This document shows, one piece after another, positions 1 through 64,000 of a DNA stretch of 64,000 nucleotides; the first letter of the stretch is position 1, and every line of letters starts with the position of its first letter. This stretch comes from a virus, in IMG/VR virus record IMGVR_UViG_3300005095_000173, positions 1 through 64,000 of that record; one strand, written 5' to 3'. Below the pieces are notes generated by a model. It saw only the letters and a list, made by a program, of their open reading frames with translations. It did not search any database and had not been told where the DNA came from. The translations under genes and the position numbers were made by a program.

Positions 1-7
1 GAAGATA

Positions 8-289
8 GTGGAAACTAATACCTATGTTGAACGTACGTATAATGTTGGTCAATATCAGTCATTAAAGATCTTTACTTCATTCAATGTAGATAATACTGAT
101 GTTGATAATTTTTTGAAAGCTGTAAAATATTATACAATTTTATTAGACTTAGCGTATTACAACTATATTTCTACAAGTCCAGTTGTAAACAATAGTCTCA
201 CTAAAGAAGTTATGGAGCAATTCCGAGAAGCCTTAAAAGAATTAAGTCCACAAATCAAAATTGAAATTGTAGAGGAGGAACAAAAATGA
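8..289 (+). CDS. hypothetical protein
   Basis: 93-aa ORF with GTG start; stop overlaps next start (ATGA). Confidence 0.6.
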   Translation: METNTYVERTYNVGQYQSLKIFTSFNVDNTDVDNFLKAVKYYTILLDLAYYNYISTSPVVNNSLTKEVMEQFREALKELSPQIKIEIVEEEQK

Positions 290-1071
290 GTTATGTAATC
301 ATGCCTGAGAAACGCCAAAATAATCCTAATGGCGAGAAGAAATGGGCGAAGAAAAAGTTCTTTAGCTGGAAGTTTCCTGGTAAACATAAGATTCAGTTAT
401 TGGATAAAGAAATCAAGCCAGCTTATGTACATTGGGTAAATGGAGCTTATGTAGCCTGTCTTGGGTCTGAGTGCCCAGTTTGTAAAGAGAATTACCGTAT
501 TATTCGTGAGGCAGAAGAAGCTGGAACTGACTATAACAAGCATCCAGATTATCGTCGTAAAACACTACGGTACTATACAAATGTACTTGATTTGACTGAA
601 GTAAAAAAGTGCCCAAAGTGTGGGTATGAAAGTCATAAGCGTGAGAATGGTACTTGGCTTGATGTTTGTGAAGAATGTGGACAAACTTTAATCAACGTTG
701 AACCAGAACCCAGCATGGAAGTAAAGATCATGTCAAAGGGTAAGCAATTATTTGAAAAGTTCAACCTATTTGAAGAGCTTCATGGAGACCCAACTTCGTA
801 CCCAATTATCCTTATTGTGAAGAACAGCCGTGAAGTTGATGCTGTACCTTTGACTAATGAACCAATTGTTGAAGGCGATTTCTCTGATAAGATGTATAAT
901 CTACCAGAAGAAGCTCTACTGAAACTTACTCCAGATGAGATGGTTCAGCTAATGAGTGGTGTACGTGTTCGTGATATTCTCGTAGCACGCCGTGCAAACA
1001 AGGAAAACAATACTACTCCTACGGTGAATGACGATATTAAATCAGCAGTTGACCAACTACTTTCTGACTAA
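286..1071 (+). CDS. putative single-stranded DNA-binding protein (gp32-like) with inserted Zn-ribbon
   Basis: HW..C....CPVC then RYYTNVLD; extra CPKC/CEEC; acidic C-terminal tail; upstream of helicase. Confidence 0.55.
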   Translation: MSYVIMPEKRQNNPNGEKKWAKKKFFSWKFPGKHKIQLLDKEIKPAYVHWVNGAYVACLGSECPVCKENYRIIREAEEAGTDYNKHPDYRRKTLRYYTNVLDLTEVKKCPKCGYESHKRENGTWLDVCEECGQTLINVEPEPSMEVKIMSKGKQLFEKFNLFEELHGDPTSYPIILIVKNSREVDAVPLTNEPIVEGDFSDKMYNLPEEALLKLTPDEMVQLMSGVRVRDILVARRANKENNTTPTVNDDIKSAVDQLLSD

Positions 1072-1091
1072 CTGATTTGAAGGAGGTGCTC

Positions 1092-1427
1092 ATGTCTTCA
1101 GTTTTTGAATTGCTCCATAATTCAAACAACGATAGAGAATTTGTCAAGAACGCAGTTTTCGCGTATAGCGCCATAACAGGAAAAGCAATAACTAATAATC
1201 TGTATAGTATCTTTGGTAGGTTATTAAAGTTATATGGTAGAAAAGGAGTAATAAGTTCTCTATATACCTTGGATACAGCAATAGCTACAGGAAGCTTTGA
1301 ACTAAAAGGGAATATCTACCCATTTCTTGCATACGGCGCTAAAAAGGCTTTTGAAGAAGACATGAGCACCAAACAAAACTATCAAAGTTTAGACAACTTA
1401 GCTAAATCATTGAGGAGGAAGAAGTAG
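1092..1427 (+). CDS. hypothetical protein (possible helicase loader/initiator)
   Basis: AGGAGG RBS before ATG 1092; abuts dnaB. Confidence 0.55.
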   Translation: MSSVFELLHNSNNDREFVKNAVFAYSAITGKAITNNLYSIFGRLLKLYGRKGVISSLYTLDTAIATGSFELKGNIYPFLAYGAKKAFEEDMSTKQNYQSLDNLAKSLRRKK

Positions 1428-2674
1428 TGTCAGCTCATGAATCTGAAATTGCTGTACTAAGTATCTTACTAAAAAATCAGGATCTATTCTATGATTTTCC
1501 AGAAGATTTATTTTCATCTGAGGTAAATAGAAATATTTACCGAATTATGAAGTTTATTAGAGAAGATGGGAAAGATATTGATCCATACTTGATTAAACTA
1601 ATAGCAAAAGAAAATAATTTGAATATCGGTGGGGATGAATATATTGATGTATTATTGTCAAGTCAGTATTCCTCACGAAATTTTGAGGACTATATTCACG
1701 ACCTAGAGCGTAACTATAAGAAAAGAAAACTATTTGATCTATCTCTATATATTAGAGACGCACTTATTGATGATACATCTGAAGATAATGTATCAGATAT
1801 TATTATTTCTGAAATAGAGAAACTACGCTCTATTGGAAAAGTAAATATTGAATCTCTATCTGATAGTTCTCTTGATCTATTTGAGAAAATTGCGTATGAA
1901 GTTGAGAATGGAATTCTACCTGGGTTTTCATCTGGGTTTCAGAAAATTGACGCAATCACATCTGGCATTCGCCCAGGAAACTTATGGGTAATTGCAGGTC
2001 GTCCAGGTATGGGTAAATCATCCTGGCTAATTTCATCTGCAAGAAATACAGATTACAATAAAATTATCTTTTCTCTTGAAATGAGTAAAGAAGAATTTCT
2101 AGAGCGTGAGTTCTCAATTGGAAGCGGAGTTCCACTGATAAAAATCAGATCTCGCTCCCTTTCTAAAAAAGAGTTAGATTTAGTTAAAGATGCCGCTACT
2201 AATTTCAAGAATCGAGATGATATTTTTCTTACTACAAAAGTTTTCGGCCTTTCTGCTCTTGAGAGAGAAATTAGAAGTGTAGTAAAACACAACGACGTAA
2301 AGGTTGTATATATTGACTATGTTCAGTTATTAGCAGAGCGTAATAATGAATCAACACATGAAATTGGTAGAATTTCGCGAAAGCTAAAGTTGTTAGCTAG
2401 AGAACTCGGCATTGGTATTATCTTATTATCACAACTAAATCGTAATGTTGAACTCCGTGATAATAAGCGCCCAATTCTTTCTGACCTGAGACAATCAGGT
2501 AATTTGGAAGAGGACGCAGATATTGTTGGTTTCCTATATCGTGATGAATATTACGATAAAAATTCTAAAGATAAAGATGTTGTTGAATTTATTATTGCTA
2601 AACAAAGAAACGGCCCAGTTGGGACTTTATTCTTAAAGATGAATAAATCAACAACGGAAATTTATGAGGAGTAA
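1427..2674 (+). CDS. dnaB: DnaB-like replicative helicase
   Basis: Walker A GRPGMGKS, FSLEM, IDYVQL, LSQLNR, DLRQSGNLEEDAD, KQRNGPVG. Confidence 0.95.
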   Translation: MSAHESEIAVLSILLKNQDLFYDFPEDLFSSEVNRNIYRIMKFIREDGKDIDPYLIKLIAKENNLNIGGDEYIDVLLSSQYSSRNFEDYIHDLERNYKKRKLFDLSLYIRDALIDDTSEDNVSDIIISEIEKLRSIGKVNIESLSDSSLDLFEKIAYEVENGILPGFSSGFQKIDAITSGIRPGNLWVIAGRPGMGKSSWLISSARNTDYNKIIFSLEMSKEEFLEREFSIGSGVPLIKIRSRSLSKKELDLVKDAATNFKNRDDIFLTTKVFGLSALEREIRSVVKHNDVKVVYIDYVQLLAERNNESTHEIGRISRKLKLLARELGIGIILLSQLNRNVELRDNKRPILSDLRQSGNLEEDADIVGFLYRDEYYDKNSKDKDVVEFIIAKQRNGPVGTLFLKMNKSTTEIYEE

Positions 2675-2677
2675 TTT

Positions 2678-3085
2678 ATGGTAAATCAAAAAAGAAGCGG
2701 AACAAACTTTGAACGTCAAGTGGCTAAGTATCTTGACAGAATCTCAAAGTATTGGAAATGGAAACGTGTTGCTGGAAGTGGTGCATTGGGTACAAATCTA
2801 AAAGAACCTGGGCTTATGGGAGACATTGTCGGAAAATCTGATAATGTGCCATTTAGTATAAAATTAGAGGCTAAGTTCGGATATGGTGGTTCTAAACAGC
2901 TCACTGTAAAGAAAGAGTGGTTAGATAAAATTAGAGAAGAAGCAAAACTAACAAATGATCTTCCAGCATTAATTGCTAGGTTCAAAAATGCACGTAGTGG
3001 AACAGAAGAATTTGTGTGCATGGATGTTAGAGATTTTGTACGATTAATAGACTATTTATCAGAAGTACTGTCATTGGAGGAATAA
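2678..3085 (+). CDS. Holliday junction resolvase (Hjc-like PD-(D/E)xK)
   Basis: KRSGTNFERQVA, SGA, GDI, LEAK motifs. Confidence 0.8.
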   Translation: MVNQKRSGTNFERQVAKYLDRISKYWKWKRVAGSGALGTNLKEPGLMGDIVGKSDNVPFSIKLEAKFGYGGSKQLTVKKEWLDKIREEAKLTNDLPALIARFKNARSGTEEFVCMDVRDFVRLIDYLSEVLSLEE

Positions 3086-3086
3086 A

Positions 3087-3434
3087 ATGAATGCTCCAGA
3101 TATGTCACAAGCATATGAATTGCTTGATAGAATCTATGAGCTAACAAAAAAATATGGTGAGCTTCAACTAAAAATAAATGCTGCTAAATCAGCGATAGTT
3201 AATAAAGTTGTAAATGATCCAAAGTATTGGAAAAATGGCAAACCCCCCTCAATGTCATTTATAGAAAAAACTTATTTGATTTCTGGTATTGATGGGTTTG
3301 ATATGTTAGCTCTCTTGAAAGAAAAAGAAGAAGTAAAGTCTGAACTAGACTATATGAAAATGAAGTTAGAAATTTTCAAATTGGAGGTAGAAGTGTGGAG
3401 AACAGAGAGCGCAAATCAAAGAACATTAAGCTAA
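3087..3434 (+). CDS. hypothetical coiled-coil protein
   Basis: GGAGG RBS; helical 115-aa ORF inside the recombination module. Confidence 0.65.
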   Translation: MNAPDMSQAYELLDRIYELTKKYGELQLKINAAKSAIVNKVVNDPKYWKNGKPPSMSFIEKTYLISGIDGFDMLALLKEKEEVKSELDYMKMKLEIFKLEVEVWRTESANQRTLS

Positions 3435-4114
3435 GTGCTTCTACTATTTCTGATTATCTTTCATGTCCAAGAAAAGTATATTATAGAATTTATCATCGTG
3501 AATTAGCAGTAGAAACAGAACCGCTAATTCTCGGTAATGCAGTTCACAATGCTTTAGAAAAGCACAGCGACAATTTTCTTGCAGCTATAGAATATATTAA
3601 TTCTTTAGATATTGATGATAAGATTAAACAGAAAGCTAGTAGAATGGTTTCAAATTATTTTAAGTATTATAAAGATTTAGTTGATGATGAAGATAAAATC
3701 GAAGAGTTTATCAACTTCTATTTTGAAGATATTCCAATTGTTGCAAAGATTGATCGTTATAATGATCATAGAATTATTGACTGGAAAACGTCAAGGCGAG
3801 CAAAGCCAAATGGAATGGAAAATGATATTCAATCTATTATTTATAAGAAGGCAGTCAGGGAAAAAACAGATAAAGATCCACAACAGATTTTATTCGTAAA
3901 TCTGAATGTTCCAGCTGTATCTGAATCCGCAGTAAATTCTAGATTTGAAGAGTATTTCTGGAAGGAAATTGTACCTTATGTTTATAATGGAATTATGAAT
4001 GATATATTTCCAGCTACAGGAATCTTCAATTGGAACTCTCCATGTAGATATTGTCAATTTAGAGAGGCCTGCATGTCAGATATTTCTGGAGGATTAAATG
4101 AAAAAGGTAAGTAG
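3395..4114 (+). CDS. Cas4/RecB-like PD-(D/E)xK exonuclease
   Basis: LSAS..SCPRK, GNAVH, KIDR..IIDWKT, Q..IY, C-terminal CRYCQFREAC (4 Cys, Fe-S-type). Confidence 0.85.
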   Translation: MENRERKSKNIKLSASTISDYLSCPRKVYYRIYHRELAVETEPLILGNAVHNALEKHSDNFLAAIEYINSLDIDDKIKQKASRMVSNYFKYYKDLVDDEDKIEEFINFYFEDIPIVAKIDRYNDHRIIDWKTSRRAKPNGMENDIQSIIYKKAVREKTDKDPQQILFVNLNVPAVSESAVNSRFEEYFWKEIVPYVYNGIMNDIFPATGIFNWNSPCRYCQFREACMSDISGGLNEKGK

Positions 4115-4433
4115 AAATCATCTCATTATTAAGAACTACCTACGTAGATATAATGAAATAAAATCTGACGTGCAGTTCCAATATGGAGATCATGTTATAT
4201 TTGATGTGGATTCAGAAGAATATTCAGATTTACTTAGTATTGATATTATAATCTCTAATCTTCTTGAGAAGAAAGAGATTGATGATAGAGATTTTAGAAT
4301 AATAGAGTTATTCAAAGACGGGTATACATATCAAGAAATAGGAGAAGTTGTTGGTCTTTCAAGACAAATTGTTTCAAAGAAATTAGATGAAGCAATTGCT
4401 AAAATCTCTAAAATATTTTTCAATGAGGAGTAA
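4098..4433 (+). CDS. sigma70 region-4-like HTH protein
   Basis: DGYTYQEIGEVVGLSRQIVSKKLDEAIAKI. Confidence 0.75.
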   Translation: MKKVSRNHLIIKNYLRRYNEIKSDVQFQYGDHVIFDVDSEEYSDLLSIDIIISNLLEKKEIDDRDFRIIELFKDGYTYQEIGEVVGLSRQIVSKKLDEAIAKISKIFFNEE

Positions 4434-4438
4434 TACAA

Positions 4439-5149
4439 ATGGCTTATGTACTACGTTGTATCCATAGACATACAATTGATGAGCACCCAGCTTGTTTTGC
4501 TAAAGGATTGATTAAATTACCAGAAGGCGCTAGATCTGTGAAATTCAAGAAAGACGGTACAGTTGAATTTGTACCTTGGTGGACCAATCCAGAATATAAG
4601 ATTGGTTACCTAGATATTGAAACTGACAATCTAAACGCTAATTTTGGTAAAATGCTTACCTGGGCAATTAAGGAAAAAGGTGGGAAAACTTATTATAGTT
4701 CTATTACACGTGATGAAATCTTTTCTTACAAATTTGATAAAAGAATTACAGCTGAACTTTTAGAAGTATTGAAAGAATTTAGAATTATTGTGACCTACTA
4801 CGGGAAGCGATTTGATATGCCTTTTATCCGTACACGTGCGGTATATTGGGGATTAGATACTGAAATTCTAGAGTATAGAAATCTATTTCACTGGGATTTA
4901 TATGATATTATTAAACGTAAATTTAGATTCCATCGTAATACATTAGAAACTGCTACGAGGTTCTTTGGAATTGAAGGTGAGCATGGTGGTAAAAATCATG
5001 TAGAGGGAGAAATATGGGAACGTGCTAAATACGGAGATGGAGAAGCACTGAAGTATGTATTAGATCATAATATTCGTGACGTGGAAATTTTAGAGATGTT
5101 ACATGATAAGGTAGGCAATTTCCATTCTCGACCAAAGACAAGTGTATAG
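4439..5149 (+). CDS. RNase H-like (DEDD/YprB-type) 3'-5' exonuclease
   Basis: LDIET, YYGKRFDMPFI, HWDLY, HNIRDV; N-terminal Cys/His cluster. Confidence 0.85.
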   Translation: MAYVLRCIHRHTIDEHPACFAKGLIKLPEGARSVKFKKDGTVEFVPWWTNPEYKIGYLDIETDNLNANFGKMLTWAIKEKGGKTYYSSITRDEIFSYKFDKRITAELLEVLKEFRIIVTYYGKRFDMPFIRTRAVYWGLDTEILEYRNLFHWDLYDIIKRKFRFHRNTLETATRFFGIEGEHGGKNHVEGEIWERAKYGDGEALKYVLDHNIRDVEILEMLHDKVGNFHSRPKTSV

Positions 5150-5158
5150 GAGTTATAC

Positions 5159-5389
5159 ATGAAAATCACTGTAAATTATAATCAAACATTTGGTACTATT
5201 GAAGTATCAGTTGATAAGAATAGTGATTTGAATTTCGTCATTACTGATAAGAAATTTATTATATCAAAGAAAACGTTTTCTTTACTTCTAAAGATGTTAT
5301 TATTTATGGGAATTATTTCCCCAAGATTACTGTACGGTATTTTAGAAGAGTACTATACTTATAGAAAGGAGATAAAAAATGCCACGTAA
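5159..5389 (+). CDS. hypothetical protein
   Basis: AGGAG RBS, in operon. Confidence 0.6.
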   Translation: MKITVNYNQTFGTIEVSVDKNSDLNFVITDKKFIISKKTFSLLLKMLLFMGIISPRLLYGILEEYYTYRKEIKNAT

Positions 5390-5534
5390 AAAGAAAATTC
5401 TTGTTACAAATGAGGATGATTTTGCTGAGGTTCCTGTAGAAGAAGAAAAACCTGAGAAGAAAAAGAAGAGCAAGAAAGTAAAGAAACCAGCAAAACCAGT
5501 AAATAAAAAGGGGCAACTATATACTTGGGACTAG
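5379..5534 (+). CDS. small Lys-rich protein (51 aa, not in ORF track)
   Basis: AAGGAG RBS; MPRKKKILVTNEDDFAEVPVEEEKPEKKKKSKKVKKPAKPVNKKGQLYTWD fills the gap exactly. Confidence 0.65.
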   Translation: MPRKKKILVTNEDDFAEVPVEEEKPEKKKKSKKVKKPAKPVNKKGQLYTWD

Positions 5535-5543
5535 GAGGAAGTA

Positions 5544-6092
5544 ATGAAGATCGTTTTGATTTCTGGATATATTGGAAGCGGTAAGACAACATTTGCTAAT
5601 TATCTAAAGGATTATCTTAATAAAAAAGGATGTTATACGGAAAAATTAGCTTTTGCAGATAAAGTAAAACAAATTGCTAAGGAAGACTTTTTATGGGACG
5701 GCAAGAAAGATAAGAAGGGTCGTAGACTTCTTCAAGTAATTGGAACCGAAGCTGGACGAGAATACGACCCAGATATTTGGGTGAAGTATATGCTAAAGGC
5801 GATTAGAGATTTACCAATTGATCCTTCTGTTGTAGTTATTGATGATTGGAGATTTCCAAACGAATATTATTCATTAGCTTCTTATTATGATGTATATACT
5901 GTAAGAGTATTAGGTAAAGAACGTATTTCTGATCACCCATCAGAGACGTCTTTAGATAACTCTGACATTCCTTATTTTATGCAGATACCAAATACCTTTA
6001 CTAGCCCTGAAGAAGATTTTGATGCTCCTGCTGAGAAGTTATACGAAATTCTTTGTGATTATTGGGCAAACCTTGACAAAGAAGTGGAATAG
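5544..6092 (+). CDS. deoxynucleoside monophosphate kinase
   Basis: SGYIGSGKTT, FADKVK, RRLLQVIGTE, DWRFPNE, HPSE. Confidence 0.9.
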   Translation: MKIVLISGYIGSGKTTFANYLKDYLNKKGCYTEKLAFADKVKQIAKEDFLWDGKKDKKGRRLLQVIGTEAGREYDPDIWVKYMLKAIRDLPIDPSVVVIDDWRFPNEYYSLASYYDVYTVRVLGKERISDHPSETSLDNSDIPYFMQIPNTFTSPEEDFDAPAEKLYEILCDYWANLDKEVE

Positions 6093-6101
6093 TGGTATAA
6101 T
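6073..6101 (+). promoter_or_regulatory. sigma70/sigmaA consensus promoter for tRNA-Pro
   Basis: TTGACA-17nt-TATAAT with extended TG. Confidence 0.9.
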
Positions 6102-6124
6102 GCTCCCAAGTTAGGGAGCATATT

Positions 6125-6199
6125 CGGGAAGTAGCTCAGCCTGGACAGAGCACTCGCCTTGGACGTGAGGGGTCGCAGGTTCAAGTCCTGCCTTCCCGA
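6125..6199 (+). tRNA. tRNA-Pro(TGG)
   Basis: CGGGAAG/CTTCCCG acceptor, D arm GCTC/GAGC, loop CTTGGAC, T arm GCAGG-TTCAAGT-CCTGC, A73. Confidence 0.92.
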
Positions 6200-6201
6200 C
6201 C

Positions 6202-6230
6202 TTGACAAAATAAATATTCTGTGGTATAAT
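6202..6230 (+). promoter_or_regulatory. sigma70/sigmaA consensus promoter for tRNA-Ile
   Basis: TTGACA-17nt-TATAAT, TGTGG before -10; starts 3 nt after the tRNA-Pro discriminator. Confidence 0.9.
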
Positions 6231-6240
6231 GCTTGTACAC

Positions 6241-6313
6241 TGGCTGGTAGCTCAATGGTTAGAGCAACGGTCTTATAAGCCGTAGGTTGTGGGTTCGACT
6301 CCCACCCAGCCAA
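6241..6313 (+). tRNA. tRNA-Ile(TAT)
   Basis: TGGCTGG/CCAGCCA acceptor, anticodon arm ACGGT-CTTATAA-GCCGT, T arm GTGGG-TTCGACT-CCCAC, A73. Confidence 0.9.
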
Positions 6314-6348
6314 CCTTGAAATAAAATCTTATATAAGAGAGGATAAAT

Positions 6349-6729
6349 ATGACAGCATACACAGAAGTAAAAGTACGTAACCGAAATGGAATTGGTTTTT
6401 TCTTATTGTTTGGGTTTATATTTTTTATACTTGCTTTATTTGCTGTTGGAAATAAACATATTTATATGAATTCAGTTCAGTACATTAAATCAAACTGTGA
6501 ACCTGGAGATTTCTTCGCTCAAGCTGTGAATATTAAAACTGGTGAAATGTTTGAATTTTGTAGAATTGATGACAGCACAATTGGAGTTCTTATTTCAAAA
6601 CGTGGACGAATTAAAGGTGGATACACTTTTACAACTAAGCGTTATACACAAAAAGATCTTTTATCTTTCATTCGTAAAAAAGGATTAGAATTGATCAATT
6701 TCGCAGATGATGTGATCCCAAAGGAGTGA
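6349..6729 (+). CDS. membrane-anchored protein (paralog of 6914..7285)
   Basis: N-terminal TM; NC..FAQA..EFC..D..IGV. Confidence 0.7.
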   Translation: MTAYTEVKVRNRNGIGFFLLFGFIFFILALFAVGNKHIYMNSVQYIKSNCEPGDFFAQAVNIKTGEMFEFCRIDDSTIGVLISKRGRIKGGYTFTTKRYTQKDLLSFIRKKGLELINFADDVIPKE

Positions 6730-6732
6730 AAA

Positions 6733-6930
6733 ATGGAAATCGAAAAAATACTTGATAGGTTGCATGTTGATTGGAATTCATTTACTGTAACAGACTTAGG
6801 AACATATTATCTTCTTCAAGTAAGTACAGATTACGGTGTATTTCTTTTCACTAAAGAGAAAGATAATGGTGTTTGGCTGTCAACAGTTGGTTGTAGTTTT
6901 GCAAAGGAGGTAAATGATGGTTCACGCTGA
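6733..6930 (+). CDS. hypothetical protein
   Basis: AAGGAG RBS, 65 aa. Confidence 0.6.
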   Translation: MEIEKILDRLHVDWNSFTVTDLGTYYLLQVSTDYGVFLFTKEKDNGVWLSTVGCSFAKEVNDGSR

Positions 6931-7285
6931 AACGATGCCTAAGCGAAATAATAATTTTTTCTTATTTGCGATTATTATAATCATGTTTGCCTTCGGAGCA
7001 ATGACAGCTTTAGGTATTTTATCTCAGCATGCCGCGGGTGGAAACTTTGGTCAAGTAAATTGCAACGAGAATAATATTTTTGCAAAAGCATCGAATTACC
7101 AAGGCATTGTACAAGAATACTGTATGACTGAGGATGGTGTCATCGGTGTGCGAGTTTATTCTAATGGAAAATTAGTAAATGAATATTATATGACTGAGAA
7201 TATCAAATCACTTCAAGATTTCTTAGACTACTTAGAAAAAGAAAATTTACGATTGGTTTACTTTCTTAATTCTGTTTTCAAATAA
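6914..7285 (+). CDS. membrane-anchored protein (paralog of 6349..6729)
   Basis: N-terminal TM; NC..FAKA..EYC..D..IGV. Confidence 0.7.
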   Translation: MMVHAETMPKRNNNFFLFAIIIIMFAFGAMTALGILSQHAAGGNFGQVNCNENNIFAKASNYQGIVQEYCMTEDGVIGVRVYSNGKLVNEYYMTENIKSLQDFLDYLEKENLRLVYFLNSVFK

Positions 7286-7297
7286 AGGAGGAATAAA

Positions 7298-7441
7298 ATG
7301 TTCTATGACGAAAGCGATGATCTAACTCAAGTTAGTTCCCCAAATTGGAAGGGAGGCTGTGTGACAATGGTAGTAATTTTTGCACTGGTCATTTTGATTA
7401 CATTTGCAGTATATGGTGTAATCAGTTTCATGGGATTTTAG
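7298..7441 (+). CDS. small single-TM protein (47 aa, not in ORF track)
   Basis: AGGAGG RBS; hydrophobic C-terminal half. Confidence 0.6.
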   Translation: MFYDESDDLTQVSSPNWKGGCVTMVVIFALVILITFAVYGVISFMGF

Positions 7442-7451
7442 GAGATACAAA

Positions 7452-7826
7452 ATGAGATTAGATTTAGAAGGATGTTTCTCAGCATTTGTAATCTTGACGC
7501 TTATTCTGATGTTAGTATCTTTGTGTGCAGTAATTTCTTATTCAGCGGTTATAAACATTCCCACACAGCAAGTAGTTATTACTGTTGACCATAAAGAAAG
7601 TATCGCTTCAGGTAGTGGGTATTCATATTTAGTATGGACTAAAGAAGGTGAAACGTTTGAAATCCGTGACAATATCTTTCACGGTAGATTCGATTCGTCT
7701 GACTTTTACAATAAACTAAAAGAAGGTAATACTTATTGCGTAGTAGTTACAGGTAAACGAATTCATGTATTGAGTTGGTATCGTAATATTCTTGGTTTTT
7801 GCGAATACAATGTTGGAGGTAACTAA
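7452..7826 (+). CDS. membrane-anchored protein (DUF1523-like OB fold)
   Basis: TM then ITVDHKE..YLVWT..ETFE..D....FDSSDFY..LKEG..Y...V.GKR.....YRNI. Confidence 0.65.
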   Translation: MRLDLEGCFSAFVILTLILMLVSLCAVISYSAVINIPTQQVVITVDHKESIASGSGYSYLVWTKEGETFEIRDNIFHGRFDSSDFYNKLKEGNTYCVVVTGKRIHVLSWYRNILGFCEYNVGGN

Positions 7827-8233
7827 TGACTAAGAAATCTTATCTAATCTTACTTGTACTTGTGGTGGCATTTTCTTCCATGTTGTTTGCCTGCCAAGCA
7901 GAAGCAGACGTGGCCTCTCAAAATTTATCAACACAGGCTGACCAGTTTCAGGTTTTTCGCCGAGTTATCTTCTACAATTCTATTACCAATGATATTATTT
8001 TTGTAGCAGAAGGCTATTGCTCTCTTGGTAACTACGACAAAGAAGGTGAACTTTCTGTAACTTGCAAGGTTGGTAATGGACTGTATGTAAAGCATTTTTT
8101 AGGTCTATCTGATAATGTTACTTACTATGTAATTCAATTAGACCCAGCGTATGCTAGTGTTCATCATTATAAAGTTATCTTCAATCCTGGAATTGCTATT
8201 CCAGATGTTGATTTAGACATTGGAGGTAATTAG
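7826..8233 (+). CDS. conserved phage lipoprotein
   Basis: lipobox LFAC; ADVASQNLS..ADQF.V.RR..FYN..EGYCS..KHFLGLSDNVTY. Confidence 0.75.
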   Translation: MTKKSYLILLVLVVAFSSMLFACQAEADVASQNLSTQADQFQVFRRVIFYNSITNDIIFVAEGYCSLGNYDKEGELSVTCKVGNGLYVKHFLGLSDNVTYYVIQLDPAYASVHHYKVIFNPGIAIPDVDLDIGGN

Positions 8234-8424
8234 TGTCTGAATTAGATGAAGTGAAAAGAATAAAAGAAGAACTGAATAAAATAATTACAGAAAAGGCAAC
8301 TGAGTTACTAAAGTATGGAGTAAAAATCCAATATATCGGTGTAGATTATTATAAAGATATAACTGTTGGAAATCAAGAAGGCGATGTTATACATTTGGTA
8401 ACAAAAGTTAGGTTAGAGATATGA
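8233..8424 (+). CDS. hypothetical protein
   Basis: GGAGG RBS; coupled GTG start. Confidence 0.55.
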   Translation: MSELDEVKRIKEELNKIITEKATELLKYGVKIQYIGVDYYKDITVGNQEGDVIHLVTKVRLEI

Positions 8425-9224
8425 TGATAAAGTATGAAATCTATCATGCAGATAATTTAGAGTGGCTACATGAATTTAGTGATAAGATAAAAGTAAATCT
8501 CATTTATATTGACCCTCCATTCAACACAGGAAAATCATTCTTTAGAAATGGAATTGGATATTCAGATAAAGGAGATAGAATAAACCCAATACTTATTTCA
8601 AAAGGAAAAATTACATCATTTGGAGGGTACTCTGAATATTTAGATGGAATTTATACTCGATTGCTATATTCAAAAGAAATTCTTGATAAATATGGAAGTA
8701 TATTTATACATGCCGATTATCGTGCAATTCATTATATAAAAGTAATTGCTGACTTTATATTTGGGATTGATAATTTTATGAATGAGATTATATGGGCCTA
8801 TGATTACGGTGGAAGACCTAAAAAGTACTGGCCAAGAAAGCATGATAATATTTTATGGTATGTAAAGAATAAAAAACATTATACATTCAACTACAATGAA
8901 ATGGATAGAATTCCTTATATGGCTCCTGGACTTGTAGGTAAAGAAAAAGCCGCTAAAGGAAAAACTCCAACTGATGTATGGTGGCACACTATTGTGCCTA
9001 CTAATAGTAAAGAAAAAACAGGTTATCCAACCCAAAAGCCTTTGGGAATTTTAGAAAGAATAGTGAGAGTACATTCTAATCCTGGAGACACTTTACTTGA
9101 TTTCTATGCTGGTAGTGGAAGTTTTGGAGAAGCGGCATTAAAGCACGGGAGAAATGTAATCTTAGTTGACAATAATCCACAAGCAATTGAGATAATGAAG
9201 AGGAGATTAAGTAAGTATGGATAG
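8421..9224 (+). CDS. DNA methyltransferase (N6A/N4C, beta class)
   Basis: LIYIDPPFN catalytic motif before LDFYAGSG SAM motif; YPTQKP. Confidence 0.92.
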   Translation: MMIKYEIYHADNLEWLHEFSDKIKVNLIYIDPPFNTGKSFFRNGIGYSDKGDRINPILISKGKITSFGGYSEYLDGIYTRLLYSKEILDKYGSIFIHADYRAIHYIKVIADFIFGIDNFMNEIIWAYDYGGRPKKYWPRKHDNILWYVKNKKHYTFNYNEMDRIPYMAPGLVGKEKAAKGKTPTDVWWHTIVPTNSKEKTGYPTQKPLGILERIVRVHSNPGDTLLDFYAGSGSFGEAALKHGRNVILVDNNPQAIEIMKRRLSKYG

Positions 9225-9417
9225 TTGTACCAAGCGCGAGTTAGAAATTCTAAAAGGAATTATTCAGGGAATGATTAATGGAAAGTATGAAAAGAACCTT
9301 TTACTGTTATTACAAATAGTCAACGGAATTCTAAGAGAAGGAGAAGATGGAACTTCTGGAATTCCAGAATTAAAAACAATGCCTGTTGATTCAATGTGGA
9401 GTGGTTATTATGATTAA
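9217..9417 (+). CDS. hypothetical protein
   Basis: 66-aa ORF overlapping the MTase stop. Confidence 0.5.
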   Translation: MDSCTKRELEILKGIIQGMINGKYEKNLLLLLQIVNGILREGEDGTSGIPELKTMPVDSMWSGYYD

Positions 9418-9494
9418 GGGGCAGAATTGGTCAGTCAGACAACTAAAGCCAAAGAGCTGTTGTCTGAACGAGGGTTCGATCCCCTCCTGCTCCA
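9418..9494 (+). ncRNA. tRNA-like RNA resembling an isolated tmRNA TLD (Ala identity G3:U70, A73)
   Basis: GGGGCAG/CTGCTCC-A acceptor, stemless D-loop, 9-bp helix TCAGACAAC/GTTGTCTGA, T arm GAGGG-TTCGATC-CCCTC. Confidence 0.75.
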
Positions 9495-9522
9495 TTGGTA
9501 ATATAACAAATAGGAGGTATGT

Positions 9523-9720
9523 GTGAAACTATTCTGTGACAATTGTGGAAAAAATGTTAGAGTTGATTTGTTATCAAAACTAAATTGGGTTATTTGTGAT
9601 GATATTAGCTCTGCCGAAGTTGAATTAATATACTCTTGTAGTAGATGTGGTAAATTTATTAAAAGTACAAATGTCGTGTTAGATTTAGATGAGACTTATA
9701 CGTATGTAGATCTTGAATAA
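9523..9720 (+). CDS. small Zn-ribbon protein
   Basis: CDNC...CSRC; AGGAGG RBS. Confidence 0.65.
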   Translation: MKLFCDNCGKNVRVDLLSKLNWVICDDISSAEVELIYSCSRCGKFIKSTNVVLDLDETYTYVDLE

Positions 9721-9734
9721 AGGAGGAATATAAA

Positions 9735-9983
9735 ATGGGTGTTTACGCACGAGTTGAAGAGCTAGAAAAGGAAATTGCTCGAAATAAAGATTTAGTTTAT
9801 GCTGTAATTGATAAGTTGACTTATATAACTATTTGGGATAAAGATGTTGCACTTGCAGAGGTAGCAGTAGAAGAAAAACGTGAGAAAGAATCTCCACTGG
9901 CGGAACATGTTTTAACGTTAACTAAAAATCTAGAGGAGATCAATAAACATTTAGCAGATTTACTAAATAGTATTGACCTATGA
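9735..9983 (+). CDS. hypothetical protein
   Basis: AGGAGG RBS. Confidence 0.65.
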   Translation: MGVYARVEELEKEIARNKDLVYAVIDKLTYITIWDKDVALAEVAVEEKREKESPLAEHVLTLTKNLEEINKHLADLLNSIDL

Positions 9984-10495
9984 AACAAGCTCTTATCAAC
10001 TACATGAAAAGAACACTAGACGATGAGTTTTATACGCCTGAATATGCTATTACTCCACTGTTGAAATATTTACCAACTTCTGGAATATTTTGGGAGTGTA
10101 CAGACTTTGGAAACTCAAATATTACAAAGGTTCTAAGAGAAAGTGGACGGAAAGTAATTACATCTCATATAAATTCAGGTATAGATTTTCTAAATGACGA
10201 ACCAGAAGACCATTATGACTATATTATTTCCAACCCACCTTATAGTATTAAGACAGACTTTTTACGTAGAGCGTATTCATTAGGAAAACCATTTTATTTT
10301 CTACTCCCTATAACATCATTAGAAGGTATTGAACGTGGAAAACTATTTAGAGAATTTGGAATCCAAGTTCTTGTATTTGATAAAAGAGTTGATTTTGTTA
10401 AAGGTGGAAGCGCTTGGTTCAATACAAGCTGGTTCTGCTGGAATATGCTACCAAGAGATCTAATATTCGAGGAGTTGATAAAAGAATCAAAATGA
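9980..10495 (+). CDS. small phage N6-adenine DNA methyltransferase
   Basis: DEFYTP, DFL, IISNPPYS, LEGIERG. Confidence 0.8.
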   Translation: MKQALINYMKRTLDDEFYTPEYAITPLLKYLPTSGIFWECTDFGNSNITKVLRESGRKVITSHINSGIDFLNDEPEDHYDYIISNPPYSIKTDFLRRAYSLGKPFYFLLPITSLEGIERGKLFREFGIQVLVFDKRVDFVKGGSAWFNTSWFCWNMLPRDLIFEELIKESK

Positions 10496-10851
10496 AAACA
10501 ATAGTTACTGGTAGTCAAACAATTACAAATTATGATTTAGTAAAAGAATTAATTGATAGAAGTGATATTAAAATTACAGAGATTATCTCTGGTGAATCTG
10601 AGGGTGTAGATGAATTAGCAATTAGATATGCTAAAGAAAATAATATTCCTCATAGAGTATTCAAAACAAATTTGAATAAATACGGGAAATCCGCTAGTAA
10701 AATCAGAAATAGAGAAATGGCTAAACATGCAGATGCGCTAATAGCAATTTGGGATGGCAAGAGTAGAGGAACTAAAAATATGATTGAAGTAGCCAGAGAC
10801 CTAGGATTAGAACTGATTGTAATCTATACAATTGAAGAGGAGGAAAAATGA
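10492..10851 (+). CDS. SLOG-family protein (DUF2493/YspA-like)
   Basis: IVTGSQ, IISG...GVD, IRNREMA..ADALIAIWDGKSRGTKNMI; likely start ATG 10492. Confidence 0.85.
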   Translation: MKTIVTGSQTITNYDLVKELIDRSDIKITEIISGESEGVDELAIRYAKENNIPHRVFKTNLNKYGKSASKIRNREMAKHADALIAIWDGKSRGTKNMIEVARDLGLELIVIYTIEEEEK

Positions 10852-11048
10852 AATTCAAAAGTATTGATAAAACCTATCTTACTATTTACTGTATGGATGA
10901 TTATTGGTATTGTCTTACTGAGGGCTACATCAATTATAAAGAAATCCTCAAAGATGAGGAAGAGGTAAATAAATTAGAAGAGGCTATCAAGACAATCCAA
11001 TCTTTCTTCAATCAGTTAGAAGAAATGGGTATCTTGGAGTATGTGTAA
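10848..11048 (+). CDS. hypothetical protein
   Basis: GAGGAGG RBS; ATGA overlap. Confidence 0.6.
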   Translation: MKFKSIDKTYLTIYCMDDYWYCLTEGYINYKEILKDEEEVNKLEEAIKTIQSFFNQLEEMGILEYV

Positions 11049-11158
11049 GATGTTATTACTAATTGTACTTTATTTACTTCTTGATAGAAATTGCGGCTAT
11101 AATCCAAGATATTCCTATAGACCAGATAGACCAACTAAGCCACCAATAGGAGGAAGTA

Positions 11159-11434
11159 ATGTCTAAAACAGTAAAAGAAATTTATGAAGAAGAATTAAAA
11201 GCACTAAAAGATAGAGAAGATCTCATAATCAGAAAAAAGATAGAATTCGCCGAAAAGAAAATAAAGAATATAGAAGGATTACGTGTAGAAAATAATCATG
11301 GAATAGTGAGAATAAAAGGAGATGATATAGAAGACATTGTAGTAACTGATTCACTATCGTTTTCCGTTGGGCCAGTAACAACAAAAAGTATAAACTATGC
11401 AATCTATGTAGCATATAAGAATAAACAGAGGTAA
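11159..11434 (+). CDS. hypothetical protein
   Basis: AGGAGG RBS. Confidence 0.65.
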   Translation: MSKTVKEIYEEELKALKDREDLIIRKKIEFAEKKIKNIEGLRVENNHGIVRIKGDDIEDIVVTDSLSFSVGPVTTKSINYAIYVAYKNKQR

Positions 11435-11436
11435 AG

Positions 11437-11679
11437 ATGAAAGCATATTTCATCGGCGGGATATATGATAGAGAAATTAAAGAGATAAATAAACATTACA
11501 CATCAATACAAATTCCAATATCTACATTAGACAGAATAACATATTATTATATCGGAAGGGAAGTAACAAATAAAGGAGAAATAGTAGAAATCTACTCAAT
11601 ATACAAATACCCTCCAGAAGATATACTAGAAGAAGTAAGAAGAGAAATATTATACAGAGGCTATCTATCTTTATGGTAG
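11437..11679 (+). CDS. hypothetical protein
   Basis: GAGG RBS; FIGG.YD start typical of small phage proteins. Confidence 0.6.
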   Translation: MKAYFIGGIYDREIKEINKHYTSIQIPISTLDRITYYYIGREVTNKGEIVEIYSIYKYPPEDILEEVRREILYRGYLSLW

Positions 11680-11701
11680 ATAGATAGCCTCTTTTTTATT
11701 T
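11656..11701 (+). terminator. intrinsic terminator closing the left + strand operon
   Basis: AGAGGCTATCTATCT / AGATAGATAGCCTCT 15-bp stem plus T tract. Confidence 0.85.
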
Positions 11702-11704
11702 AAT

Positions 11705-11915
11705 ATAGGGGGGGGTATAGGAGTAATAAAGAGGGTAATAGATAGGGGTATATATAGGGGGAAGGAAGAGGGAGAGAAGAAGAGGGAAAGGGGGGGGGGA
11801 AGTACGTCATCGTATACATGGAGTATCGTGGAGAGTATAAAGTATGTGTAGAGTAAAGTATAGATTAAAGTGTGTGTGTTATGGTTAAGTTAGTTATAAA
11901 GTGTGTGTGTGGAAG
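11705..11915. repeat. G-tract, purine-rich low-complexity region with TAAAGTGTGTGTGT x2
   Basis: multiple G4-G10 runs, almost no C; no ORF. Confidence 0.7.
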
Positions 11916-11945
11916 TTTAACACGCCATGTCAATCCCTGGAGTGA

Positions 11946-12013
11946 TAGTGAAATTTATCACAACCTGGGGGGGGGTGCAATTTTTCACAAGCGATTTGTG
12001 AAGATGGTCACAA
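11946..12013. promoter_or_regulatory. three tandem Rex/CRP-like boxes
   Basis: TAGTGAAATTTATCACAA (11946), GGGTGCAATTTTTCACAA (11973), TTGTGAAGATGGTCACAA (11996). Confidence 0.55.
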
Positions 12014-12101
12014 TCATGGGAGCGTGGGCGTATTAGCGGTTGCTGATATTAAGCGATGATAATAGTACTTAAGTACTATATAGCAATTACTTGCAAAATC
12101 A

Positions 12102-12129
12102 TTGACAATCTGAGCATATAGAGTATAAT
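12102..12129 (+). promoter_or_regulatory. sigma70 consensus promoter
   Basis: TTGACA-16nt-TATAAT upstream of the 12222 gene. Confidence 0.75.
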
Positions 12130-12221
12130 TACAATAGTACAAAACAATTGTACTTTAACAACCTATTCGCAAGCCCTCGGTTGTCGGGGGCGAATACCAC
12201 AATACGAAAGGAAGGTATATC

Positions 12222-12590
12222 ATGGGTAGTAAACTTTTGTCGGTTACTTTGTTTGACGAAACAGGGCAGTTTTACGAAGTTGATACTGCCAAGAGCGCCG
12301 CTAAGTTGTTGGCGTCCATCGCAAGCGGTCGGCTGACCAAGGCCAACGCCCTGGCCGCTAAGAAGTTGCTGGCCGCGCCCAAGGTAGCAGAGGTACTGGA
12401 AAAATACGGGTATGAGTACCGCGTTGTCACGCAGAGCGAGAAAGAGAAAAAGATTGCTACTTTTTCTTACCCGTATCTTCGGGCGCTGGCTGAATTGGCT
12501 GATAGCCGCATCTGGGACGGTGTGACCATCACCGTAGAGGGTGGGCGTTCTCGCAAACGCCAAACCGAACCCGAAGAATTGGATATCTGA
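12222..12590 (+). CDS. GC-rich putative pre-early protein
   Basis: own promoter, AAGGAAGGT RBS and terminator; GC-ending codons. Confidence 0.8.
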   Translation: MGSKLLSVTLFDETGQFYEVDTAKSAAKLLASIASGRLTKANALAAKKLLAAPKVAEVLEKYGYEYRVVTQSEKEKKIATFSYPYLRALAELADSRIWDGVTITVEGGRSRKRQTEPEELDI

Positions 12591-12600
12591 CCGCCGCAAC

Positions 12601-12636
12601 GGGGGCGCTATAATTAGCGCCCCCTAATTCTTTTTT
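12601..12636 (+). terminator. intrinsic terminator
   Basis: GGGGGCGCTA/TAGCGCCCCC followed by T-rich tract. Confidence 0.75.
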
Positions 12637-12649
12637 ATGGAGTGATAAG

Positions 12650-12763
12650 ATGCGTAAGAGTAACTACACTTTACTTGTTTTGCTAATCGCAGTGTTATTT
12701 ACTGCGATTATTATCGTGCCGATTTTTGTTCGCACACTTGGTAGCATCATGCTACCGTTCTAA
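12650..12763 (+). CDS. small single-TM peptide (37 aa, not in ORF track)
   Basis: GGAG RBS; MRKSNYTLLVLLIAVLFTAIIIVPIFVRTLGSIMLPF. Confidence 0.55.
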   Translation: MRKSNYTLLVLLIAVLFTAIIIVPIFVRTLGSIMLPF

Positions 12764-12788
12764 CCAATACAACCTAATAACCTATGAG

Positions 12789-12821
12789 ATAGCACGCTAT
12801 TTAGCGTGCTATTTTTTATTT
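12789..12821 (+). terminator. intrinsic terminator
   Basis: ATAGCACGCTA/TAGCGTGCTAT plus T tract. Confidence 0.75.
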
Positions 12822-13254
12822 AACTTACACTGCTTGCTATCTCCCGACTATATTAGCACACATGAGCAAATTTATTAATAACTTGTGCAAGTTTTTGCAA
12901 GTATTGATTATGGTTAATCACGAAATTGCAAGAAAAGTATTATTATAAACGGGCGGTAAAAATGTTGAAAATTTTGGGGGAGAGTGTGCGTCTAAACTTA
13001 CAATCCCAAAACATCACTTACTCCCCTACGCCATAAATACTATATACATTCTACCATATACTACTACCCACTTATTTACCTATATTGCTATAATCTTTTA
13101 TACTTACAGAACGATAATACTTACTTATTATTGTTAACTGCCCTTAGTGTATATATGACACTATCTACGGGTTAACTGGTGTCTTTCTGGGCTTTTCTAC
13201 ATGTTTTGCCTACCCTGAGCCCAGATTTTCCCCCCGTCAACCCCCCGAAAACCC

Positions 13255-13283
13255 TTGACGCCCTGGGCAGGTTGTGGTACACT
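13255..13283 (+). promoter_or_regulatory. sigma70-type early promoter
   Basis: TTGACG-17nt-TACACT with TGTGG before -10, like the other phage promoters. Confidence 0.7.
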
Positions 13284-13408
13284 TTTGTCGTAGGTAATCC
13301 AGCCCTGCAACGGGCTGAATTATACCATTTAAAACAATTATACTTTCAGTATTAATACTCACAAAAATAAAGAGTATTAATACAAATTAGAGTAACTGGA
13401 GCAAAAAG

Positions 13409-13639
13409 ATGGAAGAACTACGATGTAAACATTGTGGTAACGCTGGAGTATCTATACTCCACAACCACGAATTTTATTGTTCAAAGTGCTTTGAAGAGTT
13501 ATTCTCTTCAAAGTATGATACTATTAAGCTTCCTATGATTGTTCCCACCGTTCGCACGCGCCCAAAGCGTTCGTGGCGAACGCGTGCCAGCAAGTACGAT
13601 TATATCAGAGATATTCCCATAGAAGCGATAGAGATCTAA
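13409..13639 (+). CDS. small Zn-finger protein
   Basis: CKHC...CSKC; basic C-terminus. Confidence 0.65.
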   Translation: MEELRCKHCGNAGVSILHNHEFYCSKCFEELFSSKYDTIKLPMIVPTVRTRPKRSWRTRASKYDYIRDIPIEAIEI

Positions 13640-13736
13640 TACACTCTATCGCTATTTGTCGTTTAAATAACTTTTGTTCCCAGCCGTTTTTATAGGTTGG
13701 GAACAATTCTTTTAAGGAGAAGGGAGAGTTAAAATA

Positions 13737-14114
13737 ATGGTTAAAAATTATGAAGATTATATCGGTTTAGCATTTAGTGCAGCACAAAAATTTACTGTAA
13801 CGCCTGAATTATACGAAGAAATTCGGGCTGATGGTCTTGCAAGAGATTATCGCCAAGAGGTATTAACCGCCATTGTTGAATATTTATCTAATGGCGGTGA
13901 TATTGATAAAGATCAGAAAGCGTTTTTCCGATTCGTTAATCGGAAGATTTATCGCTTTCTGGTAAATTATGGATATAAGCGGCGAAGAAATTCGCCCAAA
14001 TTTACCCGACCAGAAAAGACATTTACTGAGTACTTTAAAGAAGACAACAACAATGCTCGCTTAGAGCATTCTACATTATTATCAACAGAAAGAAAGGAGA
14101 GTGAGGAATGGTAG
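13737..14114 (+). CDS. hypothetical protein, weak similarity to sigma factor region 2
   Basis: RDYRQEVLTAIVEY...FFRFVNRKIYRFLVNY. Confidence 0.6.
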   Translation: MVKNYEDYIGLAFSAAQKFTVTPELYEEIRADGLARDYRQEVLTAIVEYLSNGGDIDKDQKAFFRFVNRKIYRFLVNYGYKRRRNSPKFTRPEKTFTEYFKEDNNNARLEHSTLLSTERKESEEW

Positions 14115-14281
14115 TAGTTTTGAAAGATAAAAACAACATCACTATTGATCTTATAGAGATTAATAGTGAAGAAGAAACATTAACACTTGAAGACTTAGCC
14201 GCATTATCAGCATTCGCTGAAGATGCAGGCTATAAAGAGGTTATTATTTATGAAAGGATTGAAAATGTTTCAGAAATATAA
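14108..14281 (+). CDS. small acidic protein (57 aa, not in ORF track)
   Basis: AAGGAG RBS; MVVVLKDKNNITIDLIEINSEEE... Confidence 0.5.
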   Translation: MVVVLKDKNNITIDLIEINSEEETLTLEDLAALSAFAEDAGYKEVIIYERIENVSEI

Positions 14282-14444
14282 ATGTAAGTATGAATATATT
14301 ATTAGCATTATAGACGGAATACTAATGATTATTGACGGTGTTATTACCGTCGTTAGTTTAGGAAGTGTCCATACAGGATTAAGTTACAAATTTACTATTA
14401 CTGTATGGGCAAGGGTACAAAAACATTGTGCGAAAAACAAATAA
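14265..14444 (+). CDS. small membrane protein
   Basis: AAGGA RBS before MFQKY; hydrophobic segment. Confidence 0.5.
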   Translation: MFQKYKCKYEYIISIIDGILMIIDGVITVVSLGSVHTGLSYKFTITVWARVQKHCAKNK

Positions 14445-14570
14445 AATTTCCACTACCAGTACATGAGTTTTTATTCTCATGTACTGATGTGGGGATTTTA
14501 TTCCCCAAAATTACTCGCGATTGTGGTGGTATAAAACTACCACACAAATTTAAACCTGGAGGTTTGTAAA

Positions 14571-14924
14571 ATGTTTGTCAACGCTCAGAAAGCACAGAAG
14601 ATTTTCCGCCTTTCTCCCCTCGCTGTTACAAAAGATGGTAATACTACCTATATTGAGGGGAATGAATTTGAATACAAAATTATTCACAAAGATGATTCTT
14701 TCCAGATTTTCGCCCGCGAACTGGAGGGCGAAAATAAGAAGTGGAATCAATTATTTGTTGGTATCCGTGAATATGAGGATACCAACGGCGATGTTTATCG
14801 TCTTTCTAATCCGTATTTTATGTTTGACACCGAAAAGTTGAACTACGTTATTTCCATCAGAAAACAGCGGATGGAAGGGCTGGACTGGAAAACTGTACAT
14901 TATTACAACTTTGAGATTAAATAA
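14571..14924 (+). CDS. hypothetical early protein
   Basis: GGAGGT RBS; flanked by hairpins. Confidence 0.75.
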   Translation: MFVNAQKAQKIFRLSPLAVTKDGNTTYIEGNEFEYKIIHKDDSFQIFARELEGENKKWNQLFVGIREYEDTNGDVYRLSNPYFMFDTEKLNYVISIRKQRMEGLDWKTVHYYNFEIK

Positions 14925-15008
14925 AGTTTGAGTGAATCACCTGCCCACTACTAAATAATAAAAGTAGTGGGCAGATATTTGCTCAAAGTATTATAGCCTC
15001 ATTAAATA

Positions 15009-15058
15009 AAGAGAGTAGCGATTATACTAAAAGTTAGTCGCTGCTCTCTTTTTATTTT
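15009..15058 (+). terminator. intrinsic terminator-like hairpin
   Basis: AAGAGAGTAGCGA/TCGCTGCTCTCTT plus T tract. Confidence 0.65.
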
Positions 15059-15082
15059 AATCTAATTTCTTGGAGGAAGAAA

Positions 15083-15913
15083 ATGTTTGAAGTAACCGAA
15101 AGAGGTGAAGTTGAATTTAGTATTAGTGCTGTTGAATTACTTGAAACAGCAGGAAAAATACGCAATAATTATTCTGCTAAAGCATTAGTTGATTTAGCAT
15201 TAAATAGTGGGTGTATTTATGCTGAAGACTTGGTAAAATATTATACTGATTCTAACAACCTTGAGCGGGATGTTATTTACAATAGGGTATTTTCACCTGA
15301 ACGTTTTAGCGTTCAGGAATTTGATAAAAGCCATAATTACAATGGAGGATATGAATTTATTCCGCTGGGAATTTATCATTTTATGAACAATTATAAAGTA
15401 ATTAAAAGAGAACTTGGTATTATCCCTGAAAAAATGTCTTTTATTGATGTAGGTTGCGGAACTGGTAATATTTTGTTTGCGGCCAAGTATTTATTAGGAT
15501 TTGAACAGGTAGCAGGAATTGAATTGTCTGAAAGATTATTATATATTGCTGATCGTATTTTAAGTTGTCTTGATGTTCCACATTATAGAGTGTATGGTAA
15601 TGAATTACTGAAATATAATGACCACATTACGATGAAAAGAGCGAATGCAATTAGTTTTGATTATTCTGGATTCAATATTATTAATATGTATCACCCATTA
15701 GAGTTTGACTATGAAATGATAAAATTATACAAACAAGTATTAGAAACAATGGATGTCGGTAGTATTATGGTTGATCATTATCGTTTTGATATTATTGAAA
15801 ACATTACTGAGATTAAGTTTATTTATAACCATGCCCCCGTCGGATCTACTGGCGGGTTTGTCAAAAAGATTAATGAGAAAACTTTTGAATTATACTACTT
15901 TGATCATTTTTAA
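15083..15913 (+). CDS. class I SAM-dependent methyltransferase (DOT1-like appearance)
   Basis: FIDVGCGTGN, GIELS, RANA, post-II MYHPL; no DPPY/NPPY or PC motif. Confidence 0.8.
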   Translation: MFEVTERGEVEFSISAVELLETAGKIRNNYSAKALVDLALNSGCIYAEDLVKYYTDSNNLERDVIYNRVFSPERFSVQEFDKSHNYNGGYEFIPLGIYHFMNNYKVIKRELGIIPEKMSFIDVGCGTGNILFAAKYLLGFEQVAGIELSERLLYIADRILSCLDVPHYRVYGNELLKYNDHITMKRANAISFDYSGFNIINMYHPLEFDYEMIKLYKQVLETMDVGSIMVDHYRFDIIENITEIKFIYNHAPVGSTGGFVKKINEKTFELYYFDHF

Positions 15914-15934
15914 AATATTCTTGAGGTAGGAATA

Positions 15935-16201
15935 ATGTACAAAAATATAAAGCACCATGGTAATGATATTCATATTAACGAACATGAAGATTATACGCAT
16001 ATTGTAATGTCTATTAGTGATACAATTTATGATTGGCTTATTATTAGAGATGAAGTTACAAGAAATATTAAAGTAAATTACTATGAGGGAATGAGTAACC
16101 CCCCAATTAAAACTTATGAATTTAGTAATTATTCTTCAGCGTATAACTATGTTATTGAAATGGCAAAAGAGATTATTGAAAATTCCACGAAGGAGAAATA
16201 A
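15935..16201 (+). CDS. hypothetical protein
   Basis: GAGGTAGG RBS. Confidence 0.65.
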   Translation: MYKNIKHHGNDIHINEHEDYTHIVMSISDTIYDWLIIRDEVTRNIKVNYYEGMSNPPIKTYEFSNYSSAYNYVIEMAKEIIENSTKEK

Positions 16202-16202
16202 G

Positions 16203-16499
16203 ATGGAAAAGAAAAACTTTGACGAATTGATGCAAAGTATGGCAGAAGCCGCTAAAATTATCGCAGGGGAAGAAGAACCCTCGCGAGAATTTGAATTTAC
16301 TGATAAAGATTTTTATGATATTCCTGATGAGTATTTTTACAATGAAGAAAACGAGGATATTATCAATGAAGAAAAATTAGAGCGGCGCAAGAATTACGAA
16401 CGCCGCAAGAAAAACAAGAAGAAGAATAACCGTCGAAAACGTAACCAACAGAAACGGCGGATTAACTTCTACGAAGAAGGCGTAGAAGATGATTTTTAA
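16203..16499 (+). CDS. charge-segregated protein with antitoxin-like N-terminus
   Basis: AAGGAG RBS; FDELMQSMAEAAKIIAGEEEPSREF, then acidic, then K/R-rich. Confidence 0.7.
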   Translation: MEKKNFDELMQSMAEAAKIIAGEEEPSREFEFTDKDFYDIPDEYFYNEENEDIINEEKLERRKNYERRKKNKKKNNRRKRNQQKRRINFYEEGVEDDF

Positions 16500-16692
16500 A
16501 TATAAAATTACAAACTGGAAGAAAGTTAAAAAGCTGAAAATTATTAAATATTTCATAGACAAATTATCTAATAAATATTTTCTGCTTTATTACATCAATG
16601 GTCATAGTTTATATGTACACACAAATTCAGAATTAATTGCTAAACTTGTAATTAAGTTTCTTGGTTATAACTACAGGGAGGTTGAAGAATGA
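16489..16692 (+). CDS. hypothetical protein
   Basis: coupled ORF, 67 aa. Confidence 0.5.
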   Translation: MIFKYKITNWKKVKKLKIIKYFIDKLSNKYFLLYYINGHSLYVHTNSELIAKLVIKFLGYNYREVEE

Positions 16693-16946
16693 CTATATAT
16701 TTAGTTATTCTCATTATGATAATTTATATTGGGGGAGCAATGGAAATGAATTATCTTCTTTATTATAAGATTAAATGTGATCAGGATTATGTTGGGGAAT
16801 TTGAATCCCGTATGATTATTATTTCAGCCATTTTCTGGCCGATTACTTTTATCACTGTCTTTCTTGATATTATATTTTATGGTCTTATCTATATTATTGT
16901 TAAACACATTCTGAAAGGAGTAGAAAATGGACGACAAAATTCTTGA
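16689..16946 (+). CDS. small membrane protein
   Basis: two hydrophobic segments, IFWP motif. Confidence 0.65.
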   Translation: MTIYLVILIMIIYIGGAMEMNYLLYYKIKCDQDYVGEFESRMIIISAIFWPITFITVFLDIIFYGLIYIIVKHILKGVENGRQNS

Positions 16947-17289
16947 ACTGTTACTTGAGATTGAGAAAGCAGCGGAAAATCTTGCGCCACAGGCGTGGGA
17001 ATTATTGGTTAAAAAACAGCAACTTTCTGGTATTATTGAATTGATCATGTTTGTTATTATTGCTTCTTTTGTTATTTATATTGCGTATCGGCTGAATAAA
17101 TTTGCAGACAATTATGAATGTGAAGGTTATGCCTGCGTAAATGATATTAAGTATTTGTCAAAGGCAGTTGTATTTATTATTCTTCTGTTTGGCTCTATTA
17201 TTTCCTGGGGAGTTGTTGAAAATATTATTATCAAAATTGTATTGCCGAAATACGCGGCAATTCAACAATTAATTTCTTGGATGAAATAG
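16927..17289 (+). CDS. 2-TM protein (paralog of 17301..17648)
   Basis: MDDKILELL...APQAWELLVKKQ...P.YAA. Confidence 0.75.
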   Translation: MDDKILELLLEIEKAAENLAPQAWELLVKKQQLSGIIELIMFVIIASFVIYIAYRLNKFADNYECEGYACVNDIKYLSKAVVFIILLFGSIISWGVVENIIIKIVLPKYAAIQQLISWMK

Positions 17290-17300
17290 GAGAGTTGAAA

Positions 17301-17648
17301 ATGGAAGAGAAAATTCTGGATCTTTTGAACGCACTTCAGAACGCCATCGTGAAAATGGCGCCTGAAGCATGGAGTATTATGATCAAACAACAAATTACAA
17401 AAGGCGCAGTTAGTGTTTTTATTGGAATTATTGTTATTATTTTTATTACTATTGGTGGGAATCATATTATTGACTTTGGAAATAAGTATTATGCAGACGA
17501 GGAAGAAAAAGCCTCCAACAAATTGATTATTCGCATACTTCAACTTGTGTTGGTTTTTATCGTTCTTCTTTGTATCAAAGATGATATTATCCGAATTATC
17601 AATCCCGCGTATTATGCAATGTTAGATATTGTGGAATGGATTAAATGA
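17301..17648 (+). CDS. 2-TM protein (paralog of 16927..17289)
   Basis: MEEKILDLL...APEAWSIMIKQQ...NPAYYA; AGGAG RBS. Confidence 0.75.
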   Translation: MEEKILDLLNALQNAIVKMAPEAWSIMIKQQITKGAVSVFIGIIVIIFITIGGNHIIDFGNKYYADEEEKASNKLIIRILQLVLVFIVLLCIKDDIIRIINPAYYAMLDIVEWIK

Positions 17649-17830
17649 CCCATAACATCGCGGCTTACATTGTTGGATTAATTCTTAGTACTGTTTATAT
17701 TAACCAAGTTTTCAATGATTATAGCATGAAAGTCAAGATATTATTGTATATACTTTGGCCACTTGTATTAGTCTCTCTTGTTATTTGGGGATTCTTTTAT
17801 CTAATATATGAATTAATTGTAAACTACTAA
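17645..17830 (+). CDS. small membrane protein
   Basis: hydrophobic, ILWP motif like 16689 gene. Confidence 0.6.
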   Translation: MTHNIAAYIVGLILSTVYINQVFNDYSMKVKILLYILWPLVLVSLVIWGFFYLIYELIVNY

Positions 17831-17844
17831 AGGAGAAAAGTAAA

Positions 17845-18498
17845 ATGGGTACTATTGCAGTTGTAACACTGCCTAATGGTAATGAATTAATTGAAACTTT
17901 AGACGGATATAAATCTTACTTGGGTAATCTTTTACTTGATTATAAAGACGACCCTTATTGTCTTTACCACGTATTAGAACGTAATGACCCACAATTCCCT
18001 ATTGAATTTGTGGATTATTGGTACAAAATCGAAGACGGGAAAGTCTATATTAAATATCATGGAAATGATTCTTGGCACAAATTAAAACGCATTAAAACTA
18101 AATTTGTTAGACGATGCCCAATTTGTGGCGAAGAAAGATATTATATGTTCTTTAATGGTGACATTTATACTTATATTGGTTGTGAACATCATGTTAGCAG
18201 CAATGTTAAAAAGGACGAGTCCATTTTTATTTATTCTGATGATGAACCACGATTACAAGTTGTAAAAGCAATTAGTGATTCTGATTATTTTTATGCAACA
18301 TGTCCGTACTGCAAAACAGAAAATAAAGTAGCGCGTGATTATGAATGGGAGTTTGAATTAATTAAAACTTGTGAACATTTTAATTCTGTAGAATACTATG
18401 GAGAATATATTAAACATGATAGTGGATATTTCTTTGGCTCTTATATCAAAAATGTTTGGATTACTTTCAAAGAGGTTGAAAAGGAGGAAGAAAAATGA
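17845..18498 (+). CDS. protein with two CPxC...CEH Zn-binding repeats
   Basis: CPICGE..GCEH and CPYCKT..TCEHF. Confidence 0.7.
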   Translation: MGTIAVVTLPNGNELIETLDGYKSYLGNLLLDYKDDPYCLYHVLERNDPQFPIEFVDYWYKIEDGKVYIKYHGNDSWHKLKRIKTKFVRRCPICGEERYYMFFNGDIYTYIGCEHHVSSNVKKDESIFIYSDDEPRLQVVKAISDSDYFYATCPYCKTENKVARDYEWEFELIKTCEHFNSVEYYGEYIKHDSGYFFGSYIKNVWITFKEVEKEEEK

Positions 18499-19394
18499 AC
18501 GAATTTGTTCACATTGGTACAGACCCTGAATTCTTTGTCATTAGTACTGGAGAATTTGATTATATTCCTGAAGGTTATTCTATCCCGCCCGTTGTTTATC
18601 GCATTGAAAACCAACTTAAACTGAAGCGATTAATTGGTATTCGCCATTACGTGTTTTGGGAAAAGAACGGTTATATTATTCATGAAGATGGTGCAGCGTT
18701 TGAACTTACTACGCCGCCGTTTAATGATATTATTGAGATGAAGAATTCAGTATTAGGAATTTTGGGGGAAGCAGAAAAAGATCTCGGTCTTAAATTCACT
18801 ATTATTCCAGCGGCAAAATTTATGATTCCAGATAAATTCAAGAATAATGAAAGTTTTATTACTGCATGTGAATTCGGATGCAACCCTGATATTGAGGGTT
18901 GCATGCCTGATATTAATCTTACTACTCGTACTATTAGAGCAGATGATATTCCTTATCGATTTGGTGGGGGACATATTACAATTGAGTTTAAGGAAGAACA
19001 CAAAAACCTGTTTGTTAATTATCCTGACATTTTCAGCCAATTCATGGCTATTAATGTGGGTATTCCCATGATTGCATTTACTCGGTTTCCTCACCTTCTT
19101 AAAGAGCGTGCAAAATATTATGGTACTCCGTGCAAGTATCGTGATAATAAACTTCATAAAAACTTATTTGAATACCGAACACCATCTAATGAATGGCTTC
19201 TATTTACAGATGAGCAATTAATGACAATTCAGAAAGGTATTAATACTGCAATTAAAATGTTTACTTCAAGGGATGAAACAGCGAGGAGTTTTCTTTCTCG
19301 CTATCTCCCTGAAGCGAAAGCAATTATTCTTAGCTCTGATGTTCGTGCTGCTAAATTAGTAATGAAAGAACTTACACAATACTTTGTGGAGTAA
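18495..19394 (+). CDS. phiEco32-like COOH-NH2 ligase type 2
   Basis: IGTDPEFF, HEDGAAFE, FGCNPD, RFGGGHI, R..YGTP..YR, EYRTPSNEW. Confidence 0.88.
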   Translation: MNEFVHIGTDPEFFVISTGEFDYIPEGYSIPPVVYRIENQLKLKRLIGIRHYVFWEKNGYIIHEDGAAFELTTPPFNDIIEMKNSVLGILGEAEKDLGLKFTIIPAAKFMIPDKFKNNESFITACEFGCNPDIEGCMPDINLTTRTIRADDIPYRFGGGHITIEFKEEHKNLFVNYPDIFSQFMAINVGIPMIAFTRFPHLLKERAKYYGTPCKYRDNKLHKNLFEYRTPSNEWLLFTDEQLMTIQKGINTAIKMFTSRDETARSFLSRYLPEAKAIILSSDVRAAKLVMKELTQYFVE

Positions 19395-19396
19395 AA

Positions 19397-20398
19397 ATGG
19401 CCAACACTTATAAGTTTGGGACGATGGGAATTGAAATTGAATTTACTGATATTCCGCAAAATATTATTATGTGTACGCATGATGCGTCCACAGAATACAT
19501 ATTACAATTTGACGGACGAAGTTCCCAACGTGTTGGTGGTGAATTAGTATCTCCCGTTCTTCAAAATTATTCTCACATGTATGAATGGGTTACTAAAAGC
19601 GTCCGACGATTATTGCAATTGGGGGAAAATATTTATGATGAAAGTGGACGTGCTTCTATCCACTTTCATATTGGTTATCCTGCTACTAATATCAGTCTAT
19701 TGAAAAAGACGCTAAAATGGGCGGTCAAAGTTGACCCCCATCTCATGCGTCTTGGTGGAATGGGAAGCACTCCACGCGGTTATATTAATGATTTTCTTTA
19801 CTATCGTCCTATTATTAGCCCTCCCGTTGTTCAAACTCGCAACGGATACGGAAGAGTATTTATCGTAGATGATATTATGAAAATTAAAACGGAGCGGGGA
19901 TTTTTTACCCGCTATGGCGATAGTTATAATGTAAGTGGACGTTATGTAGCACAACGATATGTTGGTATTAATTTTTATTCAATTATTAGAAAAGGTACAA
20001 TTGAGTTTCGTCACTTTAATAAACTACTAAATGTTCCGCTTATCGGTGCGATAGCGGAATTTCTTTCACGATCTATTATTACTATCATTGATTCATCTGA
20101 AGCGAAAATTGATAAAATTAATTCATTTGAATCAGCATTAGACTTTTCTGGTATTGATAATAAAAAGAAAGATCTTCTTCTGGTATATTATTATAAGTCA
20201 AAATTTAGCATGGAAGAATATTACAAAGTAGCTGGAAAGAATTTATTATGCCACCTGGCAGCACGTGGTAATCTTCCTACTTATTATGAGAACACACGCT
20301 ATTGCCCGCCAGCAATTGACGAAGATTATGTTGATTATCCTTTTATTAGTGATACCCACTCTGGAGAATTTAATATTAATATTGTTTCGCGGAGGTAA
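19397..20398 (+). CDS. amidoligase (COOH-NH2 ligase superfamily)
   Basis: GIEIEF, HDAS, ELVSPVL, SIHFHIG, RYVGIN, GTIEFRHF. Confidence 0.85.
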   Translation: MANTYKFGTMGIEIEFTDIPQNIIMCTHDASTEYILQFDGRSSQRVGGELVSPVLQNYSHMYEWVTKSVRRLLQLGENIYDESGRASIHFHIGYPATNISLLKKTLKWAVKVDPHLMRLGGMGSTPRGYINDFLYYRPIISPPVVQTRNGYGRVFIVDDIMKIKTERGFFTRYGDSYNVSGRYVAQRYVGINFYSIIRKGTIEFRHFNKLLNVPLIGAIAEFLSRSIITIIDSSEAKIDKINSFESALDFSGIDNKKKDLLLVYYYKSKFSMEEYYKVAGKNLLCHLAARGNLPTYYENTRYCPPAIDEDYVDYPFISDTHSGEFNINIVSRR

Positions 20399-20401
20399 TC
20401 T

Positions 20402-21505
20402 ATGTGTCAATTGACGTTGGTAAAAACTGTGAATGCTGATCTTACTAAATTTATTAGCATTAATGCAGCAGTTATTAATCCATTGAAAGCGAAAATGGAT
20501 GAAAAGACTGGCCATGTTGATGGTTATGGTCACTTTATTAATCGCTCCAGTCTGTGGAAAACAGAATTTTCTGGCCATGAAATTAATTTTAGTTCGGTTA
20601 AATTCACAAATGATCCTGCTATTATTCATGTTCGACGTGTTTCTCGTGGTATTATTAGCAAAGAGAATGCGCATCCATTTGAATTTGATTATTTTGTAGC
20701 AGCACATAACGGTACATTATCTGGTGGTTTTCTTGACGTTAAAGAAACCACTACTGATAGTTATCAATTCTTTAAACATGCTAATGATCTAATTAAAGAA
20801 AATCCAGAGCTGTCTGTATTAGAAGCATTCAAGAAGTCTTATGATGAAATTGACGGCGGAAAGTTCGCCTTCTTAGTGTTTGATAAACGTGACAATGTTT
20901 ATTATGTTATTCGCGGAAAGGCCACCTTATTCGTTTCTTATATTAAGAGTAAAAATGACAAAACAGTTGGTATTATTGTTAATACAGAACGTGATAGTTT
21001 ATTGATGAATCTTTATCTTATTCGGGCACATTACGGGTATGCTTATACAGAGCCAGAATTATTGAGTGATAATACTATTTATAAACTTAATGAAGAGGAA
21101 ATTAAACTGGAAAAGGTACCTGGGATTGAAATTAAACAAAAAACTGTTACTTATCATACTGTAACACAAGCCACTACTACTGTTTACGATAACACAACGA
21201 CTTATGAATACAAATCTGGAAAACTCAAGCGCGACGCATTGCAGATTTTCTTTAATACGAAGGTAGTAGGTTATCAGTTGACCGCAAGAGACGCTTATGC
21301 CGCATATTTGTATGCTATTATTAATGGATACGAAGACCCAATTAAACTTCTTCCAGAATTAGAAGCAAAGATTGCTAATAAAACATATGATCCTATTATT
21401 CCGTATGCACTGCAATTCTTTATGGAAGACTTTGAACGCGAACCTGGTTATAAAGAGTTTATTGATAATATTACTATCAAACCGAAAGGAGGAAAAGAAA
21501 AATGA
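20402..21505 (+). CDS. class II (Ntn) glutamine amidotransferase
   Basis: N-terminal MC, DGYG, HVR, NAHPF, AHNGTL, TDS. Confidence 0.88.
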   Translation: MCQLTLVKTVNADLTKFISINAAVINPLKAKMDEKTGHVDGYGHFINRSSLWKTEFSGHEINFSSVKFTNDPAIIHVRRVSRGIISKENAHPFEFDYFVAAHNGTLSGGFLDVKETTTDSYQFFKHANDLIKENPELSVLEAFKKSYDEIDGGKFAFLVFDKRDNVYYVIRGKATLFVSYIKSKNDKTVGIIVNTERDSLLMNLYLIRAHYGYAYTEPELLSDNTIYKLNEEEIKLEKVPGIEIKQKTVTYHTVTQATTTVYDNTTTYEYKSGKLKRDALQIFFNTKVVGYQLTARDAYAAYLYAIINGYEDPIKLLPELEAKIANKTYDPIIPYALQFFMEDFEREPGYKEFIDNITIKPKGGKEK

Positions 21506-22272
21506 TCTATTACATTACTACGCTTCCGAAGTACTTCCCTGTTTCGGATATTATCCGAAACGCATTAGTAGAAAAGACTGGAAAACGAATTCTTATTTCT
21601 CGTAATCCAAAAGCGATTAGTCGATTCGGTAAGATTATCTTGAATGTTGGAACCACTTATCCTTTCGTTAAAGATCTAGCCATTAATTCTAAAGTAATTA
21701 ATCTTCCCATTACCTGCGCTATTAGTGGGGATAAAAATCGTACTTATCGCATGTTCAAAGATTATGTTAATGCTATTGAAATTAAGTATGGGTTTCCGAC
21801 TAATTACCCAGTAGTAAAACGCGAAGACATTAATTCTTTTCATGGTAAGGGAATTAAACTTTGCAATTCCTCAGAAGACTTTGGGGAATTTCCTGGGTAC
21901 TATTCTGATTTCATTAATTTTAATGCGGAGTACCGCGTATTTATCGCTGTATATAACGGAGAATTAAAACTTCAACGTGTATTTAGGAAAGATTTAAAGC
22001 CTGAGTTTGAAGGGCAATTTGTTCCTAAAAATGCAGAACATTGCAAATATTATCACATCTCTAAACCTAAAATTAGCGCTCTTCCTGATTTCGTTGACGG
22101 TATTATTCAAGCAATGGTGAATAAAGGTATTTATAATTTCTATTTCGGTTTAGATGTAGGTCGTGTAGAAAGAGAATTAATTCTCATCGAAACTAACTCA
22201 GCTCCAGGAATGAATAGTATTAGTATTGACGCGTTTACTAATTTGTTGATCGAGGAGGTTCTCTATGGGTAA
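21502..22272 (+). CDS. ATP-grasp ligase (RimK-like)
   Basis: DK, YPVVKR..HGKGI, EYRV, FGLDV, IETNSAPG. Confidence 0.85.
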   Translation: MIYYITTLPKYFPVSDIIRNALVEKTGKRILISRNPKAISRFGKIILNVGTTYPFVKDLAINSKVINLPITCAISGDKNRTYRMFKDYVNAIEIKYGFPTNYPVVKREDINSFHGKGIKLCNSSEDFGEFPGYYSDFINFNAEYRVFIAVYNGELKLQRVFRKDLKPEFEGQFVPKNAEHCKYYHISKPKISALPDFVDGIIQAMVNKGIYNFYFGLDVGRVERELILIETNSAPGMNSISIDAFTNLLIEEVLYG

Positions 22273-22858
22273 AAAGAATAATACTGTAACTACATATGAT
22301 TACAAAAAAGACATTATTAAATATACAAAAGAATTTATTGATTATCTATTTGACGGGGTTAATGCAGACAAATTTAGCATTATGCACCCGACTAATGTTG
22401 TTTATAAAACATTCAATGTTATTAGTCGAGGTCGTTACGAAATTCGCATTAAACGCGAAGACGGCACTGTTAGTAGTTATACTTATAGCGCTGGTTATTT
22501 CTTTGTGGCACAATTATTTGTTCATGCATTTGCATTATCTATCGCTTCATTTGATGGGCTGGATTTTGTTAACGTTGAGCCTAATAAAAGCATTGGGCTT
22601 GCAAAAACTATTTTCAAATTAGCTGGTGGTACTTCCCCTGACGATGTTATTATTTCCGCAGTTATGAAGTATTTGGATCATAAGATTACAGAAGTAAATA
22701 AATTAGACTCGGAGGATACTAAGAAATTAGGAATTGAAATTCTTCAGCGAATTGACTTCCCTGTTCCAATTATGGAATTATACGGATACGCATTATTTGG
22801 TTGTGACAAATATCTTATTAATTGCAGTTATTTCATCCCCGAACAAGGAGGTAACTAA
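22265..22858 (+). CDS. hypothetical protein
   Basis: GGAGG RBS, 197 aa. Confidence 0.7.
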   Translation: MGKKNNTVTTYDYKKDIIKYTKEFIDYLFDGVNADKFSIMHPTNVVYKTFNVISRGRYEIRIKREDGTVSSYTYSAGYFFVAQLFVHAFALSIASFDGLDFVNVEPNKSIGLAKTIFKLAGGTSPDDVIISAVMKYLDHKITEVNKLDSEDTKKLGIEILQRIDFPVPIMELYGYALFGCDKYLINCSYFIPEQGGN

Positions 22859-22860
22859 TA

Positions 22861-23229
22861 ATGTTGTACTGCAAAAATTGTGACGTCCCCGTAAAAGCAA
22901 AGCTTATCATTGATGTCCACGATGTTGGGTTTTATCAGATTCGCAATTATAATCGTGCAGGAATTACTGTTTCTCCACGCCGTGCTTTTCAGGCGTGGTC
23001 TAATGGTAATTATAAAATTGAAATTGATGTTGACCAGCATCGTGGGCACAAATTAATTACTACTTGTTATGAATGCGGTCGCCATATTAATGTAACTATT
23101 ACTTCCGACAATGTTGTTATTCCAGTTGGTGGTAAGATTATCCCGTCGAGTGGAGTATTTGTGTGTGAACGGTGCTTTAATAAATACTATGAAGGTATTA
23201 ATTATGAGGATGAAGAAGATGAATTATAA
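22861..23229 (+). CDS. Zn-finger protein
   Basis: CKNC, CYEC, CERC. Confidence 0.7.
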   Translation: MLYCKNCDVPVKAKLIIDVHDVGFYQIRNYNRAGITVSPRRAFQAWSNGNYKIEIDVDQHRGHKLITTCYECGRHINVTITSDNVVIPVGGKIIPSSGVFVCERCFNKYYEGINYEDEEDEL

Positions 23230-23987
23230 TGAATATTATTGGACAGGACAAAGCAAAAACAATTATTGAATCATTGATTAAATATAATATTATTAATAAT
23301 CGACTTACACATATATTATTGGTTGCTCCATCTGGGCACGGTAAAACACTACTTGGTAGATACACAGGAAAACTGTTATCTGCTGTTAAAAGAAAAAAGG
23401 TATTATATTTTAGCAGTGGTAGCATGTTTTACGATTATTTTACTAAAAACCCGCGGTATTCGTGGGAAAAATTTATTCTCTTTATTGATGAGATACATAC
23501 GTTACCACATGAGGAAGAAATTTTTCCTCTATTTGAAAAAACAGATATTATTGCTGCTACTAATATTATGGGGTTACCTGAAGCCCTAAAACAACGATTT
23601 AGAATTATAACACTTCAACGGTATAAAGATGAAGATTTAAAGAAGATTTTTAAATTGTATTATGGAAAAGATGTTGACGATGAAGTAGTTAATAGAATGA
23701 TTAAACTAACAAGGGCACCAAGGTTATTAAAAGAATACGCACACTTTTATGCCGCATTAGGTGAAGATTTTTGGAAATTAATGGTAGCAGAAGACGGGCT
23801 TACCCAAGAAGAATTTGAGTATTTATCTGCACTAAAAATATTAGGTGGTATTGCTTCCTTTAATAGAATTAGGACATATCTTGGGTATTCTCCAAGATAT
23901 GTTACAGAAATAGAAACGCGATTAGTAGCTAAAGGAAAAATTCAAATTACAAATCGTGGTAGGGAATTAGTTGAAATAGAAATATAG
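23229..23987 (+). CDS. RuvB-like AAA+ ATPase with C-terminal winged helix
   Basis: IIGQ, APSGHGKT, LFIDEIH, AATN, RF, TNRGR. Confidence 0.8.
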   Translation: MNIIGQDKAKTIIESLIKYNIINNRLTHILLVAPSGHGKTLLGRYTGKLLSAVKRKKVLYFSSGSMFYDYFTKNPRYSWEKFILFIDEIHTLPHEEEIFPLFEKTDIIAATNIMGLPEALKQRFRIITLQRYKDEDLKKIFKLYYGKDVDDEVVNRMIKLTRAPRLLKEYAHFYAALGEDFWKLMVAEDGLTQEEFEYLSALKILGGIASFNRIRTYLGYSPRYVTEIETRLVAKGKIQITNRGRELVEIEI

Positions 23988-24000
23988 AGGAGGAAATAAT

Positions 24001-24714
24001 ATGCCTGGATTCAACGCAGATGTATTAGCAGTTATTAATGGAGGAATTGTATTAATGACAACTGGATGTCGTGAATCAATGGTGACAATTACGGCTAATC
24101 ACAAATATTTTGTATCTGACCAAATTAATGCTGTGTTTTATTTAGATAATGATCGATATGTTATTACAAAAAAGTGGTTTAATGATCAAACTCTTTATCC
24201 TTGGAAGATAGATTTCTCACCAGTTCCAGGAGCAATGCGTATTAATTATGGTAAATCTGCTGGTGGTATTTATCAATTCTTAAAATATTACATCAATTGG
24301 GATCGCTATAATTATAATAGTATTTCTCATTGGTCGGAAATATTTTACGAACTTGTGGGTGATATTCCTTGGGATTATAGTTTAGATGATTCATGGGAAT
24401 CTGAATTCGGAGAAAGGGATGACGTCTTTGATCGCGTTCAGATGGCGATTTATGAAACAATGTTTACATATGCACTTACTGAACTGCATATTAATCCATT
24501 TACTAATTATAATTCTTTAAAGTATGGTAGTTATTATGCTTGCAATAGTATTTATAAACCGTGGAGTGAATTTCTTGGAGAAGAAAAACTGAAAAATCTC
24601 TACAATACACTTATTGAAGAATATGAAGATTATGAAGATTTCATTACTGCTGCGATTGAACCAATTATTAATACACGAGCATGCGTATTAGTGTCTGAAA
24701 ACAAGAGGTGGTAA
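24001..24714 (+). CDS. hypothetical protein (GCR family paralog 1)
   Basis: TGCRES, INWDRY, NPFTNY, WSEFLG. Confidence 0.75.
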   Translation: MPGFNADVLAVINGGIVLMTTGCRESMVTITANHKYFVSDQINAVFYLDNDRYVITKKWFNDQTLYPWKIDFSPVPGAMRINYGKSAGGIYQFLKYYINWDRYNYNSISHWSEIFYELVGDIPWDYSLDDSWESEFGERDDVFDRVQMAIYETMFTYALTELHINPFTNYNSLKYGSYYACNSIYKPWSEFLGEEKLKNLYNTLIEEYEDYEDFITAAIEPIINTRACVLVSENKRW

Positions 24715-24715
24715 A

Positions 24716-25486
24716 ATGCTGAAATTGAACGTGAATGGAGCCCAATTCTTTTATACCTCTGGATGCCGAGATTCATTGACTAAAGATCTCGGTGTTAGAG
24801 AATTAGCAGGAAAACAAGAAGGGATTGCAGTTATTACAAATATATCAAGATATTTCGGTGTATACATTCCTCTTATTAAAATCAGGTATTCGGATTCACC
24901 TACAATTACACGCGTTCGCCATCTTGGGAATGATGACCGTGGAGAACACGTGGTTACATTTAATTACTCATCTCGTGCTGGACTATTGAAAATGTTTAAG
25001 TGGCTTACAAATAAAGATCGTTATGGAAATTATATTGAAGATTATAACCCAGAATTCCATACTATGCTATATTATAGAAAGCAAATGGAGTATATTACGG
25101 AAGCGGTTGAAACTGCTAACGAAGCATATGATATTAGTGCATTAGTCAATGATTATGCTATTAGATTCCACTTTGGAGAAGTGGACACAGTTATTACCAG
25201 AATGAAAACGGTTTTACTTGAAACTTTATTTGACTATCTACTGTTTTATTTAAATAAAAATCCATTCACTAACTTTACTGATAATTATTTTTATACTGCA
25301 AAATATTTTATCCACCATAATCTACATACTTCTTGGGAAGAATTTACTGGTAAAGACGAGTTTAAAAAGTTCGTTCAGATTACTGAACAAGAAACCCCTC
25401 CTGAACTCAAGCAACATTTTAATCGTGCAATTGATTATTATATTAGGGATAAGTATGTCCTTCGGAAAGGAGAAGAAGAGTGGTAG
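24716..25486 (+). CDS. hypothetical protein (GCR family paralog 2)
   Basis: SGCRDS, TNKDRY, NPFTNF, WEEFTG. Confidence 0.75.
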   Translation: MLKLNVNGAQFFYTSGCRDSLTKDLGVRELAGKQEGIAVITNISRYFGVYIPLIKIRYSDSPTITRVRHLGNDDRGEHVVTFNYSSRAGLLKMFKWLTNKDRYGNYIEDYNPEFHTMLYYRKQMEYITEAVETANEAYDISALVNDYAIRFHFGEVDTVITRMKTVLLETLFDYLLFYLNKNPFTNFTDNYFYTAKYFIHHNLHTSWEEFTGKDEFKKFVQITEQETPPELKQHFNRAIDYYIRDKYVLRKGEEEW

Positions 25487-26067
25487 ATATTTTTGTAACA
25501 CCAGGTGCGTTCTATCAATCTATTATTGATAAAGTAATTATTAGTGGCAATGAAGTTGCTGAAGATTATACTGAGGCAGATATGATTATTTTCTCTGGAG
25601 GTGAAGATATTTCACCATCTATTTATAACGAAGAGAACCGACACTCTTATTTTAATCCAGAGCGCGACATGTATGAAATTAATGTGTACAAGCACGCAAT
25701 TAGTAACGGGCTTCCGATGTTAGGTATTTGTCGTGGGCATCAATTACTGTTAGCATTAAATGGTGCAAAATTAGTACAAGATATTTCAATTGAACTTGGG
25801 TTTAGTCACCCAGGATTTCATAAAATTGAAGTAGAAAAGCTTAATAGTATCATTCCTGTATATGTTAATTCACTTCATCATCAGGGAGTATTAGTTAAAG
25901 ACATTCCAGATACTTTTGAATTAGTTGCTTATGAGCCAAATACTATGATTGCTGAAGCTACTTACAATGAAACGCTTGGAATCTTTACAGTGCAATTCCA
26001 TCCAGAAATTCTTAGCGACGATACATTTATTAATATCATTCACTTTTTGGAGGATAACCATGAGTAG
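25480..26067 (+). CDS. class I glutamine amidotransferase / peptidase C26 (PuuD-like)
   Basis: SGGEDISP, RD..E, GICRGHQ, VNSLHHQ, VQFHPE. Confidence 0.92.
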   Translation: MVDIFVTPGAFYQSIIDKVIISGNEVAEDYTEADMIIFSGGEDISPSIYNEENRHSYFNPERDMYEINVYKHAISNGLPMLGICRGHQLLLALNGAKLVQDISIELGFSHPGFHKIEVEKLNSIIPVYVNSLHHQGVLVKDIPDTFELVAYEPNTMIAEATYNETLGIFTVQFHPEILSDDTFINIIHFLEDNHE

Positions 26068-26725
26068 CCCGTTTGAAGTCGAAGTATTCAGTAAAAAAGA
26101 AGACCGAACATTCTATCGTGATTCCTTGGGATGCCGAACTGTAGGTATTCCAGGGTGTGAAGGCTGTACTATTGATACTCTTACTATTTCAAACAGTAAA
26201 CGAATTAGCTCAACGGAGCTTATTGTCGCTAAAATTAAGGCATCATTTTATTCTGGATTATTTGATAATATTGGGGTATCTTCAGATGGAAATTGGATTG
26301 AATTAAAGTTTAAACCAGATCTTCCTGTACTTACAGTTAAACCTTTGATTACATTTATTCGCGTATATATTTATGGGCATGAAGATATTATTCCATACAT
26401 TCGAGAGCTATTTTACCATCGTGGGATTAAGCGAGATTCGTGGGTGTTTTTACCCACTGGGGCTTCTGGCAATGGCAGCGAGCAATTTGCATTATATTTT
26501 TATGAGTGGGAAATGTTTAAAAACCCAGATTATTTCTTTGAATTTATTGATCACGCAAGGAACAAATGTATTGGATGTAATAATTATTCCATGATTAAAT
26601 TTCCTAAAATTAGTAATCTTGACGATGAACTGGAAACCTATCGAAAATTAACTCGTCGGAGAAAGAATTCTTTTTATGATGTTGTAACGGCAGTTTACAA
26701 ATATCAATACAACGGAGAGTGGTAA
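26060..26725 (+). CDS. hypothetical protein
   Basis: GGAGG RBS before ATG 26060; N-terminal LGCRT. Confidence 0.7.
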   Translation: MSSPFEVEVFSKKEDRTFYRDSLGCRTVGIPGCEGCTIDTLTISNSKRISSTELIVAKIKASFYSGLFDNIGVSSDGNWIELKFKPDLPVLTVKPLITFIRVYIYGHEDIIPYIRELFYHRGIKRDSWVFLPTGASGNGSEQFALYFYEWEMFKNPDYFFEFIDHARNKCIGCNNYSMIKFPKISNLDDELETYRKLTRRRKNSFYDVVTAVYKYQYNGEW

Positions 26726-26726
26726 A

Positions 26727-28943
26727 ATGCGACATCTGTTTCTTCTTGCTGGAGAACCTGCTGTTGGAAAATCTTCTTGGATTAAAGAAAACGCACTTGA
26801 GACTTTTACACTTTCAGCTGATCAAATTCGATTAATGATGGAAGGGCCGCGAGTAAGTCCTGATGGTGGCCGTTATATTTCCCAGAAGAATGATAAAAAA
26901 GTTTGGGAATTATTAATAAGTATTTTAGAAGAACGAATGAAACGTGGAGAAACTGTATTCATTGACGCAACGCATTCTCGCGCTCGTTCTATTAATCGTT
27001 ATCGTAAATTAGCTAAAAAATATCGTTATCGAGTAACAGTTATTAACTTTCATGGGCGTAAAACTATTGATCAACTACTTGAAGATAATAATACACGTGG
27101 TTACCGAGCCGTTCCTGAAAAGGTTATTTATAATATTTATCACCGACTAGAAACAATGGAGTTTCCTGGTTGGGTAAATGTAATTACTCCAGAAGAATAT
27201 AATGACGATATTAGACACGACTGGACCGATAGATTCGATCATATTGCTGTTATTGGTGATATTCATGGAAATTATTATACTCTACTTAAACTTATAGAAC
27301 AAATGCAAAAAGAACTCACAGGGGAAACCGCATGGGTGTTTCTTGGTGATTATTTTGATCGTGGAAAATTTAATGCTGAAGTCTTCAGATTTATGCAAAA
27401 ATTTATTGATAATAACTTTGTTATTCCTTTGACTGGTAACCATGATTTTAAATGGTTACCCAGGTATGAGGAGTTTATTAATGGAAAGTTTGAAGGTCGT
27501 CGTCCCCCGCAACACACTGTAAATACTTTTATCCAATTCAAAAAAGCTGGGATTACTGTAAAAGAAGTAAAGAATTTTTATAATAAATTGGCACAATTAG
27601 TATTTGTTAAATTTGGAAGGGACTATTATGTTATGACTCATGGAGGTATTCCTATTCTTCCTTCTATTTATAGTACTACTGAAGACTTTATTTTTGGTGT
27701 AGGTACTTATGAAGATTCTGAATTAGTTGATGAAACCTTTTCTGAAAAGTGGAACAGCAAATATCTTGATTATTGTTTCTTTAGTATCCACGGGCACCGT
27801 AATATTTTTGGTGTTGATATTCATAATACTAAGTTTACTTATAATCTTAATGGAGATGCGGAATATTTAGGTGGAGAACTTCGTGGTATTATTATTCATA
27901 AGCACGGTACCATTAACGAATTTCGTCAGAAAGGACTAAATCCAATGTACGCAAGTAAGAAAAGAAAGTCCAACGAAGAGATTACTATTGATAATATATT
28001 AGATAAAATGACAGAACACAACTTCGTTAAAGTGAAGGATCTTGGAAACAATACTTATGCTATTAATTTTACCAACAAAGCATTTAGGAAAAAGAAGTGG
28101 GACGACCTTACTGTTAAAGCGCGTGGTTTGTTTATTGCCAAAGACGAAAATGGCAATAATTTTGTATTAGCACGTAGCTATGAAAAGTTTTTCAATCTTA
28201 ATGAACGAGAAGAGACCAAGCAGCGTAACCTTGTATTAGCAGAATACCCCGCCGTTGCTTATAAAAAATATAATGGTTTCCTTGGATTACTTTCTGTTGA
28301 TCCACGAACAAATGAATTTTTTATCACTACAAAAGGTAGCAACAAGGGTGACTATGTTGATATGTTTAAGGAAGTTATCTCTCCGTATCTAACTGATGAG
28401 TTAAAGAATTTCTTATCTAAATCGAACACTACTATGGTATTTGAAGTTATACATAAAAACGATCCTCACATTGTTGATTATGGTGGAAACAATTTTGTTG
28501 TACTTCTTGATATTGTCTTTAATGAATTAAAAGAACGAAAATTTAAGTACAGTAATCTTGTTGGTATTGGAAAGAAGTTTGGATTTAATGTAAAAGAAAT
28601 TTATTCAGAAATCAACTCTTATGATGAATTAGTAAATCTTATTGATGAGTTACATAGTTTTGATATTATGACTAATGAAGGTATCGAAGGCGTTGTGGTA
28701 GAATTTACTGATGGATTCAAAGTAAAAATTAAAAGTAACTGGTATATTTTCTGGAAAATCTGGCGTGGTCGAAGATACTTCATTGATAAGCTTAATGGAG
28801 ACAAAGGTAAAATTAACCAGTTTAAAGAATCTTTACACTCAGGTGAGGATTTTATTGTGTTGGACTTTATGCTTAATGCAGACATTGATTTGAAAGAGAC
28901 GGATATTATTTCCATTCGTAAAATGATACTTGAGGAAATATAG
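26727..28943 (+). CDS. fused polynucleotide kinase - metallophosphoesterase - Rnl1-type RNA ligase
   Basis: GEPAVGKS/DAT kinase; GDIHG, GDYFDRG, GNHD, HGG, HGH; ARGLF, EKFFN, KYNG, EGVV, KIK ligase motifs. Confidence 0.92.
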   Translation: MRHLFLLAGEPAVGKSSWIKENALETFTLSADQIRLMMEGPRVSPDGGRYISQKNDKKVWELLISILEERMKRGETVFIDATHSRARSINRYRKLAKKYRYRVTVINFHGRKTIDQLLEDNNTRGYRAVPEKVIYNIYHRLETMEFPGWVNVITPEEYNDDIRHDWTDRFDHIAVIGDIHGNYYTLLKLIEQMQKELTGETAWVFLGDYFDRGKFNAEVFRFMQKFIDNNFVIPLTGNHDFKWLPRYEEFINGKFEGRRPPQHTVNTFIQFKKAGITVKEVKNFYNKLAQLVFVKFGRDYYVMTHGGIPILPSIYSTTEDFIFGVGTYEDSELVDETFSEKWNSKYLDYCFFSIHGHRNIFGVDIHNTKFTYNLNGDAEYLGGELRGIIIHKHGTINEFRQKGLNPMYASKKRKSNEEITIDNILDKMTEHNFVKVKDLGNNTYAINFTNKAFRKKKWDDLTVKARGLFIAKDENGNNFVLARSYEKFFNLNEREETKQRNLVLAEYPAVAYKKYNGFLGLLSVDPRTNEFFITTKGSNKGDYVDMFKEVISPYLTDELKNFLSKSNTTMVFEVIHKNDPHIVDYGGNNFVVLLDIVFNELKERKFKYSNLVGIGKKFGFNVKEIYSEINSYDELVNLIDELHSFDIMTNEGIEGVVVEFTDGFKVKIKSNWYIFWKIWRGRRYFIDKLNGDKGKINQFKESLHSGEDFIVLDFMLNADIDLKETDIISIRKMILEEI

Positions 28944-28944
28944 C

Positions 28945-29133
28945 ATGTTTTGTATCTTAATATTTCTACTTCTTGTAATATATTTTCTTACATTTGCTAT
29001 TAATTTGACTATAGAAATTATTAGTAGTAAGAAATATGTGGACTTAATTACAACAGTTCCTCTTTATGCCATTGCAATTTATATCTTCTATAGTATGGTT
29101 ACACACTGGAATGAAATTATTTATATGCACTAA
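28945..29133 (+). CDS. small membrane protein (tandem paralog)
   Basis: INLTIEIISSKKYV..PLYAIAIYI. Confidence 0.65.
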   Translation: MFCILIFLLLVIYFLTFAINLTIEIISSKKYVDLITTVPLYAIAIYIFYSMVTHWNEIIYMH

Positions 29134-29147
29134 GAGGAGCGATAAAT

Positions 29148-29345
29148 ATGCTACTAGATTTGATTCTATTCTTTTTTGCTATTTATATTATAATATTGAC
29201 AATTAATTTAACAATAGAACTTATTTCAAAAAAACAATATGTGTATATAATTGCGACAATCCCATTGTATGCTATTGCTGTTTATATTATTTATCATATA
29301 ATTATCTATTACAATGTATTAAGTAAAATCATTTACCTATTCTAA
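29148..29345 (+). CDS. small membrane protein (tandem paralog)
   Basis: INLTIELISKKQYV..PLYAIAVYI. Confidence 0.7.
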   Translation: MLLDLILFFFAIYIIILTINLTIELISKKQYVYIIATIPLYAIAVYIIYHIIIYYNVLSKIIYLF

Positions 29346-29359
29346 AGGAGATATATATA

Positions 29360-29716
29360 ATGAAAATCAAAGAAGAAATCTGTCCAATTTGTGGAGAAAC
29401 GAATTACATTAAAATCTCTGGTACTGAACTTATCGAAAATTTAGTGTGTAAACACTTTACTGGCGCAACAATTTCAACAAAATTTATTAAAGGCGGTACA
29501 GCATTAGTCACAACAGTGAAAATGGATTTTAATTACACCCATGAAGAACAAAAGCTTTACATTTTATATAAAGCCATTAAAGATCTTATTGTTATTAAAG
29601 ATGTTGATTATTGTCCTGTATGTGGAGAGCATTTACCAAATCACAAACATAACTGCTTTCTTAAAGAATTAGATTGTACATTTAAACTTGTAAATGAAAG
29701 GAGTAAACATGTCTGA
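29360..29716 (+). CDS. Zn-binding protein
   Basis: CPICGE..CKHF; CPVCGE..H..NC. Confidence 0.7.
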   Translation: MKIKEEICPICGETNYIKISGTELIENLVCKHFTGATISTKFIKGGTALVTTVKMDFNYTHEEQKLYILYKAIKDLIVIKDVDYCPVCGEHLPNHKHNCFLKELDCTFKLVNERSKHV

Positions 29717-29846
29717 TAAAATCATGGATCCAAATAATGAAGAGGAATATTATTGGGATGAAGATCTTGACTTAGACGAACTCATTGAGGAAACTCTTGG
29801 AGGAAGTAATGACTACAGTTTTAGTGAAGAACAAATCTACGAATAA
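29709..29846 (+). CDS. very acidic 45-aa peptide (not in ORF track)
   Basis: AAGGAG RBS; MSDKIMDPNNEEEYYWDEDLDLDELIEETLGGSNDYSFSEEQIYE. Confidence 0.55.
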   Translation: MSDKIMDPNNEEEYYWDEDLDLDELIEETLGGSNDYSFSEEQIYE

Positions 29847-30000
29847 AATTGAATACGTTTTTTCGGAGGTATATCGAGCCAGCTGTATATATAACCCACG
29901 AACATTTACTACTAATGTTATAGTTATAGATAAATTTGGGAAAATATCTGATATTAATCTTGATGGTGAATATGTCATTGAAGTTGTAGGAAAGGAGTAG
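29809..30000 (+). CDS. hypothetical protein
   Basis: GGAGG RBS before MTTVLV. Confidence 0.6.
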   Translation: MTTVLVKNKSTNKIEYVFSEVYRASCIYNPRTFTTNVIVIDKFGKISDINLDGEYVIEVVGKE

Positions 30001-30005
30001 ATAAC

Positions 30006-30245
30006 ATGATTGTTGTAATCAAATGCAAAAGAGAAGACCGAAAAGAAGGTTATGAATCCAAAATTGCAATTAGTGATGTGAGCCGTGTCTCACGTAAAGT
30101 TAAAAAGACGGAAACAGTTACAGATGGTTGGACTGTAGTTGATTATACAACTATCTTTGAAATTTATTATAATGAAGAAAGTGAAAGTAGTTACGAAAAA
30201 TTTAAATTTAATGATTATTGTATTTTTGAGGTACTGCCAGAATGA
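30006..30245 (+). CDS. hypothetical protein
   Basis: AAGGAG RBS. Confidence 0.6.
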   Translation: MIVVIKCKREDRKEGYESKIAISDVSRVSRKVKKTETVTDGWTVVDYTTIFEIYYNEESESSYEKFKFNDYCIFEVLPE

Positions 30246-30442
30246 ATGTTGACATCTTAAATTTTGCAATTAGCACCTTACTTGTTTCTACTGCGGTCAC
30301 AATTGTCCTAATTATTAAAAGTAAAAACTATTTTGATACTATAGAAATTATTTTTGTAATTATGTTAAGTGTTATTATTGGAGTGTTTATTGGTATCAGT
30401 TGCCTGTTAATTTACATTGTCCAGCAACTACTTTGCGTATAA
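30242..30442 (+). CDS. small 2-TM protein
   Basis: hydrophobic; ATGA overlap. Confidence 0.6.
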   Translation: MNVDILNFAISTLLVSTAVTIVLIIKSKNYFDTIEIIFVIMLSVIIGVFIGISCLLIYIVQQLLCV

Positions 30443-30453
30443 GGAGGAATAAA

Positions 30454-30744
30454 ATGTATTTTGGATTTTCTATTCTTGACTCCAATATTAGTAGACGAAC
30501 AGATAATAAAGAAAATTATTTTGGATTTTGGTTAGCTATTCTTGATGTATTCTTTGGAGATACATCATTAAGTTTGTTCTCCATTCACATTGAGAAAGAC
30601 TGGGTTAACTTGTCTATTTTTATTCGGTTCTTGTTTATTTTCATGATAACTAATAAACCAAAAGACGAAGCCTATTTAGAAAAAAGTTTGATTAATTTTT
30701 ATAATGTATTTGGAAAACAATATGGTGTTGAAGAAAAGGACTAG
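30454..30744 (+). CDS. hypothetical protein
   Basis: AAGGAGG RBS; internal YFGF repeat. Confidence 0.6.
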   Translation: MYFGFSILDSNISRRTDNKENYFGFWLAILDVFFGDTSLSLFSIHIEKDWVNLSIFIRFLFIFMITNKPKDEAYLEKSLINFYNVFGKQYGVEEKD

Positions 30745-30749
30745 ATAAG

Positions 30750-31016
30750 ATGTTTATATGTAAAAACTGCGGAAGAGAGTTGTCATTAAAGGTAGTAGCA
30801 GAATACACTCCATTTACAAAAGCACAGTTTTTACAATCTATAAAAGAAGGGGACTTTTCAACAATTATGAGTGAAAGCGATGATTATGTCTTAGTAACCT
30901 GCTATGCCTGTGGACACCCTGCTTTATCTAAAAAAGATTATAAATTGCTAAACGAGTATTTTACTATTATAGGTAATTACTTTCCTTCAGACAAAGAAAT
31001 TGAAGTTAAAAACTGA
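30750..31016 (+). CDS. Zn-ribbon protein
   Basis: CKNC...CYAC. Confidence 0.65.
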   Translation: MFICKNCGRELSLKVVAEYTPFTKAQFLQSIKEGDFSTIMSESDDYVLVTCYACGHPALSKKDYKLLNEYFTIIGNYFPSDKEIEVKN

Positions 31017-31017
31017 T

Positions 31018-31209
31018 ATGGAGAAACAGATATACAGGTTACTTGCGGAATTAGAGCAAGACAAAAAACTTTTAGAATTTTTCAGAACTAATTTACAAGA
31101 GTATATAAATCCATTAGATGGTAATATTGATATATGGACTTTTATTAGTGATATTGACAATAACTCAATTAATTTAGAGGAAATATTAGAGTTATTAACG
31201 AAAATTTAG
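31018..31209 (+). CDS. hypothetical protein
   Basis: last + strand ORF before the convergent terminator. Confidence 0.55.
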   Translation: MEKQIYRLLAELEQDKKLLEFFRTNLQEYINPLDGNIDIWTFISDIDNNSINLEEILELLTKI

Positions 31210-31227
31210 AGACATCAACAGAACAAA

Positions 31228-31265
31228 CAAAGCCCCTACCTAAATTGGTAGGGGCTTTTTTATTT
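31228..31265. terminator. bidirectional intrinsic terminator at strand convergence
   Basis: AAAGCCCCTACC/GGTAGGGGCTTT with A-rich and T-rich flanks. Confidence 0.9.
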
Positions 31266-31275
31266 AATTACGCAT

Positions 31276-33558
31276 TTACATTAGTACCTGTGTAATCTTA
31301 CTCTTATCTCTGTAAATTGTTCCACCCTTTAATCTATATTCCCACATAAGCATAAATGCTTTTTCAACATCTTCAATAGTCGCTTCATGTGGCATATTGA
31401 TTGTTTTACTAACAGAATTGCTGATATACTTCTGCCAAGCGGCCTGCATTTTAATGTGTTCTTCTGGTGTAAGTTCTTTTGAAGTAATAAATACTTTCTG
31501 TAATTTCTCTGGAACGTGGGGGGCATCTTTAAGTGTTCCATTCTCCAATACATATTCTTTCACTTCTTCAATTTGTTCTTCTGTAAGACCATACTTTCTT
31601 AATTTACTTTCAAGTAAGTCATTCATTATAATTACAGTCTTGATTGCATCATTTTCTCCAAGAGAGATATTTCGCTTATACGCTAAGGCGAAGAAAGGTT
31701 CAATGGCAGAATTTACTTCACCAATTAATGCAATACTTCCAGTAGGTTGAATTGCCGTCCAAGATACATTCCGTAGAGGACGCTTCACATTATAGTTAAC
31801 TCCATCACGGTTCATTACCTTCTCTATAAATGCAAAGTTTACTTTTTCAGAATCATATAACTCAAATGCTCCCTTTTCCTCGCCTAAGTTATATGATTCA
31901 TCAATTGCAATTGCGGTAATAAACCAACTTAGATACTCCGCTAATTTATAGGCTTCCTCGCTATTGTATGGAATCTCTAACAGGGCGAGTAAATCTGCCC
32001 ATCCCATTACGCCTAAACCCATTCTCCGTAAACTTCTTACGACTTTATTAATATCTTCTAATGGAGTTTTGGAGACAGTAATTACATCGTCCAAAAATCG
32101 TATAGAAATTCTTATCACTTCTTCTAACAATGGAAAGTTAATTGAATTTGTTTCTTCTTCATAAAACTTAGGTAAATTAATGGCACCTAAATTACAGGCT
32201 TCTTTGTCAAATAGGAAAATTTCTCCACAGTTATGAATTACAAAACCATTAGCGATAGATTCAGGTTCTCCTTCTTTTACTTTGAAGTCAAATACATCTA
32301 CTGGTTCTTCATGCTCGACAATCTCTATAATGACATCCTCTGAAATAGTATTGTTATCGTAAACAATGACAGTCTCGTTTAATAAATACTGTGCTTCTCT
32401 CCATTCACCATTTGAAAGTTTTACTAAATGGTCTGGAGTAAGAGTAATTTCTTTTCCAAATTTTGTTTTTAGAGTAATTACTTTCTTTTTACCCGTCCAC
32501 CAAATTAATTTATCACCAGCATCATATACTCTAGATAAAATACCATTCTCTAATTTAGTATAAAATGGAGTCGCCTGAAATTTATCTAAATCTCCAATTC
32601 TATAGTAACAGTCTTCGTGGTTACATTTGTTATTTTTTAATATCGTATCACCAATAATACATGGATTTGACCCTCTTAATGCTCCATAATAAGGGACAAT
32701 ATTATCTTCGTTTACTCTATCTAAAAATATAACTCCAGGGTCTCCACTTTCCCACGCTCTTGCCGCCATTAGTTTTAACAAACCTTTAGCCTTTACTTTC
32801 TTCTTTACTTTACCGTCTAAAGGTGATACTAATTCCCATTCTTTATCTTCTTTTACTGCTTTCATAAAATCATCTAAAACACCCACAGAAATATTGAAAT
32901 GCGTCATCTGAGTATCTCTCAGTACTTCTGCAATTGTTTTTTGAACATTATCTGCTAATTTCTCTCCTTCTCGCTTTTCAAATAACTTCTTTACAGTAGC
33001 AATAAATTGCTTTGACTTCTCAGACAAAGTAGATTTCATATTAATGAATTCTATAATATCTGGGTGGTCAACATTTAGAATTGCCATTTGAGCGCCTCTT
33101 CGTGAGGCTTGCTCAATTACCTCACCTGTAGTATCAAATAATTCCATGAATGAAACTGGCCCACTTGCTTTACCACCAGTACCTTTAATATATGCTCCCT
33201 TTTCTCTTAGTTGAGAAAAGTTATAACCTAATCCACCACCATGTGCAAAGATTTCAGCCGCATTCTTTAGTGTTTCATAAATACCTTGGCGGCTATCTTC
33301 AATATCCATATAAAAACAGTTCATCAGATTCTCGATTTCTGTTCCAGCATTAGCAAGAATTCTACCACCAGGAATAAAGTATCGTTCATAAATAATTTGA
33401 TAAAACTTTCTCATCCAATAGTTCTGTAACTCTTCTGTTTCTTCTGCCTTGGCTACATGTGATACCACACGTAATACTGTATCTTCCCAACCATTTTCAC
33501 CTGGTTTTTGATATTTACTCTTGTAAACAAAATTTGCGACGTCGCTCTTGAAAGTCAT
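31276..33558 (-). CDS. nrdJ: class II (B12-dependent) ribonucleotide reductase with mini-intein
   Basis: PGGRILANAG, NCF, GGGLG, ASGPVSFM, RRGAQM, SNP|CGE, ACNLG, GLGVMG, QPTGS, SVSKTIN. Confidence 0.93.
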   Translation of the reverse strand: MTFKSDVANFVYKSKYQKPGENGWEDTVLRVVSHVAKAEETEELQNYWMRKFYQIIYERYFIPGGRILANAGTEIENLMNCFYMDIEDSRQGIYETLKNAAEIFAHGGGLGYNFSQLREKGAYIKGTGGKASGPVSFMELFDTTGEVIEQASRRGAQMAILNVDHPDIIEFINMKSTLSEKSKQFIATVKKLFEKREGEKLADNVQKTIAEVLRDTQMTHFNISVGVLDDFMKAVKEDKEWELVSPLDGKVKKKVKAKGLLKLMAARAWESGDPGVIFLDRVNEDNIVPYYGALRGSNPCIIGDTILKNNKCNHEDCYYRIGDLDKFQATPFYTKLENGILSRVYDAGDKLIWWTGKKKVITLKTKFGKEITLTPDHLVKLSNGEWREAQYLLNETVIVYDNNTISEDVIIEIVEHEEPVDVFDFKVKEGEPESIANGFVIHNCGEIFLFDKEACNLGAINLPKFYEEETNSINFPLLEEVIRISIRFLDDVITVSKTPLEDINKVVRSLRRMGLGVMGWADLLALLEIPYNSEEAYKLAEYLSWFITAIAIDESYNLGEEKGAFELYDSEKVNFAFIEKVMNRDGVNYNVKRPLRNVSWTAIQPTGSIALIGEVNSAIEPFFALAYKRNISLGENDAIKTVIIMNDLLESKLRKYGLTEEQIEEVKEYVLENGTLKDAPHVPEKLQKVFITSKELTPEEHIKMQAAWQKYISNSVSKTINMPHEATIEDVEKAFMLMWEYRLKGGTIYRDKSKITQVLM
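32230..32661 (-). mobile_element. mini-intein (144 aa) in NrdJ
   Basis: CIIGDT...TLTPDH...VFDF...NGFVIHN, followed by Cys+1 of NPCGE. Confidence 0.92.
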
Positions 33559-33586
33559 ACTGCCTCCTTCTCATAATGTAAAATAA

Positions 33587-33617
33587 AAGGGGCAGACTTA
33601 AACTTCATCTGCCCCTT
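33587..33617 (-). terminator. hairpin/terminator upstream of nrdJ
   Basis: AAGGGGCAGA/TCTGCCCCTT with T-rich tail on - strand. Confidence 0.6.
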
Positions 33618-33642
33618 GAAAGTCCTAGGGGTTTTATATTAA

Positions 33643-33888
33643 TTATACCACGAAACGCTTAAATCGTTTCCCAGCATTTTTTATCAAATCAGAGAGTTCC
33701 TTCTTCGACAAGTTTATTCCGCCAATCCCTTGCACACATTCTCCTTCACATGCAAACATAACTACAGCGTTAAATCCACCAACATTTGCCTTATAAAGAG
33801 TCAATGACTTAGCCCAATCAGGCTTATCCATCCTTTTATATGCTACATTATCTTTAGAAATCCAGAAAAATATTACACACTCAGGCAT
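33643..33888 (-). CDS. hypothetical protein
   Basis: GAGGAG RBS, 81 aa. Confidence 0.65.
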   Translation of the reverse strand: MPECVIFFWISKDNVAYKRMDKPDWAKSLTLYKANVGGFNAVVMFACEGECVQGIGGINLSKKELSDLIKNAGKRFKRFVV

Positions 33889-33933
33889 AACTCCTCTACC
33901 AATCTTAAGAATTGTTTAAAAACTAATACCATC

Positions 33934-34398
33934 TTACCAGTCCTCTAATTCTTCTTCTGTAATTGCTTCGGCTTTAGTTACCTGAGTTACAATACCGCCT
34001 TTTCCTGAACGTTCAGACTTTGCTTCCAACTCTTTCACTTCTACAATCTCGGGTGTAGCAATCTTTACAAATACCCCCTGACCAATTGGGTCTCCATGCT
34101 TAATAGCAATTGGTCGGTCAAAAATATTGAAAATCTTAAACATAATCTCACCAGGTTCATAGTAAGCATCAACTACACCTGCACCAATTAACCAGTTGTT
34201 TTTCCCCTTTGGTTTCAATAATAGCATATATCCCTCTGGAATTTCTACAGAAACCCCAGTTTTTACAATCTTGAAACCATGTGGCTCAATAATATAATTC
34301 CCATGAGCATAAAAATCCATCCCTGCATCAGTAGGGTTTTTACGTGTTGGAATTAGGGCATCTTCTTTTAGTTTAGTAGCCTTGACTTCATTTAGCAT
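33934..34398 (-). CDS. dut: dUTPase (trimeric)
   Basis: DAGMDF, KTGV, GVVDAYY, GDPIGQ, RSGKGG. Confidence 0.88.
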   Translation of the reverse strand: MLNEVKATKLKEDALIPTRKNPTDAGMDFYAHGNYIIEPHGFKIVKTGVSVEIPEGYMLLLKPKGKNNWLIGAGVVDAYYEPGEIMFKIFNIFDRPIAIKHGDPIGQGVFVKIATPEIVEVKELEAKSERSGKGGIVTQVTKAEAITEEELEDW

Positions 34399-34409
34399 TA
34401 TCTTCCTCC

Positions 34410-34949
34410 TTATACCAAATGTCTATATCCGAAGTAAAATCCATCAAATGGATTTCTAAATCTTGGTTCTGTTACATCAGGATGAGAAAAACTCTGAACG
34501 CAAACTGCAATTGTATTTCTATGATTTACTAAATTCTCTAATCTGTCATCTAATAAAATATTAACATCATTTTCTTCACAGAATCGCTGTTTGTTATTTG
34601 TAAAGAATACTGCTTCTGGAGCGGGGAAATCCTTCAACCACTGCTTTGTAGTAAACTCTACCTCTTTTGGACGAGAAGTTAGATAAATAATTTCTACTGG
34701 GTATTCTTCATATATTCTCCAAACACTTGCGATAATATCAGGATTAGGAAGCCGTCTTCCGTAAATCTCAGGAATTCGCATAATATTTTCTATAAAACGG
34801 GCGTTCTTATTTCTCAAGAATTTGAACGCCTCTTTTACCGTTGTCCCTTTTGGAAGCATTCCCTTATCTACTGCCCAATCTCGGAATACTTCATGGTAAG
34901 GGTAAAGTACTCCGTCTAAATCAATTGCCATAAGAAAAGGCTTCATCAA
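34410..34949 (-). CDS. HAD 5'(3')-deoxyribonucleotidase
   Basis: IDLDGVL, LTSRP, K, LLDDRLEN. Confidence 0.85.
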   Translation of the reverse strand: MMKPFLMAIDLDGVLYPYHEVFRDWAVDKGMLPKGTTVKEAFKFLRNKNARFIENIMRIPEIYGRRLPNPDIIASVWRIYEEYPVEIIYLTSRPKEVEFTTKQWLKDFPAPEAVFFTNNKQRFCEENDVNILLDDRLENLVNHRNTIAVCVQSFSHPDVTEPRFRNPFDGFYFGYRHLV

Positions 34950-35154
34950 TTATCTCCTGCTCAAGAATAGATAGTTTTTCCATGTACACTTTTAGTTCTC
35001 GGTCAACATTTTCTAAAGTAACATCACCAAGAATTCGTTGGAATAAAACCTCATCAAATTCTTTCATATCGTTTAGTGCATAATAAACATTTTCTAGTTT
35101 CTCAACGATATTTCTATGGCGTTTTAATTCGTTGTATAAATTTCTCATTACCAA
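34921..35154 (-). CDS. hypothetical protein
   Basis: coupled ORF. Confidence 0.6.
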   Translation of the reverse strand: MVMRNLYNELKRHRNIVEKLENVYYALNDMKEFDEVLFQRILGDVTLENVDRELKVYMEKLSILEQEIIDEAFSYGN

Positions 35155-35606
35155 TCCTCCTCATCAGGTTTAGGACATACTCGCTTAGCAATATTAATTA
35201 CTCCATTTGTTAATCTTTCTTCTAATTCAGATAAACTACCGAATTCATGTTGTACGCCACCTGGTGGGTTTGATAACCAGGTAAACACATAAGACAATGC
35301 CACATTTCCTTCAACAGTAAGTGGGTCATAACTCTTTCCGTAATAGTCATTTGTTTGGTAAATTCCCTGTTCAAGAATGTCCCATAACTTTCTTGCATAC
35401 CATTCTAATACTGCTTTCTTAAGTGTGTCATTCAACGGTAAGTCATCAATGCTACTGTAAACATTATTTAGTTCTTCTCCCTCAGCAAATTTCAACGCCT
35501 TCTTCAATACCTCTGGAGAGTATACAGAACCTAAAGTTTTCACTAACTCATCTTCAGGAATTTGATACTTCAATCGGTTGAAAATGGATTTCTTACTCAT
35601 TACCAT
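35148..35606 (-). CDS. hypothetical protein
   Basis: coupled ORF, 152 aa. Confidence 0.7.
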   Translation of the reverse strand: MVMSKKSIFNRLKYQIPEDELVKTLGSVYSPEVLKKALKFAEGEELNNVYSSIDDLPLNDTLKKAVLEWYARKLWDILEQGIYQTNDYYGKSYDPLTVEGNVALSYVFTWLSNPPGGVQHEFGSLSELEERLTNGVINIAKRVCPKPDEEDW

Positions 35607-43048: not shown

Positions 43049-43833
43049 GCATTTGGGCAACACTTAGCCACAATTTCTTCAAGTCTTCGTAGTCTTTCCT
43101 CTATTGTAAGGCTTGGTTCCTGTGGTGGTTCTTCACCCTGCGTACCATGTTCAAACGCCCAGTTATTATAAACTATGTTTACATCTACATCTCTATAATT
43201 TGCAAGAATGGCGTTTGTATGACCAAATTGCCACATGATAACTTCTTTCCAATTACCTTCTGGAACAGACCAGTAATTTGTACCACCCTCAATCAGTTCA
43301 AGATAGTATTCAAATTTGGCTTTATCTAATATCTCATTTGTGAAGTAAACAGCAACCCATAGGTATTTATCTGTTAGGTAATTATATTCTTTTCTGTATC
43401 TAAGTATTTCATAACTTCCAAAATATGCTTCCCACTTTGTCTTAGAAGTGTAGATATATGTTGGCTGTTTTAGTTCGTCATCTAACTTTGTAGCCATTTC
43501 ATACAAACGTTTAATCGCCGTACCTCTACCAACAATTGCTACACCTTTATTATCTTCTACATCTAAACAAACAGTTGGCTGATAACCTAAAGTCTTTGTT
43601 GCTTTTTCAACAGCGTCCATTACAAGACTAATTTGAGCATCTACATTATAATTTGCTCTAGTATAGTGATATAAAGAAATAGGATACTCTTTGTATGTAA
43701 CTAAATTTTCTTCAAATAGTGGGTCAACATAAACGCCATCTGAAGTTCTAATTACAACTCCAGCGATTTCATCCTTTCTATTTACTATAGGCTGAGCACC
43801 TTGCCATTTAGAAACATCTAATGCTAGTTTCAT
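43045..43833 (-). CDS. GH25 muramidase endolysin
   Basis: LDVSKWQG, YHY, LDVED, IYTS, LWVA.Y, MWQF, DVDVN. Confidence 0.9.
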   Translation of the reverse strand: MKLALDVSKWQGAQPIVNRKDEIAGVVIRTSDGVYVDPLFEENLVTYKEYPISLYHYTRANYNVDAQISLVMDAVEKATKTLGYQPTVCLDVEDNKGVAIVGRGTAIKRLYEMATKLDDELKQPTYIYTSKTKWEAYFGSYEILRYRKEYNYLTDKYLWVAVYFTNEILDKAKFEYYLELIEGGTNYWSVPEGNWKEVIMWQFGHTNAILANYRDVDVNIVYNNWAFEHGTQGEEPPQEPSLTIEERLRRLEEIVAKCCPNA

Positions 43834-44471
43834 TTTATTGCCTCCTCCAATGTCATTTTTGGAAATACGTCTAATTTGCTTTCTGGAGTAGCATTTATAA
43901 TTTCCCTTCCATGTTTCGTATAATATTCGAGGGCTAATTTATATGCTAACTCACTTCTTTCTAAATTTGGTAAGTGCCATTTAGTTCCCTTACCAAAATA
44001 ATTTTTGTCAAAATGGTCTATATCTTCACTATTAGATATGACTAATTTATTATTTGGTTTTCCTTTGGCTCTAGGGTAATTGTGGTCTAATCCAATAAGA
44101 ATGACTTTTTCAAATCCCATCCAGTAAGCAATTTGTAGAGTAACATAGGTTACTGTGTGTCCTTGCCAAATTGGTTTAGTTATATCAGGTTGGAAACTTG
44201 GAATATCTGGAGTAAACTTTAGAGGAAATACTTTCTCATGCCTTCCAATACAAGGGCAGGAGAAAATCTTTTCTACTGGTTGGGATAATATTTCATCCTT
44301 GAATTGTTTTATGACTAAATCATTTACTACTACTAGCCATTTTGGCTTTAGTTCTTTCTTCAAATACCCCCTGTTCATAATAAATAATGGAAACTTATTT
44401 ACTAAATCATAATTATATTTGTTTAAAGATGGACCATTAGCCGCAATTATACACGTTTTTGTTTCCAGCAT
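43830..44471 (-). CDS. DUF115/Maf-like (sialyltransferase-like) transferase
   Basis: ANGPSL, MNR, TVTYVTLQIAYWMGF..LIGLDH, HF..NY, INAT..S.LDVF. Confidence 0.8.
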   Translation of the reverse strand: MLETKTCIIAANGPSLNKYNYDLVNKFPLFIMNRGYLKKELKPKWLVVVNDLVIKQFKDEILSQPVEKIFSCPCIGRHEKVFPLKFTPDIPSFQPDITKPIWQGHTVTYVTLQIAYWMGFEKVILIGLDHNYPRAKGKPNNKLVISNSEDIDHFDKNYFGKGTKWHLPNLERSELAYKLALEYYTKHGREIINATPESKLDVFPKMTLEEAIK

Positions 44472-45361
44472 TTTATAATCCTTTCCTCGTAAATTCTATC
44501 ATCTATCTTTAGTTTTGGTGGTATAAAGACACCACACATTATATTTTGTTTTCCATTAAATGGCAACGTATAAGTTTCTTTGCCAGGCTCTCCACCCCAT
44601 TTTTCTTTATAATATTTCTTATTCAATGGAAAATAAAAATCATTTTCTTGTTTTTTCTCTACGTCCTCTTTTATTGTTCTACTCCAGAAATGAAAATACT
44701 TTGCTCGCTGGAGTTGATACATTTTCATTCCCAATAACTGCCCCCTACGGGCGTAGTCATTGTCTTCAAAATATGCTGGATAAAAATTCACATCTACGTA
44801 TCCAACACTATTAAACCAATTTCTACTAAATAAAGATAGATTATGCGTATCTCCAATTATTTTATAATTACTTAGATTATACGCCATATCTGTAATTGGA
44901 GGTTTATAGTCCATAAATTCTGGAAAGTCATCTTTCAAAAATTTCTTTCCATACCCAAACAATCTCTGTGTGTAGGGTAATTCTCGTTTTATCTTGTCTA
45001 TGCTGATTTCTTGAGAGGATACATAATCACTTTTTGTTTTTTCAGCATGTTCAACTAAATAATCAATAGCATTTGGATAAGGTAAAACATCATTTCCCAT
45101 AATTATTACATAGTCATAATCATTCTGGACAAACCCATATTCATATATATCATTCAAAGAAGCAGGAAAACCCTTATTTTCGCTATGTATGATATATATC
45201 AAATCATTATCTCTAAATAATTCTATTGTATCTGTATCCCCTGGTTTTCCTACTACACCTATGAAATCAAATTCCGTATTTGTATTTTGGTATAAGTATT
45301 TTAATGCCATTCTTGTATATTTTACCTGTCCATAAGTTACCATTCCTACAAGTAATTTCAT
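44447..45361 (-). CDS. GT2-family glycosyltransferase
   Basis: NKGFPASLN, GNDV, VGYVDVNFYPAYFEDNDY..R, HFWS. Confidence 0.9.
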   Translation of the reverse strand: MKLLVGMVTYGQVKYTRMALKYLYQNTNTEFDFIGVVGKPGDTDTIELFRDNDLIYIIHSENKGFPASLNDIYEYGFVQNDYDYVIIMGNDVLPYPNAIDYLVEHAEKTKSDYVSSQEISIDKIKRELPYTQRLFGYGKKFLKDDFPEFMDYKPPITDMAYNLSNYKIIGDTHNLSLFSRNWFNSVGYVDVNFYPAYFEDNDYARRGQLLGMKMYQLQRAKYFHFWSRTIKEDVEKKQENDFYFPLNKKYYKEKWGGEPGKETYTLPFNGKQNIMCGVFIPPKLKIDDRIYEERIIKCWKQKRV

Positions 45362-45372
45362 AAATTACTCCT

Positions 45373-46335
45373 TTACATCCCGTAAACTATAAATGTACTT
45401 CCAGCAACAATATCACCATTATTACCATAAAATCTCATGTGAGTTACTGGGGCATCTTGACCTGTAGTAGCGCCCTCCATATACAATAAGTAATAATTTG
45501 CACCAAAAGATGATACTACTATTTTTCCATAATTCCCGATAACAACATGAGTAGCACCAAATTGCCCATTGGCACCAGACATAAATTTTGCACCTGTTAG
45601 TGTATCTGCTCCAGTATATTCACCGCTTGAGTTTCTATCCCAATATCTATGGTTAACAATGGAACTAGTATTTCCATTAAATTCTAACACTATAGTGTCA
45701 TAATTAGCAGATGTTCTAGTAGTTGCGGCATAGGAATATAGATGAATTATTTTATAATCTGATGTATCAATATCAAATTCAATAGAAGAAGCATTTTCTG
45801 TAAGCGTTATTTCATATAATTTCACCATCCCATTACCAGTATTAGATAATCTACTATCACTACCCAATACTAATTCGTTATCAGCGGCATCGCCACTTGC
45901 GGGTGGTGCATATCCTCTAACCGTATCCGCATCTAAACCACTACCTTCACCATCAACATTTTTAATTTTTGCAAGGACATCTTCATCATCATAGTCTACA
46001 ACTTTCACAAAGTCAATACTTTGCAACCCATCTAATGTATCTGCGTCAAGTCCGCTTCCATCTCCATCAACATTCTTTATCTTTGTAAGAATATCACTGT
46101 CAGATACATTACTCAAATCAACATTAGCAAAATCACTTGCTTGTTTGCCATCTACTAAATCAGCATCTAATCCACTGTCAGTACCATCTACATTTTTCAC
46201 TTTATCTAATACAGTGCTGTCTTCTACATTGGATAAATCAGTTAGCGCTAGATTATCTTTATCAGCAGAATAGATTGGGTCAGTCTCTTCTACTACTCCA
46301 CCACCGTTTGAAGGGGGTCTAACTATTTGGCTCAT
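45373..46335 (-). CDS. tail fibre protein
   Basis: three repeats of (V/I)KNVDG..SGLDAD..DG. Confidence 0.75.
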   Translation of the reverse strand: MSQIVRPPSNGGGVVEETDPIYSADKDNLALTDLSNVEDSTVLDKVKNVDGTDSGLDADLVDGKQASDFANVDLSNVSDSDILTKIKNVDGDGSGLDADTLDGLQSIDFVKVVDYDDEDVLAKIKNVDGEGSGLDADTVRGYAPPASGDAADNELVLGSDSRLSNTGNGMVKLYEITLTENASSIEFDIDTSDYKIIHLYSYAATTRTSANYDTIVLEFNGNTSSIVNHRYWDRNSSGEYTGADTLTGAKFMSGANGQFGATHVVIGNYGKIVVSSFGANYYLLYMEGATTGQDAPVTHMRFYGNNGDIVAGSTFIVYGM

Positions 46336-46348
46336 GTCTCACTCTCCT

Positions 46349-46630
46349 TTACTTTAGAACTGTTACATGAATAATAGTATTTCCGTTTAGTGTTATAATG
46401 TTTGTATTAGAAATATCAAGAATTAATGTACTACCAGAAGCAACTATAATATTTTGTAAGTCTTGGCTACCAAAACTAAAAGTATCGTCACCTTGAATAA
46501 ATACCTCTATGCACTCTTCATTAGGTAACGTATAAGTACCATTTAGAGTTACATCATAAGAATGTATCTCATCGGCCTTTTCAATTGCTACTGGAGCATT
46601 TCCGTAAACATCTTTGTAAATAATAGTCAT
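46349..46630 (-). CDS. hypothetical virion-associated protein
   Basis: beta-rich, in tail module. Confidence 0.6.
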   Translation of the reverse strand: MTIIYKDVYGNAPVAIEKADEIHSYDVTLNGTYTLPNEECIEVFIQGDDTFSFGSQDLQNIIVASGSTLILDISNTNIITLNGNTIIHVTVLK

Positions 46631-46920
46631 TTCTCTTCTCCTCTATGAATAGATTTTATTGCTTTATGTCTTGCGGCTCTATTCAGTAAAATTCCAGCAA
46701 ATATCGAAACTGAAAATAGTAAAGCATAACTAAGTGTTATCAATACCAATATATATTCATATTGTGGTAATGAAAAGTTTTTTGTTATTTCTATTACTAT
46801 AATAAATATAAATGTGCAAACTAATGCTAAAGCAATTTTCATACGTTTCTCATCTACTAGTATTCCAACTAGAATACCAATTATAATGAGATAGAACATG
46901 CTATCTGCAAAGTTATTCAT
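46627..46920 (-). CDS. 3-TM membrane protein (holin candidate)
   Basis: three hydrophobic segments, basic C-tail. Confidence 0.55.
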   Translation of the reverse strand: MNNFADSMFYLIIIGILVGILVDEKRMKIALALVCTFIFIIVIEITKNFSLPQYEYILVLITLSYALLFSVSIFAGILLNRAARHKAIKSIHRGEEK

Positions 46921-47146
46921 CGTCTTTCTCCTCACCGAACACGATTTTCTTAGGTAGATTATCTCTTAAAATAATCCCCTGCGTCTTTGAAATGTAACTC
47001 AACATTACTTTCATCTCTTTTAGTAACTCTTCAATCTTCTTTAGTTCAACTAAGAGAATGTAGATAAGGACGATTGCCACTATCACAGCAAACGCCTCGT
47101 TTGATTTTGTTACTTCATGTAATACTTCTATGAAAAAATTGTCCAT
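46913..47146 (-). CDS. single-TM coiled-coil protein (holin-like candidate)
   Basis: TM plus coiled coil. Confidence 0.55.
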   Translation of the reverse strand: MDNFFIEVLHEVTKSNEAFAVIVAIVLIYILLVELKKIEELLKEMKVMLSYISKTQGIILRDNLPKKIVFGEEKDDE

Positions 47147-47159
47147 TATCTACCTCTTA

Positions 47160-47993
47160 TTATTTATAAGTATAAGATATTTCAGGGTCACAATTTACCC
47201 TAAACGTTTTTACCAAAATTTTTATTGGTGATATTTCTCCACTATTGTCAACAGTAATTGCGGCAATACCTACATGCGTAGGATAGTTCTCCATATAGGG
47301 CATATCTTCATAACTATTTGGAGTTGGTTCATTATTCCATAATTCTCCAGTATGTGACCCAGCAACAGATAAATAATAGTTACCATCATCAATTAGTTTT
47401 CCACGTATATTTGGAGAATCGTAAAATAGATACCAACTTATATAATCTTGTTCTATTGCATCTCCGCTGTATCCGCCAGCAACGAGTAAAACATTTTCAT
47501 ATTCGGTAAGAACAAATCCTGCTACCCAAAGTTCACCCGTATTTTCATTAAAGAATGCTGGACCAATCGCTACTTCTGAACCAGTTGCATCTAATTCTTT
47601 TCTATCGGACATTACTTGTATATGTGTGACAATAGTAATATCTCCAGAAGTTTGTGATAGAGGATACAATATTCCCCCATGTGTCCAGTTATCTGTTCCT
47701 ACATTACCACCAAGCCCACTTACCGTAATTAGAATTCCTCTAGAATTCAAATACTCATAAGTTACTTCAGTACCACTTGCTAAAATTATACCATCAAATA
47801 TTTCATTTGGATAATATTCCTTTACTATATCACAGTTATCATTTGGTGCTAGTAAAGGATTACAAGCATAAATATCATTTAGATAATCGGCAGAATTATC
47901 CAATGTATCCAAGTTATTATTAAACGTATCCCCCCAATTCTCCTCACCAATTGCTGGTTTATAGAGAGATAATCTTGTGGTGTTTTCACCCAT
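47160..47993 (-). CDS. tail/receptor-binding-like protein
   Basis: TT.L.LYKP....WG...N.N.D.LD N-terminus typical of fibre proteins. Confidence 0.65.
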   Translation of the reverse strand: MGENTTRLSLYKPAIGEENWGDTFNNNLDTLDNSADYLNDIYACNPLLAPNDNCDIVKEYYPNEIFDGIILASGTEVTYEYLNSRGILITVSGLGGNVGTDNWTHGGILYPLSQTSGDITIVTHIQVMSDRKELDATGSEVAIGPAFFNENTGELWVAGFVLTEYENVLLVAGGYSGDAIEQDYISWYLFYDSPNIRGKLIDDGNYYLSVAGSHTGELWNNEPTPNSYEDMPYMENYPTHVGIAAITVDNSGEISPIKILVKTFRVNCDPEISYTYK

Positions 47994-48003
47994 TTATTTC
48001 CTC

Positions 48004-48735
48004 CTACAACCCGTATGGATTAGTACCGTAAGGTGAAGTACCATATCCAACAGCAGTATCTTTCATTGCAAAGTAATTTATTATAAATACGTCTGTATCT
48101 GTATAATCAACGTCCAATAAAACTGTGCTTCCAGAATAAGTTACATCATCACCAGGTAACAACATAATTCCATTTTTATAAACTCCAGCAAGTTTATAAA
48201 TTTCCCGCTGTAGTTCTATATTATCAGAAGTCAATCCAGAATAAATTTCTTGCGTGAACTCTGGAGAATACACATAAGCATTATCACCAGCAACAGTAAC
48301 TACTACATCTCCAGAAAAATCAATGTTACGAATACCTGAGCCAATTACTTCCCCATTGAAAGAAATGGATTCAATTCCCCCTATTCCATTGTCTTCTATA
48401 TAAGTAATTCTTGTATCTAAATTATCAATGTCTGTATTGATATTAGAAATATCTGAATGTATATCTAATATAGAATTCTCATTAGATTTTATTCTGTAAC
48501 GAATTCTATTAAGATTTGTAAGTAAACTGTTGCCAGATTCAAGTACAGTATTATCTTCTGCTTCGGTAGTATCAAAGGCTACTCTTGTTTGTGGTAATTG
48601 CCCTATAAATCCGCCTGGAGGGCCACCAATACCACCATCTTCACCCGATACTCCACCAAGAAATAATGGCCTCGCAAGTATTTCTCGTTTTACATTATCA
48701 ATCAGTTGTGGTATTACGGATTCTAAATTTCTCAT
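48004..48735 (-). CDS. virion structural protein
   Basis: coiled coil, VYKNG..L..G.D, C-terminal GYG..PYG..PYG. Confidence 0.65.
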   Translation of the reverse strand: MRNLESVIPQLIDNVKREILARPLFLGGVSGEDGGIGGPPGGFIGQLPQTRVAFDTTEAEDNTVLESGNSLLTNLNRIRYRIKSNENSILDIHSDISNINTDIDNLDTRITYIEDNGIGGIESISFNGEVIGSGIRNIDFSGDVVVTVAGDNAYVYSPEFTQEIYSGLTSDNIELQREIYKLAGVYKNGIMLLPGDDVTYSGSTVLLDVDYTDTDVFIINYFAMKDTAVGYGTSPYGTNPYGL

Positions 48736-51700
48736 AAGTCATCATCCACTGCTATATAGTATATTGTATCAAATTCAAAATCTAAAAGATTTTCTGTTAC
48801 ATCATCAAAACTTGTGAGACCAAGATAATTTTCATACACGACGTCTTTCCCGTTGCTTAGGAACATCTTTGGATAAGTTTCATTGTATTTCATGGTGTAA
48901 TTAGTAACTTCTAATACCAGCCCAGAAATTGGTATTTCAACTGTTCCGCTGGCTATTGTATAGTATTCATTATTAATTATATCATAAGTATCTGCTACCG
49001 TGAGAATTTCATTATTAGATGCAATAGCAAATGTCTTTCTCTGGAAAGTTTCTTCATCAGAATTTATTTCACTTTCTCTTGGAAAAGTTACTAGATTGAA
49101 ATTGTTATTTACAACGGTCTCATTGTTCACTGAATTAGTACCATAATAAGTTGGACTTGGTTCTTCTGGATATAGATAGATTGCTGATTTCCCAGCGACT
49201 ACGTGATAGGGTCCTGGAAGAGATAATAATTTAGTTACTTCTTTACTTTCTGAGTCAACATGATATAACTTCCAACCAGAATCACCAAGACATTGAAATT
49301 TTGATGGGATAATTATTTGCATCCTCCAATTACCATAGTAATATCCATACTTAATCATTCCATCTATAAATTTATAAAAACTGCCCCTAATAACTGGAAC
49401 TTGTATCCCAGTTCCAATCGCTGTAAGATAGTAATTTCCATTTTCGTCTGTGTCTAAATATAATATTTTGTCTGTATCAAATCCTTTAACATCTTTATAA
49501 TCTTCTGAGTCTATTCCACCATGTTCAAAAATTACATTCCCAGATTTGTCGTATATTTTAGTGAAACCGTCTTTGCATATCACTTCTATATAGACCTTGC
49601 CGTCAGATGTATATACATTGAAAAGAGAAATATTTTCTGAACTGCATGTTGATTCAAGAGCATTTGTCAACCATACCATGTTATCTTCATGTAGTTGACC
49701 TGTGTTTAAATCTAGAGTAAATCCGCGGTCATCTGTAATTATCAAACTATTTATAACATGTAATTTATTATTATCTCTATCGAATACAGCATTATCCACA
49801 TAATTCATGAGATATTCATTTACATATGAAAGTCTATATGAACCATCTCTATTGAAATAGTCAATTATGAAGTGATTATCTCCGTCACCTCCGACATCCA
49901 TGTATCCAACCCAAGCAATAAAATGACCATTTTTTCCACCAATTCCACAGCCATCAGTTCCATAGGCATCATCATCTGCACGGGCAATCTCATTTTGATA
50001 TTTTATTTCCATCCAATCAACATCTATCAGATAATATTCATAAACAATTTCATCAGTAATTGAAGTCTCTGAAATAATCCCTATCTCGTTTCCTTGCATA
50101 GTTGATTTTATTTGATAAGATACTTTTGATTGTATTTCAATACTATCAACAATTTCCAAATTCTCTGTGTTTACTTTATATAAAATAGCAACGTCATTGT
50201 TTGTAATTATTGGGTATACATATTGTCCAGTTTTAGATAAATGAACATTTACAACCGTGTATCCACTATCAGTAGTTAGTGTTACACTTTCTACTGTTCC
50301 ATCATTTCCTTTTCTATATAATACATTACCAAGAACATAATAATGATAACCACAATATGAAGCAACAACCATAGATGGGATGGAAATAGTTATATAATCA
50401 ACATCACGAGAATAAGTTGAAATAAAATTAGACCTTGGAGACCAACGGTTACCCGTAAGCATATAATCGCCATCTTGTGGGAGTTCACCAAATAACCACC
50501 CAAATATTGGGGAATAAACACTTTCTGAATCATCTCTTGCCACATAAGCAACATAATCTAAAGCATCTAAATCAAATACCTCACCGCCACTCGCAGTTAT
50601 TACTGTATTGAGATTTCCCCAGACATCATATTCTACTATTTGATATTCTTCTTCATCCTCAAAATTATATGCTACATAAATATTTCCGTTAGAAATACCA
50701 GTAGAAATTGCTTTACCACTATAAGTAATTGGCGTCCAATAGTTATAAATTACTTGCGTATGATAAGCATTTCCACCAGAAGTTACAGTAGTAAGTATTC
50801 CATTGCTAACTTTAACCTGTAGAGTATCTCTATCATCTTCTGGTAGCCCAGCATTATAATCATACCATTGATAAGGGTCTCCAGAATTTGTAATCATTAA
50901 TTTTCTATAAATTCCATTATTTGTTGCTACATAAACATAATCTGTACCCCAACCCCAGTATGCAAATAATCTTGGGCAAAATTCGTCAAATATCAGAGTT
51001 TCAATAGCACCTTTTTGAGATACTTCCTTAGTATAGGAAGTTAACATTGCAAATCCTTTATAGAATGGTAAATCTATAAAGGCTGTGTCTCCCAGTTTCA
51101 TTCCACTTACCCCATCATAGGTAAGTGTCTTTGTGTCTAATATATGAGAAAATTCATCTAGGGCTTTAGTAGCAATGCTGTATGCTGTTCCAACAGTTGG
51201 AATATTTGAGTTTGCTATTACAACAGTTCTTTTATCTCTACCATCAATATCCCAATTTGTAGGCTTACTAACATCAGCATATACCCACAATTGTCTTTCT
51301 GGGATTGTACTCCCCCACACAACAACTCTATTTCTAAGAATAGAATCATCCTTATTTCTTGTGAAACTAAGTGCTCTGTTTATATGTTTGTAATTTGTTC
51401 TACTGGCTTCGAGAGAACCTATAACAATATTTCCTACTTCGTCTGTTCTCATATACCAGCCAGCAAGTTGTAGCAAGGAAACTAATTGCTCCTTTAGCGT
51501 TGTCATCCCTAAAGAAGTATTATTAGATAAATACCCACCACTATCTGGAGTAGTAAATACTACTGTACCCCCCGCTTCAGTAATAAATTTCTCAATCCAA
51601 TACCTGGGAGTAGATGGATAATCTACGATATAGTTATCAGCAATGAAGTAATCTCTAATTCGCTTCATATCAGAAGCGGTTACATTTAGTGTATCATTTG

Positions 51701-51923
51701 GTACTGAACGAGAGATACTATCTATATAAAATGTTTTTACTAAATTTCCATACTCATATATCTTGATTGTATCAAAGATATTAAAACTACTATACTCAAC
51801 TACTTCTAAATTTATCGTTTCCTCGCCATCACAGATAGAAGCAGTCCTCGAAAATGATATTACATGCTTTGTAATATCAATATCATTATGTAGAATTTTA
51901 TAAGCCTCTCCTATTATTAACAT
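48732..51923 (-). CDS. large tail tip/hub protein with beta-propeller-like C-terminus
   Basis: N-terminal hub-like region (LRNRVVVWG) paralogous to the upstream gene; beta-rich remainder. Confidence 0.7.
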   Translation of the reverse strand: MLIIGEAYKILHNDIDITKHVISFSRTASICDGEETINLEVVEYSSFNIFDTIKIYEYGNLVKTFYIDSISRSVPNDTLNVTASDMKRIRDYFIADNYIVDYPSTPRYWIEKFITEAGGTVVFTTPDSGGYLSNNTSLGMTTLKEQLVSLLQLAGWYMRTDEVGNIVIGSLEASRTNYKHINRALSFTRNKDDSILRNRVVVWGSTIPERQLWVYADVSKPTNWDIDGRDKRTVVIANSNIPTVGTAYSIATKALDEFSHILDTKTLTYDGVSGMKLGDTAFIDLPFYKGFAMLTSYTKEVSQKGAIETLIFDEFCPRLFAYWGWGTDYVYVATNNGIYRKLMITNSGDPYQWYDYNAGLPEDDRDTLQVKVSNGILTTVTSGGNAYHTQVIYNYWTPITYSGKAISTGISNGNIYVAYNFEDEEEYQIVEYDVWGNLNTVITASGGEVFDLDALDYVAYVARDDSESVYSPIFGWLFGELPQDGDYMLTGNRWSPRSNFISTYSRDVDYITISIPSMVVASYCGYHYYVLGNVLYRKGNDGTVESVTLTTDSGYTVVNVHLSKTGQYVYPIITNNDVAILYKVNTENLEIVDSIEIQSKVSYQIKSTMQGNEIGIISETSITDEIVYEYYLIDVDWMEIKYQNEIARADDDAYGTDGCGIGGKNGHFIAWVGYMDVGGDGDNHFIIDYFNRDGSYRLSYVNEYLMNYVDNAVFDRDNNKLHVINSLIITDDRGFTLDLNTGQLHEDNMVWLTNALESTCSSENISLFNVYTSDGKVYIEVICKDGFTKIYDKSGNVIFEHGGIDSEDYKDVKGFDTDKILYLDTDENGNYYLTAIGTGIQVPVIRGSFYKFIDGMIKYGYYYGNWRMQIIIPSKFQCLGDSGWKLYHVDSESKEVTKLLSLPGPYHVVAGKSAIYLYPEEPSPTYYGTNSVNNETVVNNNFNLVTFPRESEINSDEETFQRKTFAIASNNEILTVADTYDIINNEYYTIASGTVEIPISGLVLEVTNYTMKYNETYPKMFLSNGKDVVYENYLGLTSFDDVTENLLDFEFDTIYYIAVDDDL

Positions 51924-51925
51924 GT

Positions 51926-52888
51926 TTATCTCCTCAAGGTTACGTCTTGGATAAACCCTGTATTACCAAATCGTGTTTCCATTGCATACACCAGCCATTT
52001 TGAATTTAGTTCATCTGGTAGATTTGGATTATTTAGTTCAATTACATCCAATGGATACAACTCTGGTATTCCCTCAATTGTTATCATTAGTTCTTCTGTA
52101 AGTTTGTTTAGTTTATCAAGGTTATAGTCAGCAGACTTTTGTGCAAAAGTTTGATCATCAATATATGGACTTGATAGAACAACAGACTTATAAAACCCAG
52201 TAGGAAGATATGGTGAATCTGCCTTCGCCTCAGCATACACACCATTTCCATAAACTACAATTCTATTACGCAAGTCCCTATCTGAAATAGTATAAGGACT
52301 AACAGCCAATACAGTATTTCCTATTGTTAACTTTGCTACATCATCATCTACGATATAAGGTTTTCTATCTACAAACCAAACTTTTCCGTCTTTATCAGCA
52401 TAGATATGCCAAGCAAGCAAATCAGCAATCCCGTGGACAAAATCATACGCCCCTGTGAGATTTACTTCTCCCTCACCATTTACACCAAAAGTAAAATAAG
52501 TAGTCTCATACCCATAGTTAGTAATCCCAGCCATAGAAAGAACATCACCAACTAAGGCTTCTGCTGAAATGTTTTTTATCTTGTATGCTGTATCTGGAGT
52601 AGACGAAGCAATAAAATAATCCACCGCTCTTATTAGTTCATCATACAAGGTAATTGTATAAGTTCTACTTGGAATATTGAATGAAATTTGTTTTACGTAT
52701 CCTGTAAATACTCTCTCAAGATTTCCATCATACCCAGCACGAACTTCTATTTTATTCCCAATTGAAAGATTGTGGTCAATACATTCAAAGGAGAGTGTAT
52801 ATGCACCCCCATCATACCCTCCTGAGAATGTATAAGAAATTATTGAATCAACGTAATCAGCTTCTAATTCCAAATGTTTTACAGTCAT
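51926..52888 (-). CDS. baseplate hub/tail protein
   Basis: AGYDG...VFTGYV, LRNRIVVYG. Confidence 0.7.
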   Translation of the reverse strand: MTVKHLELEADYVDSIISYTFSGGYDGGAYTLSFECIDHNLSIGNKIEVRAGYDGNLERVFTGYVKQISFNIPSRTYTITLYDELIRAVDYFIASSTPDTAYKIKNISAEALVGDVLSMAGITNYGYETTYFTFGVNGEGEVNLTGAYDFVHGIADLLAWHIYADKDGKVWFVDRKPYIVDDDVAKLTIGNTVLAVSPYTISDRDLRNRIVVYGNGVYAEAKADSPYLPTGFYKSVVLSSPYIDDQTFAQKSADYNLDKLNKLTEELMITIEGIPELYPLDVIELNNPNLPDELNSKWLVYAMETRFGNTGFIQDVTLRR

Positions 52889-53244
52889 TGCTCTATAGCC
52901 TCAAATGAAAATTTGAATACTGGGTCAGTACAATCATGTGTTGGATCAAAAGTTTGGGCAATTGTATTCTCCCAATCGTATTCAAAATTCTGAACTAACA
53001 CATTTCTAACAAATCCTTGATTTCCAGATAGCAAAACTGGAAGCCCAGAATTTACTACATTAACTAATGCTTCTTCAGTGTCCAAGCCAACAAATCTTCC
53101 AGTTATGGAATATTTTCTAGACTTGGCTCCAAACACATGCACAGTAGATTCTGTGTTACCAATTGGATTTAGTTCAGCAGATATTAGTTCTTTCTTTGGT
53201 TTTACACCGTCAACAAAAATTCTTATTCCATTTAGTGTCCACAT
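52885..53244 (-). CDS. distal tail-like protein
   Basis: directly downstream of tape measure. Confidence 0.6.
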   Translation of the reverse strand: MWTLNGIRIFVDGVKPKKELISAELNPIGNTESTVHVFGAKSRKYSITGRFVGLDTEEALVNVVNSGLPVLLSGNQGFVRNVLVQNFEYDWENTIAQTFDPTHDCTDPVFKFSFEAIEQ

Positions 53245-53245
53245 A

Positions 53246-56200
53246 CTATATCACCTCTACTGATTTATTAATGCTTCCGCCTCTTGAACTAATTAGCAAC
53301 TCATTACCTAAGTATTTAGATACAACTTGTGCTAATACAGCACCATCTAACATTATTGTTTGTTTTGAAGTCAATTCTAGATTAAAGTTAACTTCAGCAG
53401 TTTTGTCTAGATCATATAGTTTTTCAAACATTTTCTGGCTAGATTTTGGTTCTAGTTCATTAAGGTTTCCACCATAATTATTTGGAAGAATATTTGTTAG
53501 TGATAATAATACACCATTTCCAAGTAATCCTAATATTCTTTCAATTAGTGAATTTGTTGTTTCATATTCACCTGTTACATCTTTCTTTGACTCATAAGGT
53601 TCAATAGGCAATTTAGATGTGTCAACTGCTTCTTTCTTAGGAACTAAAATGAAATCTGAAGGCATTCTATCCCATTCAGGTATTCCAGATAATTCAGATA
53701 AAGCATTTTCTATCTCAGCATTATCTTTCTGAACCTCTTTTACTACAGTTTCAGTATCAGTGCTTGTAGCAGAAACGTTTGGAAGTCCACCACCTCCACC
53801 TTGTGCATTGAACTGCATTGCCCAAGCCTGATATGGAACATAGAAACTTGAACCTTGTGGTAGATTATAAATACCATCAAGCTGTTTCTGTTCTATCTCC
53901 AACATCTTATTTAATGCCATTTGAATAGCAAGATTATCAGCATGCAATACATCCGTAACATAATCTTGATAGATTATACCAACATCCTGTGGGTTTAATT
54001 TATATTCTGGAAAGTTTGTTTTCAAATAATTCTCAAAATAAGTTACTAGTGATTGAAACTCTCCAGCTCTTGCAGAAGTAAAATCAACGCTCTGAATATT
54101 GAACTGGCTTGTTGAGGAAGTTTTTATCTTCCCCATATCTTCCATTTCTTGAATTGAAGAATCCCAAGCCCAGCGTTCAATTCCTTTTAGTCTTAATAGG
54201 CCATCATTGAACTCAGCAAACATGTCTTGAAGATTATTTACATAGGCAATCCACTCATCCATTGTAAGAGCGCCAACTTCTTCTAGCTTCTTACCTTTCT
54301 CCTCCATTTTCTTCTTTGCTAGTTCGTATGCTTCCATAGCCTGTTCTTCTGTAAGATCGGTAGCTTTGATTATTTGAGGAGATTTAAAGTTTCTTACATG
54401 AATATTTTCTAGTGTTCTATTTGTATAGTCAATTACTTGTTGTTTCAGGTCTTTCTCCTGCATTTTTAGTTCCACAGGTATAGAAAGTCCTTGTTTATTC
54501 ATTTCCAGAATTTTATTTTCTACTTCTTCGAGCTCTCCAATTAGAGTTGTAAGACCTTCCTTCTCGTCTTCAGTTCCTTTGATATATACTTCAGACAATT
54601 TCTTCAAACCTTCCATTGAGGTCTTTGTATCAAATCCAACTTGCTTTAGTTGATCACCTAAAACTGTGTAGTAGAAAGGAAGGCTTTCAGATAGATTTGA
54701 AATACTTTCTAATTCTTTCTTATACTGAGCAGCACTAATAGTTCCAGCGTTGAAGGCTTGCTTAGTCTCTTTTTCTAATTCAGCAGTAAGAGAACTAAAC
54801 TCTTTACTATTAGCATCTTTAGTTATACGAGCTTTTACTTCAAGTTCAGTTTGTGGGTTCTCTATTCGTATTTTATCTGACTTGAATTCAGAAGATTCAA
54901 CTCTTGCGGCCTCCAATACCTCTAAAGCAAGTCTTTGTTTTTCCTCGCCAAAAGCACCTTGAGCAGCAAGATCTAATAGACCATATCTGTAACTTCCACC
55001 AGCATTCCATTTTCTTACTAAGTCTTCATCTCCGAATAATTTACCAAAAGTATTTACGCTGAGTTGAAGTGTCTTACCTAACAATCTAGTTCCAAAACTG
55101 TCGAAAAATTTTTCTTCGGCAGATTTAGCAGAATCTTTGGAAGTTTCTTCTTCTTGTTTATTTTTATCAGATAAGTAATTCTGATATTCAGCTATTGATT
55201 CAGCAATACTCTTACCTTGTTCATTTACAGTCTTTACAAAAGCATTACCAATAGCAGAGCCAGCACTCATTAGAATTGGGGCGGCTTCTGGAGACCCAAA
55301 AGCAAATGCTAACAGTGCTCCAGCTCCCATTCCAACCGTACTACCAATTGCTTGTTCTTTTTGATACTCATCCCCTGTAGCATACTGATAAGCATTACCA
55401 GCTAATAATGCTGCTCCAGTTACCCCAGTCATTACCATGTTTGGAGTAATCTTATATTTTGGCTGTTCAACCCAACCTTCAGACGTATATACCTTACCAG
55501 AAGTTCCAAATCTTTTTCCAAGATAAGAATTCAAAGGAGCAACAAATCCACCAAGTCTACCGCTTCTATTTAAATACCCTAGCATGGGAAGCAAGGTCAT
55601 CATTGCTACCCCAGCTTTACCTGTATAACTTACAAATGAATCCATAAGTTTTACAATTTCTGTTAGGGCGTCCGTCATCAATGTAAATAGACTTAATACC
55701 CCACCATCATCCCCCATTGTTTCAGCCAAAACTTGAAACGCATTACTTAATTCTACAATTGAAGACTTGGCCGTTTGAAGTTTTGTATCTAATGCTTTTT
55801 GAGATTCTCCAAAAGCGGCTGAAGAAACTTCTGCTGTTTGTAATGCTTTTCCATATTGAGTAACCATTGTAATAAATGGAGCAGATCTTCTTGAACCACC
55901 AGCTAAAGTTCTTGATAGTTCCTTTAATTTATCATCACTTATCAACCCAGCAGAGTATTTTGAAGCAATCTCATCAAGAATATCAGAGAAGTCTCTAAAC
56001 TCACCTGTTGTAAGATTTCTTACTGAAATGCCAAGTTCATTTAGTTGTCTTTGTGCTTCATCAGTTTGTATATTTGAAATGAAAGTTCTTAGAATGTTAC
56101 CAACTTCTTTACCAGAATATGTGGTTGATTCAACTAGAGTTGCTATAATACCATTTAGTTTATCAATATCAAAACCTGAATTTATAGCCGCTGAACCTAC

Positions 56201-58999
56201 GACAGAGTATGCTTCAGCAAGATCATTTATTCCTACCTGTGAGTTCTTACTGACAGCAATCCATTTATCTAGAATCTCTGTTGATTTATCTAGTGGAATA
56301 TTAGCTTGTCTTAGAGCACCTACAAGAATATCTATTGCTTCTGCCTGATCAATCGCCGCTAACTTAGATAAAGTAAGAGAAGATTTTAGTAAATCAAGTG
56401 CTACTGAAGTTCTCTTTGCTTGATCGCCCAGTCCAGCAGTAGAGCGATATGCCGCTGAGAATCCTTCCAAGGCTTCATTTAATGGTGTAGCAGTAGAGCT
56501 TGCAACCTCGGCTACATCTCTAAATACTCCCCCCATATCTTTCATTTCCATATTTAGACCAATAGCAATATCAGCAAGCTTCGACTGATTATCAATAGAA
56601 GTTTCAAGTAATTCATTTAGTTTTTGAAGTGGTGCGTAAGTTAGCTGAATTGCTACTGCCCATTTAGCGGCCTCCATTGTATTACGCATTACTCCATCTA
56701 AGAAGCCTTGGTATTTTCTTTGTACATCTCTAAGAACATTACCATATTTATCAATAGCAACTGTGAGCGTCTTTAACTCCCCAGCTTCCCCACGCATTGC
56801 AAAAGTAAGTCTTGTTATTCCAGTAGAAGCCTCAATGTGTACTTTCTTTAGATGCTCAAGTCTATATCCATACTCTTCTGCTTTTTTAATCGCTGGGTCG
56901 TAGGCTTCTGCAATAAACTTCATGTCTTGCTCAGAAAAACCTTTTCCACCCAAATCCTGTTTACTATAACCAACTCTTCCAGCCTCATCAGTAAACAGAG
57001 ACATTTCTTTTATATTTCCGTTATAATCTTTTATAGCAAATACTAATTCTGTAATACCAGTCTTTTCATCTTTTATTACTTTAGTAAGATTTGATAAACC
57101 AGCTCCAAATTGTTCAGCTGCATCAAATGCTTGCTTATAAGTATAAGCTAATTGCATTGTTTCTTCTGCACTTAATTGAGAAGCCAGTCTATAATCATCA
57201 ACTATTCTTCCTTGAGCATCACCATATAGTTTTCTAGTTACATTTCTTCCAGCTTCTTCATCATAAGCACTAAACTGAATCTCAGTAATATTACCACGTT
57301 TATTTATCTTAGTAATATTTTCTAGAGTTGCACCATACTTCTCAAGCTCAGAGTTTAAATCTCTGTATTTATTTGCTAGAGCCTCAAGAGAAGAAGTTGG
57401 TATTTGGTTTTTCATCCCTCTAAGAGTAGTACTTACTCTGTCTAGATTATCAGCGTATAGAGTAAGTTTACCAAGGTCTTGATTATTTAATGTTACTTTT
57501 ACAACATTACCACCCTCGAGCTTTTCTATCTTCTTTATATCTTCAAGACTGTATCCATAATCAAAAACCTTTTGTCTTAGTTTTTGATACTCAGCCGCAA
57601 GGGCACCAATTTCATCTCTAGAAACTCTTGATACATTATTTAGGTTCTCTTGAACTTTACCTAGTTTATCAATATATACAGTAAGTTTCTGTACTTCTCC
57701 ATTTACTTCTTTATACCCAGAAACTTTGAATATCCCATCATTTAATTTTCGTATACTTAGAGTATTTGTGTTTCCAAAAGTATTGAATAGTTGAGAATCA
57801 ATATTTGGATAAGCAGATTTCATTTCATTATAATAAGCACGTGACTGCTCATCCATTTTATTTTTACTTCTATCTACTACTCTACCATTTTCGTCTAGAC
57901 TTAGATTTAGTTTTTCTATTACACCATTAGCATCCTTAGCCACAAATGAAAATTCAGTTACACCCTTTGCTGCATCTTTATATGCTTTACGTAAATTCTC
58001 TACTGTAAGGTTATGTTGTTCTACAAATTTATTTAATTCTGGGTATGTCTTAAGTAAATTATTGAATTGTTCTGGAGAGAATTGTTTCTCAAATTGTGCC
58101 TGTGTAAAACCATATCGTCCGCTTTGATCTACAAATACATCTTTTCTAAATCCAGACTTTTCATCACCAAGACGAACTTTGAGAACATCTTCTCCAAGAT
58201 CTGGTCTTTTAGAATAAGATAGAATATTCTCTTCAGTTAGACTTAGAGATTCTAATACTTTTTGTAGGCTTTTGTATTTCTCAATTAGATCGTCAATTTC
58301 TGACTTTGATAGTTTGGAAGCATAAGCTAAGTTATTATGTGCATTTCCAAGTTTGTCAATATAGAATGCAACCTTCTTAGCTTCTTGGCCTTCTTCGCCA
58401 ATTTGCTCAGCTACAACCCTATAAATTCCATTACCAACATGTTTTGGCTCTTCAAGAATTTGTGATATATTATATTTTTCTTTTAACTTATTCATTATAC
58501 CAGGAATTTTTCTTTCCAATTCCTGGGCATAAACATCAAAATCATCAATTCCTTGATTTGGGTTTGTTATCTCAATTATTTCCTGTGGCCTACCTTTAGC
58601 ACCGATATTCCTCAAACCCTTTTCAAGATCATCTAATTCTTTTTTACTTTTAGTAGCTGCGTCAATAAGAGACTGTAATACATCACCTGTTACTTTTGTT
58701 TTTGAAAGTCGTTCTGTATCTGTAAGAACTTCTTTTAAAGCAGTAGATACAGTAGTCAAATCAGCTACTGTTTCTTTAGAAATATTTAATATTGGTTGGT
58801 CGCCGCTGGATAATTTTTGGATAGTAGCAACATAATGATCTAACATTGAAATAAAATTCTTCAGTCCTTTTTCAGACGAAGTAAAACTCTTTGCCATATT
58901 TGCTAGGCTATTAGTTAGATCATATATTGCTGGATTTACTTTCTCAACGGCGGCAGCTATTTCATTTAGAATAGAAACAAATTGTTCTAATTCATTCAT
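53246..58999 (-). CDS. tail tape measure protein
   Basis: 1917 aa, TP901-like core (SGKEVGNILRT, GEFRDFSDILDEIA); follows chaperones. Confidence 0.9.
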   Translation of the reverse strand: MNELEQFVSILNEIAAAVEKVNPAIYDLTNSLANMAKSFTSSEKGLKNFISMLDHYVATIQKLSSGDQPILNISKETVADLTTVSTALKEVLTDTERLSKTKVTGDVLQSLIDAATKSKKELDDLEKGLRNIGAKGRPQEIIEITNPNQGIDDFDVYAQELERKIPGIMNKLKEKYNISQILEEPKHVGNGIYRVVAEQIGEEGQEAKKVAFYIDKLGNAHNNLAYASKLSKSEIDDLIEKYKSLQKVLESLSLTEENILSYSKRPDLGEDVLKVRLGDEKSGFRKDVFVDQSGRYGFTQAQFEKQFSPEQFNNLLKTYPELNKFVEQHNLTVENLRKAYKDAAKGVTEFSFVAKDANGVIEKLNLSLDENGRVVDRSKNKMDEQSRAYYNEMKSAYPNIDSQLFNTFGNTNTLSIRKLNDGIFKVSGYKEVNGEVQKLTVYIDKLGKVQENLNNVSRVSRDEIGALAAEYQKLRQKVFDYGYSLEDIKKIEKLEGGNVVKVTLNNQDLGKLTLYADNLDRVSTTLRGMKNQIPTSSLEALANKYRDLNSELEKYGATLENITKINKRGNITEIQFSAYDEEAGRNVTRKLYGDAQGRIVDDYRLASQLSAEETMQLAYTYKQAFDAAEQFGAGLSNLTKVIKDEKTGITELVFAIKDYNGNIKEMSLFTDEAGRVGYSKQDLGGKGFSEQDMKFIAEAYDPAIKKAEEYGYRLEHLKKVHIEASTGITRLTFAMRGEAGELKTLTVAIDKYGNVLRDVQRKYQGFLDGVMRNTMEAAKWAVAIQLTYAPLQKLNELLETSIDNQSKLADIAIGLNMEMKDMGGVFRDVAEVASSTATPLNEALEGFSAAYRSTAGLGDQAKRTSVALDLLKSSLTLSKLAAIDQAEAIDILVGALRQANIPLDKSTEILDKWIAVSKNSQVGINDLAEAYSVVGSAAINSGFDIDKLNGIIATLVESTTYSGKEVGNILRTFISNIQTDEAQRQLNELGISVRNLTTGEFRDFSDILDEIASKYSAGLISDDKLKELSRTLAGGSRRSAPFITMVTQYGKALQTAEVSSAAFGESQKALDTKLQTAKSSIVELSNAFQVLAETMGDDGGVLSLFTLMTDALTEIVKLMDSFVSYTGKAGVAMMTLLPMLGYLNRSGRLGGFVAPLNSYLGKRFGTSGKVYTSEGWVEQPKYKITPNMVMTGVTGAALLAGNAYQYATGDEYQKEQAIGSTVGMGAGALLAFAFGSPEAAPILMSAGSAIGNAFVKTVNEQGKSIAESIAEYQNYLSDKNKQEEETSKDSAKSAEEKFFDSFGTRLLGKTLQLSVNTFGKLFGDEDLVRKWNAGGSYRYGLLDLAAQGAFGEEKQRLALEVLEAARVESSEFKSDKIRIENPQTELEVKARITKDANSKEFSSLTAELEKETKQAFNAGTISAAQYKKELESISNLSESLPFYYTVLGDQLKQVGFDTKTSMEGLKKLSEVYIKGTEDEKEGLTTLIGELEEVENKILEMNKQGLSIPVELKMQEKDLKQQVIDYTNRTLENIHVRNFKSPQIIKATDLTEEQAMEAYELAKKKMEEKGKKLEEVGALTMDEWIAYVNNLQDMFAEFNDGLLRLKGIERWAWDSSIQEMEDMGKIKTSSTSQFNIQSVDFTSARAGEFQSLVTYFENYLKTNFPEYKLNPQDVGIIYQDYVTDVLHADNLAIQMALNKMLEIEQKQLDGIYNLPQGSSFYVPYQAWAMQFNAQGGGGGLPNVSATSTDTETVVKEVQKDNAEIENALSELSGIPEWDRMPSDFILVPKKEAVDTSKLPIEPYESKKDVTGEYETTNSLIERILGLLGNGVLLSLTNILPNNYGGNLNELEPKSSQKMFEKLYDLDKTAEVNFNLELTSKQTIMLDGAVLAQVVSKYLGNELLISSRGGSINKSVEVI

Positions 59000-59002
59000 A
59001 GT

Positions 59003-59281
59003 TTACTCCACTAAATCTAAGTCTATAACAATTCCGTCATTTATGCTTTTATTTGCTTTCTTCTTTGTATTTTCAAATACAGTATCAAACCATTCATCTA
59101 TTTCTTTTGAAGTTCCATCCCAGATTAGTTTCTCTGGTGGTCGTTTTTCTTTTGGAAGTTCATTATATGAATCTACCTGCATTCTTTTTCTTAGAACATA
59201 AGATATTGTATATGGCATATAATTCATATCTTTTAGTTTTACATCTAAAGGATAGCGCAACGCTTTAGACACTGCCCACAT
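59003..59281 (-). CDS. tail assembly chaperone, frameshifted (T) part
   Basis: in the -1 frame of the upstream gene. Confidence 0.7.
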   Translation of the reverse strand: MWAVSKALRYPLDVKLKDMNYMPYTISYVLRKRMQVDSYNELPKEKRPPEKLIWDGTSKEIDEWFDTVFENTKKKANKSINDGIVIDLDLVE

Positions 59282-59286
59282 AGACG

Positions 59287-60015
59287 CTAAAGCGTTGCTC
59301 CTCGCAATTTTTTTAATTCCTCCATAGGAATATCTATTGCCATATATGCAGATATAAATTGATCTCTAATTTTTACTGGTAACTGTGTTACTTGCTCTGG
59401 AGATTTGAAAACTCTCTTTGTATATTCTGGATCTTGAAATGTTCCATAATAAACACAAGCGTCAAGAAATCTTTCTTCTAACTCTTTGGAAACAACTACT
59501 TCTGTAACTCTATTTTCAAGAAGACGTTTTAGATCTTCCTTTGTCATCTTGCTTAATTCTAGACGACGCAGTTTTACTTCTGTATTCAATCTTTCATTTA
59601 TTGCTTCAGCTAATTTCTTTGGATATTCATCAATTTGTTTCTGATACTCTACCCACTCAATTGTACTTGCGTCTTCATCAGGTTCTTTTGGAAATGGAAC
59701 ATTAGTTTCACGAGTTGCTATTTTCTGAAGATTAGGAAGTTCATACATCAATATCATATTTATAATATCTTCTTTTTTAGCTTTATTTATATTTGGCATA
59801 TATGCTGTATGTAAGTCAGAGTTCTTTCTATATAATTCTTCTTTAATGATGTTTGCTTTTCTAAGAGCATACACCCGTGCTTTATTCATTTCTTCATCAG
59901 ATACAACCCGCACATATACATCCATAGAATTTCCACCAGGTAATGTTATCGTGAACACATCTCCCCAGTGAAATAATTTTGTAACATCAACATCATTCTT
60001 TTCTGGTGTTATCAT
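59287..60015 (-). CDS. tail assembly chaperone (G)
   Basis: between tail tube and TMP; GAGGAGG RBS before ATG 60015. Confidence 0.75.
   Translation of the reverse strand: MITPEKNDVDVTKLFHWGDVFTITLPGGNSMDVYVRVVSDEEMNKARVYALRKANIIKEELYRKNSDLHTAYMPNINKAKKEDIINMILMYELPNLQKIATRETNVPFPKEPDEDASTIEWVEYQKQIDEYPKKLAEAINERLNTEVKLRRLELSKMTKEDLKRLLENRVTEVVVSKELEERFLDACVYYGTFQDPEYTKRVFKSPEQVTQLPVKIRDQFISAYMAIDIPMEELKKLRGATL
59308..59314 (-). other. -1 ribosomal frameshift slippery site A AAA AAA
   Basis: -1 frame is open into ORF 59003..59281. Confidence 0.7.
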
Positions 60016-60120
60016 TTTTCCTTTCCTCCTCATAAGTTTAATTAAATAGAGGCTAACACACATAGACATTACTTGCGTGTTAGCCCCTCAAAAAATCCCT
60101 TAATGCTAATCTATGATATT

Positions 60121-61326
60121 TTATTCACGAGCACCACTGTAAACAATTACTTTGGCATCGGTGGAGCGGAATTGAAATTCAACCACACCGTTCTCGTTTA
60201 CATTATAAGTATTGGTATCACCAACAATTTCAATACTTGGTAAGTAGTAAGTCTTTAGAACAGTACCACTTGCAGTAGTATCGCATGGGTCGTAAAGTTT
60301 TATTTCTAGATCTAGACCAGCGGCAGAACAACCTTCACCTACGCTCCACTCAACATCACCAGAGTTTACACTACCAGATAATAGCAGGTCAATTAATTCA
60401 GTATCAGTATCAAGTACACGAATTCTACCATCTACTGAAGGAACCTGTCGTTGATAACCAACAACAGAACGAGTACCCATTTCACGTACTTCTTGTACCT
60501 GCATGTTACCATTAATTGTAACTGATTGTACTCTTGGAATATTATTGGAGCTAATTACGATGCCAATATCGCCACCTTTAATTGCAGCGGGCATTGTGTC
60601 ATCACTAATATCAACCCAGTTATCGCCAGAAGGATCTGCACGATAAACAATTAGAATTTGTGAAGTTAGCGCATCGTAAGTATTTACAGTATTGTTTGAA
60701 CTGTCGTAACTGTACTCACCTGGATTCATATTAGCAGGATCATCTGCCTTTACTAGATAAGTACCATCAAGAATTACTGATAGAATATAATCGCCATTCT
60801 TTAGTTGAGTTGGTGTTTCACTTAGTGCAAATGAAGTAGCACCAACATCAGTAAACTTATCTACGATAACATCATTCTTGAAATACCGCTTTTCAGAGCC
60901 AACAGCAGTGTAACTTTCTTCAGCTTCACCATCTACTGAGAAGTTATAAGTGAAGTCACGAATCTGCATTCTCTTGGTGTGAATGCTCTTTACATAATCG
61001 CTTTCACGAGCATCTTTAATATAGAGAATAAAATCAGCTTCACCAAGTTCCTGTGTAGATACACCTTCAGCTGGATAGTTATTTGCATCAACGCCAGTTA
61101 GTACTGAAAATAGTTTAATGCCAGTATCCAGTACAGTAAAGCTGAAAGTAGAGGTTTTAGGATCCTTTGAAATACCAGCGTGGTTTGGATTACCTAATTC
61201 GTCTACATCATTTACAGGAACATTTTCTTCAGCAGATACACGCTGAACTCTTGGAATGAAAGCAGCGTCACGAGGCCCAACAATTCGTAAGGCAACCTCT
61301 TTAGAGGCAACTGCTAATCTTGTCAT
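60121..61326 (-). CDS. major tail tube protein
   Basis: position; acidic, beta-rich, two tube-like halves (IPRVQRVS / IPRVQSVT). Confidence 0.75.
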   Translation of the reverse strand: MTRLAVASKEVALRIVGPRDAAFIPRVQRVSAEENVPVNDVDELGNPNHAGISKDPKTSTFSFTVLDTGIKLFSVLTGVDANNYPAEGVSTQELGEADFILYIKDARESDYVKSIHTKRMQIRDFTYNFSVDGEAEESYTAVGSEKRYFKNDVIVDKFTDVGATSFALSETPTQLKNGDYILSVILDGTYLVKADDPANMNPGEYSYDSSNNTVNTYDALTSQILIVYRADPSGDNWVDISDDTMPAAIKGGDIGIVISSNNIPRVQSVTINGNMQVQEVREMGTRSVVGYQRQVPSVDGRIRVLDTDTELIDLLLSGSVNSGDVEWSVGEGCSAAGLDLEIKLYDPCDTTASGTVLKTYYLPSIEIVGDTNTYNVNENGVVEFQFRSTDAKVIVYSGARE

Positions 61327-61338
61327 TTCATTTCCTCC

Positions 61339-61800
61339 TTAGTCACTCTTATAAGTTGCAGAATAGTAAATATCTGCAATTCTATATAACATACTAACCT
61401 GGCTTGGATCGATTTGAGGAATTTTTATTGATACACGTTTTGGTTCAAGGCACCCAATTTGATCTGGGTCTACATCTGGTGGAAATCCTTGATTATAATC
61501 ATATACAGGAACTTTATTCTTGAATAAATTGCCACCAACTAAATATGCTAAGTGGTCTCTTTGGGTTTTATTCTTAGCATAAACATAAATGATCCAGCCT
61601 CTTGTTACTATGCTAACATTCGTTCCTAACTCTAGTCTGTTAAATTCAGCAGTTCTATTTTCAACTGCGATTATTGGAATATCTTTTTCGGTTATTGGTT
61701 TTTCTGGAAATCCATCAACAACCTTTACTGAATCAGGAACTATTTCTTTTATGTAATTAACTACAGAAATATCTTGTAGTCTTTCCACCAACATTGTCAT
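61339..61800 (-). CDS. tail terminator/completion protein
   Basis: DGFP..P.IAVE...ELG...IYVYA.NK.QRD.L. Confidence 0.7.
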   Translation of the reverse strand: MTMLVERLQDISVVNYIKEIVPDSVKVVDGFPEKPITEKDIPIIAVENRTAEFNRLELGTNVSIVTRGWIIYVYAKNKTQRDHLAYLVGGNLFKNKVPVYDYNQGFPPDVDPDQIGCLEPKRVSIKIPQIDPSQVSMLYRIADIYYSATYKSD

Positions 61801-62804
61801 AATCGTTTCCTTCCATTTCTTTGGAGAGAGTATCTCAGTCCTAATTTCCCGCTTTTGGTTTTGACAACCTCATAATATCTCTCTCCTATATTAATTATAA
61901 CACCAATAGACTTATTTATGTTAGTTCTTGCTCCTCTAGAAGCAATATTCTCTAGTTCATCAACTGTAACTTTCTCTAAAGCTTTAGATAAACTATCAGT
62001 TAGTTGTATTCCATATTTACTAAATATTACATCTAATGAATTTTTATACTCATCATAAGCTTTTCTGAAAATAGAATCAATAATAGAGGATAATGCTTCT
62101 GTTAACCTATCTGCAAGCTCTACTGTATAAATTCCCTTTGACCCATAACTTGGATGGGGGAAACCTCCCTCAGAGACGTCTCCCCACTGTCCACCACCAG
62201 TACCTTGCTCCAACGCAAAAATAAACGCGGCGGAATCAATAGGTAGTTCATCAAGTCTCATTTGAGCAGTTTCATCATACAAGTCAGAATCATATACTAC
62301 ATTTTTCCAGTATTCAGATCTTAGTTTTGGTAATATCTTCAAATACCCAGAATTATCTTTATACTTTGGATTTGGATCTTTTCTAACTCTATCTCTTACA
62401 GCTAGAATGGCTACTTTCCAGTCACTAAATGTACCAAGAGCATCATCAGCAATCTCTATAGAACTGAGTAAAGTTCCTGAAATTCCATCAGATAAAATAA
62501 TATCAAAATAAAATTCTCCAAGATCCATTACCTGTTCTATTCTGTATGGATACCCTTCATAGTGATCAAATTCAGTACCAGTAGCTAAATCTTTAAATAC
62601 TGACTTCCCTAACTCTTTCGTGAGCGTATATAATTTCTCATCAGGATCATTATATAAATATTCTATTGTTTTGTCTCTTGCGAGATTATATAGTGCAGTA
62701 TCAATATTGCCATCAATCTTTAATTTTGAGACTGATGGCAATACTTCTCTAGTAACAGCAGTTTCTATATCACTTAGTATCTTCTGAACTTCGGTAATCT
62801 TCAT
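61797..62804 (-). CDS. putative neck/morphogenesis protein
   Basis: position in head-tail joining module. Confidence 0.6.
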   Translation of the reverse strand: MKITEVQKILSDIETAVTREVLPSVSKLKIDGNIDTALYNLARDKTIEYLYNDPDEKLYTLTKELGKSVFKDLATGTEFDHYEGYPYRIEQVMDLGEFYFDIILSDGISGTLLSSIEIADDALGTFSDWKVAILAVRDRVRKDPNPKYKDNSGYLKILPKLRSEYWKNVVYDSDLYDETAQMRLDELPIDSAAFIFALEQGTGGGQWGDVSEGGFPHPSYGSKGIYTVELADRLTEALSSIIDSIFRKAYDEYKNSLDVIFSKYGIQLTDSLSKALEKVTVDELENIASRGARTNINKSIGVIINIGERYYEVVKTKSGKLGLRYSLQRNGRKRL

Positions 62805-63027
62805 CGTTTAGGAATACTCTCACAAGAGTTCTTGATAAATCATTGAATCCATCTAATATATATTTTCTGATTAATTTATATTTTTCATCTTCTGATAAAT
62901 TGTTGTCCTTTTGGACACGTTCAATATTATTCAATGTAATTTTGATGTATTGTCTATTTATTTTATCTATTGCGTTTATAAGCCCTAATACATCAATGCC
63001 TTGAATTGTGACTGAATAATTTCCCAT
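62770..63027 (-). CDS. hypothetical protein
   Basis: coupled ORF. Confidence 0.6.
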   Translation of the reverse strand: MGNYSVTIQGIDVLGLINAIDKINRQYIKITLNNIERVQKDNNLSEDEKYKLIRKYILDGFNDLSRTLVRVFLNDEDYRSSEDTK

Positions 63028-63030
63028 CCT

Positions 63031-63480
63031 TTAGTCCTCCTCTGATTCATATTCTTGAAGAACCAGAATAACTCTATTTATTTCTGGAACTCCTCTGTAA
63101 ATTGTTTTCTTCAATTCAAATTTATTTCCATCAACAAGAATGTATTTAGTTGAATCTAATATTTCTTCCATGTTCCCAGAGTATTCTATCTGAGCAGTAA
63201 CATCAGCATCCAATACTGTACCAGCAGGAAGCCAATCAACTTCTTGACCGCTTTTCCAAAATACGTGTGCTTTCTTAACAAGTCCGCTTTCAATTGGTAT
63301 CCAATAATTACCAGAACACACAGGACAAAATGGATCCGTAGAAGTATTATTCACTGGGTCAAGAGAACACACTGGGCATTCTGTAACTCCAGCACTGTAC
63401 ACAATAGTAATATCTCTACCGATTGCCTCTCTTATAGCGTTTATTACATCTCTTGTATTTGATGGAAATGTTATTCTCAT
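63031..63480 (-). CDS. head closure-like protein with Zn-binding insert
   Basis: IGRDITI, CPVC..DPFCPVCSG. Confidence 0.6.
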   Translation of the reverse strand: MRITFPSNTRDVINAIREAIGRDITIVYSAGVTECPVCSLDPVNNTSTDPFCPVCSGNYWIPIESGLVKKAHVFWKSGQEVDWLPAGTVLDADVTAQIEYSGNMEEILDSTKYILVDGNKFELKKTIYRGVPEINRVILVLQEYESEED

Positions 63481-63482
63481 TT

Positions 63483-64000
63483 CTAAAATCTACTCCAAAA
63501 TTGATTGGCTATTCTATCCCAATCAAAATAATCAGAATTAAATTTGTTCTCTGTATCCTTAGCTACTTTATCATAAAAATGTTTATCTGAGTATAACTTA
63601 TTCATTGCCTCTGCAACATCATTTGGATGTACTAGACTAAATTCAGTATTTGTTACTGGAGCTGCAATTTCCAATACTGGGTCAACAGTAACACCAATAT
63701 CACCAAACAATTCTCCACTCGCTGAATTATTAGGAACAATTTGTGGAACACCCAGTTTTCCCATTTCGATAGCTGTAAGACCAAAACCCTCTCCCTCAGA
63801 AGTATTAACTCCAACATCAGCTATATTGAATATTTGGTTTAATACTTCATCTGGGACTGTTTGAATTCCTGGAGACATACTCGTAAGTATTAGTTTATCT
63901 TCTATCCCATATCTCTTGGCTAGTTTTACTAAATCCCAGCCAGAATCTTTTACTCCCATGTGGAGATACAATCTTACATCGTCTTTATCTTTAGCAAAAA
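63483..64000 (-). CDS. GT4-family glycosyltransferase (5' end outside window)
   Basis: LNQIFNIADVGVNTSEGEGFGLTAIE, FDWDRIA. Confidence 0.9.
   Translation of the reverse strand, partial: FAKDKDDVRLYLHMGVKDSGWDLVKLAKRYGIEDKLILTSMSPGIQTVPDEVLNQIFNIADVGVNTSEGEGFGLTAIEMGKLGVPQIVPNNSASGELFGDIGVTVDPVLEIAAPVTNTEFSLVHPNDVAEAMNKLYSDKHFYDKVAKDTENKFNSDYFDWDRIANQFWSRF

Follow-up and report, generated by a model that had tools for sequence, protein, structure and literature searches.

A candidate 77-nt gene for a tmRNA reduced to its tRNA-like domain in an uncultivated phage, and its relatives in viral and metagenome contigs

Bacteria rely mainly on trans-translation for ribosome rescue and quality control. 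The locus described here raises the question of whether a phage carries a gene for a tmRNA that consists of the tRNA-like domain (TLD) only and, if so, what such an RNA would do in the infected cell. The window, by which we mean the whole 64,000-nt stretch of DNA analysed, has 34% G+C and belongs to a complete virus record of 76,785 bp with direct terminal repeats. A sequence-only reading had singled out an element in it that looked like a stand-alone TLD without an mRNA-like domain. We conclude with high confidence that this element is a real gene for a TLD-only (CDS-less) tmRNA. Its parts and the features around it are collected in Table 1.

Table 1. The mini-tmRNA gene, its structural parts and neighbouring features in the window.
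Feature	Position	Strand	Basis
Mini-tmRNA gene, CDS-less (TLD-only), 77 nt before CCA addition	9418..9494	+	fold, RF00023 end-to-end match, model R1
Acceptor, 5′ strand GGGGCAG, with a G3:U pair (equivalent of G3:U70, the alanine identity pair)	9418..9424	+	
D-loop substitute AAUUGGUCAG, 10 unpaired nt	9425..9434	+	fold; RF00023 alignment
P2a-like helix, 5′ strand, 9 bp	9435..9443	+	fold, RF00023 alignment, family covariation
Cap in place of the whole mRNA-like domain, 15 nt	9444..9458	+	fold
P2a-like helix, 3′ strand	9459..9467	+	fold, RF00023 alignment, family covariation
AC junction and T arm GAGGG-UUCGAUC-CCCUC	9468..9486	+	fold, RF00023 alignment
Acceptor 3′ strand CUGCUCC and discriminator A73 (9494)	9487..9494	+	
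Upstream 66-aa ORF, no known family; stop abuts the first base of the RNA	9217..9417	+	
Downstream 65-aa ORF, weak sub-threshold zinc-ribbon matches	9523..9720	+	
Two perfect sigma-70 promoters, TTGACA-17-TATAAT with TG, 12/12	6073..6230	+	
Strong intrinsic terminator, 15-bp stem and T run	11656..11692	+	

The minimum free energy structure computed with RNAfold is exactly the tRNA-like fold, present as one dominant structure of −32.4 kcal/mol, while 200 dinucleotide shuffles of the element gave −20.6 ± 3.1 kcal/mol (z −3.78) and none of them folded as well. Sequence and fold agree on the acceptor of seven pairs (GGGGCAG/CUGCUCC, the third being G:U), on A73 and on the canonical T arm, whose 5-bp stem carries a loop that fits the T-loop consensus. 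The 10-nt GG-containing D-loop without D-stem, followed by a 9-bp helix, had likewise been read from the sequence and is present in this structure; it offers the GG for the elbow contact, allows no D stem and has A8 where tRNA has U8. The helix had further been described as capped by 15 nt, which holds for the size of the cap but not for its form, since it is no plain loop and refolds into a UAA bulge, three base pairs (AGC/GCU) and a CAAAGA hexaloop. The element is also set off by composition, with 53% G+C against 32% in its flanks. Its gene does not encode CCA, the trailer being UUG, and neither does any of the five tRNA genes of the phage.

In a genome-wide search, the Rfam model of one-piece bacterial tmRNA (SsrA, RF00023) matched at 9418-9497 over its full length (model positions 1-374) with 41.2 bits and an E-value of 1.4e-16; in a second search the score was 32.7 bits (E 2.8e-12). 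RF00023 ranked first among all members of its clan. The tmRNA resemblance thus appears as an end-to-end match at 33-41 bits, which lies below the gathering cut-off of 47 bits. The alignment matches the acceptor with its alanine identity, the GA..GG D-loop substitute (AAUUGGUCAG against the tmRNA consensus GAucuGGaUUCGAC), P2a, the GGAC-type junction and the T arm. It deletes the 303 central positions that hold the pseudoknots and the tag reading frame, and puts 10 nt in their place. Whereas one-piece tmRNA has pseudoknot PK1, a resume codon, a tag ORF with its stop and PK2-4, none of these is present in the element: PK1-PK4 are missing from the alignment, and the helix strands are just 15 nt apart, a stretch in which we found no resume codon, tag ORF or stop. 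The absence of an mRNA-like domain, and with it of a tag ORF and an anticodon loop, was therefore read correctly from the sequence, and tag templating is impossible. The element is a tRNA-like domain plus P2a, in which a short hairpin takes the place of PK1, tag ORF and PK2-4. At the junction it has GUCAGAC and GAAC where the tmRNA consensus has UUCGAC and GGAC, a minority variant within the family described below, and by this departure its contacts with SmpB may differ.

Other detectors gave little. The tRNA model RF00005 scored the element at 25 bits, below its cut-off of 29 bits and lower than RF00023, and Rfam at gathering thresholds reported five tRNAs in the window and nothing else. Two tools named as checks in the sequence-only reading returned nothing in its favour: ARAGORN called five tRNAs in the window but neither the element nor a tag under default or mitochondrial settings (lowering the threshold to 80% yielded only an undefined “tRNA-???” there), and the mitochondrial tmRNA model RF02544 had no match at E-values up to 10. 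The RF00023 E-value of 1.4e-16, together with the local rise in G+C, argues that the element is real and no chance match.

BLAST searches of the element against isolated phages matched its 3′ half only, and 8 of the 15 records are annotated as tmRNA at that place. The noted resemblance of the 3′ end to tmRNA 3′ ends is hence borne out by the 3′ ends of annotated phage tmRNAs. Those matched tmRNAs that were examined are full-length, one-piece or permuted, and have tag peptides according to ARAGORN. In Chryseobacterium phage MA9V-3, the crAss-like phage cr114_1 and Cellulophaga phage Calle_1, the 3′ ends are 86-89% identical to the element over about 32-35 nt; however, these are tmRNAs of 360-440 nt with tag peptides called by ARAGORN, against 77 nt here. 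Searches for close relatives of the locus itself returned no match for an exact 23-mer from the 3′ end in viral contigs, and none for positions 9200-9750 by BLAST against isolated phages. A pattern on the GGUCAGUCAG D-loop matched only one further locus (L054) and tRNAs, and 34 loci with relatives of the neighbouring DNA methylase contained ordinary tRNAs only and no such element.

Relatives of the RNA were found by three pattern scans of viral and metagenome contigs, which together yielded at least 194 distinct elements of 60-90 nt at no fewer than 243 loci. The first pattern, tmRNA-type 5′ and 3′ ends 30-60 nt apart, matched at least 118 viral loci, where by a rough estimate a handful of chance matches is expected. 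The second was acceptor-blind, constraining the junctions and the T arm and leaving the acceptor free, and matched at least 120 viral loci; the element itself fails this pattern, whose statistics describe the core of the family. A metagenome scan with the element's own acceptor returned 55 loci with 47 more distinct members. Most first-pattern matches fold into the same three-helix shape. A separate set of 84-88-nt first-pattern matches (L017, L023, L030, L048, L090 and L104 in viral contigs, and most of L353-L472) carries the tmRNA 3′ segment GCUAAGCAUGUAG or a similar one. Rather than mini-tmRNAs, these are att-site copies or the 3′ portions of full-length tmRNAs, and a census of the family by this pattern must filter them out.

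A covariance model built from the element alone (R1) gave 89 matched places in 99 of the 118 first-pattern loci and the window. In the resulting alignment 92.9% of the cells are paired, against 45-56% when the partners are slid, and all nine pairs of the 9-bp helix show compensatory changes; homologs with covariation in this helix, for which the sequence-only reading had called, thus exist. Because the R1 alignment is fitted to the model, we checked it with RNAalifold on a plain, unfitted MAFFT alignment of 12 members, from which the three helices were recovered with compensatory changes in 10 of 16 pairs. MAFFT alignments move the 5′ ends by 1-2 nt, as the length of the D-loop varies, and the single-sequence covariance model was used in their place.

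In the family the alanine identity set is invariant: all 82 distinct acceptor-blind matches listed that have a recognisable acceptor possess G1:C72, G2:C71, G3:U70 and A73. Acceptor pairs 4-6 vary among them by compensatory change, and CCA is encoded in 21, where about 1/64 would be expected by chance. Inside the helix, the motif A-R-R-R-C-Y occurs in 111 of the 194 listed members (33 expected from shuffles), most commonly as AAAGCC, the form found in the element, and is followed by a short hairpin with varied tetraloop-like caps. Given these varied caps, an inner-loop anticodon was rejected. We also considered the UAA behind the helix as a tag of zero length with an immediate stop, and dropped this as a feature of the family, as a U precedes the motif in only 61 of the 111 members (about 55%) and in DS6A not at all.

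In bacterial genomes, the acceptor-constrained pattern matched, among the matches listed, almost only 3′ parts of full-length tmRNAs, mostly of Actinomycetota. A single convincing mini form is among them, which says little about the distribution in prophages. As far as these listed matches can show, mini-tmRNAs appear to be mainly a phage feature. Within family-bearing contigs we found no protein neighbour common to the family. About 20 distinct elements lie just downstream of a prohead-protease gene (e.g. L162:2776-3933) and about as many immediately upstream of a major-capsid gene (e.g. L135:2405-3565), inside the late head operon; others are found in other places. A tRNA gene lies within 3 kb of 35 of the 194 listed distinct elements. 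With no shared neighbour protein and few tRNA genes nearby, the family RNA seems to use host factors. Comparison of all family-bearing loci with the window by tblastx gave no synteny, and none of them is related to this phage.

TLD-only RNAs have precedents, in which respect the sequence-only reading, which knew of mitochondrial ones, was right about the concept but incomplete. Hudson, Lau and Williams list “Mycobacterium phage DS6A (TLD only)” (PMC4131195), and in the tmRNA database paper of 2025 DS6A stands for the phages among CDS-less forms, the others being from mitochondria and plastids (PMC11915505). We located this gene, which is unannotated in the GenBank record, at 28478-28557 of JN698994.1 (L292:679-758), in the gap between gp33 and gp34, the DNA polymerase III gene; with model R1 this 80-nt gene reaches 42.4 bits (E 1e-11), and its parts come in the same order. 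The DS6A RNA (tmRNA Website tmID 11587) resembles the element in being phage-encoded, about 80 nt long and possessed of both acceptor strands in one molecule. Common to the two are G3:U70, A73, a GG D-loop substitute, a P2a-like helix, a capped hairpin, a T arm and an inner A-rich motif followed by CC (GAAAACC in DS6A, UAAAGCC in the element), and neither gene encodes CCA. They differ in the junction (GGUCGAC/GCAC in DS6A, GUCAGAC/GAAC in the element) and in their background, DS6A being an actinophage of 70% G+C against 34% in our window; the phages and their hosts are unrelated. The kind is therefore already known from DS6A, and the element is a further member of it. In our literature search we found no wider description of such phage RNAs, DS6A being the only phage example cited.

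The organellar CDS-less tmRNAs of jakobid and oomycete mitochondria (RF02544) and of Mallomonadaceae plastids (PMC11915505) embody the same concept, lacking a tag reading frame, but are of separate origin and have an organelle-targeted SmpB as partner; the failure of RF02544 to match the element is where the mitochondrial parallel ends. Closer in design are laboratory TLD fragments. Crystal structures show SmpB bound to a fragment of T. thermophilus tmRNA made of the 5′ 25 nt, UUCG and the 3′ 34 nt, and template-free polyalanine synthesis, without mRNA, has been obtained in vitro from a TLD fragment together with SmpB (PMC3929946). These constructs have nearly the same design as the element but are engineered, whereas the helix of the element is longer and interrupted, with a conserved inner motif.

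The phage is distant from all isolated phages; its best protein match among them, that of the kinase-phosphatase-ligase fusion described below, has 35% identity, and an ORF of the capsid region has a single match, to one distant uncultured phage. It represents a new AT-rich lineage with RNA-repair genes. Its strong AGGAGG ribosome-binding sites, along with extended −10 promoters and tRNA genes that lack CCA, suggest a host of the Bacillota type; a query of bacterial genomes with the endolysin found no relative. We found no SmpB gene in the phage. The whole 76,785-bp record, moreover, contains no full tmRNA or other tmRNA-like piece, which extends to the entire genome the earlier observation that no second tag-coding piece lies near the element.

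The two promoters, at 6073 and 6202, directly precede tRNA-Pro(UGG) and then a tRNA-Ile with the unusual anticodon UAU (window 6073-6315), and together with these tRNA genes head the early + strand operon that holds the element and probably ends at the terminator. The element sits among small, closely spaced + strand genes and begins, as had been noticed, right after a stop codon: the TAA of the 66-aa ORF (9415-9417) abuts its first G, so that cleavage by RNase P would end the mRNA of that cistron. The 65-aa ORF that follows has its own Shine-Dalgarno sequence 17 nt past the RNA. A promoter-like site at 9386-9414 was discarded, as it agrees at 9 of 12 positions and such sites are no commoner here than in shuffled sequence.

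How might the RNA act? We favour, with confidence a little better than even, a competition with host tmRNA that proceeds through host AlaRS, SmpB and EF-Tu. The RNA would be transcribed within the early operon from the promoters at 6073 and 6202 up to the terminator at 11692. Host RNase P would free its 5′ end, and a tRNA-processing nuclease, perhaps RNase Z, its 3′ end. A host enzyme would then add CCA, host AlaRS would charge the RNA with alanine, and host SmpB, expected as the partner because the phage encodes none, would bind it along with EF-Tu. The absence of a resume codon means that there is no tag template, and the RNA would therefore compete with host tmRNA for SmpB and stalled ribosomes, lowering SsrA tagging during infection in a dominant-negative manner. 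Such an SmpB-sponge or anti-trans-translation role has already been proposed in print for the DS6A RNA (PMC4131195, PMC11915505). According to these two papers, a molecule similar to that of DS6A strongly inhibits E. coli tmRNA, whether chargeable or not (Mao et al. 2009), and the explanation offered there is that it does so perhaps by titrating SmpB. Two considerations temper this picture. The published inhibition is reported to need no chargeability, yet the identity set is kept in 82 of 82 members, a hint that the RNA may do more on the ribosome than titrate SmpB. Further, other phages carry full tmRNAs with tags, so that phages do not uniformly gain from blocking trans-translation.

The first of these considerations leads to the strongest alternative, a productive rescue without tag. 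Here the alanine-charged TLD would enter stalled ribosomes with host SmpB and add one or several alanines without a template, after which alternative factors would release the chain, leaving recycled ribosomes and phage proteins free of the SsrA tag. The invariant alanine identity set and the frequent CCA point to selection for charging, which SmpB titration does not need, and polyalanine synthesis by a TLD fragment with SmpB provides a biochemical model (PMC3929946). The RNA-repair genes of the phage (Pnkp-phosphatase-Rnl, DUF2828/vWA) moreover suggest RNA-cleaving host defences, which would leave stalled ribosomes. No release mechanism is encoded by the phage, however; only some 55% of members open their inner loop with a stop codon, which DS6A lacks, and the sole in vivo report, cited in PMC4131195 and PMC11915505, is one of tmRNA inhibition. 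We therefore regard this alternative as unlikely. Equally doubtful is its fuller version, in which the RNA would be a charged, ribosome-active, template-free alanine donor, and tag-less rescue or short Ala-tailing would replace SsrA tagging on broken mRNAs, jointly with the RNA-repair genes, against RNA-cleaving defences; the 82 of 82 identity sets and the in vitro activity (PMC3929946) keep it under consideration.

The position of the element suggests another reading, in which the fold would merely punctuate mRNA by directing RNase P and RNase Z cuts between cistrons of the early transcript, and the freed RNA would have no function. Its location directly behind a stop codon and 17 nt ahead of the next Shine-Dalgarno sequence would fit, as would the roughly 20 family elements by prohead-protease genes and the similar number by major-capsid genes, where differential mRNA stability would help. 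RNase P and RNase Z require neither G3:U70, nor A73, nor an encoded CCA, however, while the first two are invariant and the third is enriched in the family, and conservation of the P2a helix and of the AARRCC inner motif exceeds the needs of a cleavage signal. We consider mRNA punctuation alone very improbable.

About as improbable is that the RNA serves as a decoy for host factors other than SmpB, such as defence nucleases directed against tmRNA or tRNA, RNase R, or sensors with SmpB-like domains. There are defence systems with SmpB-like domains that are predicted to bind tmRNA-type RNAs (PMC11090510), a phage anti-CRISPR acts via t(m)RNA fragments and RNase R (PMC11662646), and this phage invests in RNA repair; but these points are circumstantial, no conserved neighbour protein ties the family to defence, and the invariant G3:U70 is left unexplained.

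Least probable of all, and largely refuted, is a decaying or D-armless tRNA-Ala, which would share G3:U70 and A73, both also identity elements of tRNA-Ala, and the 25 bits of RF00005, but is contradicted by the lack of a D stem, of an Ala anticodon and of a 7-nt loop to hold it (the cap with its UAA bulge and a CAAAGA loop on 3 bp stands there), by A8 in place of U8, by the higher score of RF00023, by the negative ARAGORN results at default and mitochondrial settings, and by the family covariation, which indicates selection on the mini-tmRNA shape itself.

If the competition with host tmRNA that we favour occurs, a phage gene would block or rewire trans-translation with an RNA of 77 nt, a compact tool for host takeover. 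Our scans indicate that TLD-only genes are common in uncultivated phages, against the single phage example in the cited papers. Standard annotation misses the family, as ARAGORN overlaps only 13 of the 194 listed elements, mostly with spurious calls, and the Rfam cut-off excludes them. The strictly kept alanine identity set raises the question of charging, which separates models of a sponge from those of a ribosome-active RNA.

Some other genes in the window drew our attention. The RNA-repair gene at 26727-28943 (+) encodes a 738-aa fusion of polynucleotide kinase (AAA_33), metallophosphatase and T4-type RNA ligase 1, a complete tRNA-repair enzyme with 35% identity to the versions of Staphylococcus Herelleviridae and Alicyclobacillus phages. 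At 40513-42779 (−), between tRNA-Arg(UCU) and tRNA-Asn/tRNA-Thr, lies the gene of a 492-aa DUF2828 and DUF7788/vWA protein (PHROG “RNA-binding protein”), possibly Ro60-like, which may be a second module of RNA repair or surveillance. A cluster at 18495-22272 (+) with matches, in part weak, to COOH-NH2 ligase, amidoligase, a class-II glutamine amidotransferase-like protein and ATP-grasp (R2K) recalls phage systems of base hypermodification or peptide ligation. Lastly, in a 592-aa ORF at 35600-37378 (−), thymidylate-synthase-like segments flank an HNH endonuclease domain (residues ~250-416), which may be an insertion of the homing-endonuclease or intein type.
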